A stretch of DNA of 64,000 nt, taken from assembly GCA_964187785.1 (NCBI GenBank), contig OZ076421.1:23870001-23934000 (forward strand), in the 5' to 3' direction. The notes below the pieces were generated by a model, which did not search any database, was not told the DNA's origin, and saw only the letters and a list, made by a program, of their open reading frames with translations. Position numbers and translations under genes: made by a program. Of the stretch, positions 1 to 64,000 are shown piece by piece (position 1 is the stretch's first letter; every line of letters begins with the position of its first letter). This DNA comes from Amphiscolops sp. MND2022 (lineage: Eukaryota).

Positions 1-267
1 ATACTTGCAATTGTTTTGAAACACATTTTTTAAATGATCAAGTTGAGTTCATGCATTCATGTAACATGTAATGATGTACCTAGCAAGGTTTTATTTTTGA
101 GTGTATGAGGTTTACCTGAAAAACGTTCCGGCAAATCTTGGTACAAATCAGCCATAATAAAAAGGTTTGTTAGGCTGAAGATTGCAGCAGTTGATGTCGA
201 CGACGAAATACAAAATTTCAAGAGTTGAGACATGGCGTACCAAGACTGTCGAGTCCGAGATTTTAGC

Positions 268-1481
268 AAGTTGCATGTAGAAGGGGTGCGAAACTAGCGA
301 GTCCTTCCCGGGCAGGTCGTTCCGGGCCACCCAAGGTTAAACACATGTAACAAAATATGAAACTGAGTTCACCGAATTAAAAATTTTTTTAGTATAATTA
401 TGGTTCATTTTGTTTTTCGTATTTTCACAATGTGTTTTGGCGGACGTTTTATGTTACATCAGTTTATGGATGTTTTCCTATTGCGGAATCATTTGATCCC
501 TAAGATGTCATTTTTTTTGGTCCTCAACTGAGCAGAGGTTGCTGGCCTTTTTTTCGGTAATTTAGCTTTTCATATAAAGACTGAGGAAACTTTTCAGGTT
601 GTTTCAACATTTTTTTCGAACTCAGTTGATCCATTTTTTAATGAAACATTATTCTACCCAAAAATGCCAAATTTAAGTTGCATGTAGAAGGAATGCGAAA
701 CTAGCGAGTCTTTCCCGGGCACGTCGTTCCGGGCCACCCAAGGTTAAACACATGTAACAAAATATGAAACTGAGTTCATCGAATTAAAATTTTTTTTAGT
801 ATAAATATGGTTCACTTGTTTTTCGTATTTTCACAATGTGTTTTGGCGGACATTTTATGTTACATCAGTTTATGGATGTTTTCCTATTGGGAAATGATTT
901 GATCCCTAAGATGTCATTTTTTGGTCCTCAACTGAGCAGAGGTTGCTGGCCTTTTTTTCGGTAATTTAGCTTTTCATATAAAGACTGAGGAAACTTTTCA
1001 GGTTGTTTCAACATTTTTTTCGAACTCAGTTGATCCATTTTTTAATGAAACATTATTCTACCCAAAAATGCCAAATTTAAGTTGCATGTAGAAGGAATGC
1101 GAAACTAGCGAGTCTTTCCCGGGCACGTCGTTCCGGGCCACCCAAGGTTAAACACATGTAACAAAATATGAAACTGAGTTCATCGAATTAAAAAATTTTT
1201 TAGTATAAATATGGTTCACTTGTTTTTCGTATTTTCACAATGTGTTTTGGCGGACATTTTATGTTACATCAGTTTATGGATGTTTTCCTATTGGGAAATG
1301 ATTTGATCCCTAAGATGTCATTTTTTGGTCCTCAACTGAGCTCATGTTGCTCGCCTTTTTTCGGTAATTCAGCTTTTCATATTAAGACTGAGGAAACTTT
1401 TCAGGTTGTTTCAACATTTTTTTCGAACTCAGTTGATATATTTTTTAATGAAACATCATTCTATCCAAAAATGCCAAATTT
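268..1481. repeat. Tandem array of three ~404-407 bp units upstream of the Helentron ORF
   Basis: AAGTTGCATGTAGAAGG...CCCGGG...CCACCCAAGG starts at 268, 675 and 1079; the units are near-identical. Confidence 0.95.
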
Positions 1482-2880
1482 GAAGCGATCGTCCCAATTT
1501 TTAACGGACGCCATTCGTGCTTGAATTCACTCAATACGATCTCGAACAGTATCTCTCGATGTTGCTCAGAAGAAAACTTTGTTAAACCTAAAATCTGAGA
1601 CCGCAAACCGGGTTCGACCTTGCCCTGATCCAGTTTTTCTGGATTGTCGAACCTGTGTATGGGAAAACCCTGTCCTAGTGGTTAACCTATGCCCAAATTT
1701 TTTCCAACCCCTATGCTTTGCCCGTGTGATTTTTCTTCCGTATATTCGATGTTAGCAACTCTACTAAATTGAGACTTCGGACGAAAAGTTCGTTGCCTAT
1801 TCAATCGAACATTTCAGTGATGTTTCAACGAATTCACTCTTCCAAAATAATTTCGAGGAAAGTCTTTCCTTTGCCAACTGATATTCATCGAGTTGTTCAC
1901 ATTAAACGCTATTAGTGTAGTGCTACATGTGTTGTATATTTTTCTGCGATAATTTTTTCATCAATCATCAACTCCTTTGGCTTCATCATGAATTATTGTC
2001 ACTCCCGCCTCGTGTTTTAGTTACTTCTTTTCAACCAGGTCATTTTGAGCGACTTGAAAATGGCAATTATTCACTAAATAGAATTGCCAAGCCTCACGAA
2101 AGCTGAAGTTTTTTCTGAGAATGAACGTTATCCAATTCGTTTGCTAGGAAATTTTTCATTAGTTTTTTGCGTTTGTTTTGTGGGGATCTCTTGAGTTTTG
2201 CACAGGTTACTGGCCTTTTTTCGGTAATTCAGCTTTTCATATTAAGACTGAGGAAACTTTTCAGGTTGTTTCAACATTTTTTTCGAACTCAGTTGATCCA
2301 TTTTTTAATGAAACATCATTCTATCCAAAAATGCCAAATTTGAAGCGATCGTCCCAATTTTTAACGGACGCCATTCGTGCTTGAATTCACTCAATACGAT
2401 CTCGAACAGTATCTCTCGATGTTGCTCAGAAGAAAACTTTGTTAAACCTAAAATCTGAGACCGCAAACCGGGTTCGACCTTGCCCTGATCCAGTTTTTCT
2501 GGATTGTCGAACCTGTGTATGGGAAAACCCTGTCCTAGTGGTTAACCTATGCCCAAATTTTTTCCAACCCCTATGCTTTGCCCGTGTGATTTTTCTTCCG
2601 TATATTCGATGTTAGCAACTCTACTAAATTGAGACTTCGGACGAAAAGTTCGTTGCCTATTCAATCGAACATTTCAGTGATGTTTCAACGAATTCACTCT
2701 TCCAAAATAATTTCGAGGAAAGTCTTTCCTTTGCCAACTGATATTCATCGAGTTGTTCACATTAAACGCTATTAGTGTAGTGCTACATGTGTTGTATATT
2801 TTTCTGCGATAATTTTTTCATCAATCATCAACTCCTTTGGCTTCATCATGATTTATTGTCACTCCCGCCTCGTGTTTTAG
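1353..2880. repeat. 668-bp direct duplication (1353-2020 and 2213-2880, offset 860 bp)
   Basis: Both copies run from GCCTTTTTTCGGTAATTCAG to CCTCGTGTTTTAG and are near-identical. The second copy abuts the Rep coding region. Confidence 0.95.
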
Positions 2881-2884
2881 ATGG

Positions 2885-5800
2885 TTGATGGCTGATGCTT
2901 TTGAGATGGCGAAGTTTCTTTGCCAAAAACCTCTTTTCATTGAAAATGGTATTTCTTTCCAACAGTCTCATGTTACTTGCTGTCAAAACACCGTACACGC
3001 TGACCCAATTGCAGTTGAAACAGACTCAGATTCATCGACAGATACCCAAAGCCTGATTGACCGAGACCTGAATTTACCAACTGTAGTGACCTGCGAAACT
3101 CCCTGGAGCTCAAATTCTCTAATTCGCGTTTATCCCACTTCTGGTCAACAACCTTTATCTATTTTCACTGACCAGAACTCCGAAGAGTTGACATACCCCG
3201 AACTTTTTTGTGGCGAAGCAAGGGTCGATAATAGTCGCCGCAGAATTCCAGTAAGTTACTCAACAATTGCGCAAGCTGAATTGAAGTCAAGTGACCGACG
3301 CTGGGCACGACATGAAGAAAATCTATTCTGGAAAGCTACCAAGTTGAAAATTTCTTCTCTTTTTGAGAAGTTGAATGTCGTGACGAGGAAGCGCTACAAT
3401 AACCTAACAGCCAAGGATTTGTCTGAAGATTCTATCAAGTCACTCTTCGCCTCCGACCGTGCTTATGCTTTCACAAGTGCGTTCCGAAATTCCCCCGAGT
3501 TTTTTTAGGAATTTGCAAAACGAATTTTTTGCAATGGTCAGAACCCTTGGACCACCGCAGTTTTTTATCACGTTTTCAATGAGTGAATCCCGATGGCCTG
3601 ATCTTTAACGTTTGCTATATCAATCCAAATACCCTCAGAAACCGACTCCTCAGGACCATGAACTTCTAACGCTTCCATGGCTTGAAGTTTGCTCTCTGAT
3701 TCAAACAGATCCTGTCAGAATTGTACGTCATTTTGTGCGCAAACTGCGTTTCATTCAGAATCAGGTTTTGAAAAGTAATCTGAGCCCGATTGGAAAAGTC
3801 GTTGATTTCAAGTCTCGAGAGGAAGACCAAAAACGTGGTACTTTACATGACCATGGAATCTATTACGTTGAAAATGCTCCAGTTTATGGTGAATCCACTG
3901 ATGCTTCCATTGTCACTTTTAATGATAAAGCTGTTAGTTGTTCTCTATTTTTACCCGACATCGTGGACTGCAACTTAACGGAAGCAGACAAAAGATTGCC
4001 ATTGGTTCAAATACATAAACATCAAGCAAACTGCAAAAGACCTTTCGTCTGCCGCACAGGTTTCCCCCAACCGCCTCTTCCCAAGACAATGATTCTACGT
4101 CCTCTTGAAAATGATATTACGTCGTCGGAACACGCGTCAATTTTCGCTCTCCACAAAATTGTTTACACGTTTTTGAATGATCCTACGAAAGTGCCTCCTG
4201 GTGAGGATTGTACTTTCGGTTTCAATGAAATGCTTACCAGGATGAATGTTTCATACACAGATTATCTCAAAGCTGTACGATATCCGTTGAAACGCCCAGC
4301 TGTTTTTCTACGAAGGGAGCCAAATGCCACCAGGGTCAATGCTTACAACCCCCTTTTGCTGTACCTTTGGCGATCGAATATGGATATTCAATATATTCTC
4401 GATGCATATGCGGTTGCGAAATATATCTGCTCCTATATTGCAAAGGCTCAGAAAAATATTTCCAGAACTCTCAAAATGGCGTCGGATCAAGCTAAAAACG
4501 GGTTGCTCGAGTATTCTGACCAGTTGAAAGAGATCGCTCGAGCATTCATTAAGCATGAAGAAATCGGTGCACAGATGGCTGCTTTGCTGGTACTACAATT
4601 GCCGATAACGGTGTCCACGAGATCGACTCTCTTCGTTAATACTTCCCCTCCGGAACAAAGAGTGAGAATGCTGAAAAGTCACCAGGAACTGGCTCAGCTT
4701 CATCCTGACTCAACCGAAGTTTATGCGAACAACTTGTTCCATTATTATACATCACGCCCGCGGACTCTGGAGAACTTATGTTTAGCAGATTTTGCCGCTA
4801 AATTTGTTCGTCGCTCTCATAATGAAACGTTTGAAACATCTGAAAAAGTCATAACATGGCCCAACAAGGCACAATTCTATAAATTAAAACGGAATCGAAT
4901 CCTACGATACGTCAGGTTCGATATTAGAAAAGACCCTGAAAACCATTATCGAGAGTTGTTACTTCTCTTCCATCCATTTCGTGATGAAATGAAGATCTTG
5001 GGTAATTCCGACACGTTTGAACAACAGTACCATCTTTTAAAAGAAAAAATTGAAGCAAAACGAGTTGAGTTCGAACACTGGCGGTCTGTTACACAAAGAG
5101 CTTGTGATGAAATAGAACTTCTCAGCCCCGACGAACTGGAACGAATTAACACCTTCTTGCAAGACGAAGACGAAAACTTGCAAACGGAAGCAGTAACTCA
5201 TCTGGACGATACGGAGTCTCCAATTGTCACCATTGGTCATCTACCTGCCCTGATAACAGAAGCTGACTTCGTCTCGCTAATTGCTAGTTTTAACCCCGAG
5301 CAGTCAATGATCTTTCATTCCATTTTACATGAGCTTATTCGGAAATCACAGACTTTAAGGGTTTTCGTTACAGGTGGTGCCGGTACTGGCAAAACAGTTC
5401 TTGTTCAAGCTCTTTACCAAGCTATATCCCGAACGAATGATCAACCCGGACGTTCACTCGACCAACCGCTCGTCCTTTTATGTTCCTACACAGGCATCGC
5501 TGCTTCCCATATTAAAGGAACTACTATTCACAGCGCTTTGGGGTTTACGAGTCGATCCAATAACCCAAACGAGCTTTTGAAAGTATCTCGCTCTCGACTT
5601 CATACCTTACAAATTCGATACCAATTTCTTCAAGTTGTGATTATAGATGAAATTTCATTTCTTGGGTCGAACTTTCTTTGCCTTGTTGATTACCGCCTGC
5701 GAGAAATTCGCGCGTCTACTTTACCCTTTGGTGGCTTGACCGTTTTGTTTTTCGGTGATTTATACCAATTACCTCCAGTCAAAGATAGGTTGATTTTCCA

Positions 5801-6422
5801 ACAACCTTCTGATGTGATAGAGTTTCCACGCTTCAACGTCCAACTGTGGAAACTTTTCTCAATGTTTGAGCTCAAAATAATCATGCGACAATCGGATGAC
5901 TTGCCTTTCGCTGAGCTACTTTCTCGAGTTCGAACAGCTTCACATACAGTTGATGATATTCGTATCCTTGAAAGCAGAATAATTCCAGATGAGATTCATC
6001 ACCCACCCCGCTTACGTATCTGTCATACAAATCAACGAGTTGCTGAATACAATGAAAGAGTTTCGTCGGTATCAAGTTGCCAGTCACACACGATACTTGC
6101 CATTGACAACATTTCAAGGGAATGGTCCACTGCAGAAGTTCAAAACGACGCTTTGTCACGGAAAATATCAAAGATGACTTCTCATCGAACAGGAAATCTC
6201 GAAAGCAGTTTGTGTGTCGCAACCGGTGCTCGTGTTATGCTAACTTGCAATCTTAACTTAGACGATTCACTGTGCAATGGAAAGATTGCTGTTCTCAAAA
6301 AAGTTCAAAAATCCGCCTATTGTTCCAAAATGTACAGAGTCTTCGAAAAAATTTTTGCATTGCTACCAAGCAACCATTTTTCGACACTGCAACTTTCAAC
6401 ATTTTCTGTGAAACTTGGTTGA
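2885..6422 (+). pseudogene. Helitron Rep/PIF1 helicase, disrupted
   Basis: ORF 2885-3508 has a Helitron N-terminal region (EELTYPELF, SDRRWA). A frameshift in the T-run at ~3500 joins it to MVRTLGPPQFFITFS. In-frame TAA at 3606-3608. ORF 3612-6422 has HUH, Y2, Walker A GGAGTGKT, Walker B IIDEIS, FGDLYQLPPV and MRQ. Confidence 0.9.
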
Positions 6423-6931
6423 TGTCATCAGACACACTTCCATCCACATTCAATGATATGTTCATCACACGACTTGATTTTCCTACGTGTAATTCGAATC
6501 AGAGACACAGAGGAGGATTTGTAATTTTCTCGAAAGTTCGTCTCGACATAACATCCGAAGTCACGAACAATGTGCAAATAGCATGTTTCGAATTCATGAA
6601 TCTTCTTTTCATTTTTGTTCATCGACGACCGTCAGAAACACCAATATCATTGTTCAAAGAATGTCTTTCTCAGAAGTTTCGCCAACAGAAGAAACCAACC
6701 ATTGTTATGGGTGATTTCAATGTAAACTTGAAATGCGACAACAGCTCCTTTTTACGCTTTATGGGGTCAGAAGGTTTCCACTGCCTAATTGATGATACCA
6801 CCACGAAAGAGCACACACTTCTTGATCACGTATACTGCAATGAATCGAATCTTCTTCATAAGTTGAACTGTTTTGTGGCCTACAATGTTTATAGTTTCCA
6901 TGAGCCCATTGTTTTAGAAGTTTGTGATTGA
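6272..6931 (+). pseudogene. AP-like (EEP) endonuclease domain of the Helentron, out of frame with the helicase
   Basis: Motifs LLFQNVQSL, FCETWL, RGG, IVMGDFNV, TLLDHVY and SFHEPI are typical of APE/DNase I-like endonucleases. Confidence 0.85.
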
Positions 6932-7681
6932 TTTTGTTTCAGTAGTTTAGCTTGTTTATCTTATCTTGAATTATATCCAGCTGAGATGAGAAATTTCGAA
7001 ACAAGAAAAATGATAGCGTATAATGTTTTTTCTCGCTTTTCGATTTTCGGAAATCCAGGCACCATATGTGCAAAGATTTTCGCGCTTAGTCAAAAGCCTA
7101 CTTCACGTTGCGAGCCATGATTGCTAACATTTGAGAGAAAGCTTTAGGCCATCTTATCGGGCCGAATGAGTTGCCGGAGTTGTTTTTAAAGAGATTCCAC
7201 AGTTTGAAGTTGAAGGCCGGAGGCTCGAGAAGTGAACTCAAGGTTAAAACTCAATAATTTCTATTTTCAATTCCAAATTACAACCCAATGATTTTCTCTT
7301 TAGAATTAGTACCCACTTTTGTAGTATGATTTATTAGTGCTAATGAATATGATTTATTTTCAGAGGTGTAAAATGCATTTTCGTTGGTAAAATCTCAAAT
7401 GTTGCCTGGCAAATAGCGATGTGACGTGTTGTGCTTTAATAAAAGCGATGTGTTTTGCGCTGTGCTGTTGCCTTCGTCAAGAATGCAGGCTTTTTTTCAG
7501 AGGAAATCGGCCACTCAAGACATTTTTTGGCTGGTTCCCCCAACAAGCATTTTCATTTCAGGACCTAATTTGTGTCTTTTTGTGCTGTTTTTAAATTGAT
7601 CAGTAAGTAAAAAATTGTCTTGCCTTTTAAGCCATGGTCCTTCGTGTGATATTGCTTATGCGGTTTTTTCAAAATTTGCAA

Positions 7682-7712
7682 CTTCGCAAGTGTTTGCGAA
7701 GCACGGCTTCGC
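7682..7712 (+). other. Overlapping GC-rich hairpins; candidate Helentron 3' terminal stem-loop
   Basis: GCGAAGC-ACG-GCTTCGC (7696-7712) and CTTCGCAA-GTGT-TTGCGAAG (7682-7701), followed by CTCTGTGTT. Confidence 0.5.
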
Positions 7713-8149
7713 CTCTGTGTTCAAATAGCAAATTAAGAGTTGAAAAATTTGAGTACTTCCAGTGAAACTTTTGTTTGTCTGCATTAATTTCGCAAGTTTC
7801 AAAATGTGAGATGCTTTGAAAAGATTAGCTATGATGGGAAGATTAAATTTTTGAGCTTTTTTTTCGTAAAATTGTTCAGAAGTATCTTTAAAAATTCAAG
7901 CTAATTTAGCTGAGTCAAACCCCTCGCGAGCAAATACCTTCCGAATGTTACGAGTCAAGCACCAAATTTATATCCAAGCTAAAGGGTTTCACCCATAGAA
8001 TTCAACTGACGTAAATTAGTATCATGCGGTATGTATTCGTAGATTTTTGGATTTTTTTGGTTGACCCCAGAATGACCTAAAAATGACGCCAAAAATAGTA
8101 AAAACTTAGTTTTCCGGTTTTTTTTGACGTTTTAATGCATTTTTGTCAA

Positions 8150-9750
8150 TTTTTCGATAGATGTCGTGGCTTAGATTGTTGATAACGTTCAAAAGGGAAA
8201 AATTCGTTATCCAAGAGGCTTTTTCGATGAAATAAATGCAATTTTTCAATTTAAAACGACCTCAAAATGAGACCGAAATTGAAAAAATATCGAAAAGTTC
8301 AGATTTCTAACGTTTTTTTGCAATTTTTGTCAAAATTTTGATGCACTTGCTAGCTTAAAAAGTTGAAAAGGTTCAACAATGTAATAATTCGTTGTCCAAG
8401 AGGCTTCTCCGAAGAGATAAATGCAATTTGTTTTGAAAAAATAGTCTCAAATTCAATCCGAATTTGACGAAAATCACGAAGATAAATTTTAAAAATTATT
8501 ATGCAATTTTTGTCTCTTTTTCGAAAGACTTTGTGGGAGCGAATGTTAAAAAAGTTCAGCAAGGAACGACTTCGTTGTCCAAGAGACTTCTTTGAAGAGA
8601 TTTGTTTAGGAAAAAATGCCTCACAAATTCAGTCCGAATTGGACAAAAATCCCGAAAAGATCAGATTTTTAAAATTTTCATGCAGTTTTTGTATATTTTT
8701 CGTAAGACTTGGTGGCTTGGAATATTAACGTTCCACAAAGAACGAATTCGTTCCCCGGGAGGTTTTGTTAAAATATAATTGCGGTTTTTTACCAAAAGGG
8801 ATTCTAAATAAAAGGGATAATAAAAGGACTCACAATGCTGCCAAAAATGATAAACACTACAAAATGTACCATTTTTCACGTTTTTGTGCAACTTTTGTCA
8901 ACTTTTCATAAATCAGAACATGGAAAACGTTGAAGAACGACTGAACTTGTTCTCCAATACACTTGTTTGAGAAGATAATTGCAGTTTTGTAAAAAAAAAT
9001 TGCCACAATGTCCCCAAAATAGTGAAAAAAAACCCGCTTTTTCAATTTTCGATTTTCAAACGCAATTTTTGTGAAATGTTCAACGTTCTCATAGATTAGA
9101 ACTCTAAAACTGTTCAACAACAACTGAATGCGTTGTCCAGTAGGCTTTTCGATGGGATAAGTGCCGGTTTCTGATGAAAATGAGCTTCAATTTGCCATAA
9201 AAATTGTCGAAAATCCAAAACTTTCCAGTTTACGTAGCTTCACGTAATTTGTGTACAATTTTTGAGAATTTTTGTGAGTTAAAAAAATAAAAGGCAAAAG
9301 AATCACGTACGTAATTTCCGTTTTTGATGAGAAAGTTACAGTGTTTCACATCAGAAATACTTCAAACGACACAAGTGAGTCGGAAAGTAGAATTGAAATT
9401 TCAAATGTTTTTGTGCATAAGTCTGTGAATTTTCGAAAAGCGGCGAGCGTTCGATTGAGAGAATGGTTCATCAACAAATTCAGTCGATATCCAGGTGGCT
9501 TTTGTGGGAGGTATTTGCTGATTTGTGTTTGGAAAATGTCCCAATCTGAATCGAAATTTGTATAAACTATCGAAAGTTTCTTTTTTTGACAATTTTAGTG
9601 ATGTTTGTGAAACTAGATGGTCCTGAAGCTTCAGACGATTTATCAAGCTTTACAGTAGGCCTTTCGAAGGTCAATTTGTATATACTTTTTCATGAACTTT
9701 TCGAGCAATTTCGTAATTCAACAACAACTCAACTCGGTATCCAATGAACG
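8150..9750. repeat. Diverged tandem array, unit ~180-200 bp
   Basis: Anchor TTCGTTGTCCAAGAGGCTT and variants recur at ~8211, 8396, 8579, 8754, 8954 and 9137, with fainter copies near 9490-9740. Confidence 0.75.
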
Positions 9751-10648
9751 GTTTTTAAAAGGGGCCTGCAAATGACCGCAAACTTGTCGAAAAAGCAAAA
9801 TTTTCCAAATTTTGACGTTTTTGGCGACTTCGCGTAAAATTATAAAATAATTAACTGGTTAGGTTTTGGTGGTGTACACCCAAGCCGACAAAAAACATAG
9901 GTTTTTGGTGTGTTCATGAAATGTTTCCTTCTAAATAGGATGACATTATTCAAAAAGTGTCATTATCAAAAGTGTTATTATCTATGCGTTTTCATGGTGC
10001 AATGACTACTCTTGAGTCTCAAAAATGTCATTGCCAGAACAGTTTGTACGGAAAATATCCTGCTGGTCAGCGGGCGTCTTGTATTATAAGCGAATAAAAA
10101 ATACGAGTTTTTTAATCGCTACGACAGTTTGCGAATTTCAGCATTTTCGGAATTTGTCGAATGGAAACCTCTTTTCCATAACTGGAAACAAAAACATTTT
10201 TTGAATGAAAATTCGAATTTTTTTGGAAAATGTCGCATAGTGCCGAAAACACCAAGGTGCTCTCTATGCTCGTAAAACGTTCTGTTTCTGGTAAAAGTCG
10301 AAGGGGCTTCGATAAAAACAAATTGGAAAACAGTCGCACAGTGCCGAAAAACAACGGTTTTAAAAAAATTCGTATATAGCGTGCTGGTTCACTGAAAACC
10401 AAATTTTACAACAAAAAATAATCATTTTGTAAAATCTCTCAATGCCGAAAATTGTAAAGGCAGGACCCTTTGGGCTTTTTGAAAATCCAGTTTGTTGCAA
10501 AATTGTCTTCTTAAGAGACATTTAAAAATTTTCGAAAAAAAAAAACATTTTAAAAGTGCCGAAAAAAGACGGGACCTAATTTGGGGTTTATTAACATCCA
10601 TTCTATTGCAAAATGAGAATTTTGAAGTCTCATAGTGCCGAAAAATGT

Positions 10649-10898
10649 TGTTGAATGTCATTTGAACTAAATTGAATCTAAAAAAAAACTTGTTCATGCA
10701 TCTCAGAGTTGCTAAGTCTCAAATAATTTGTTCTGAACTATTCTGCCGCCGTTTTAATGTTTGTTCACAAGTTGGTCTGAATTAATCTTTGAAACACGTT
10801 CTAGTTGAAGTTTGACTTCCACCCAAGCTTTGAGCTATCTAGCTATAGCACAATTTAACAATTTAGCAGAGCTGTCTCGCCACAGCATACTACAAACA
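10649..10898 (+). repeat. BEL 5' LTR
   Basis: Matches 16855-17104 except CAGAG/CAAAG and CTTCC/CTTTC. Confidence 0.97.
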
Positions 10899-10900
10899 TT

Positions 10901-10910
10901 TGGTGACCCG
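10901..10910 (+). promoter_or_regulatory. Primer binding site (tRNA-Trp-like)
   Basis: TGGTGACCCG lies 2 nt after the LTR and resembles the complement of tRNA-Trp 3' ends (TGGTGACCCCG). The tRNA identity is inferred. Confidence 0.7.
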
Positions 10911-10960
10911 AAAGGACATTTTTCATCGAAACTGGTTAGATCGTTTCTTTTTTTTCCTTC

Positions 10961-11551
10961 ATGGTACGAAAAAACATCTACCTGGACAACCATTCTGAAA
11001 ACCTTATCTTGTCAGATTCGTTATTGAAAGAATTTAAAACTCAATCATTTAACATTTTATCAGTACCTGGCGCACGACCGGAGGATTTCTACTCGTTTTT
11101 ACCTCCGTTTTCGAGATTTACTCGCATTGTACTTTTTGTTGGAGGTAACACTTTAGAGGATTTTACTACCAAAGGTGGTCTTTTCCGCCCTCGAAAAGAT
11201 CCCATTGTTGTTGCACTTGAAATAGTTGACTTAGCCTACACCCTCTCGCTACGATCAGACAGTGTTTTTGTTGTAGGCATTCCCCCACGTGGTTATAGTT
11301 GTTTACAATCGAAAGTATCTTCATTGAATCGATATTTATCGCACTTTTTAGCAAATACAAGTATTACTTTTGTTGGTATTTCTCATTACCTTTATGATTT
11401 GAGTTACATTTCTGACGATTTGTGTCATTTTCTCCCCAGAGCGTTTGCGAAAATCCATAAACTCTTGAACAGAAAAGTTTTAAAAGAAAAGTTTCACCCA
11501 TCGAAAGCAAAGAAAGGCAAGATTATTAAATCTTGCAGCTATCCCTTTTAA
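10961..11551 (+). CDS. SGNH/GDSL hydrolase-fold protein (196 aa) encoded inside the BEL element
   Basis: Intact ATG-TAA ORF with block I LILSDS (Ser20), block II VPGA (Gly37), block III VLFVGGN (Asn63), VFVVGIPPR, and block V DDLCH (Asp153-x-x-His156). Confidence 0.8.
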   Translation: MVRKNIYLDNHSENLILSDSLLKEFKTQSFNILSVPGARPEDFYSFLPPFSRFTRIVLFVGGNTLEDFTTKGGLFRPRKDPIVVALEIVDLAYTLSLRSDSVFVVGIPPRGYSCLQSKVSSLNRYLSHFLANTSITFVGISHYLYDLSYISDDLCHFLPRAFAKIHKLLNRKVLKEKFHPSKAKKGKIIKSCSYPF

Positions 11552-11703
11552 AGTTAGTTTCTTATTCGCCTACGCCTGCCTGCCTGAAAGGGGCTGTGCA
11601 GCAATCTTTTGCGGTAACCTGCCTGAAAGGGGCTGTGTTGCTGTTTTTATTTGCCTGCCTGAAAGGGGCTGAGCAATTTCAACAAATACTCGAATAGTGA
11701 GAC

Positions 11704-14700
11704 ATGACAGACATCGAGAGTGTTGAAAAACTAAAACGAGCTAAAGCCTCGCGAAAGGCTCATGTTGCTATAATTACTCGCAAACAAGCCACTTTTGAGC
11801 AAATTGTTGGCAAAACAACACTGAACTAACAGACGAGGATCGAAACACAGCTGAAACTCTTCTAGCGTCCCTCTCCGATAAAAACAAAGTTGTTGATAGC
11901 CTTAATCTTGAAATCCTCGATTTAACTGAAAATACTGATGAACAAATGGAAGCTGAAATTGTTCACCAAGACGAAATAGACATGAAATTGAAAAGTCTCA
12001 TACGTAAAATTGAATCGTGGTTGAGTGCCAATTTTACAGTACAAGAGAGTCCTCCTGAAGACTCGCTGTCGTCAGTCTCCTCTCATCGTGAGAAGAATAT
12101 ACGTCTTCGCCGGATAGAATTGCCAACTTTCGATGGTGCCTACAAGGATTGGGTACCATTCTATGACATGTTCAAGGGCACCGTTGACAATCATGCATCA
12201 CTACCTGCAGTGCAAAAGCTATATTACTTGAAAGGAGCCTTACGTGGAGAGGCCAAGAACTTACTAGCACATCTTCCCACAACCGACGCTAACTATTCAG
12301 TGGCATTGGATCTCCTCCAAGGACGTTACGAGAATCAGTCTATGATAACTAAAGCTCATTTGACCAATATATTTAAAATTGGAGCTGTCAAACCTGATCA
12401 CCCTGAAAGCCTTAGAAAACTGCTAAATTCGTTTACCGAGAACGAGATGGCGCTGAAGGCTCTTGGCCTCGGCTCGACAGAATGTGATTTTCTGTGGATT
12501 CATATTTTATCGGAAAAATTGGATACAGTGTCAGCGCGTGAATGGCAATTGAGTAACAAAGATGGTAAAGTAAAGACTTTACAGGAATTTCGCCAATTTC
12601 TTGATCAACGTGCAACCGCCCTCGAAGCGGTTCAGAAGCTGCAATCTACAAGCGTTTCCCCGAAAGAAAGACCAAAAGAGACCAGCAACGGACAGAGTTA
12701 TGCAACTACTTCAAAAGAATGTCCTGTTTGCAAGCAATCTCATCGCATCTACCTTTGTCCTAAGTTCACTTCCTCTGAGGTCTCTGTCCGGCGTGAAACA
12801 GCCAAAGAATCGCGCCTTTGCTTCAATTGCCTCCGCCACGGTCACGCAATCCGGAATTGTTCATCGAAAACAGTCTGCCGCACATGTGGTCAGAAACATC
12901 ACACACTATTACATGACTCGAGTTTGAAAATACCTCGTCGCAGTGATACTTCAGAGTTTGGTCATCAGAAAGACACCACCAAGCACACCCCATGCACCAT
13001 GCTTTCGACAGCTATGGTATCCATTAAAGATAGTTTCGGCAAGCTTGTTTCATGTCGCGCCTTACTCGATAGTGGCTCGCAGATGAGTTTCATAACACAT
13101 ACAATGGTAGAGAAGTTGAAGTTAAACAAAGAGAGAACCCAATTGAGTCTCAGTGGAGTTGGTGGCATAACCACAAATAAATATACATCCCGTACAACAC
13201 TCGACCTTGCCACGGATCAGGGGACCATCGAGGTCAAAGCCTATGTCCTGAAAACAATAACAGGTTGCATTCCTAGTAGACCATTGGATATTTCGAGATT
13301 ACCCTCATTGAAGCAATACTACTTGGCTGATCCGAATTTCAATACTTCTGCTTCTGTCGATCTCTTACTTGGTGCTGACATCTTCGAAAAATTGATAATG
13401 AATCAACGGGAGGAGATAACCCCGGGTCTTTTCCTGCGCAAAACTCTTTTCGGCTGGGTCTTTGTTGGCCAACAAGAGTCGCAGACATCGACGGTGGTCG
13501 TGAATTGTCATTTGTCGTTAGAAGAATCTGTCAGAAAATTCTGGGAGATTGAAAACTTTCCATCGCAAACGTTTCAAACCAAAGAAGAAATCGAATGTGA
13601 GGTTCATTTCCAAGAAACTACTAGAATTGAAAATGATCGTTTTGTTGTAAAATTACCCTTCAAAAAGCATTCTTCTCTTGGTGAAAGCCTGCCTCAAGCC
13701 AAGCGACGCTTCGAATCACTTGAGCGGCGTTTAGACCAAAATCCTGAATTGAAAGAAAGGTACACAAGTTTCATTGATGAATTTCTTTGTCTTAAACATA
13801 TGGAAGAAGTACCGGAAAATGAAATTGTGAAATCATCATCAGAAGTATATTATCTACCGCATCACTGTGTACTCAAGGAAAGTTCAAAAACGACCAAACT
13901 TCGCGTTGTCTTCGACGGTTCAGCAAAAACCAGCAATGGATGCTCGTTAAACGACAACCTGCTGGTTGGTCCTGTTGTTCAAGATAATTTAATAGCCATC
14001 TTGACACGCTTTCGGTTCAATGTTGTTGCATTATCAGCAGACATAGCTAAAATGTATCGACAAGTAGTTCTAGATAATCCGGAGAAGGACTTCCATAGAA
14101 TTCTCTGGCGTGAAAGTAAAGATGGACCACTTCGCCACTTGCGAATGAAACGCGTGACATACGGAATAGCCTCTTCGGCTTTTCATTCTACCCGATGTTT
14201 AAAAGAGATAGCGAACCGCACAGAAAACTCAATTGTTAGAGATTGTTTGAATAGATGCTTCTACGTCGACGATTTTCTTGGCGGAGCTCCAACAATGATG
14301 AAGCGAAATCTTTGTTAGACAATCTTGTTAAAGAACTTCGACGTTATGGCTTCGATTTGAGAAAATGGGCGTCAAGTCATACTGAACTAATCTCTGAGCT
14401 GCCTGTCGAAATGAGAGAAAATGCTGACTCACTGGAACTGTTTTCGGAATAATACAGAATCAAAGCTCTGGGTATTTCCTGGCATCCCAATACGGATATG
14501 TTTTTTTTCAATTTAGATCTGGAGGAAATCACGGAACCAACAAAACGAGCTCTTTTGTCAGACTCGTCAAAAATATTCGATCCTATGGGTTGGGTATCGC
14601 CTGTAATCATTCTTTTCAAAAGTCTTGTTCAGCGCACATGGGTGCAAGATTTGTCACGGGATGACAAACTTCCTGATGACCTGGTTGAGCAGTGGTACAG

Positions 14701-16798
14701 AATACGTAAGGAACTGGAGTATCTTAACACGATAAAAATTCCTCGTTGCGTTCGGCCTCCAAAAACAACCGCACTTGAGCTCCATGTCTTCTGTGATGCC
14801 TCAGAGATGGCTTATGCGGCAGTGGTCTACATAAGAGCTCGGGGTCCAACAGGTATTTCTTGTAAACTTTTGACTTCTAAGACTAAGGTTGCCCCTGTGA
14901 AAGCTCTGTCCATGCCTCGTCTTGAGTTGTGCGCTGCGACTCTGGGAGCCAATCTTACAAATTCTCTCCGTCAAACACTTGAAGTGTCTTTAGTAACTGC
15001 TTGGACCGACCCTACAATCGTTCTTAATTGGCTTTCCAAGCTTCCCCGCACTTGGAATACGTTTGTTGCAAACAGAGTTGCAACTGTGCAGGAAGAAATT
15101 CCACGCAATCAGTGGAAGTACGTTCCAAGCAAGGATAATCCTGCTGACATGGCTTCACGTGGATTATTAGCCTCCGAGATCATAGAAAATGCGCTTTGGT
15201 GGAATGGACCGGAGTGGTTGTCAGCTGATGACGCTGAATGGCCTCTGACGCCCTCGACTGAAGAGACACTTCTAGAGAAACGATTGAATAAAAGCATATG
15301 CACCGTTGTTACACATATTCTGCCGTTGAATATTGAAAAATTCTCTTCTTTGCAGAAATTATTTCGAGTTTTCAGCTACGTTCTAAGGTTCATTGCGGAA
15401 GTGAAAGGGCGTTGCGGTTTTAAAATTCAATCTTCCGCACAAGTATCAGACAGCTTAACTGCTATTGAACTTGGAGAACCCTCTTATCGATTAGTGTCTT
15501 ATGAACAACAAAAGCTATTGAAGGAGGAATTTTCGTTACTTCAGCAGGGAGGCGAGTTTCCCAAAAACAGTCCCTACATCAGCCTATGTCCCTTCTTTGA
15601 CAAAGACTTCAATGTGATTCGAGTAGGTGGTCGCCTAGCGAACTCTGATTACGACTCTTTGAAAAAATTTCCGCTTCTCTTACCGAAAACCTCCTCTCTG
15701 GTTCCGCTAATCATTAGATATTTTCATGAAGCAACGCTTCATGGCGGTGATAGTATGACTCTTGCGGCTCTCCGAGAAACATATTGGATCATAGGAGTCA
15801 GAATAATGATCAGAAAAATCATCAAAAATTGTATCAAATGCTGTCGTTTTTCCCTGAAGTCAGCAACGCAACAGATGGCCGATCTGCCACTTGAGCGGAT
15901 AGCACCATCCCGACCATTTTCGCAAAGTGGGTTAGATTTCGCAGGACCTTTGAAAGTGAAATGTTCCGGAAAAGTTTATATCGCTATTTTTGTTTGTTTG
16001 TCAACTAAAGCCTTGCATATGGAACTTGTCGGTAACTTATCAAAGGACGCTTGTATTCTTGCCTTGAAGCGTTTCTTTGCCCGAAGACGCACACCGTCAA
16101 AAATTCTCAGTGATAATGGGACTAACTTCATTGGGGCAAGGAATGATCTCAAGTTGAATGAAGTATTTGAATCAATAAACAAAGATTCTGTTGTTTCCTT
16201 CGCTGAACAACGCGGAACGGAATGGGTAACAATTCCACCAAGAGCTCCTCATTTTGGCGGTATATGGGAAGCAGCAGTGAAAAGTATGAAACATCATCTT
16301 CGTCGTGTGGTCGGTACACAAATTCTCCACTATGAAGAGCTTTCTACTATCTTATGTCAAATCGAAGCAGTCTTGAACTCCAGACCCCTAGTCCCGCTTT
16401 CTAGTGACCCAAATGACTTGCAAGTGATTACACCGAATCATTTTTTAATTGGGGGATCGCCAAACGAACCCGATAGGCAAGAATCAAAAATTCCACTCAA
16501 CTGCCGCTACAGACTTCTCCAGCAGATCCAAAAGGACTTCTGGAAAATGTGGAAGAAAGATTATCTGGGCTCACTTCAGATGATGAAAAAATGGGCACAG
16601 AGTTCCGCAAATCTCAAAATTGGAGACCTAGTTCTACTGGCAGACGATGATTGTCGTGCAATGCAATGGAAAATTGGTCGAATTAAAGAAGTATATACCG
16701 GAAATGATGGACTTGTACGAGTTGTTAAAGTGAAAACTCAGCAATGTGATTTAATCCGGCCAATAGTAAAACTTCGAAAACTCCCAATCTCTTGTTGA
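11704..16798 (+). pseudogene. BEL gag-pol polyprotein, disrupted
   Basis: ATG at 11704, frameshift at ~11815. Motifs: DUF1759-like LRRIELPTFDG, three Cys/His knuckles, protease LLDSGS, RT YVDD, RNase H LHVFCDAS, integrase GLDFAGP/SDNGTNF/GGIWEAAVK. A second frameshift at ~14295 and an in-frame TAA at 14450-14452. Confidence 0.95.
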
Positions 16799-16854
16799 CT
16801 TTAACGCGCCCTCACTTACAATTTTCTTAATCATACTGATCAAGGGGTGCGGTA

Positions 16855-17104
16855 TGTTGAATGTCATTTGAACTAAATTGAATCTAAAAAAAAACTTGTT
16901 CATGCATCTCAAAGTTGCTAAGTCTCAAATAATTTGTTCTGAACTATTCTGCCGCCGTTTTAATGTTTGTTCACAAGTTGGTCTGAATTAATCTTTGAAA
17001 CACGTTCTAGTTGAAGTTTGACTTTCACCCAAGCTTTGAGCTATCTAGCTATAGCACAATTTAACAATTTAGCAGAGCTGTCTCGCCACAGCATACTACA
17101 AACA
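16855..17104 (+). repeat. BEL 3' LTR
   Basis: Direct repeat of 10649-10898. Confidence 0.97.
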
Positions 17105-17820
17105 ATGTAAAAGGGGGGCCATTTGGGATTTATTAACATCCATTCCGTTGCAAAATATCAAAAATTGAAGGGGGACCAGAAAAGTCTCATAGTGCTGAAA
17201 AAATCTAAGTTAAAAACACCAAGATAGCCAAAGGATCCTCAGTATCTTTTCAACGTTATGAACGTCGGTTCTGTTTTGGACGAGGTTCTGACATTTCCAG
17301 TATGTTTTGGACATGCGTATTTCAAGTTGAACAAATGAACAAAGAGGCCTTCCGCGGAATAAAAATCTACCCACTGTAAGAGTCGGGCACTTTTCTTCAG
17401 AAGCGCCGACTAAAAACGACAGGAAATTTTGAAGTCTTGACTTTTAAGTCCGACAATTTTTCGAAAACCCTTACTATAGCCAGCTGGGAGTGGTCCATGT
17501 TGGCTCCCCGCTTAAGCCTCAGAAAGCGCAGTCTCCTACTTAATCCCTGGACGATTTTTGAGAAAATTTTGAAAAGTACCGAAATAAAGCCAAATGGGGA
17601 TCCTTTGCTGAAATTTTAAAATTTTGTGAAAATCGCTTAGTGCCAAACAAATTTAATTGAGTCTGAATCCAAAGGCTAAAAATTTGATTCACTGTCCTTT
17701 TGGCGTCGGAAATTGTAACCAAATGCATTGTATCCGAATATTTACATCAGAACGAGGTGAGAATAGTTAAGCTTGAAATTATTTAAATTTCACCATTAGA
17801 TAGATTCGAATCCTCGCGGT

Positions 17821-17878
17821 TTTGAGCGGGGTTCAAATCCAGGGCCTTCTGCTTTCAAAGTACGCTCAGCATTGCTAT
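17821..17878 (-). repeat. tRNA-derived (SINE-like) head
   Basis: Minus strand reads TAGCAATGCTGAGCG...AGCAGAAGGCCCTGGATTTGAACCCC, a degenerate A/B box sharing the GCAGAAGG motif with other copies. Confidence 0.5.
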
Positions 17879-18274
17879 CTTTGATTTTTTCTTCGGTTTG
17901 AACATTCAAAGAATTATTGAAACTTCGGTCAAAGCACGAGACACTCCCTCCAGCTTCTGCGACGTTTTTGAGTATGAATTTAAAAAATGGCAAACGCATG
18001 AGCGATTTTTGTCCGCTCTAATCCCATATAATTGAAATTTGAGCAGAAATGAAAATTCATATAAAAACTTGGCGTCTCGAATATTTTTTGAACATGACAA
18101 AGGAGGTAATTCACCTCTTTGAATTCTAAAACCTGAAATACATGCCTTTAGATTTGGTAATTTACTTTATTGGTGGAATTCAGCATCTATAGTTAACAAA
18201 TTCTAATCAATCTGAGATCAAGTTTGAATTCATTATCAGTGCAACTTGAACTGAATTCGATCATTTCAGTTATA

Positions 18275-20499
18275 ATGTCTGCTTCTGGCGACAAAGCGAA
18301 CGGATTACAGTTGGACACGTCAAACTCGGAGTCAGTTGCAAAACATTACAACAAACTACAAGAAATCGGTCTTCAAAAACGTACCGAGACCAGCATTTAC
18401 TACTTGAGGAACTTCAACAACTGGGTCAAATCGTGTCTGATTTCCACAACTGTCGATGCCATAAAAGCAGAAAGGGAGCAAAAATCAAGAGAACCAGAAG
18501 CGGAGCTTGAAAAATCTAGCAAACTTCAAAATGAAAATGGTAGCTCAGAACCTTCGCCGAAAGCAGCAAAAACATCTGAGATCTCATCTCTAGGTTCTCA
18601 AAGAAACGATCCCGGAAGCTTGGGTTCTTTCCAAAGAAACGATCAAGACGATGGGTACAGTCACCCAAGTTTAGAAGATGGCCCTCCTCGTAGCAATGAC
18701 TCTGGATCTAGAAAACGCAACAGTTTTCACATGACGGAACAGAAGGATCGGTTTGTGTCGAAACGAGAAAGGCTCGGAGATTTCAGAGTGCTGGACTTAT
18801 GCTGTGGAAAAGGAGGCGACCTGCTGAAGTGGTCAAAGTGTGAAATTCCAGTGACATCATTGGTTGGAGTTGACATTGCTGACGTTTCAATCAAACAGTG
18901 TAGGGATAGATTCTGGGATATGAAGAAGAAAAAGAACAAGTTAGTTGATGATAAAATATCAGTTCACGTACTCTGATATCCCGAATAGCCGGGGACACTA
19001 AGTGTTGATTTTGCTCTGGTTAGAAATGAATGAGTTATTGCGAATAGCTTCAGGAGCAGAGCGTTAAACTGATCGAATTTCACGCTCAATTTCATAGAAA
19101 ACTAGTTCTGTTGAATGGACTGGCTGATTGTGCTTCATTAATAGTTCTGAATAAAAGTACTGGATTGCGGCAGTAGCTTTCCTTTGTTTTCGAATTTTAA
19201 TTTGTGTGTTTTGAATTTTAAACGGATTCCATTTGCAGAAATCGGTAATGCGAGTTATTTCCGATCCCACAAACTTATGTTTATGCAAAAATTGTAGGTA
19301 GTCAATAAAGCCAATCAATCGAAATTAGATCCTTCAAAAGTCGTAAGTCTTTTGAATAAAAATTATTGTACTACAATAATTTTTATTCAAAAGACTTACG
19401 ACTTTTGAAGGATCTAATTTCGATTGATTGGCTTTATTGACTACCTACAATTTTTGCATAAACATAAGTTTGTGGGATCGGAAATAACTCGCATTACCGA
19501 TTTCTGCAAATGGAATCCGTTTAAAATTCAAAACTTCAAAAATTCAAAATTCATAGTATGAATGGTTCCATAAGTCAATAGCGCCAAATGTGGTGTTTCT
19601 TGAAGTTTTCAAGTCTGTTATTGTGACTGTAATGTAGTTTTACATGTTTTAGAGCGCACAACACATCGTTCTATGGACAATTTCACACTTTGGATTGCAC
19701 CAAAAACTTGATTCGTCCTCTTCTGCAAAAAGACTTTCGAGGTTTCCCTCAAGGAAACCAACCATGGTTCGATTTAGTCAGTTGTCAGTTCTCCATTCAT
19801 TACAGCTTCGAATCTTTGCAACAAGCTGAAACAATGGTGCAGAATGCATGTGAAATGGTCAATGTGGGCGGTTATTTCATAGGGACTACTTTGAATTCTG
19901 AAGAAATCTTGCGCAGATTGCGAAGAAGCCAACTCAAAGACCCTTCGACCAAATCTTTCGGGAATCAGTTTTATGGAATTGCTTTTGAAACGGTTCCTGA
20001 AAATTTTCTCTTTGAAGCTTTTGGGTCCAAATACAATTTCCAACTTGAAGGAGTAGTCGATTGTCCCGAGTTTTTATGTGATTTGGGCGTTCTCAAAAGT
20101 TTAGTGGCAAAATATGGCTTTGAATTGCAAGACAGTTTCGATTTTAAAGAAGCATTTGAGAGGTATAACGGTAAGTTTCGAGGGTTGCTAGAGATCATTA
20201 ACGCGTTGGAACCATTCTCCCCGGATCATCCCAGAAAAGACACGTTAGATTATGAGCATGCCGAAAGCTTCCTCAACAGATCAAATGTCGGAACACTTTC
20301 TCAAAGTGAATGGGAAGCTATCTCAGTATATCATTGTTTCGTTTTCAAACGAGTCTCAGAAGAAGCAGTGGAAAGTAATTTTGTTTATGACCCTGAGAAA
20401 ATCCTTAAATCTGTTGAGGAATCCTTGGAGGACCGAAGAATTCTGCAACCCCCGCTAATTGATAACTATCGGCCCAGGAAGTTGGTGTACAAAAAGTGA
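18275..20499 (+). CDS. RNMT: mRNA cap guanine-N7 methyltransferase; join(18275..18939,19653..20499), 503 aa
   Basis: Motifs HYN, RNFNNWVKS, VLDLCCGKGGDLLKW, GVDIADVSI, FDLVSCQFSIHYSFES, GGYFIGTT, VDCPEFL and LSQSEWEAISVY. The intron GTTAGT...TTTTAG is phase-compatible. Confidence 0.95.
19208..19534. repeat. Perfect 327-bp palindrome (163-bp arms, 1-nt centre at 19371) in the RNMT intron
   Basis: 19208-19370 is the exact reverse complement of 19372-19534 when read base by base. Confidence 0.97.
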
Positions 20500-20902
20500 C
20501 CAGACTGTCTTCCAAAATATCCAAAAAATTTGACCAGTCATTGTTCTTTTGGTAACTTTTGCATGTTGTAATGCAAATAACAACTTCCCAGAGATCGCAT
20601 TTGATGGTGTAATATGCTATCGAAACTAAAATTTAAGGAATAATCGTGCAGTTGTTTTAGTTTTGTTTTTGATGCTTCGATGAATATGATTTTTTGAGTC
20701 TTCTTTCATTAGAAATTTAATATGGAAATCCAATTTCTACATTGAATGATCAGTCTAATGACACTGTTTTCATTTGTGATATATAATGATATTGCTCCAG
20801 AAGCTTCATCACAAAGTTGTGTTTTCTTCAGAAACAATAAAAAGGGGTCTTTGGTGTTTCAATGTTCAACTCATTTCAGTGAGAACATGAGGTGACTTGA
20901 AA

Positions 20903-23900
20903 ATGTCCGGGGACGATTTGACTAATCCGGGTATAACCCATGTCATTTTCGACATGGACGGTCTACTTCTAGACACTGAGAGGCTATACACCGAAGCCAC
21001 GCAGCAGTTATGCGACAGGTTCGGCAAGGTGTACACCTTCGACATGAAGCGTCAAGTCATGGGCAAAACCGGCGCTTCTGCGGCTCAGGCTGTCATTGAT
21101 CTGGTCGGAATTCCCATGACTCCCGAGGAGTATATCAAAGAAATTAACCAAGTAAGAACCTTTGCTCGCCATTGCTCAAATGTCCAACCCGTCACTGTTT
21201 AGCTAATCCAAAGACATTTCGGTCATTTTCAGCAAAGGTATCAAAAATTTTATAGAGATTTTTGTTTAAAGCGATCTTTCGTTGTCTTCCTTGATTCGAT
21301 CAATTGGAAACAGTTTTTACATCCAATTTCTCCTAAAGCTACTACGTGTATATACTTTGACCTGACCAAATATTCAAAAGATACTCCAGTCCAGTAGTCA
21401 TAACTTGTAACTTATATCAGCGATGTCTTGTTTCACTTAAAGATCACGCCAGGTCTATTCCGAGGAAGTCAATGCTTGCCAGGTGCCGAAAAATTAGTGC
21501 GCCATTTACACTCTAACAATGTTCCAATGGCTGTATGCACTGGGTCCAATCAGACGAACCTGGCCCTGAAGACTACACTGCACAAAGACATGTTCTCTCT
21601 ATTCAATCACGTGGTCACAAGTTCAGATGACCCCGAGGTCAAGTTTGGCAAGCCTCATCCACAACCTTTTCAAGTCACACAGTCAAGGTCAGCATTCCTT
21701 AGTCTGTTGGTTGAATACATTATACCAACCATATGTTGAAAACCATTTTGGTCTCAGAAAATATACTGCATTGCGTTAAATGTATTAAAAGTTCTGAAAA
21801 TTTGCTCAAGATCTGCTGAGAATTTGAGACTACCAAAAAATTAATCATGTGGAAAGGTTAAAAATTACTTTTGCTTCAAAAACTAACTGTCCAAACTCTT
21901 TCACCATTTCAACACTATATCGTGATATTGATTGTCCGACGAAAAATGGTGAATAAATTTAACTTTCCTTTTTCTTCGAGAAATATTTATCGTTCTTAAG
22001 TCTTTTGTGTTGTCTAGCACGAGGGGGTATTAAAACGTGGAGAATGAAATTTCTTTTTTTTGAAGTTTTAACATTTTTGCGGAAATGGAAAGTTATAGAA
22101 ACCGTATATGTACTTTTATAATACCTACTTATCGATCCACTTTGTTTGCCAATTTGATTGGCTACTTCAAGTGTTTAGCTAGTTTATTGAATTCTCGTTC
22201 GATGAAGCGAACGAGTGTTAATTATTCAGTGTTAGCCAGGTTCGAACTCTCAATTTTTGCCTACAAACCTCGCGCTCTGACCACAACACCGTCCTGTAAA
22301 AATCCTGGCCTGAACCAAACGCTGATTTTTTTTTATTTTTCTCCACACCATTGACATACCTTCGTTTTAGGAATGTACTTCCTCGCCTTGCTCCTTTCGT
22401 CCGCCGGGTTGCATTTCTTCAGGTGATTTTTCATGGTTCCTTGTGACCTGAAGTTGCATTGACAGTTCGGGCATTCGAAGGATTTGGTCGAGTTGGCATG
22501 TATTCGTTTCATGTGTAATTTTAGGCCACTATTTGATTTGCAAACTTTTCCACAGTCTGGGGGGCATTCTAGACTAGGTACTTCGAAATTTAAAGTTTTC
22601 CTTCCACCGTTTCCGATATCCGATGATTGTGCGCTTGCTGCCTTTCCCAGTTTTTCAAATGGGCTTTCCTCTTTCTCAATATTTCTTTCCACTTTTTACG
22701 GCCTTGGGCTATGGTTCCCACCTCTGACCGGTTGACGCCTGCTTCTTTACGGAGCTTTTTCAGTAAAACAGGGTTTTCCCTTTTTCCCAGGCCGTTTCTG
22801 TAGTTCGTCAAGGCCACCTAACCATCCTAAGACCGCTATTTTCGTTGTTCTTTTGTTGCTCAGTGTGACATATTGAATGTCATAGTTTAAATGTTCATTA
22901 ACTTTCCTATTGCCATAATGTAATTTTCTATTCGAATGAACTTCGAATATTTCTTAAGCATATTGTTCTCATATTTTGTTGTTTATAACTTCTATCACCT
23001 ATGTTTTGAGCTCTGCTCCAAACCACCGAGTGGCCAATCTAATACAATATTGATGAGCTCTCAGTTTTCATATCCATATCAGAAAGAAAAAATTCGCTGG
23101 TCAATTAGATGTCCTTGAGTCTCATTCTTGGAAAATGTCCGATTCGTTCCGGTGTTCTTTATTTTCCAACTGATTGATTTAAAGTTAAGGATATTTCTGA
23201 TGTCTTGCATTTTTAGTCGGCGCCTTTTCCCTTAAGGAAAAAAGCCCGACTCTTACAGTGAGTAGTTTTTTTTTCAGTTGACAATCTCACTCTGAGTGGT
23301 CCACTTTTCTTGCAATTTGTTCATCTTCCATCTTCGACCAAGCCGGAGAGCGTGGGTTCGATTCTCGCACTAAACCATAAATTTTTTAATGCTTCCAAAA
23401 GTACAGGTGAGACCAAAGGGTTTCCCCCCTTTGGGTTTTTTTCGGCACTATGCGACTTTTTTCGAAAGTTTTCGAATTTTATCAAAGGGTACCCTCTTGC
23501 ATTTTTTTTGAAGTTTTCGGTTTGTAGAAAACGTTGAATGAGCCTAAATGACCTCTTTTTAGGTTTTTCGGCATTGTGCGACTTTTTTACCAAATACTTT
23601 TTTTGGAAAAAATATTTTTTTTCCAAATATTTCCAATAGTTGTTCCTTGAATATTTTTGAGCCTAAGATATGGCGCCGACTTGGGACGTTCCCGTCTTGT
23701 TATACCTTGTATTTCCATTTGAATGAGAGGAGGACCCGTTTTATTGCTCCAGATATGGCGGCACCTCTTATCGATCCAAGATGGAACCATTTTGACCTCC
23801 TTCGTGTACCATGGCCTAGCCGCGCAGTCAAACAGGAGCCCACTTTCAACACATGTTTCCACCACCTGGGCTTGTTTCTTCATTCAGCAATTGTATTTTG

Positions 23901-24766
23901 TCTGTTTCCTGCGTATTCAAATAATCTGTCCGTATGATGTGGCGTTCGAATAACTTTTGTCAGGGCCATGGTCATTTGGCCTAGTGGTTAGAGAATGAGG
24001 GTCGTACGCAGAAGGTCATAGGTTCGATTTCAATCAACGCCTACTTCTCTAACTCCAGAGGATCGTTAGAATACGGGTTTTCTCGAAAATCATGCGTTCG
24101 AACCTGACCAACGCCACGTTTTTTTCTTTACTTTTTCAGTTTGAACTTTACCTCTCCCGATATATACTACTGATCTGTATTCTGATCACATTATTGTTTG
24201 CGCCTGATGCCACTCCCGGATTGTTTTCTCTCGAATTTCTGAAAAGGCTAACCGACGAACAATTTTGTGATCGACAATTTGAGAACTCAAGTAATCAATG
24301 TAAAAACAAACTGAAATTTCTTGAAACTTTTTAATAACAAGTTTCAGCGTTTGATTCATTCAATCCACTCAATTACAAGATCAATTTTGCGTCTTATTCA
24401 ACTGAATAGTTTTATTTGATCTCAGCTCTTCAACAGCATATTTTCACCCAAAGCTGTTGAAGAATATTCGGTAAATTCTAAAGGATGTTTAAACCAGGGA
24501 TTAAATTGGAAATCATTGTTTAGCCAGTTTCTAAATGTATACTCTTTTGCAGATTTCCAGATAGTAACACAATCGACTCCTCCAAGATTCTTGTGTTTGA
24601 AGACTCGCCCATTGGAATCCAATCTGCCAAAGCTGCCGGCATGAGGACGGTGATGGTGCCAGACCCTAGACTGGAGCCAGAGTTTCGTACCGAAGCCGAC
24701 CTCGTTCTATCTTCTCTCGAACACTTCAAGCCTGAAGACTGGGGCTTGCCTTCTTACTCAGATTGA
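20903..24766 (+). CDS. PUDP: Pseudouridine-5'-phosphatase / HDHD1 (HAD superfamily); join(20903..21151,21443..21687,24553..24766), 235 aa
   Basis: HAD motif I IFDMDGLLLDTE, motif II CTGS, GKPHP, motif IV LVFEDSPIG, and C-terminal FKPEDWGLP. Both introns are GT-AG and in phase. Confidence 0.95.
22231..22290 (-). repeat. tRNA-derived (SINE-like) head
   Basis: Minus strand GGTGTTGTGGTCAGAGCGCG...GAGTTCGAACC has a B-box; no acceptor stem forms. Confidence 0.45.
22333..22860 (-). mobile_element. 3' fragment of an RTE-like non-LTR retrotransposon with C2H2 zinc fingers, frameshifted
   Basis: KIAVLGWLGGL...KLRKEAG...IAQGRKKWKEIL...HLKNWERQQ followed by CPPDCGKVCKSNSGLKLHMKRIH and CPNCQCNFRSQGTMKNHLKKC. 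The clade assignment is from motif recall. Confidence 0.6.
23210..23701 (+). mobile_element. DINE-1/HINE-like non-autonomous Helentron derivative
   Basis: 5' TTTTT-AGTCGGCGCC...CCCGACT (subTIR plus inverted partner); 3' GGCGCCGACT-TGGGACGTTCCC-GTCTTGTT (subTIR, mini-hairpin, CTTGTT). No TSD. Confidence 0.8.
23970..24042 (+). repeat. tRNA-derived head / tRNA pseudogene
   Basis: A-box TGGCCTAGTGG, GCAGAAGG, and B-box GGTTCGATT. The acceptor stem does not pair. Confidence 0.55.
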
Positions 24767-25077
24767 TTTGTTTTGCTGCTTTTTATTTACCCTTAGACCG
24801 ATAAACTTGTTTGATACCTATCGTGGATGGGTTTTGTTTTCTTGTTAGCCAGGGAATAATTATATGGTTCATTGAATTTATTATGCAAGTCAAATCATTC
24901 AATCAGAGGTACCATCGTATAGTACCACGTAAAGGGGATATCGTAACAGTTGCTTTTCTACATGGTGCACGTTGAATTGCTTGGAAAATTTCCCAAGATT
25001 TCAAGGTAGTTTCGGGAATTTTTATATGGGTTTTGATTCCGATGTTGAGGTTAAAGTATCTAGACTATTACAGTCAC

Positions 25078-25618
25078 TTTTTAGTTGGCGCTTTTCTTGA
25101 AAAGAGCCGACTATAGTCATGGCTTTTCGTCAGTGTTTTTTTTTCGATACACCTGAAGTAACCAAAATAGTTCTACCAAAAATTCTACAAAATGTTAAGA
25201 AGACGCCAAATTGTACTTGTTGGCCCAAGGAACTGAACCAAAAAGGTTTCCCGCGTAACATACAATACCCGACGAGACTAAAGGGTCCCCCTTTCAATTT
25301 TTTTTGGCATTGCGAGACTTTTTTCATTTTATAATAATAATAATTAGATTTATCAGGATGCACTATAGATAATAATTCATATTTTGCGTACATTATATGT
25401 AACTATAATCGTAGAAAAATATCACATATGAGTACAAATAAAAATTAATATAGCCCCTGAAAAGGCTTCCCATAAGCACTGAGGCTTTTCGAGGGGAAAC
25501 CTTTAGAAACTTTTTTAAGCGGGTGCTGTTGAAGAGAATACTTTGACACTTTGAAGTCCTTTTGCTATTTTTGAGCCTTAGAAATGGCGCCGACTTGGTG
25601 GGCCGGTCCCGGCTTGTT
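25078..25618 (+). mobile_element. DINE-1/HINE-like element
   Basis: TTTTTAGTTGGCGC...GCCGACT at the left end; GGCGCCGACTTGG...CCCGGCTTGTT at the right end. Confidence 0.8.
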
Positions 25619-25669
25619 CTTTGAAGACAGACACGAACGCGACAAAAACGGTTAGGGCGGTCGATATAC

Positions 25670-25740
25670 TAGTTGGCCTCGTGGTTACAGTGTTGGCTTC
25701 CGAAGCAGAAGGTAGGAGGACGTTCGACTTTGAGCTGTTC
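25670..25740 (+). repeat. tRNA-derived (SINE-like) head
   Basis: TGGCCTCGTGG A-box-like, AGCAGAAGG, and a degenerate GTTCGA B-box. Confidence 0.45.
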
Positions 25741-25858
25741 TCGGCTTATGAAACAATTTCGCCGAGTTGAAAATTTCGCAAATATGTGGTTATCATGGAA
25801 ATTTTGTTTTGTTGATAGTTTTTCAGCGATTAAATTTGTGGATTTTTCCAGAGTGAAA

Positions 25859-28800
25859 ATGCCTGGCTTCGCCACTGATTCTGAAAGTGAAGATGATTAT
25901 GTGAATGGCGTAGTTCCTGAGAGACGAGCTGTCGTTAATCTGAAAGGCGGCATCAGAAGAGATAACCTTGAAACTGGGGTCGATTTCGAGATCGAAGACT
26001 TGGAAAACTTCGAGAACCAAGAGGCGCCCTTGGATGAGCCAGATGACGAGTATCTCTCGGTTGGTTGGTTGATTGGCTTTCGTTTTCAGTCCAGCTAAAA
26101 GTCAGACTTAATATCAGTCAACTTTTGTAGAGAATCGTTACTATAGACATCAATGTGAGCTAAAATATGGGGCAATAAAAATAGTTTCTACACCCGTTTG
26201 CTCCTTGTGAATATATTGATTGTGCAATGATATAGAATGGAAAAGACATTCAATCGGATCTTTCTAAGCAAAGTTTTGAGACCGCTAATTAATGATTGAG
26301 CGAATTAGCAGCCGTTCAGAATTTTTCAGCGATTCAAATTATTTAACGTTTCTCCAATCACCAATTAATATAGATTGAATCAATAGTAGCCAGAGAGTAG
26401 CTGGTGTTGGAGGGGAACCAGAAAGGCAAGTTCATGGTCATTATCGGCAATTAATAGATCGGGTATACTCAGAGGAAATATTGAATTGGGACGATCTATT
26501 AATTCTTAAATGTAATGAAATTTTCACTCGTGGTCTTCCAACGAAATTAAAAGACTTTGCCAATAAATTAGCTCAAAAATTGGCGGTGTCAAAACCCTGT
26601 TTCTAAATTTCTGAAGTATTGTTGAGCAGTTTGTTGTAAATCCTTTCCACATTCTAGAGCTTTTCAATTCCAGCTAACTCATGTAATGTTCATTTTCGTG
26701 AGCTTTATGTATGAAGACGTTCGTTTTAGGAGATTTGTTCAGAATTCAACCCATCGAGAATGGCCAGTCTTTCAATGCACGATGAAGGCGACGAATCGCG
26801 AACCACTTTCGAGATCTTGAAAGAGAAAATGACTGACATAACGGGAAAGTTCTCCAGTGAGCACAGCAATCTTATCTTCAAGCGTGTCCTGGAAGAAGCC
26901 AGTGAAGATGACCCTCCCATCAACAATGGTCTTGTCACAATACACTACTCAGCCTACTTGGAAGGACAAGACGAGCCCTTTGATTCCACGAAACGCAGAA
27001 GAATTCCCCACACTTTTCGCATTGGCGATTCAACTACTTTGGAAGGTGATACAGTATTTCAATCTTTTTTTAAAAAATCTCTTGGGCTGTTTTTAGTTCT
27101 ATTGTGCTGACATACAGCAAGGAATAATTTAGACTTGAAAATTTCAACTTCTGTTTCAGTCAGTTGGTGGACCAATTTGTGAACATAAGTGGAATTTTAT
27201 TTCGAAAAATTTTGCGTTGGCTTGAGAATTTTTGAAATCAAATCCTTAGATTGAACTTTCTACCGGAAAAATCTTAACCGTTTAGACTATTTTAACTACC
27301 ATCTACAGATGTTATTTATTCATCTAACTCTTAGCAATTGAGTTAGATGAATTTTATTGCGTAATACAAGCAAGTCTTCGTTAATCCCTCACAGTTCTGA
27401 TTTACCAGTACTTTTATTTTATTCAATTGAATAATCAGTACTTTTATTCAATTGAATGCTGAAAGCATCCAAATCTTGGACAATAAACTTGTTACTTCAG
27501 TAACCAAGTTTATTGTCCAAGATTTGGATGCTTTCAGTGAAGATACAAGATTGCACTACGAAAGTGTAAATTCAAAAAATTGAAATTTTTTGAAAAATCT
27601 TATTGGAACTGAAAGATTACAAATTTTTAATGTTCAATTTAAACTTCTGAAATCTGAAACTTCTGAGACTATTGTTAATTTTCTAACGTCTTCAAAATTT
27701 CTAGTGTTTTATTGTTTTCATGCTGACATTTCCGGTGAAAATCTCTTCGAAAATCGATTCGTTCGCATGTATTTAAATTAGCGTAGAAGTAATTCTCTTA
27801 TATAGTTAACTTTGTGCTGATGTTTACCTTGGCGAAGTTTTTCAGGGTGATCAGTGGATTTTGAGCATCTTTCAGGCAAACTTGAAACAAAAATTGCAGG
27901 AAGTTTAATCACTCAAATTGTCAAAAGGTGTGACTTAAAACCGAATTATCATTATTACATGCTACAACAATTTTCAGGAAAAAAATGATTTTATGGGTGG
28001 TAAAAATTCCAAACGAACGACGTTTTCCATGAAAATTTGGAACACCTTTGATGAACTTCAAAGCTTTTTGAGCTTGTCGATTCAAATCATTGTGCTGCGT
28101 GTTCTTTTACTTTTCAATAGAACTGTAGTTCAGTTTCAATTCTTAACGCCTTGTGGGGGAAACAACATCTTCTGTCATCAGGTCTTGAATGTGGTGTGCG
28201 AACCATGCGTGTAAATGAAAGATCCCAATTTATTGTCAACCCTGTGCTTGGTTATGGCCTGAAAGGGGTCCCCAAACTAGTTCCTGAGAACTCGGAGGTC
28301 CTTTTTGACGTCACTGCTATCAAATGCGTTGGTGGAGACGCTATTGAAGAGTTGGAGCACAACGGTTTCAGTATGGATGCTGAAGATAACACAAAGAGCT
28401 TTAAGCTGCGTGTGCGTGCTGCTAAAGAAGAAATGGCGATGGGATTCACCTATTTCAAAGAGAAGTATGCATTCAATTAGTCGCACGTTTAATTTCGTAA
28501 ATGTAATGCATGCATTTAATACCCTAATTATGGATCCGTTAAATTTCCCATCAATTAAACCCAATAAAAAGAATTTTTTATTATCCCAAAGATGATCCCA
28601 AAGACATGAGCAAAAAGTTCCCGTTTTAAAACCCTGTTACAGCTGTTAGGCCCGGTTACAACAGCTGGAGACCCACTCCAGCAATATTCAATCTAAAATC
28701 TTCATTTCCTGAGTTAGAATGATATTTACTCAAATTGTTTTTGCTAAACAAAAAGTTAATTCAAGTCGTTTTTATCAAAAGAATTTGCTTCTTATTTTTT

Positions 28801-31488
28801 CTTTACTCTCGAAGAGTTCCGTTTGTTCATGCTTCTGATAAGTTTGGGCATCGTTTGTCCGGTTGTTCAATAAAGTGTGTTTTCGCCCAATCTTTTAACC
28901 TGGAATTGGCAATTGGCTGTCTGTGTTCGGTTCAGAATTTTCTGGGCTTTGTCATACTTTGAATGCTTGTCTAACTTTCCTGTGAACTGAAGTTCTCTCA
29001 AAACGGTCATAGTTGTTGTTGGTAGAAAATACGTGGATGCCTCCCGACACTACTTGAGAGCCAAAAACTACATCACTGACGTCACTGTCGCGGACGAAAA
29101 AGAAGACGATGATCGAATAAGGCTCTATGTAAAGATTTGTCGCAACAACGCTCGGTCTCTTTTCCAGTTAGCCAAGTACGGCCCTTGTCTGCGGGAATGC
29201 CAGGAAGTAATCGGTTTCTTCCCCAATGACCCCGTGTCAAACCACCTCAAAGGACAGTGTCTTGAACTGCACCCGGGCAAACAAAACGTGGCAGGGGCCA
29301 TCCGTGCGTATCGCAGTGGGTTGCAAGGAAGATCCAGTAGTGTGACTCTGAACGAAGCTTTGAATAAAGCTTTGGCAAAACAACGAGGTATGTGAGAAAA
29401 TTCTGTTGTAGTTCATGAGGAATCATTATTGTTCCAAAATGGGTTTTTAGTCGGCGCTTTTCGTAGAAAACGCAGACTATAGTAGTGACTTTTCGTCTTT
29501 ATTTTTTGAAGACCAACGAACTGACAGATTTTATAAGCTTTATAAGCTGACTTGCACTAACTCTAACTGCCACACTACTTCAACTGGCAGTTGGCATATA
29601 GGTTAATTAGGCTTTTTTGAGGTCTGCTAAGCAGAAGGACGTGGGTTCGAGTCCCGCCCTTGACCAAATTTTTTTGTGCAGGTTATTTCGGCTTTGTGAG
29701 ACTTTTTTTCGCAAATATTTTTAAATGTCTTCATAGGGCCCCCTTCATTTTTTTTCTGTTTTGCAAAAGAATGGATATTCAAAAACTCCCCTAGGGCCCC
29801 TTTTACATTTTTCGGCACTATGCGACTTACCGTAGACCAAAAAAATTGAAAAATTCGAAAAAAATCGGATTTTTTTCAATTTTTTCCTCATGCGGATACT
29901 GTAGAAGAGAGAATACTTGAAACTTTGAAGTCCTTTTGCTATTTTTGAGCCTTAGATATGGCGCCGACTTGGGCCGTTCCCGGCTTGTTCTGTATTTGCG
30001 GTGGACTGAAATGTGCTTTTAGTGCGTGTGCAATGACATCCACTAAAAGCCGCCCAGTTGACTCGGCTAAAGACTTCAGTTGATTCTATTTTATGATGTT
30101 GGGACATTTACTAGGAAATTTGCTATTAGAGGCAACATGCTACTAAGCTCATTGTCACTGAGTACTACTACGGAGTGATCAATTAAATCAATTAGTGAAT
30201 TATGAAAACAATCAAATTTGCTAGAGTTTGCCATACTTGTTAGACTTGGCGGTTAATTGTGTCGTAAAATGTGGATTTGCTTTTAAAATCAGAAAACTTG
30301 ACTGACAGCCTCATAGTTAACAGCGAGGAAACTATTTAAAATTAGCAGTCAACTGCCTAGAAGCAAAGGTCCTAGTAGCAAACGTTCAGTAACCCCATTT
30401 TATATCGATAGTCCCAAACCTGTATCTCGATGTATATTGAGTACAGTAAGGTCAAGAACTATGACGACTTGATCATGCTGATTTCATATAAACTAGAATA
30501 GCTGGGAACTGATTTTTAGTCGGCGTTTTTCTTAAGAAAAGAGCCCGACTATTACAGTCACTCGTTTTTTTATTTAAGACAGACTCGAAGCGACGAACGT
30601 TAAAATTAACGTTCAACTACTAAATAAGTACTAAACTACTGGACCGCTAAAGGCAAACGGGGAGCGCATTCATTTACTTTTTAAACGTTACATACAAGCC
30701 CGGACGGGACTAAAGTTTCACCCCCCCCCCTTTCGATGTTTTTTCGGCGCTGTGAGACTTTTTTTCGAAATTTTTTCAATGTCCCCAAAGGGTCCCCCCT
30801 TTGAGTTTTTTGTTATTTTGCTACAGAATGCGTGTTTATAAATCAAAAAGGGTCCCCCTTTTACATTTTTCGGCACTGTGCGACATTTTCCGAAAGAAAT
30901 TTTTTTTCGAAAATTTCAAGTTTTTTTCCAAAAAAGTTTTGCGCTTTTTGAGCCTTAGATATAGCGCCGACTTGAGACGTTCCCGTCTTGTTCTGAAACT
31001 AGAATATGTTGTGGAAGTTTTTCATTTTCATGAAAAAAATTGTTTGTACAAACCCTTTCAATTTTCCAATAGCTTTTAGTTGCTTTATTTTGTGGATCTG
31101 TGTTTATTTATTTTTCAATTTTATCTATTATTTTGTTGCAGAAGAGGCTGAAAGGAGTCGTACATCCGGAGCTGAAGCAGTCTACAGACAAGGAATGGCC
31201 AAGATGTTCGGTCATCGACCAACTTCGAACAAATCGTCCCAACCAGGCCAGAGCAGCCTCCGGAAGAACCCAAAGTACAACCAGTTGTGCGAAGAATGGA
31301 GATTCCGAATTGACAAAAAAGTGAAAGAAGTTTCTGATGGGCAAAGAGATTTGGTCACGTTCCCGATTTTCGAACTAGTTGAGTTGGAAGTTGATTACAT
31401 CAGAAGTGCAGTAGAGGATTCCGGCCTTTCTTTTCAGGAGCGTGGATCAGGACTAGATTCTACTGTTTGTGTTTTCAAAAAAAGTTGA
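25859..31488 (+). CDS. FKBP6: FKBP6/Shutdown-like inactive PPIase-TPR co-chaperone; join(25859..26059,26730..27045,28182..28464,29026..29387,31142..31488), 502 aa
   Basis: FKBP domain (FEILKEKMTDI, VTIHYSAYLEGQDEPFDS, GLECGVRTMR, GYGLKGVPKLVPENSEVLFDV), a TPR region, and YRQGMAKMF. All four introns are GT-AG with compatible phases (0, 1, 2, 1). Confidence 0.88.
27459..27537. repeat. 79-bp hairpin with 33-bp perfect arms in FKBP6 intron 2
   Basis: CTGAAAGCATCCAAATCTTGGACAATAAACTTG has its exact reverse complement at 27505-27537. Confidence 0.9.
29444..29989 (+). mobile_element. DINE-1/HINE-like element with an internal tRNA-like segment
   Basis: Same termini as the 23210 copy; internal AGCAGAAGGACGTGGGTTCGAGTCCC at ~29630-29655. 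Confidence 0.8.
30513..30992 (+). mobile_element. DINE-1/HINE-like element
   Basis: TTTTTAGTCGGCG...GCCCGACT at the left end; AGCGCCGACTTGAGACGTTCCCGTCTTGTT at the right end. Confidence 0.8.
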
Positions 31489-32250
31489 ATATACTATTGA
31501 CTTTATAATTATTCTACTTGAAACATTTTTTCGCATTAATTTTGTCACTGTTAAGAAGTTTTTTGTAACTTGAGTTTGTTTATTGGTTTCTTTTTTCTAA
31601 GACACGTCTTGATTATTCGACTATCATGTTTCAATTGAGGGATCTCATGAACGACAGAAGCTGACCCTCCCCAGGGTCCGGTATGGGGAACTGTGCTTCA
31701 TGAGGTTACAATGTTGATTTCGGGCCTCTAGCACCTGATTGCAGATACTACATTAGAGGGCAAGTTAAGCTTGGTGATGACCAATAGCACCCAGTAACTT
31801 TTTTACATTCTCACGCGTTTTTGGGCTCAAGCACTATATTTACTGAAAGTTGGTACTTTCGTTAACATTGTTTATACTATGTCGTAATTCAAATAGCGAT
31901 TTCGAAATTAGGACGTGGGTTCCTAATTCTTTAGTAAGGACTCTTGGAGACTATTGTTCATAAGGTTCTCATTGAGTAAGACCTCGAATTTCATTACAAC
32001 TATCGTAAACATGAAGTAAGGATCCCTCGTTCTGAGATTCTCTCATTTCTCATTGGCCAGCTTTTTTCAGTCCGATTTTGTGAAGCTGTTCGTCTAATTG
32101 GATTCCATGAAAAGGAACGTTCACGTTGGAAGTGTTCGTTTGTTCAGTGACCATTCGTTTATTATCGAAGAACTCCTCATCAAAACTTATGGACTTGTTT
32201 CAAGTGCTGGATCGAGTGTCTCACAAGTACCGTACTCTTACAGTGTCTGA

Positions 32251-32677
32251 CAGGGGTGTTCATTATTGTATTGTAATATATTGACTCAAAATAATCAATA
32301 TATTTAAATCTAAGCCCAAAAAAAATTATTTTTCACATCTAAAAAATCAATGACGAAAAAAAACAAAATGACGAAGAACCTTGAATTTACGAAATTTCTT
32401 GTACATCAAAATGAGTCCAAAATGCTTTATTTATCATCAAAAACATTTGATAGTCAAAATTGCTTGGCGAAAGTTTCTTCCGATAATCAGTCTTTCTATA
32501 AATTTTGCTCGACTAAAAATATATGTTACGTAGTTCAAGATTTCACTCTGCAATTAATTATTTCCCCACTATATTACGCGCAATCAATAATTGTTGGAAA
32601 ACAGAGTCGTGAAATCAATAATTGTAATTGTTTAGTTGCAATAATTGTTATTTGCAATAATTAATTGAACACCCCTG
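32251..32677. mobile_element. hAT-type MITE (427 bp)
   Basis: TIR CAGGGGTGTTCA / TGAACACCCCTG, with a perfect 8-bp TSD GTGTCTGA at 32243-32250 and 32678-32685. Confidence 0.93.
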
Positions 32678-33364
32678 GTGTCTGACGCTTGCTCCTCTTT
32701 TAAGTGAATGACGTCATTTTAGCTTTATTTTCGCGCTTGCGCTATAAGCGTGTAAACCATTGCTTTACACTCTAATCCACGCCGTATTTCCTCAAAAACA
32801 CGCAGCGGCTTTTGAATACATTTTCTAGGTAAAATTTCGGCTTCTAAAAATTTAATTAGAATGCGACCTCCATTAAAAAACTTTGTAGCACTGATAGATT
32901 TTTCTTTAAAAAAGTCTCCTTTCGGAAATTTTGTCGGCGCTTTTTGATTAAAATTTGCACTCAAGGGACAAAACCAAAAGGTCTTCCTTGTGGGGTTTTG
33001 GGCACTTTCTTTTCTTGCAGACCAAAAAAATTAAAGGCAAGATAGTTGAATGAAAAATTTATCTGTTCGACGTGCTATTCCACTACAGCTAGCGCTTTCG
33101 GCTGCCGCTTTTGATCAATAGCGGTATCCATAGCTGAATTACGCTTACTGGTCAAACCCCTGCTGACACGTTGACTTTCCATTGGAATGTACCGGATCTC
33201 TTCGAGTACCTTGATTCGAAAACTTCGCTCGTGAGATAGAAATCATCTTAGAATTTAGTTCTACTTCCTCTGTGCCCATGTATGTTCGTGTGCTAGTTCC
33301 CTTTATTGTTGGTTTGAATTGATTTCAGAATTTATGTGACGGGACATCATTTTACTCGATTGAA

Positions 33365-36300
33365 ATGACCCTTGTGGTTGAATGTGGTTGCAAAGGTATC
33401 CGACAATGTCCCAGCTGCACTGTGAAGAATGACAAAAATGAACTTGATGGAGTTGAAGAATCTTTCTGGGCAGAGAAGAGTTTCACTGTGGATGACGTAA
33501 GTTTTATTTAATGCCCTAAAATGTCAAAAAGACTCGGGCAAAAGGCTCTTTCACAGTGTACTGTGTAAATGATATGCGATGTAGGAAGAATTACACTTAT
33601 AATTGCAATTACAAGACGCCCGCTAAGCACCGGGATATTTTCCGTCCTGTTCGCCTTCACCAACTGAGCCATAGCTATTTTGGTAGGGGGGAATAGGATC
33701 TAAAGAATTAGATCTAAAATTTAGTGATTTTAGATCTTATTCCTTTTAGATCTTATTCCCGCCCTGAAATTTTAGATCTTATTCCTTTTAGATCTTATTC
33801 CCTTTTTAGGAGTCGGAAAAAATTTTCGACTACTTATGCAATCGTGGTTTTTTTTTGTTTTTTTATCTCCCGACCTTTTCATGAAAATTTCAAATTTCTC
33901 AAAAACTGTCCATACGATTTTCACGAAATTTTGCACAGTCATTCTACACCCAAAGAGCCCCTGCGTGTGCAAAGGCATCAAAATCGTATGGCTGGGATGT
34001 GAGAAACATAGCCAAAATTAGCCCAAAAATTGCCAAAAAACAGCCATTTTTCGACTTTTTTTCGCTTTTCTCAAAAACTGTCCATACTATTCGAACGAAA
34101 TTTTCTACAGTTATTCTACACCATATTAGAGTCCTATATGTGCAATGGCATCAAAATCGTATGGCTGGGATGTGAGAAACATAGCCAAAATTAGCCCAAA
34201 AATGGCCAAAAAACAGTCATTTTTCGTTTTTTTTTAAGATAAGGCTGTCATGTTAATAACAATGTGTTTATAACACGACTTTTTTAAACATGTTATTTAC
34301 ACCCTTTTTTTGACATGTTTTTAACAGATAACAGCGATTTCAGCGTTTTTCAGATTTTGAGATGCCTCGAGAGAAGAAACCAGTGTGGTCCTACTTCAAA
34401 GAAATTTTGTCGGGAACTAACAAGCGTGCAAAATGCAAAAACTGTGGGCTGGAAATTGTCAATAATGCAGCAAGGATGGAAAAACACATTGCAAAAGATT
34501 GTAAGGGTGCGACAGAATCTGAAAATGATAATGCGGGACCTTCGGCTCCGAAAACATTAAGACAAACGACGTTGCACATGGCATCGTCAAAGTCAAAGCA
34601 GCACGATATTGATCTACAAATAACAAGATATTTTATTGCAACGAATACACCATTCAATGCTGCATCTAATGATCATCTAAAACGTCTTGTGGAGAAACTG
34701 AGGCCCAATACAATTATTCCGGATCGTCGTGATATTGCTGGACGTTTATTGGATGAAGTGTACGATGAGGAAAAAGACAAAGTGAAGCTTCTGGTCTCTG
34801 AAGCCAATTGCACTTTATCATTAGACGGATGGTCGACATTATCCAATGAGCCAGTTGTGGGAGTTTGCTTCTACGCGAATGGATCTTGTTACTTTGTGAA
34901 TACAATCGGAACACTTGGTGAAATGCACACAGCTGACTATCTTGTGACTGTCATATCTGAGCAGATCAAGTACTTGCAAGAAGAATTTGGTGTCCGAGTT
35001 ACAAGTATCGTAACTGACAACGCAAGGGGAGAAAATGAATCCGAGTGAAGTAAGTGAGGCCGTATCGTATATCAAGGATTCCTGCGAAAGTGATGTTCTT
35101 CCCGCTTTGACGAAATACATGGGAAAAATTCCGCCATATTCGCCACATTGATTTGGCTCCAGTTTCAAGAATGTCTCATCTGACTCGTGGTGGAAAGGTG
35201 GTCTTCGCATGGGTTTTGACCCCATCTTGGTTGACGTGGCTTGCTCAATTGTTGAGGCTGTTTCATCATCTGCTGGATTGGAGAGATATTTTCGACGATG
35301 GGCCTCACGTACGGACGATTGAGAGGTTCTCTCGGGGTTGAGAAAGCAGGCAAACTGTCATTTCTGTTCCGGCAGTTGAACCGCTGATTTTAACACATTT
35401 TTTAACTATTTTACATGTGAAAATTCGTAATTTACATGTTAAATTGTAAAAATCGTTTTTAACAGTAAAATATGACAGCCCTGTTTTTAGATTTTCTCAA
35501 AAACTCTCCATACGATTCGAACGAAATTTTCTAGTCATTCTACACCATATTATGGTCCTTTATGTGCAATTTCATTAAATTCGTATGGCTGGGATGTGAG
35601 AAACATAGCCAAATTTAGCCCAAAAATGGCCAAAAAAAACAGTCATTTTTCAATTTTATCGATTTTCTCACAAACTGTCCATACTATTCGAACGAAATTT
35701 TCTACAGTTATTCTACACCATATTAGAGTCCTATATGTGCAATGGCATCAAAATCGTATGGCTGGGATGTGAGAAACATAGCCAAAATTAGCCCAAAAAT
35801 GGCCAAAAAACAGTCATTTTTCGTTTTTTTTTAAGATAAGGCTGTCATGTTAATAACAATGTGTTTATAACACGACTTTTTTAAACATGTTATTTACACC
35901 CTTTTTTTTGACATGTTTTTAACAGATAACAGCGATTTCAGCGTTTTTCAGATTTTGAGATGCCTCGAGAGAAGAAACCAGTGTGGTCCTACTTCAAAGA
36001 AATTTTGTCGGGAACTAACAAGCGTGCAAAATGCAAAAACTGTGGGCTGGAAATTGTCAATAATGCAGCAAGGATGGAAAAACACATTGCAAAAGATTGT
36101 AAGGGTGCGACAGAATCTGAAAATGATAATGCGGGACCTTCGGCTCCGAAAACATTAAGACAAACGACGTTGCACATGGCATCGTCAAAGTCAAAGCAGC
36201 ACGATATTGATCTACAAATAACAAGATATTTTATTGCAACGAATACACCATTCAATGCTGCATCTAATGATCATCTAAAACGTCTTGTGGAGAAACTGAG

Positions 36301-39300
36301 GCCCAATACAATTATTCCGGATCGTCGTGATATTGCTGGACGTTTATTGGATGAAGTGTACGATGAGGAAAAAGACAAAGTGAAGCTTCTGGTCTCTGAA
36401 GCCAATTGCACTTTATCATTAGACGGATGGTCGACATTATCCAATGAGCCAGTTGTGGGAGTTTGCTTCTACGCGAATGGATCTTGTTACTTTGTGAATA
36501 CAATCGGAACACTTGGTGAAATGCACACAGCTGACTATCTTGTGACTGTCATATCTGAGCAGATCAAGTACTTGCAAGAAGAATTTGGTGTCCGAGTTAC
36601 AAGTATCGTAACTGACAACGCAAGGGGAGAAAATGAATCCGAGTGAAGTAAGTGAGGCCGTATCGTATATCAAGGATTCCTGCGAAAGTGATGTTCTTCC
36701 CGCTTTGACGAAATACATGGGAAAAATTCCGCCATATTCGCCACATTGATTTGGCTCCAGTTTCAAGAATGTCTCATCTGACTCGTGGTGGAAAGGTGGT
36801 CTTCGCATGGGTTTTGACCCCATCTTGGTTGACGTGGCTTGCTCAATTGTTGAGGCTGTTTCATCATCTGCTGGATTGGAGAGATATTTTCGACGATGGG
36901 CCTCACGTACGGACGATTGAGAGGTTCTCTCGGGGTTGAGAAAGCAGGCAAACTGTCATTTCTGTTCCGGCAGTTGAACCGCTGATTTTAACACATTTTT
37001 TAACTATTTTACATGTGAAAATTCGTAATTTACATGTTAAATTGTAAAAATCGTTTTTAACAGTAAAATATGACAGCCCTGTTTTTAGATTTTCTCAAAA
37101 ACTCTCCATACGATTCGAACGAAATTTTCTAGTCATTCTACACCATATTATGGTCCTTTATGTGCAATTTCATTAAATTCGTATGGCTGGGATGTGAGAA
37201 ACATAGCCAAATTTAGCCCAAAAATGGCCAAAAAAAAACAGTCATTTTTCAATTTTATCGATTTTCTCACAAACTGTTCATACGATTCGAACGAAAGCGA
37301 GTCAGAAGGAAAAAGACTTAAGCCGACTCCTTTACCGCATATGCAGCTCTGGTTTGACTTTAGATATTATTCCCGATGTATGCTCATTTAGTTACTTGAC
37401 TATTTTCGTTACTAGTAGCTATATAATGTATGCTCATTTAGTTACTTGACTATTTTCGTTACTAGTAGCTATATAAAATGTGGGGTCGGAAAATAAAAAG
37501 AACTGTACGGGATACGATTAAACAAAAGTACATGAGTGTGGTAAGTGCGACGCATACACGTAATGTAACTTAAGACCAGTAATTTCAAATACCCTGTATC
37601 GAAGTCAAAAACTTATTAGATGTTTGGGATTTTGAGAAAGGGAGAAAACGATGCTTTTTGTTTCCATTTCATATGAAGGCAGAAATTCAAACTTTTTGCT
37701 CTTTGCTTTCGCTAGAAGATGCAATTTATTTAGCTGAATGATTTTTCACATGCACCGTCGCAGTCAGTCCTACATACTTTTTAAGATACGTAGTATTCAT
37801 CTATGTTCTATTAATATACATAATTGCTTTTGAAGTCATCGGTGTTCATATACCCTTCGAGTTCAATCTTGCAACCTGGAGTTCAGCTCAATAGACTGTA
37901 AAATAATTAATTATATGAGCTATATAATTATATGCACTCGATATATGCAGTCAAGTACTGTTCATTTAATTACGTACTAAGCATAACCAGGGATTTTAAA
38001 ATTAAAACCAGGTACAATTAAATTTCAATGAATACTACTTTATTGGAATTTTTAAATATGAAAACACAATTATTGCAATAAATACAATAAACATGTTAAC
38101 AATAAAAACGTAAATGCAAAAACACTGTAATCACAAAACAAAACCACAGGGGTTTTTAGTCGGCGTTTTCGAAGAAAATCCCGACTCTTACAGTGGCTAG
38201 TTTTTTTTTCGTCAGTTCAACGCGTAACGTCCACTTTTTGTGCATTAATGCACATTTACCAACTTTTACCATATGTACTTAGTACTTCATTTTCAACGCA
38301 TCCAAAGCCTCTAACATGAGATAAAAAGCCATTCCAAAGCAGAAGGGTCCACTTTTTTCAACACTAAGAGACTTTCCTCCTTTTTTCGGCACTGTGTGAC
38401 TGATTTTTTTCCGAAATTTTTTCATTGTTCCTCCCATCAATTTTTGATATTTTGCAACAGAATGGATGTTCAAAAAAATCCCAAAGCGTCCCCCCTTTTA
38501 CATTTTTCGGCACTATGCGACTTACCGGAAACTTCAAAAAAATTCCGAAAAAAATTTGGAATTTTTTTCTCAATTTTTAGTTTTTTGAGAGGTTTTGTTG
38601 TCTCCAATTGTAGAAAAAGTGGTTTTCGTCTTTTTGAGCCTTATATATGGCGCCGACTTGGGCCGTTCCCGGCTTGTTTCATTTAAATGAGTTTTCGGAC
38701 GTCTGCTGCTGTGCATACTTCTCTGTTAGACCGAAGAAACATGGCACTTTCAATGTTAATTGGTAAGAGTCTTTTTCTTTTCTCAGTGAAAACATAGCTT
38801 GTCTGGCTGAAAAAGCTTTCGGTCAAATTTGATGTAGAAATAACTGCGGTTGGTCAATACAAATATTGTGTATTTTTCTCTTTTCAGCACACAATAATTG
38901 CAATTTTAAAACAGACGTCCACGACAGGGGTGCCTAAAAATTAATGGCCCTCCATTTTCGAGAAAAAAACAATGCAATCCAGTAATGGTAAATTATCAAA
39001 TTTTCCCTCCTTATTTCCATTAATGGCAATCAATTTCGCAATTTAAAAGTCATTTAAAGCCTGAGAAACAAATTCTCATCCCAAAATTTTTCGTTGACCT
39101 TTAAGAATAACTGCATCTCTAAGTTCATTGGCAAAAGTTTTTGTCGCAAATCTGAGAAGGAATAAGTTGCAGAACTAAAAAACCGTTCCAGAATATTCGA
39201 AGTAGGCAGTAAAAATTTGACTCTCGTACTCTGACACTTTCTGAGACGATAATTGAAGTCTTCGTTTTTTTTATCAGCAAACTGGCAAAATCACTATCAG

Positions 39301-42300
39301 AATCTTGGGAATTCGATCCTTCTGGCTGCTCGACAACTTGTTTTTTTTTCAATTTTTGACACTCTGTGCTTCTTCTGTTGTCAACGTTTTTTCATCGCCA
39401 TTTAAAATTTTAACGACCAAAGCTGACTCGAAGCCTGAACTGGACTCCCATGCTGCAAAAACTCCAACAAAATGGTCACTTCGTTTGGTCGAGCCATCAA
39501 CAATAAGGGAAAATTGGTTTGGAAGTTTTGAAGAAATTTGAGCTTCTGTTTTCCTAGTAACGGCTTCGAGATACTTTTTTTAAAAGTTGGAACGGTTAGT
39601 GGGTCAAGCTTTGTAAACTCCCGGGTTAGTGGGTTCTCGACGAATTCAAATGGCTTCATGCCAAGACATACCCATTTAATCCAAGAAAAAGCATTTCTAC
39701 CTTTTTTGTTGACAATACAGGGTTGTGTTGTGTCTCTTGCATCGGCGTAGTCGGGGTGGGCTCCTTTGATATGGTTGAATAAGTTCGAGTAGCCTTTGTT
39801 CGTTTTTTGTTGAATAACTTTTCCGCATTTACATTTCCAATGATCTTCTCTTTCTTTAGTAAAATAGCGCAGGCTTACTGCTTTTGGGGTGAGATTTGCT
39901 TTAGCGAACTCCATTGCAACGTATTTTTAAGTACAAACTTATATCTGAAAGAACAACTTATTTGTGGCGTAGAATTAGTTTTATTTTTGCAGAGAAGTAT
40001 CTCTTAGAAATGCATCTCTTAGAACTAGGTTTTTCTCAGAAATGGACAATTAATTGCAATAGCTTCCGTCCATTAATGGAAATGGTAAAAATAAAAAAAT
40101 CCCTAAATTTACCCTTAAAAATGGTAAAAAATGGCCATTAATGGAAGTTCCATTAATTTTTAGGCACCCCTGGTCCGCGATAATTGACACAATTTTATTG
40201 CAATTATTGTACCATACAATAATTTTTAACTCAAGAAATGATAAAGTGAATCATCATTCCGTGAGAACCTACCCGGGAGTGTGTAATTGGTGAGGGTGAA
40301 ATTAAACAGAGGTTTGGCAATACAATCCAGGTCTTAATTAAAAGAGGGCAGATGGTACAAAAAACTGGGGAGGGGGACTTCAACTATTATTTACCGTTAA
40401 TTACACTTCAATCTTGTGTTCTCTTGAAATTAACCAAAAAATGCTAAACAGACCACAATTCCTATGTTTTGGGAGGTGCGTGGGATGGATCTGATTTTAC
40501 AGAGTTCTTGATTAATGCCAGGATCTTTGACAGGTGCTGTGAATTTTTTTAGAATGTATTTTTAGGACACAGTATATCTCGGTTGGGACAGATATAAGGA
40601 CCCCTGTAATTACGCGTTACTGACTCAGTATACCGTTCCATAAATTCCTTCACTGCAAGGTTAAATTTGTGTGAGGCACAACCAATTAGTGGGACACCAC
40701 ACAAATCTGCCAGAGCCTGGTTGACTTCCGCATTATCACCAGTGATACACACAATATTCTCAAAATTCTTGTTATATGTATTCAACACAAATTCAATGTA
40801 ATCATAATAATCCTTGGCAGTAAAACTGGTTTCAGTAAGAAGAGGAGAGAAGCTCAGTAGTGCACTTTGTGGTTCGTCTTTATTTACACAATAGCTGGCG
40901 AAAACGGCAGTAAAATGGTTTGATCCCTTAGACCACGAATCAATAATCAACGCAAATCGATGAGGCAACTCACCTGACACTTTGTTTTCCACCTCTTTTG
41001 TCACAAGTTCCATGTAGGATAAGAGAGTATTTCGGGTTATTGGGGTGAGATTGGTGTATTTACGGGTTATCGGATCCTCAACCGTTGAGAAAGGAAGCAA
41101 TTTCATACAAATTAAATCCATCCAACCGTAAATATTGGTTGCCGTTCGTGACGCACTTGCTCCACTTTGGTAAAAATTCGTTACAGTGCTCTTTGCAAAT
41201 TTTTTCTCAAAATCTGGATGTTGAGATTTAAAATGGCTCACCAAATTTGATTTGCCCGTACTCTTTTTCTGCGTTAATGTTTTCCCACACACACATTTCC
41301 ACGTGTTTTCATTGTCCCCGCATTGTTTGAAATACGCCGCCACCAGAACATCGTTGGACACAGGCATTATAATAGCAAGCAATGTAACAACTGAAATAAC
41401 AGCGAAGCGATTATTCAAATTAATAGATTAACCAATCAGGTTGCAGATAGCTCTTTCACTCTGCATCACTGTTGTGTGTCGAGTGTGTGTCGTGTGTCAC
41501 CAATACGAGAGATTTTCAATATGGCACGCGACTTAGTCTTATTTTAGGTAGTCAAAAATTGGCCAATTATTGCAATTAATTGCTATTGAGTAAATCCGCT
41601 TTTTAATTAATTGGGGCTTTCAAATCAATTATTTACTCAATTAATTGCAATTAATTTTTCATCAATTAATTTTTGAAAACCCCTGTTACTGAGTCGTAAG
41701 TGATTGCTGATTATTCCATTTAACCACCAATTATTAATTCCCTGTGAGTTACCAATCTCTAATTTTGGTTACAGAAGACGTACGTGTTTTGTCCATCCTG
41801 TCAGCTTGCTCACCGCATCAGCTGTTTCCAACCTCCTGATTATAATTACAAAATCGTGGAGGACATTTGTGAAGCGTATCTGAAGCGAGCTTGTGTGTGT
41901 AGGCCAGATGACGTCATACGGGGCTCAAATGACGTCATGGAAAACTCGGTTGCAGTGGCAGGAACTTATGTTTATGTTGACTTCTTAGACGCAGTTCAAG
42001 AGAATGCAATTTTGGAACAGATAGAAGCGTATCCCTGGAAAGTGTCACAATCAGGTCGATTAAAACAGGTGAGGTTTCAAAATATTTAAATGTTCAAAGC
42101 TGCTATTTTGCGCGAACTCCCACACATATACTTCATTCTTTCTCCCGAAAAGTGTGGAAAATTGGAATTCCAAGAGCTTGAAGCACTATTCAATTAGAAA
42201 ATGGGTTCTTGTTCCTCCCCGCCCTACACGTTGAAAAAAGTAAACTTTTTTGAAGGTATTCTACTACAATTATTTCTCTATTTTGATGACTTCACATATA

Positions 42301-43705
42301 TTCATTTAATTAGTTATTAATTTATGCCAATTTTACAAATATCTCACATAATTTTATGCGGGTGGGGTGGTGGAAAAGTTTCAGTAAATGATTCCGAAGA
42401 TACTGGAATGAATGAAGTTACTAGAAGGTTGCTATTAGAGGCCCAGTAATAAGTACTTCTCACGTTCATGTTGCTCATGTAAAAACGTTTTTCACAGGAC
42501 TTTGGGCCTAAACCAAACTTCAAAAAGAAGAAGCTGCGTTTGGAAACATTCACTGGTCTTCCTCCTTTCTCAGAACGGTTGCTACCTCGGTTGACATCAG
42601 AGGTCACCGAGTTATCTTCATTTACAGCAGTTGAACAGTGTCACTTGGACTACGACCCATGCCGCGGATCCCACATAGACCCCCACTTTGATGACTTCTG
42701 GCTGTGGGGAGAACGATTAGTCACCGTGAACCTGCTATGTCATTCTATCATAACTCTTTCGCATCCACACAGTAACGTGAAGGTCAACCGAATTTTTTTA
42801 AGCATTTCATTTTAAGTAGTTTTAGTCGGCACTTTATGAAATAAAACACAACTACAGTCAAACTCGGATAAAGGAAACTCATTTGGCGGCAAGAAGAGAG
42901 TTTCTTTTATCAGTTGTCCTATAAACGTAGAAAGTTTGTCTTGCATAAAAGCGGAGGAACGAAAACTTTATATCCAAATGTTTTTTATCCGTGTTTCTTT
43001 TATCGTGTTTCTTTTATACGAGTTCGACTGTATTATAATGGCTTTTCGTCTTTTTCCGATCCGGTCGAAGTGACCATAAAAGTTCTACAAATTGTCAAAT
43101 TGGTTACAAGGGTCCTCCTTTTCATCTTTTGACATTTTTATTTTTGATTGAAAAGGAGTTTGAGGGTCATTTTTGACAGTGGGCGTATTTTTGAAAACCT
43201 ATTTTTGAAAAATTTTCAACTTGTTCCCTCTGTTTTTTGGAACTGTGAGATGGAGAATTTTTCAAAAAACGTACCTTTGACTCATTGAAGTACGTTTGTG
43301 GTTTTTGATCCTTGAGCCAGACTTATGCTTGCTCTTCTAAATGTGACGCCATAATTCTGACGTACTTGCATTAATTGGCAGAATTTGATGCCGGTAAAGT
43401 GTATATACGTCAATTTTGCTTGAAAACTTGAAGGCTGAAAAAGTTGATTTCAAACTCTGTGTTATTAATTAGCACGTTCTCGTTTCTTCTTTCAGATTCT
43501 GGTGGGCCAACCTCGGAGATCAGTTGTCATTCTGCGAGAAAATGCTCGAAACGAATGGCTCCATGGGATATACCCCAATCATATCATTGGTAGACGAATC
43601 GCAATCACATATCGTGAATTATCCAATGAAATTCTCGAAACGGAAGCTGGTCAGAAAGTGTTGAAAATTGCACGTTGTTTCACTGCCCAGGAACCTTCTT
43701 CTTGA
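33365..43705 (+). CDS. ALKBH4: AlkB homolog 4 dioxygenase; join(33365..33496,41775..42068,42498..42782,43496..43705), 306 aa
   Basis: Motifs CGCKGIRQC, PWKVSQSGRLKQDFGPKPNFKKKK, EQCHLDY, HIDPHFDDFWLWGERLV, EWLHGI and RRIAITYREL. All introns are phase 0 GT-AG; intron 1 is 8.3 kb. Confidence 0.93.
34240..35483 (+). mobile_element. Internally deleted hAT transposon, copy 1 (ORF 34362-35048)
   Basis: BED finger (VWSYF...CKNC...MEKHI...C), LSLDGWS, IVTDNA, then out-of-frame hATC remnants (SSAGLERYF, LGVEKAGKL). Ends TAAGGCTGTCAT / ATGACAGCCCTG; flanks TTTTAAGA / TTTTTAGA. Confidence 0.88.
35837..37081 (+). mobile_element. Internally deleted hAT transposon, copy 2 (ORF 35960-36646)
   Basis: Near-identical to copy 1 at offset 1597-1598 bp; identical predicted protein. 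Confidence 0.88.
37376..37475. repeat. Exact 50-bp tandem duplication
   Basis: ATGTATGCTCATTTAGTTACTTGACTATTTTCGTTACTAGTAGCTATATA occurs twice in tandem. Confidence 0.95.
38153..38679 (+). mobile_element. DINE-1/HINE-like element
   Basis: TTTTTAGTCGGCG...CCCGACT at the left end; GGCGCCGACTTGGGCCGTTCCCGGCTTGTTT at the right end. Confidence 0.8.
38925..40172 (-). mobile_element. Non-autonomous hAT (1248 bp) with a truncated transposase (ORF 39402-39914)
   Basis: 23-bp TIR CAGGGGTGCCTAAAAATTAATGG; TSD GTCCACGA / GTCCGCGA. BED-like WKCKCGK...NLFNHIKGAHP and KPFEFVENPLTR. Confidence 0.9.
40620..41685 (-). mobile_element. hAT transposon 5' part with a truncated transposase (ORF 40549-41418)
   Basis: Motifs WKCVCGK...NLVSHFKSQHP, LLPFSTVEDP, LIIDSWS, TGDNAEVN and GCASHKFNLAV. 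TIR-like end GAAAACCCCTG at 41685; the C-terminal half is missing. Confidence 0.85.
42855..43030. mobile_element. Tc1/mariner-type MITE (176 bp)
   Basis: Imperfect TIRs CAGTCAAACTCGGATAAA / TTTATACGAGTTCGACTG, flanked by TA on both sides (42853-54 and 43031-32). Confidence 0.75.
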
Positions 43706-44419
43706 AATAACAGAGCGAAGTTGACCGAAGTCCAAAAGTGGACGTGCATGAAGTCATCAAGGTTCGGGCGTCGCCAGAAACTGTAGAATATGCTACACGA
43801 CAGAGAAACATCAATTTAAGATGTAGACCGGTGAAAAATCTATGTCTCCAGTATCAGACCAGTTGAGAGGTGTTGAATCATTCTGGATTCAGAGAATCTA
43901 TCACTTGAACAATTTACAATCTTGAATTCTTTGAATTAATAAACAATGCATTCTTTAACAGTTAAATTGTTCCAGAAAAAATTAAAAACTTTTTACTTCG
44001 ATGATCATTGAGTAGTCCTCTACAATAATTGGTCCTTTTGTTTTTTGTAGAGTTTGTTCTACTTTGTTCTAGAATTTTCTGCCGTCAACTATGGGCTATG
44101 TTACAAAAAGGTGCTGTCATGGCTGCCATTTGAAACTGTCGACATCCAATTAACATGCGAATAATTGCCATTTCAAATTTTTATGACGATTCTCAGTAAT
44201 GTCTACTGAATATTCTCCAAACAATCGTACCTAAAAGTATGATGTTATTTCAGGTTTTCATGGTTATTCCCGTGGCATGGTGCTAGTATCATCCCAACTT
44301 GCCGTTCTCCATTCCAGCTATTCTATCCACCTCTAATATGCAATGTGACTGCATCGATTCTCTTTCCTTTGATTGGTCTCTTGAAACAGTCGGTTGTGGG
44401 CTAGTGGGACTAGCTCAGA

Positions 44420-47400
44420 ATGCAAGGTATGGGGGACGCCCCTCAAAAAGCAGCCTCCTCAGCACTGAAACGTCAATCCAGAATTTCTATCTCGGAGTCT
44501 CGTGACCAGCTAAACGATGTGTCAGAAGCTGTCAAGGAATTTCTCAAAGAAATCTCAGATTTGGACTCCAGAAAACCGAGACTCGAATCTGAAGTGGAGT
44601 ACTCCAAAAGCTTCTGCACCGATGACCAAATCAAGTCTTTCAGTGAGTCAGAGCAGAAGTCTCGGTCTGCGTCTAGACGAAGGGAACACAACACACTTGT
44701 TATCAATTTTTTTCTCACAGGTGAAGGAAGAAACCAGCTTCTCCGGTTTTGGGAAGCAGTTAAAAATGGAAGCAACGTTGGCTTAACTGCACCGCTAGTT
44801 GTAATTCTGCTTGAAATAGCTTACGAAATGTTGACAGTTCCACAATACGAAGCTACATGTCAAAATGACAGCGAGGTTTCACAAGGCTGCTATTTCGAAG
44901 ACTGGGCAAAACTTCCTCACATGTTTTACGATGAATGTTTACTTGAAACAGTGCAGACAATTGTTCCGCCCAAGGTAGCGGGCGCGGAGTTGAAGAGAAG
45001 TGAAAGTAAGGTCAACAAGTCGTTTCGCGGCCGGAAGAAACAAGTATACAATCCACCTATGGGTCCTGGTGCTACTTTGGAACCCACGCTTGTCAACAGT
45101 TCAGATAAGAATGTTCATGGAAAAAACATGGACGCCGTTTTAACTTCCAAGCGGGAAGCTAATAGCAGTACATCCAAGTTCAGCTTCCTAAAACGATTTC
45201 CAGGACGAAGATCTAGTTCACCTAAAGTTGAAATGTCCAGATCGGAAAAAGATTCACGAAAAACCAACAAAAGTCACAGGTCGGAAAAATCTAAAAGTCG
45301 GAAGAAGAGTTCAAATCCTACAAGTCCTATCGCTGCAAATGTGGAAGATTCGGATTCGTTTTCCGAAGATGTGTTAGGAGTGAAGAGTCAAACCGACGCC
45401 TCGAAAATTCAAAATCATCAGTTTTCAACTACATTTTATGACAATTCTCCGAACACAAATGGAGCAGTTCGGTTTCCTAAGCTTAGCTCTGTATCCTCAC
45501 TGTCAAGGTTCGAGTCCAGGGTTCAGCAGTTTTCTTCTACTTTCACAGAGAAAATCAAACAGTTTCTGGCGCAGAATAATTTGAGTGACATAGCGGATGT
45601 AGTCAGTTTTATTTTTAACATAGTTCAACATATCCTTTCTCTCGAGTTTGTCGCTTTTTCATCTGCTACCAACTGGCGCTGTGTAATCAAATGGTGCTCA
45701 AAGAAGATCCGAAAGCTGCAAAGTGAATTTTCACTCACTTCGGAGGTTCCTCTAGGCCAGTGATGCTCATTTAAAAACTTCTAAATGCATTCAGGTCGTC
45801 GTTCAATTCGTATGTATCTGAACCCCCATTTCGAGACGACCAAAGTATTATCATCCGCTTAATTCGTATTTCTCATTATTCGAACTATTTTATTCGGTAC
45901 CTAATGATACGAATTGTGCGGATTCAACTGTAATTTGAACAAGCCGGGAACGGCATAAGTAGGCGCCATATCTAAAGCTCAAAAGTAGCAAAAGGACATA
46001 AAAGTGTCAAAAAAAGTATCAAACTCACAAAAAGAGTATCAAACTCACGAAAAACCCAAACGACCAAACTGGGGCGCTAAAAGGGGACCCTTTTGCATTT
46101 CTCAACATCTTTTGTTGCAAAACATCCAAAAAAGTGAAGGGGGACCCTTTGGGGAAAAATTTCGAAAAAAAATCTCAGTGCCGAAAAAAACTGAAAGGGG
46201 GGACAGTCTCTCCCGGTATTGTATGTTACGCGGAAAAAGAGGAAAAACCTTTTTGGTTCAGTTCGCTATGCCAAATGATGCAATTTGGGGCCATGAATTT
46301 CCTTAGAACTGTTAAGAACTATTTTGATCAGTTCGTGTGGATTGAAAAAGTCACTATAGTAGTCGCGTTTCACTTCATGAAGCGCCGACTAAAAAAGTCG
46401 ACTAAAAAACGAGTCATGTCTACGGGTAGTTTTTACGCGAAAGCATGCTACAGCCATGACTTTGTATTATGAATACGAGACAAAATGTTAATAGCATTTA
46501 TGAATTGCCGGATGCGGTAATAGTACTTCAAAATTCTTTTTAGTTAAATCGAATAATATTTCTAGTTAACATCATCGAATGGCAAGTAAAAATAAGGTAT
46601 ACTCAAATAACTTGTTTTTGAAAGTCAGACTTTTTTCTTTTCATATAGCTCACGCTCGAAATCCTCAATTTTGTGGTGGTTTGAAAAAAAAAACATTTGG
46701 CACAGTTATTCGTCAGCAATCATGTCTGACAAAATAGTTTTTTCTCTTAATGGAAATTGATTTAGAAGACAACAAACTTGAACGTGCATCACTTTCAGGC
46801 CGGCATCGTAACTTGCCTCTTATCAATTTTATCTCATCATTCTTGGTGCTATCTTTCTCAAACTACTTTCAAGCTAGAAGAAGCAAACGCTCTGCTGGTA
46901 CTGTCACCTCAATCGCAGATTTCAATCAGAACAACATCAGTGACACAGATAGCAGTTTTGGCGAAATATTCTCGTTCCTCGCCAAATTACACCAGTCTAT
47001 CAGATGTGACACCTCTATCCCTGACAATCTCTCCTGTACCAATTGGTTCAACTGTATCTGGAGGAGTCTCATGTTATTCGGTGTTCTTTTAATCAAGGTT
47101 GGCATTTCTTCAGACACACATTTAAAACTTTTTCTGTCAGGTCTTGACAAGATTTTGGTGATGACATTTTCATACGGTTTATGGAGTTAAAGCTCAAATT
47201 GACTGAGGCTATATTTCGAACTGACTATGTAGCAAATTTCCTAAATGACATTAATAACATTAAAAGGGGCGAAAAGTTCGTTTAGTTTGTCCATGGGTTT
47301 GGCCTTGAAATTTATTATTTTTTAAAATTTACAAATCAAGAAAAGTAGTAGTACTCCGCTAGTACCATTCATTAGTGTATTCTAAAAAGTGGACGAAAGA

Positions 47401-50400
47401 ATTCATGTTACTTCAAGATTTGTAACTTCAACATTCCCAAGGCGATCTCAAGGATGAAAATGACGAAGTCGCATGTTTTAATTTAAGGACCCCATTGTGC
47501 TGAGAAACATGGCCAATAAAAACTGCGCACCTGGGTTCATCAGCAATATCGGTGCCATCAAACAGATGATCCTCAAACAGGAAGTTGACTTGAGTGCCGG
47601 AAGTCCTGTTATCAGTAAAATGACGTCATTGATTTCAACGCTGGGATCTGAGGTGATCGACTATGATCATAGCATGGCTTGTCCTTTCAACGCAGTTTTT
47701 GATCTATTCATAACTACATTATACTCATTTTTTAAATGCAAAACCCACGCTGTTATCATAGAAGCAGCAGTTCAAATCAAACTCTGCAACTGCATGAACG
47801 TTGCCACTGCTGTCAAAAGTTTAGAAGAGTATATTCGAACGATTGACGACAGAACATGCGTGGATTCTCTCTTTGTAATATTAACTAAAGTTATGAGTTT
47901 TGCAGACATCGCCACTGATAGTTTCAAGGTATACAGAAGTCTATTGGGTACCAAAAACGAACTGGTACGAACGGCTTTAGAAAGTCATATTTTGAAAGTC
48001 ATCCAGAAGCGCTACTTTGGCGCAGAAAGACTAGTCTGTCTCTTCAGAAGTTGCCACGCAAAAGGGTTATCATACGCCAACGAGCAATTTGAGAAAATTG
48101 AGCTGTGTTACGAATCTGGAGATCTCCCTCTCATAGTGCAAGACAAGTTATCCCTTCTTTATTTCGACATTCTCCAGTTTGTGACGACATCGGTGGCTCT
48201 TCTCTTGGAGTATCCTTTCAAAGGCGATGACAAAGTTGATTCTAACTTAACTTCTGGAAATCTGAAAACATCAAGTAGTGTGATGATGGTTTCTGACAGA
48301 GTTTTGATTAGTCCTCTAAAAGCAATCATCAAGCTGTTAATGGCGGCGTTGCAGCCCAAGACAGTTTTCCTACTCATGTTTTCCGGTCAAAACTATGAGT
48401 CCCTTTCTTTTGATCCCGCAAAAAACGCTTCAATTTTGATCAAAAATCTGCTGGGCAGGTCTGTGGCAAGTCCCGACACCGTTGATTACGCATACCAAAT
48501 TTTGGTTAAAATTTTGATTTTCTTTGAAAGCATGGACATGAGTGTTTTGTGCTACAACCGCAGCTGGGTTTACCTGGGATCCTCTCAAGAAGCAAATGTG
48601 CAAAACTCTCAAAGAATCACAAACATCAGCAGTTCCACTGATTTCGAAATACTCTCGACACCTGTGTCGTCATTCGCATTGGCCCAACGAGATTCCTATA
48701 GTTTCGACATCAACTCAGATCTCAGCACGCCAGGAAGTTTCTTGAACTCTCTCATAATCTCACAGCTGAAACTTCCTTTCGAAAACATCGCTGAGTACAT
48801 CGGTGCACACAAGAATTGCTGGAAAGTTATCCATGACTATTTACTGCTGTCGTCTAAAGAACATGTTTTGGAGAGCACAGGAGCTGATCACACCTCTGAC
48901 AGCCTGAGCGTGGAAAAGATGATGGAAATCTGTCTCAACAACGTCAAAGTGTTGCTAGTCTCGCTTCACAAAATTGACAAGCTGCAGAAAAAAGTGATAA
49001 TGCTGAGGTGTTATGAGCTTATATGTGTCTACATTCATCTGCTTACTTGTAAAAAGATCAAGAAAAACCGACGTTTTCATATGCAAATATTACACCTCAT
49101 ATCACCAGCTTTTGAGTTTGCCTTGAATGAATGTTCCGAGTCTGTTGCCAAAGATCTACTCAACCTGACGCTCAAATTCGCTTTCTTCAGACCTTCATCC
49201 GGCGGGCCTTCGGATCGATCAGAAACAATCAAAGAATCCAAAAAATCATCGTCCGGAGTTAATTTTCATTTGGAACTGGACGACAAAAGTGTTGATTACG
49301 AGGCAGATGAGTCAGAAATTGAAGGATCCGCGGGGGGATCTACAGAAGTACAAGGGTTTACACTGTTCGACCATTTCTTCCAGAACTGTCTGGACAAACT
49401 GGAATCGCACGGCCAGTCTTTTTGTTCCGAATCCATGTGGTTACATCTGAAGGCAATCTTTTCCTTGCAGTCAGCAAAGCTGCTCAACTTTTACTGTCAA
49501 AAATTAACATCGTGTCTTTATTCGAACAGTTCAGACATCCTTCAAATCCAGGAAGCCTTGTTCCAAAATGAAGGAACATCTATTTCTTCTTTGCTGAGCG
49601 TGATTTTTGCGAATCCAGAGTTATTGGCTCAAACTTTGTCATCGATTTTAGATCTAATCAAAATTCTGTGCCTTAATTACTTAACTTCTATTGACTTATT
49701 TCACTACTTTCGCCTATTTCTGCAGCCTTTATTGCCTCGATCGGACTTGCTAGAATTTCTGCAGGAAATTTCTCATGTCGACAAATGTGCACCGAAAAGT
49801 TTCGTGTGCCTCAACAGCAAGCAAAATATTGCGTCATCAAAAGATGTGTTTTATTTCACAGCTCACAATAAAAACCAGGACCAAGATTTCAGTAAAGGCT
49901 TTTCGCTGTCTTTTTGGATCAAATTTGACCCCGAAACAGATGAAAGTGGCGACCAAAGTTTCAATTTCAAAGATTCGTTTTTAGCCTTCCAACTATTTTC
50001 ATTCAATATGACGCAAAGTCACGGCAAATTCATTCTGTGCCGGAGAACTAAACTGCCCCAACGGAATAGCAAAAACATGGAGCCTGAAATGAGTTGTTTT
50101 GTGATGTACAAGATATACGAGTTGAACAAAAACAGCAGCATTAATAAAAATGTAGTGCTGGGAACAGTCGAAGACATTGCCAATTTTTCCAACAACTTTC
50201 AAATCGAGCCAGGTAATTGGATCCACGTGTTTTTCTCTATGGATAAACACAAAAGCATAGTTTTTGTCATAAATGGAGTTCATCGAGCAGAGTTTGATAC
50301 AGTTTATTCAGACTTCACACTTCTGGAAAGCAGTGATTTAGTAATCACGTTCGAGCCTGATCCTGTGAAAGAGTCCGAAATTATTTCTCTGCTGAAGTTC

Positions 50401-53400
50401 AAAACGGAACAAGAAGAATCAACAGCGCCATCGTCCCCTAGATACAGTGAGGTGCAATCGGAAAACGAGGCAAACAAAAACGACGCATCCAAAAATTTGG
50501 ACTTCAAACGTGATCAGAAATACAAAACCAGTCTGGGACAAGTTGCCTTATTCGACCGACCCTTCCCGAAAAACTACCCTCAGTATTTGTACCTATGTGG
50601 CCCTGATCTTGCCCGCTATGACAGCGAGATTCCTAAAATGCGACTGGAGTTGATGCTAAACACGGAAATGGTTTGCCAATACGAACAAGCACTGAGAAGC
50701 ATAAGGTCTCAGCAGATGCAAAATCAGGAGCTGCGCAAAATGATGCAACATTTGGCGGTGGTTGTGGAACCTGCCAAGGAATATATCATTTATTACGTCA
50801 ATAAAGGCGAAGGCAAAGAGTCGGTGGGTAAATTCGAAAGTGAGCCCATTTGCCACCACTTTGCGTCTTACGTAACAGTGAAAAGGACCCATGACTTCGA
50901 TTCCGCAATTCAGCCGCTTGGAGGGCCCAATTGCCTGGTGTACTTTTTTGCCAAGATTGTCGAAGAACCAAATAGCACTGAAAAGGAGCAATGTCTAAGT
51001 TTGGACTTGGTTCTGAAATACATTTCAGGGTCAGTATGTCAGAACTTGATATCTTTCGATGCCAAATGCCTTGAATCTCTGGTTCCTATTTTTGAAAGCA
51101 GCAAAAGTATTTTCTCGAATCACATGATTGACTGTTTTGTTCAGAACTCGTGCGAAGTGAAAATCATTGAGTCATCACTTACAATGTTGATTCGAAATGT
51201 AGATATTTTGACGTTTTTCCTACGAAACGTAACTTTGTGGAAAGAAAGCAACACTGAGACAATGATGTACTACCTTGATCAATTGCAGTTATGTCTTGAA
51301 GCAGGAGCACCGGTTGTTCGAGACTATAACCGAATGCTGCTCATAAGTAATGAGGTGATAAATAGTTGCGTTAATCTGCTTTGGAACTGGTCGTCACAAA
51401 TGCGTTTCACTGATTTGAGAGCTAACTTGGTTAGCTTCCTTGACAAGGTTTTTCCCACCAACGAGGCTGATAAGGATATCTTGATGCTGATTGAAATCGA
51501 ACAGTTGATATTCCAACTTCACCCCAACTCGAAACTTTTTGTGCCGCATTCTGATTCGTCTTTCTTCTATGTGGACCGAACTGTCCGTGGATTGGTTAAA
51601 ATTCTAAACGTCGACTACCTGAACGATTGCCCAGAGGAAACAAACGACGAAGTCAATGACCGTGGGGAGTCACCGACCACCCCTAAAGGACCCACAACTC
51701 CAACCACCGAAACTGTCATGACGATCACCGATGACTGTGACGAGGAAGCAGTTGAAAGAGCTACTGAGCCATCTGAAACTAGTAGTGGCTACTCTGCCGA
51801 GGAACGGAAGTTGAGCAAGTCTGACTTTAGTGGAGAATGGAAGAAAAAACCTTCAGACGGATCCTTGAATCCGACGTTGAAGTACTCAAAAAGTGCTCAG
51901 ATTGGAAGTGCATCGAGCATAGGCGTGCGAATGACCTTCAAAAGTGACTCAATTGATTCCAACTTAGACGAAAATCCCGCCGAAAGTGACGAAATTAGGG
52001 AGACAGAAAACAGTGGCGAAAACTTCTGTACACGGGAAAGTATCCAAACTGTTGGAAACAAGCACTCCACGCTTGTACGCGACGATACAGATCCTGTTTC
52101 AGAAGCAGAATTGTGTGCGATGGAATTAATGCTTGACTTGATAACTCGCATTTACACACCTCATTGTCTAAAGTTTGACTCCAGTCAAATTTGTGGCGTC
52201 ATGCTAAAGTTGGCATCTAAGTTTTGGATTGTTATGATGAACAGCAACGATGTGAGAATTTCCTGTGCAGTTTTGAACCTAGTTCACGAAGTGTACAACA
52301 AGTCAAGTGAAGCTACGGAAACAACGGAGTTTTTGCGTTCTAAAGGGTTTCACTTAATGGCCAACCAGCTTTACCGTTCTCGGCACTTCTCGTTGGAATT
52401 GACACAAGTTATATTCCGTCTGTTTTTCAACAACGACTCAATCATGGAAGATGAAATATCGGAGCTGCTCACTCATCCGTTTCCATTGTTGCTTGAGAAT
52501 CAGACATCCTTTCATCGCGAATCGTTTCCACTGTTGATTAGTCTTTACCTGAATGCATGCACCGCGCATGAGGATAGCAAGTGGCATTGTGACATGGCTA
52601 ACTTAATTTTATCAGTATTGCATTGTCTCTACGATCAATGTGAAGGCCTGAGGTACCTTTTCCTTTCCAATGGCACAATTCCCGCGCTTCTAAACGTCAC
52701 GGTTGACATTTTCATGGTACATAAAAACCCAGCTATCCATAAAAGCTTGCTCAAAGGATTGGGGTGTTTTTTCGCAACTGTAGCCGGCAACGCCTTGTTG
52801 TCACCAGATGTCAAAAACAACGAAAACATAGTTGAAAACGTGCTGGAATCTTTGGGTCTTCTGTGGTACAGAGTTGCTGCTAATACCTCCGATTACTTCA
52901 AAAACAATGTGAATGTCATGATTTTTGAAATGTACTCCAACATTCTGAAAATGGCTTTGGAACGGTTGCTGCAACTGAAATACTCGTTCGATTCTCCTTC
53001 AACATCTCTGGACTGGAGTTTCCAGCAAAGACTCACGAACTTGCCTGCATTTCTTAGACGTTCGCCTTCGACCGAAGAAGAGGTCCTCAAAAGATTGGAT
53101 TCTGTTCCTGATATTTCTGGGAATTCGACAAAATCACTGCATGGCGGGGAACTTCCACAAAAAAATTACGCAACTTTGCCGAAGTATAAATCTTCACTGG
53201 GTCTCAATAAAAGAGTATCTGTAGATTCCGTTTTTACGAAAGAAAGTTTTGTTGATGTTACTTCTATAGCTGATGAATCCAAGGATCTTACCACCAGTTT
53301 TGCATACGGTTCTGGCTATTCAGGCAGAATTTTGAAGCCGAAATTGATTGCTCAACGGCTGTGTCTGATGCTGAAAACGATGAACAAACTCGCAATCGTG

Positions 53401-56400
53401 GCTCTCCCTAGCAAGCTCAGACCTCAAGATGTCGATTCTGATTGGTGCGTTGCATACCATGACTATGTTAAATACTTCGTTCTCAAGTTACGAGAACTGC
53501 TCATTGAAATTCTGCCTCCAAACACGGGAAGGTGGTCCAAGTTATTGAAAGATTCCAAAAGTGTGATAATTGCGTGTATCCAAGAAATCACACATTGCCT
53601 CACTCATCCGGAATTGAGAGAATATCTCCAGACAGTGCCCCTGGCCTTTTTCGCTGAAGGGTATTTTGAATCAGTTGTCAAGGCTGTATACGGGGGTTCC
53701 TGGTTCACAAAGAAGACTGCGAGTGTTGTTTTCAATGACGTCACGAAATACAGGTTGGACCGAATTTGCCGAGACTCCAACAATAGCATATCAGTGGACG
53801 AGCGAAAATTGTTCAGAAGGTTAGAGCTTTCGATCCCAGCAGCTTCGGCGGCATTCAACAAAATGCGAAGTTTGGATGAAGAGTCATTTGCGATTCTCAG
53901 TGATGAAATAGAGGAGCGAATGCGGAAAGAAACCATGTGCGAAGGTTTTTCGCAATCTCTTGTGGCTTTTAGTGAAACCGAAGTGAATGTGTTTACCAGT
54001 GAAGATGTTGTTTTGAAAGAGCGGAAGCAAGATTGGCTCCTTGAACTGTCATCGCCGCATCTGTATTGGATCCAAATCTACAACAATCTGCAAGAATGTG
54101 TAACCCAAGCTGCAATCAACGTTGAAGCCATAGTGTATCAAGAGTTTAACGCGGGCGTGAAAAGTTTCATGTTTCTGAGCGAAAAGCTCCCCAAAGACAG
54201 CTTAACAAGGCTCAAACTGTTGGCGTGTATTGTCAACTCCGTGACCCACATCGAAGGCGTGTGGTACGAGAAGCGCAAAAGTCCTCAACATTGGCAGCTG
54301 GATCAGACTGAAGGACCTTTGAGAATCAAGAAAAGGTTGGAAAGATGCAGACTTAACATCGACCCGAAGCATATTCGTCCAAAACGACCGAGCTCTGCCC
54401 GAATTTCAGCCATTCTCAGAAGCGACTCTATCGTATCTGCTGTTTCTGACGAGCATCGGAGCCATGCGGAATCAGTAATAACAATTGAGACATCTGCTTC
54501 TACTGTAATTAATGAAGCCGCAAAAACCTCGTCAGACTTGCCTTCTGTTTCCTCTGATTTTACATCTAGCGAAGTTTCGTGTGGTAACGGAAGCTTATCG
54601 TACTTGGATTACATTTTCACATCCGCTTGGACTAACACGGTTTCTTTCTCTAGTGCGTCAGTGAGTCATCCTAGTTTCGACGGAAATGATTCCAACATGG
54701 GCATACAAGCTTTTTTCGCATGCAACAGAATCTTGCCCTATTGCGAGATCAATGGGGATATTCTTCTCACCGAAGTCCACCTTTACTTTTTGCCAAGTCC
54801 GAATTCAGAAGAGAAGGCGGAAATCACTTCAACGTGCATTGGCTATGAATGTTCCGAAAGTTTCATGTGGGCTTACAGCAATGTCAGGGAAGTTCATCAC
54901 CGTTTGTATTCTTTGAAAGACTGTGCTGTTGAGATATTTTTGACGACCGGATTGAGTTGCATGTTAGCGTTCGAGTCTCAGAAAACAAGAGATGATTTCT
55001 GCCAGCAGTTACTTCTGCAGCATTTGCCAAATTTAGTGAAGGAGGAAGTTTTGGAAGAAACACGCAGAGCCTGGGCTAATGAATGTCTAACTAACTTCGC
55101 TTATCTCACTGCTGTGAACAAGTTTGCTGGCCGTACAACCAATGATCTTATGCAATACCCCGTGTTTCCTTTTCTTTTTGCTGATTACGAATCGGAACAG
55201 CTTCATCTACACAAAAGCAGCACTTACCGGGATCTTTCGAAACCAGTATCAGTTCAAAACCCTGACAAAGAAGCTATTTATGCGCAGAAGTATCGTGAAA
55301 TGATGAGCAGTGATTTTAATGGACCTACCGATTTTGGACCCTACCATTACAGCTCCTTATATAGTAATTCTGGAATCGTCCTGCACTATCTTGTGAGGCT
55401 GATGCCTTTCGCTAGAATGTTTCTCCATTACCAAGGCGGTAGCTTCGACATTCCCGATCGCACATTTTCAGACCTAAGGAACACATGGAAACTAGCGTCT
55501 CAGATGTCGATGACAGACGTGAAGGAACTAATTCCCGAATTTTTCTATTTGCCCGAATTTCTACTGAATAAAACAAATTTTGAACTTGGTACCAGACAAG
55601 ACAAGCAAGTGGTTCATCACGTGAAGTTACCACCTTGGGCTATGAACGACCCACGATTATTTGTGCTTGTACATCGCCAAGCGCTTGAAAGCTCGTTTGT
55701 TAGTAAACATCTGCACAAATGGATTGACATGATATTTGGCTACAAGCAGACAGGAAAAGCAGCAATTGATGCTTTCAATGTGTACAGACCTTGCTTGTAC
55801 TACGGTTTCGACTTGGACTCAATTGATAATAGCCAAACCCGAGAAGCAGTGGAAAGAATGATCAGGACTTATGGTCAAACCCCCAAACTCATCTTCCAAA
55901 ACCCCCATCCTGCTAGAGGTGCCGGCGGTGGAACTCAAATAGACTTGAAACTCGTGGATTTTGTTTTCGGAGGTGCTTTAGGAGTAGTGAGTCCAAGTGA
56001 TGAAAGGCTGGACAAAATAAGTTCCGCAATTTCGTCTCCCATGCCGGGCGTTTTCGGTCTCAAATGGGGCAACTACGTGGGTTCGCCTGCCTTCAGGTCC
56101 ACAATTGAGTGCTGGAGATGCCGATATCAACCAGCAGTGGCAAATATGTTTTCACTACCCAGGAATGTAACAGCCGGCGTTCCTGCTAACAGCCTTGTGT
56201 TGTATAGACATGTAAAGGATTTGGGCATACACGAACAGGCGGATAACCCTGACGGAATATCTGTTCAATGGCTGGGCGTCCTAACATACGGTTACAAAGA
56301 CGGTTTTATGCGCTTCTGGCTTCAGGGCTCCAAGGAAAGGAAAATTATGCTGCATGAACCGTTCAGCGACGAAGTTGTGTGCATGTGTGTTTCGGCTGAT

Positions 56401-57150
56401 TCCAGATCAGTGTACGCTGGCTGCAAATCTGGGCTGATTTGGTGTGCAGACGTGAAATCATTTGTCTTGAGGGATGACCGCGGAGGCGAAAGTAAAACTC
56501 AAGCCCGGTTTGAGCCGTTGTGTCGTATGCCTTGTCACTTGAAGAAAGTCAATGTCTTAGTCTCTTGTCGAGCATACAGTATATTCGTGAGTGGGTCTGA
56601 CGATTGTAAAGCAGCCTTTTGGGATTCAAATAGAAACAGTTTCATCCGATCATTGAAAGTTTCAGGGGCTGTGAAGAATGTAGCAATCAGTGAAACTTTA
56701 GGCGATGTCGCTATCGTGTCAGACATAGATGGCACTTCAAGCTGTGTAACAGTTTTCACAATCAATGGAGATCTTATCGGAAAATGGGCTTCTTCCAATG
56801 CCAAAGTCACGGCTATCACATACTCAAATGCCCCGGAAGGCATTTCTGTCAACTGCATTGCTGTTGGTCTTTCTACCGGTCTGATTGTGCTGTTGGATTC
56901 ATGGATGATAAACCAAATCAGGGAAATCACAGAGAACCCGAAAAAAATGCTCTGTCCAATCATATCTCTTGCCTACCGGAGTGACGCACAGATTCTATAT
57001 GCCTCTTTCTCGGACGGATGGCTGAAGTCTCTTGGGTCCAAAGAGCTGAACGGAGACCTCAAGAAGTTCAGAGCCATTGACGTCATCTCCAGCACTCCAC
57101 CGATTTCTGGGGGCACCAAACATCTTTATCAGCATGTAGACATTATTTAA
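44420..57150 (+). CDS. LYST: Lysosomal trafficking regulator (BEACH protein); join(44420..45722,46874..47097,47488..57150), ~3729 aa
   Basis: ConA-like region (FSLSFWIKF), WQLDQTEGPLRIKKRLERC, PH domain, BEACH (GRTTNDLMQYPVFP, RDLSKP, DVKELIPEFFYLPEF, LPPWA, WIDMIFGYKQ, YGQTPK) and WD40 repeats. Splice phases are compatible (1, 0). The start codon and first two exons are less certain than the last. Confidence 0.88.
45938..46396 (-). mobile_element. DINE-1/HINE-like element in LYST intron 1
   Basis: AACAAGCCGGGAACGG...GGCGCCATATCTAAAGCTC at the left end; AGCGCCGACTAAAAAA at the right end. Confidence 0.8.
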
Positions 57151-58319
57151 TTGCCAATAATTTATTATAGCAAAGGATTATAGAATATCAAGTTAGAAAA
57201 TTAATATCTCAATGATCAATCAATTGATTAGTTTATCATTTCTTCTTCATCTTCATTCTAAATTAGATGCTCCAATTTGGATTGTATTGTTTGTCTTCCT
57301 AATCAAGAAATTTATTTTGCTACTTTCATATTTCAATAAATTTTCCTAATGTCATTTTGGTTTTTGCATTTGTCGTTTGAGATTTCCAAATAGTGCACAA
57401 TTTGGCAATATTAGAACTTTGTAGATATAGACAAGAATTGTGTTTTATCCGGTGGAAAATCTGTGGTAAAGGCGAGCTAAAAAATAGCAGAGGCTTTTTC
57501 ATTTACTCTGAAGTTAGCATCTAATGAGAGCATAATATGTGAATACAATTCAGTCCTTAAAAGCAGACATTTCAGTCCAAACCCGCAAAGCTGAAAACAG
57601 AACAGTATCGTTCAACGCCTGTGCAGTTTTGAAAAGAATTTTTTTAAAAAGTTTACTATTTTGTTGCTCTCAGGAAAACTATTGTCACGCAGCCAGCTAA
57701 GCTTTTTTGGCGACCAAAATATTGTTAATGTTCACTTTTAGCAAGCAATAGACGAGGTGAATTTTGTTAGCAACAAGCGTTTTTGCATTGACCTAATTAA
57801 TTCATCGTACCAAGAGCTTCACCGAACAAGCAAAAGTTCGTTTTTGTTTTTCGTAGCCTTATCTTCTTTACAAATGTAGATTCAGGTTCATTATACAAAG
57901 AGCAAAGCATAATAATCCCAGATTTAATTTTCAATGAAACTCAAAAGGTTTGCATTTTTGCAACATTCAAAAGTTATGAATTTTCTGAGAAATCTTACAT
58001 GAAAAATTTTCGTATGCAAATTTCTATCAAATTTCATCCCAAAAGTGTAGAAGTTATATACTTTGTAAAGTAATTTTTGGTAAACGTTTTGCCGAAAATT
58101 TAAGCCCTGAAACGAAAAGCCAATATTTTATTGTCTTACCATCAAGACGAAGAAATGGTCTCATCAGTTCCGTTGGCTAAGTGTACATGAGCAATGAAAG
58201 CAAGTCACTAAGTTCAAAGTTGGTTCCTACTTGATCGACCTAGGTTATAGAACAATACAAGCCTGTTAAATAGAAGCAGCAAAATTACTTTTTGGCAAAC
58301 AAAATCGACTTTTATGCAC

Positions 58320-61300
58320 TGTGGTCGAGGCGTTATGCCGAGACCAAACAGAAAAGGCGCTAACAATCAATTGAATCTGAAACAGTAAATATATAACAAA
58401 GTAGCAGTCAACATTCGTCGTCGAAATGACACTTGTTCTATTCAGTGCAGAAAGTTGCCTCGAAAGTTTACAGTTGTTAATGCTTAATACATTCTTGTTA
58501 GCCCGCAGTTTTCATCTATAACATGGCGCTGGGACAAAACTAACTTGAAGAATACAACACAAAAGACGGAAGTTCCGCCGTTGCGGGGTTGACACTCTGC
58601 TGGAGTGACCATCAGAAAAAGCCCAGCGTGGAGTGGCGAAAATGGAGCGACCTTTTTGCTATCGCGATGACAGCAAAATAGTCCATATCCATCACTAATC
58701 CTCAGAGTGGTCGCTAACGAAACATAGAAATAAAGCCCTATTTAACAAATTGGATTATGCTGTAGCCGAGAGAAAACGCGTCAGCGTACTCTATCTTTCC
58801 TTGGGAGCTGCGGCACGAAAAACGTTCACTGACAAATATCCAACAGCAAAAATGCAGTGATCACTCCAAGATCTGATGACAAACTGCAAAGATACTTTCG
58901 ACACTGAACGAAACCGCACCCTGGAAAGCTTTTCATTCTTATCCAGAAAACAGATGCAAGCTGAAACATTAGAACAGTTTTGGCATTCAGTAAATGGGGT
59001 GGCGGCGGAGTGTGATTTCGGATCACAAACCGAAAATCTAGTGTACGACATTTTCATACTCAACATGAGAAATCTCACAGTACAGGAGAGATTGTGCACT
59101 GAACCCAAATCAACGTCAAAGGACGCTTTGGAATTTGCCATAGCTTTTGAGGAAGGAACATTGCGGCAGAAGTCATATGGAGAAACAAAACTGGAAATAA
59201 AAGCCGAACCAGTATGCGCAATAAAAAGAAGGAAACACCATGGACCACTTAAAGGTTTGCCGTGCAAAGGGTAAACAATGTAACAAGTGTTGCGTAATGG
59301 GACACTTCAGTAAAGTGTACAGAAGAAACACTAAGCAGAACCAACAAAACCAACCGCCGCGGCGGGTAAAATCGATCGAAGAACAAAATAAAACAAGATG
59401 AGGAAGGCAGTGAAGAACAATACGTGTTAGGAATCGATGGCAGCGGCTCACCCCCATTCACGATGAAAGGAAAATAAATCGGTAAACTTTTGACTCATGA
59501 TCGACTCGAGATCACCAGTCACCATAATCAGCCACGATGTACTTCAAAAGATTCTCCAGTACGACGTACTTATTGTTCGACCGCTCTCAGAAGAATAAAA
59601 ATATGTAGACTTTAAACATGTTAGGCTGCATATTTTGCGAATTGGAAGTTGGCGGATCGTACATCCGAAAGGCAAAGATACTGGTGGCACGCCCCGGGGC
59701 GAAATCAATAGTGCGAAGAGACTGGCTCAACTACTTACAGTACAGTATCGAACCCAGAACAAAAAGTAAGTTGAATAATTCAATCTAATTCAATCAACAT
59801 TGTAAATATAGAAGTAGTAAAACCAAACCAAAAATGGAAACAGGAAATGCAGGTCCAGTCTCCAAATCTTATTGAGAGAAGAGGTCGGATAAAACCACAA
59901 GATTCATGCCAGAATCCGTTCCAAGAATCCGTGAAGAAAGAAATTACCAGGCTACTACGGGAAGGTCACATCGTCAAGGTAGGCGAAATCAAGGAGGATG
60001 TTTTCCTGCAACCCACCGTTTTTACGGTGAAAAAGGAGAGAAGCGTAAAAATTGCGTTAGATGCACGAGAACCAAACAAAAATGTTCTTAAAGACAAATA
60101 CCCAATGCCGAATTCAGACAACCTCATGGACATGATAGCCGAAAAGGTTGGCAAAGAACCAGGTGAAACATTCTTCTCCACATTGGATATTACATATGCT
60201 TATGAACAAGTGGAGCTCAGCGTGGAGACATCCAGACAAGGTAACTTCCTGTTGTGGCGAAGCTACAGGAGTATACAGGCTCGTGACAGGGTTCTCCGGA
60301 CTGACAACAATGCAAACAAGGTTCCAGAGGATCATGGATCTAACGCTTGCAGGTATTTCGAATACATTTTCATTCATAGAAGGGATCCTCATAGTTACGC
60401 ACGGAACTGAGGAAGAAGACATTGAGAAAGTCAAAGATGTTCTGCAGACATTGGACGAAGCGAACATCAACCTAAATCTGGATAAATGAAAATTCGCAGT
60501 GGACAATATTGAGTGCTTCGGGTACAAACTATCACAACAAGGCGTAGAACCAATAAACAGTAAAGTCCAAGACTTTCAGAACGATTGAGACCCACAAACC
60601 TAAAAGAACTCAGGTCATACTTAGGGGCAGTCAATCAGTTCAATAAACTCATCCCGATCTCGCAAAAAATGTTTTCCTTTCAGATCACTACTTAAAAAGG
60701 AGAACACTTGGAACTGGAAAAAGGAACACGAGGAATCATTCGATCGAATAAATGGAGAACTAAAGAAAGTAACCATGCTAAACCATTTCAAAAGAAATTG
60801 TCCACTACGGATAATTTGTGACGCCAATAAAGCTGGGTCAGGAGCAGTACTCGATCGACAAGAAAATGAAGAATGGAAACCAATATCTTTCGCATCACGA
60901 TTTTTAACTGAATTAGAGTCGAAATACTCAATAAACGAACTTGAATTGCTCGCCATTGTCTGGTTGGTACATTACTTCCGCAGCTGCGTTTACGGCGAAT
61001 CGCTTAAAATATTGTCATATCATGAAGCACTTGCCACGATTCTAAAGGGACAAAAGGCAAAACGTACTCTGATAGACTCACAGGTGGGTTCATAGGCTAT
61101 TACTTTATGACTTTGAAGTTATACACGCTCCCGGACGCACATTAGGAATAGCAGATTTTTTATCACGAAACCTAACACAACTGAACGAAAGTTCAGTAAA
61201 AGCTAAAACATTATAGAAAGAATGATTCTCGATATATGTTTCAGGAATGAAGAACAGCGTGCTGACAAATCAGAAAGCAATCCGCGGCGGCCGTCAACCA

Positions 61301-63408
61301 ATCACAAGCGAGAACAACGAAACCGAATGCGAAAGTTTAAAAGAAATCGACAACGCCGCAACGTCCATTAAACAAACAATTGAAGATACTCTCAATAAAC
61401 AAGGCGTCGAAATGAGCGCGGACGAAAGCGAATTACAGCAACTTGCGATCAAACCACCCGTAAAAAGGCCTTTTACAATTGCGCTCATCGACAATAGTTC
61501 AAATATTCCACTCAAATCTAGCATTCGGAGAATCGGCGAGAATATTTTAGCTGGAACTTATGAGCACTACTCCCTATTGCAAACCGTCATTAGCTTATTG
61601 AAAGAATTCAACGAAAAGAAACTGCGAATAATTACCAAAAGTATGGCAACAACGCCGCTTCAGAGAGCTCAGTCTTGACGAGAACGATTTCGCTTACGTC
61701 GATGAAAAACTAGTTACTCCCGAAGAGCTCCGCAAACTGATATTTCGAAGCTTACATTGGGGGCATCCCGGCCGGGACGTTATGCCCAAAGCAGTAGCGG
61801 ACATCTGGTGGCCACAAATCCACAGAGACGTGGTACCGTTGGCCCAATCGAGCAATCAATGTCAGCAAGCAGGTAAAAATTTAAAAACAATTTTCCCACA
61901 ATCAGTTTTCGGAAAATTACCCGCGGCGGAAAACCACAATGATAAGGTTGCATTAGATTTTGCAGGGCCGTTTAAATTAGCACCGGAAATTGAAAAGTAT
62001 TTACTCGTAGCAATAGACTATAAGACAAACTGGCCCAACGCGATGTTCGTGAGGAAACCTACAGCAGAAAGGGTCATAAGTTTCCTACAAGGTCATATAG
62101 CACATATTGGCATTCCAAAACGAATAAAAACTGACCCGGCAACTATCTTCCGTGGCGAAAAATTTAAAGGATTTTGTTAAGAATTCTTTATAAAACATAT
62201 CGAATGCCCTGTACGTGACCATCGCGGAAACGGAAAAATTGAGCGATTAACTCGATAAACGAGCGACTGAGAGCAGAAAAGTCAATAGTAACCGAAAAGG
62301 GAAACACTGACGATTTCCCCAAGAATGACGATTCAATGGTGTTCTTGAGAGACAGAACAAAGAACCCAAAATTGGAAAGCCAGTGTAAAAAGAAAAAAGG
62401 AACAAAAACCCAAGAAATTGCTCACACTCTCACGTTGGACACCAACCGCAGGCGCCAAGTGGTCTCCAAAAGAGATGTGGCAAAAAGTGCGTCATCTAGC
62501 CCCCAAAAGAACAAAGGAAGAGGAGACAGTTGCTCACTAGAAAGAAAAATTGCAGCCCTTAAGGACGCAGAAGCCAGAAGTGAGATGGAACTCAACAAGC
62601 CACTATATTGCTTCGCGGCCAGAGACTATGAAAAGAAAAACCAAAAAGTCAACAATCCCCAAGAAAACAACAAAGGCCCAGGAAATCCCTGTCAGGACTA
62701 CTCGATAGAAAAATAGAAGAACCTGAACTGCTGGAAAGTTCATCGAACAAAAAAACTACCCCACAAAATGAACCAACAACACAATCAACACCAAAAGCCG
62801 AATTAAACGAACCATCAACTTCACAAGATCAACCGACCCCTTCGTACCAATGCCAGCGCTCCAAAAAGACACCCACTTGGTATGGGCAAAAATTAATGGT
62901 CTCAAGGGTAGAAGAGGAGGAAAAGAAATAAAAAGTTCAAGCACCAAGCGAGACAAAATCGGAGCAATTACGAAGAGAACTCGACGAAAAGCCCAACTTC
63001 TTGGAAATATCACAAGACGAAACAGAAGATTGGAACAACAATTGAAAAACTAAAGACAATCTGATCTGAAACCGAAAACATCAAAGAAACATGAACATTG
63101 TATCTGAAATACAAATTTTGAGTTGATTTAATTACCACTACATTTATACGGTCAAGTATCCATAACTTACTCATTTTAACTTATAAAACCTTAACACGTG
63201 GTGGGGGAGGTGTGGTCGAGGCCTTATGCCGTGACAAAACAGAAAAGGCCCTATTAATCAATTGAATCTGAAACTGCAAATATTTAACAAAGTACCAGTC
63301 AACAATCGTCCTCGAAACGACCCTTTACAGTGCAGAAAGTTGCCTCGAAAGTTTACAGTTGTTAATGCTTAAATCATTCTTGTTAGCCCGCAGTTTTCAT
63401 CTATAACA
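58320..63408 (+). mobile_element. Ty3/Gypsy LTR retrotransposon, heavily decayed
   Basis: LTRs 58320-58523 and 63211-63408 (TG...CA), 5-bp TSD TGCAC, PBS TGGCGCTG at 58524 and PPT GTGGGGGAGG. Fragments: gag 58876-59320, RT 59847-60490, RNase H 60775-61095 (ICDA, ELELLAIVW), integrase 61782-62180 (LDFAGP, KTDPA). Confidence 0.95.
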
Positions 63409-64000
63409 TGCACGTTCTATGCATTTGCTCCTTTTTAATGGATTGCTTAAAATAGAGGTGGTCGTCTGTATGAACTTGAGTACAATATGAGGCTTTGGCC
63501 CCGTTCTCTAGCTAAATTGAAACGATTTTGAAAACATAGGCGCGAAGGCATGTCGCGCTTGGGCACGAGCAGAAACGTTCAATGGTCTGCAGAAGGTGTT
63601 ACAAATTCTTTGTGTTCCAGGGCCCACAGCCTTGTAAACTTATCCAGTCTCAGAAAGGGGATATTTTGATGAAAGAACTAAAAAGATGATGGAAAATTTT
63701 TTGAGAAAAATGAAAAAATGTAATTTTGGCAGAAACCCGAAGGCGTCATACTTCATGACGGAAACTTTGATAGTACAAAGTGTAACCTACATACTTGCCT
63801 CACTTTTTGAGGGAAAATGGTTTTCGTATCTATTTTCAGTTCTGAGGAAAATCAGCTACAAATTGGAAAAAAATGGAAAAATTTTTTCGTTACTTTGTTC
63901 GCTAAAAAAATCCAGAGTGAAAAAAATTTCGAGATCACTTTTGGCCGAAAACGTAGCCTACAAAAGCTTGGTAAAATTAACAAAACCATGAACTCCATAT

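Follow-up and report, generated by a model that had tools for sequence, protein, structure and literature searches.

A stand-alone SGNH hydrolase gene between primer-binding site and gag in a BEL/Pao retrotransposon lineage of Amphiscolops, with relatives in Gypsy, Copia and LINE elements of the same genome

The window analyzed here is a 64,000-nucleotide stretch of contig OZ076421.1 of Amphiscolops sp. MND2022 (assembly GCA_964187785.1, positions 23,870,001 to 23,934,000 of the forward strand), and it contains a BEL/Pao retrotransposon on its forward strand. The 250-bp 5' long terminal repeat (LTR; window positions 10649-10898) and the 250-bp 3' LTR (16855-17104, preceded by a short purine-rich tract) begin with TG and end with CA; the insertion is judged to be young, since only 2 mismatches separate the two. 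The element is flanked by a 4-bp target-site duplication, ATGT, at 10645-10648 and 17105-17108. The norm for BEL/Pao elements is 5 bp, but an exact 4-bp duplication was likewise found in seven of nine sibling copies, with one further copy mismatched and one ambiguous. Downstream of the 5' LTR lie a primer-binding site that starts with TGGTGACCC (10901-10909, TGG from 10901) and a leader motif resembling a 5' splice site (10932-10940, GT at 10935), which is kept in all six families of the lineage described below. The primer-binding site of the sister families is presumably of the tRNA-Trp type. These features are followed by a stand-alone open reading frame (ORF) for an SGNH hydrolase of 196 amino acids (10961-11551), the ATG of which lies 62 nt past the 5' LTR, by a weak splice-donor-like site just past its stop codon (11550-11558, GT at 11553), and by three tandem predicted RNA hairpins (11575-11680) with an 18-nt core at 11579, 11618 and 11654. 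The gag-pol region (11704-16801, with its ATG at 11704) encodes Gag, protease, reverse transcriptase (RT), RNase H and integrase in the order PR-RT-RH-IN and matches the BEL set of Pfam domains (DUF1759 in Gag, Peptidase_A17, DUF5641 and rve). Together with the TG...CA LTRs, the primer-binding site and the target duplication, this identifies the element as BEL/Pao.

Elsewhere in the window, a host mRNA cap guanine-N7 methyltransferase gene with two coding blocks lies on the forward strand at 18197-20499, with a perfect 163-bp inverted repeat (19208-19534) between the coding blocks, and a host HAD-family hydrolase gene with at least two exons follows at 20891-21739, also on the forward strand. 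Tandem arrays occupy 33888-37296 and 268-2499 (units of ~1.6 kb with 172-bp subrepeats; units of ~405 bp).

The SGNH ORF was translated without a stop, as the first-pass annotation of this DNA had reported, and the damage that it had described in gag-pol of this copy was also found, namely, frameshifts near 11820 and 14290 and an in-frame stop at 14450. The contrast that it drew between an intact ORF and a broken gag-pol holds as an observation but is weak as an argument for function, because chance alone would often leave 0.6 kb unbroken when the neighboring 5.1 kb has three lesions. Over 10 copies, disablements per kb per copy amounted to 0.34 in the SGNH ORF and 0.57 in gag-pol. Around the SGNH ORF, the element shows neither a LINE ORF2 nor poly(A) nor the scar of an insertion. 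Programmed readthrough from the SGNH ORF into gag was rejected, since the gag ATG is out of frame and stops come directly. In one copy elsewhere in the genome (L057, 1498-7356), loss of the SGNH stop has left a single SGNH-Gag-Pol frame of 1953 amino acids; its siblings retain the stop. The idea of a chimeric integrase was also discarded, as it stemmed from an off-frame query.

Used alone, the 196-aa protein had no Pfam match at E ≤ 1, and as a single-sequence query it had no match in the PDB. Relatives were gathered, first 18 and then 166 at an E value of ≤0.001, and 37 of them, hand-picked as near full length, were aligned. Among these 37, 22 matched Lipase_GDSL_2 (PF13472) at E ≤ 0.1, the best at 1.5e-8; the nearest ESM Atlas clusters were GDSL-like (score of 0.93, 159 of 256 features in common), which we take as a lead only. 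When the family profile was compared with the PDB, the best match was PAF-acetylhydrolase (E = 3.7e-4) and the second was the esterase of the ZfL2-1 LINE (4c1b; E = 0.0013 over positions 15 to 151). Sequence blocks III and V aligned with the former and blocks I to V with the latter. Ser20 is invariant across the aligned relatives, and the only other columns kept in at least 90% of them are G37, G61, N63, P108, R110, D153 and H156. Under the block definitions given in the accessible text of PMC10792757, the Ser, Gly, Asn and Asp-x-x-His residues fall in blocks I, II, III and V, and the assignment made from the single sequence (Ser20, Gly37, Asn63 and Asp153-x-x-His156) was right in all four.

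The structural check that had been proposed along with that assignment, by AlphaFold and Foldseek, likewise returned an SGNH fold. An AlphaFold model built with the 37-sequence alignment reached a pLDDT of 92.8 and a pTM of 0.89, and Foldseek found 112 matches to it at E ≤ 0.001 (best, 6e-7; 4c1b, 3e-5); a model from a shallow alignment gave no Foldseek match at E ≤ 0.001. By VIA-align, the best matches were to SGNH esterases (Z = 17.7, rmsd of 2.5 over 164 residues), and SGNH/GDSL proteins dominated the top 50 rows, with the OSK domain of Oskar ranking 24th (Z = 13.6). The protein has a pI of 9.6 and a basic tail, and it has no transmembrane stretch. Judged from its sequence, the catalytic triad of this SGNH-fold hydrolase is intact, and esterase activity is predicted.

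To place the gene in its own family, a search of the same genome was used; it gave 151 matches, drawn from the 150 best of its 780 candidates, and the counts based on it are therefore lower bounds. In all 21 copies of the family that were found with the spacer and the start of gag, SGNH sequence lies directly upstream; 18 of these copies have the LTR, the leader and the whole ORF, and 3 are truncated. The ORF is thus not a one-off nested remnant, an outcome that the first-pass annotation had named as fatal to its own reading. Five more BEL families, at 55 to 61% protein identity, have the same layout of LTR, primer-binding site, SGNH ORF, spacer and gag. Over the 15 pairs among the six families, pN/pS was 0.18 to 0.44 for SGNH, 0.15 to 0.40 for gag and 0.10 to 0.25 for RT, with all bootstrap upper bounds for SGNH at ≤0.54 and synonymous sites near saturation. 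The SGNH ORF is constrained about like gag, as their ranges indicate, and the near-neutral ratio that would also have counted against the reading was not seen between families. Within the young family of the window element, 10 copies were compared; pN/pS was 0.46 for their SGNH ORF, close to the 0.47 of gag-pol, and no stop interrupts the ORF in 8 of the 10. The singleton variants in these young copies were near neutral (20 nonsynonymous and 8 synonymous); this is no proof of lost function, because such a pattern is expected after insertion and gag-pol behaves alike. It is the purifying selection between families, rather than the intactness of a single copy, that is evidence for a function of the ORF, as far as sequence comparison can reveal one, and we are nearly certain that the ORF is a real, selected SGNH gene.

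Sister loci were represented by 20 RT relatives, picked since the genome search listed no SGNH match adjoining them. The SGNH profile found no match within 9 kb in 19 of the 20 and a decayed copy in the remaining one, and gag begins 30 to 74 nt past the primer-binding site in 12 of the 20. Long open gag-pol frames occur among the 19 loci that lack the SGNH ORF, which is therefore dispensable for BEL mobility. In FastTree trees of gag and RNase H, the SGNH-bearing families make up one side of a branch (support of 100 and 99, respectively); they are not united in the integrase tree or in the RT tree, where support is low. Broken copies were excluded from these trees. The simplest reading would be a single gain of the SGNH ORF in the stem of the six-family lineage. 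Together, these results bear out the first suggestion as far as a BEL lineage with an accessory SGNH ORF is concerned: the ORF is fixed and selected, and its triad is intact. The role in membrane targeting or RNP assembly that the suggestion offered as an example is conjectural.

The ORF is not specific to BEL: in this genome, members of the same SGNH family are also carried by Gypsy and Copia elements and by LINEs. This wider pattern comes from a sample, not a census, in which about 20 weaker matches were examined out of several hundred, and element classes were assigned by Pfam domains and domain order. Within BEL, the ORF was found in three positions. In family L145, it lies between the primer-binding site and gag. 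In a distant BEL lineage (L061-L066 and L152, RT 33% identical), it lies inside 1.3-kb LTRs, for example at 336-1607 and 8259-9531 of L061, so that each element has two copies and a solo LTR would retain the gene; in L061 and L062, gag-pol is unbroken at 2226 amino acids. In L155 (955-1557), L156 and L068, the ORF comes just after integrase; two to three hairpins follow it and then, ahead of the 3' LTR, a 47-nt stretch whose ends are those of a canonical intron. Outside BEL, the ORF lies between the LTR and gag in Gypsy families L143/L154 and L146-L150 and in Copia L144/L153 (after the primer-binding site in L153), and upstream of ORF1 in LINE families L142 and L070/L151. The SGNH-bearing Gypsy elements are compact, with LTRs of ~135 to 150 bp, and L143 has no obvious TGG primer site. 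The L142 family (copies L096-L099, L102 and L119) is young, with copies ~99% identical, and is a three-ORF LINE consisting of the SGNH ORF, two hairpins, a PHD-finger ORF1 and an endonuclease-RT ORF2. A Maverick/Polinton-like cluster (A32-like ATPase and integrase) was seen beside a truncated SGNH-bearing BEL LTR in L157 (2209-6807, reverse complement); a link between the SGNH gene and Mavericks was rejected there, since the truncated BEL LTR merely adjoins another element.

The SGNH proteins are 31 to 52% identical across classes and 24 to 36% identical to those of the six-family BEL lineage. Of the 18 ORFs compared, 15 have the full set of five catalytic residues, and the net charge is +7 to +16 in every one of the 18. 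The proteins from outside the six-family BEL lineage end in a His/Cys cluster (H..C..CxC), possibly zinc binding; those of the six-family lineage end instead in a basic tail that closes with Y/S-P-F. The SGNH tree, made with FastTree only, ignores element class: the two LINE families stand apart, as do the two Gypsy families, and the proteins of LINE L142 and Gypsy L143, 51% identical, group at a support of 97. Cross-class pN/pS values were 0.41 to 0.61 with pS saturated, which indicates that the exchanges are old. We consider exchange of the SGNH gene between retroelement classes to be probable.

The hairpins behind the ORF were compared in the same elements. In the six-family BEL lineage, the spacer that separates the SGNH stop from gag contains two to three copies of the 18-nt hairpin core; their common structure is 89% paired over 12 units, a value reached by 1 of 500 shuffles, with only three pairs that change on both sides and an invariant core. 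A pattern search did not find these hairpins in the 19 SGNH-less sister loci. Taken as a whole, the spacer has a predicted fold no more stable than those of shuffled sequences (z = -0.91), and Rfam yielded nothing close to a gathering score in 10600-11800. One to three similarly shaped hairpins follow the SGNH stop in Gypsy, Copia, LINE L142 and the BEL elements with a 3' ORF. Nine such units, which were selected for inner-stem pairing, show both-side changes at 9 of the 12 pairs; since that selection makes the pairing of the inner helix circular, the informative part is the outer stem alone (65% paired, both-side changes at 4 of 6 pairs). A hairpin model made from the Gypsy, Copia and LINE units detected sibling copies strongly and gave nothing below an E value of 0.45 in 99 kb of sister loci. 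It did not detect the hairpins of the six-family BEL lineage at E ≤ 10, matched the L070 and L145 units, which had been kept out of the model, no better than by chance (E values of 2.7 to 7.2), and had no match in the LTR-borne BEL copies. The hairpins thus occupy a common position across classes, and a common origin is not established. As the array follows the ORF in L155, where no gag lies downstream, it is likelier to be tied to the SGNH cassette than to gag translation.

Donor-like sites are enriched within ~50 nt past the SGNH stop over 10 families (Fisher P = 3.9e-6 on the sense strand and 0.95 on the antisense strand), in a window chosen post hoc and with an approximate matrix; the site at 11553 is itself weak (P = 0.13), and the upstream leader motif (GT at 10935) has individually unremarkable scores. 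Three junction patterns, used with no positive control, found no intronless genomic copies. Splicing out of the SGNH ORF to make a gag-pol RNA was dropped, given the lack of such copies, the unremarkable donors and the lack of a consistent acceptor before gag.

As the best overall explanation, to which we assign a probability of about 0.5, the ORF would be a conserved accessory SGNH acylhydrolase gene that serves membrane targeting. The kept triad, the basic charge and the lack of both signal and transmembrane segments all point this way, as does the precedent of the ZfL2-1 esterase, which was shown to have hydrolytic activity and to bind acidic phospholipids and liposomes (PMC3905857, accessible text). 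The SGNH protein would be translated as the first ORF of the full-length RNA, with a short spliced RNA made through the donor past its stop as a possible second source. By analogy with the ZfL2-1 esterase, it would bind acidic phospholipids through its surface charge and hydrolyze an acyl ester, with the outcome of aiding ribonucleoprotein assembly or vesicle and germline trafficking. That this soluble, positively charged, predicted lipid-binding acylhydrolase takes the RNA or particle of the element to cell membranes is a step that we put at slightly less than even odds. The ORF and its 3' hairpins may move between retroelement classes as a cassette, probably by template switching between copackaged or colocalized RNAs, and the hairpins may serve as an RNA handle for the protein. 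Against the explanation stand the SDS sequence of block I in place of GDS, the lack of fusion to either Gag or a coiled coil, and the finding, in the accessible text of PMC3905857, that the ZfL2-1 esterase does not bind oligo-(A) RNA. The misses of the hairpin model, the RT and integrase trees, the sister loci that do without the ORF and the neutrality result for the rotifer ORFs (see below) also count against it. A still more tentative extension, possible but doubtful, is a portable two-part module, made up of the active SGNH enzyme and a cognate 3' hairpin array, that BEL, Gypsy, Copia and LINE elements would have exchanged; with it, the RNA of any retroelement could reach membranes, vesicles or the germline without Gag or ORF1p.

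The catalytic triad is also what would be expected of a counter-defense deacylase acting in trans, which would remove acetyl or palmitoyl modifications from lipids or from host proteins of silencing or restriction and so aid any retroelement, however it replicates. A stand-alone ORF common to elements with unrelated particles agrees with such a role, as do its three positions in BEL, including one inside LTRs from which solo LTRs could still express it. A public good of this kind would be open to loss, yet the gene was retained in 21 of 21 copies; the ZfL2-1 esterase is without histone deacetylase activity according to the accessible text of PMC3905857, and the hairpins are left unaccounted for. 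We regard this alternative as unlikely.

The hairpins would be explained if the protein were instead an RNA-binding adaptor, like OSK, that reads the tandem array and controls splicing, export, gag translation or germline localization of the full-length RNA. Its high pI and basic tail, the structural match to OSK, the arrays that trail the ORF across classes and the sense-strand enrichment of donor-like sites past the stop are consistent with this. However, OSK ranks below the catalytic enzymes, and it has Asp in place of the nucleophile according to the accessible text of PMC10792757, whereas Ser20 is invariant in the present family, so that a noncatalytic, Oskar-like reading is disfavored; the donor evidence itself comes from a post hoc window and an approximate matrix, with a weak site at 11553 and no spliced genomic copies found. 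An adaptor of this kind likewise seems unlikely to us. Finally, a passive remnant of a nested LINE or host gene, now without function, might be suspected from the LINEs of this genome that carry the same SGNH family (a LINE origin of the cassette is possible), from the failure of Pfam on this divergent copy and from the near-neutral young singletons, but these are expected after insertion and are matched by gag-pol, no LINE debris surrounds the ORF, and frame and triad have been kept across six families at near-saturated synonymous sites with pN/pS values like those of gag, so that by sequence comparison the absence of function is already refuted and we give this reading hardly any weight.

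The reason why retroelements have repeatedly captured SGNH esterases has been open since such esterases were discovered in LINE ORF1 proteins. That one genome has the same enzyme family under selection in each of the three LTR superfamilies as well as in LINEs, with close sister families that do without it, argues for a role independent of the mode of replication. If the hairpins are the handle of the protein, the pair would amount to a class-independent trafficking or regulatory module. The proteins are small and predicted to be soluble and well folded, and with their candidate RNA partners, they are directly assayable.

Among known systems, the closest in arrangement are the bdelloid rotifer Vesta LTR elements, which carry a GDSL ORF3 in common with the Penelope-like Athena/Terminon elements (PMC5408684, accessible text). 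As in Vesta and Athena, the ORF described here stands alone, has intact catalytic residues and no coiled-coil or transmembrane parts, and is common to unrelated retroelement types within one host. The accessible text of PMC5408684 argues for gene sharing between retroelement groups, a case repeated in that of PMC6431247, and reports for the rotifer ORFs no clear tie to copy number or departure from neutrality. In contrast, the present ORF is found in BEL, Gypsy, Copia and two LINE families, is under purifying selection between families and is trailed by 3' hairpin arrays; it lies 5' of gag, and elsewhere in the genome inside the LTR or at the 3' end (L155), unlike the 3' ORF3 of Vesta. The ZfL2-1 ORF1p esterase of the CR1/L2/RTEX LINEs (PDB 4c1b; PMC3905857, accessible text) shares the SGNH fold, the triad, the basic charge and the retroelement context. 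It is, however, a domain of ORF1p behind a dimerizing coiled coil, whereas here a separate protein of 196 amino acids is encoded in an LTR element ahead of an ordinary gag, and in the LINEs the SGNH ORF precedes a separate ORF1; a search for longer fused SGNH forms found none, which is weak evidence. Ngaro elements, which use a tyrosine recombinase, have an extra SGNH hydrolase ORF of unproven function after the recombinase (PMC9210276, accessible text), a likeness by description, and an SGNH gene is reportedly present in a Helitron (PMC4021074). Oskar OSK (PDB 5a4a) shares the fold and the basic character and is an earlier example of an SGNH domain that binds RNA, but it belongs to a host germline gene and is without the catalytic Ser, unlike the full triad found here. 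No BEL or Copia case was found in the literature outside subscription journals, supplements, Repbase and Dfam, and the accessible part of a survey of BEL clades (PMC8220671) makes no mention of a hydrolase. The novelty first suspected for BEL is upheld to that extent, but not for LTR retrotransposons in general, given the published ORF3 of rotifer Vesta (PMC5408684, accessible text). Precedents exist for SGNH ORFs in LTR elements and for their sharing among retroelement types; what appears to be new is their presence in BEL and Copia, their location at the 5' end or inside the LTR, their spread over four superfamilies of a single genome and the hairpins that trail them.
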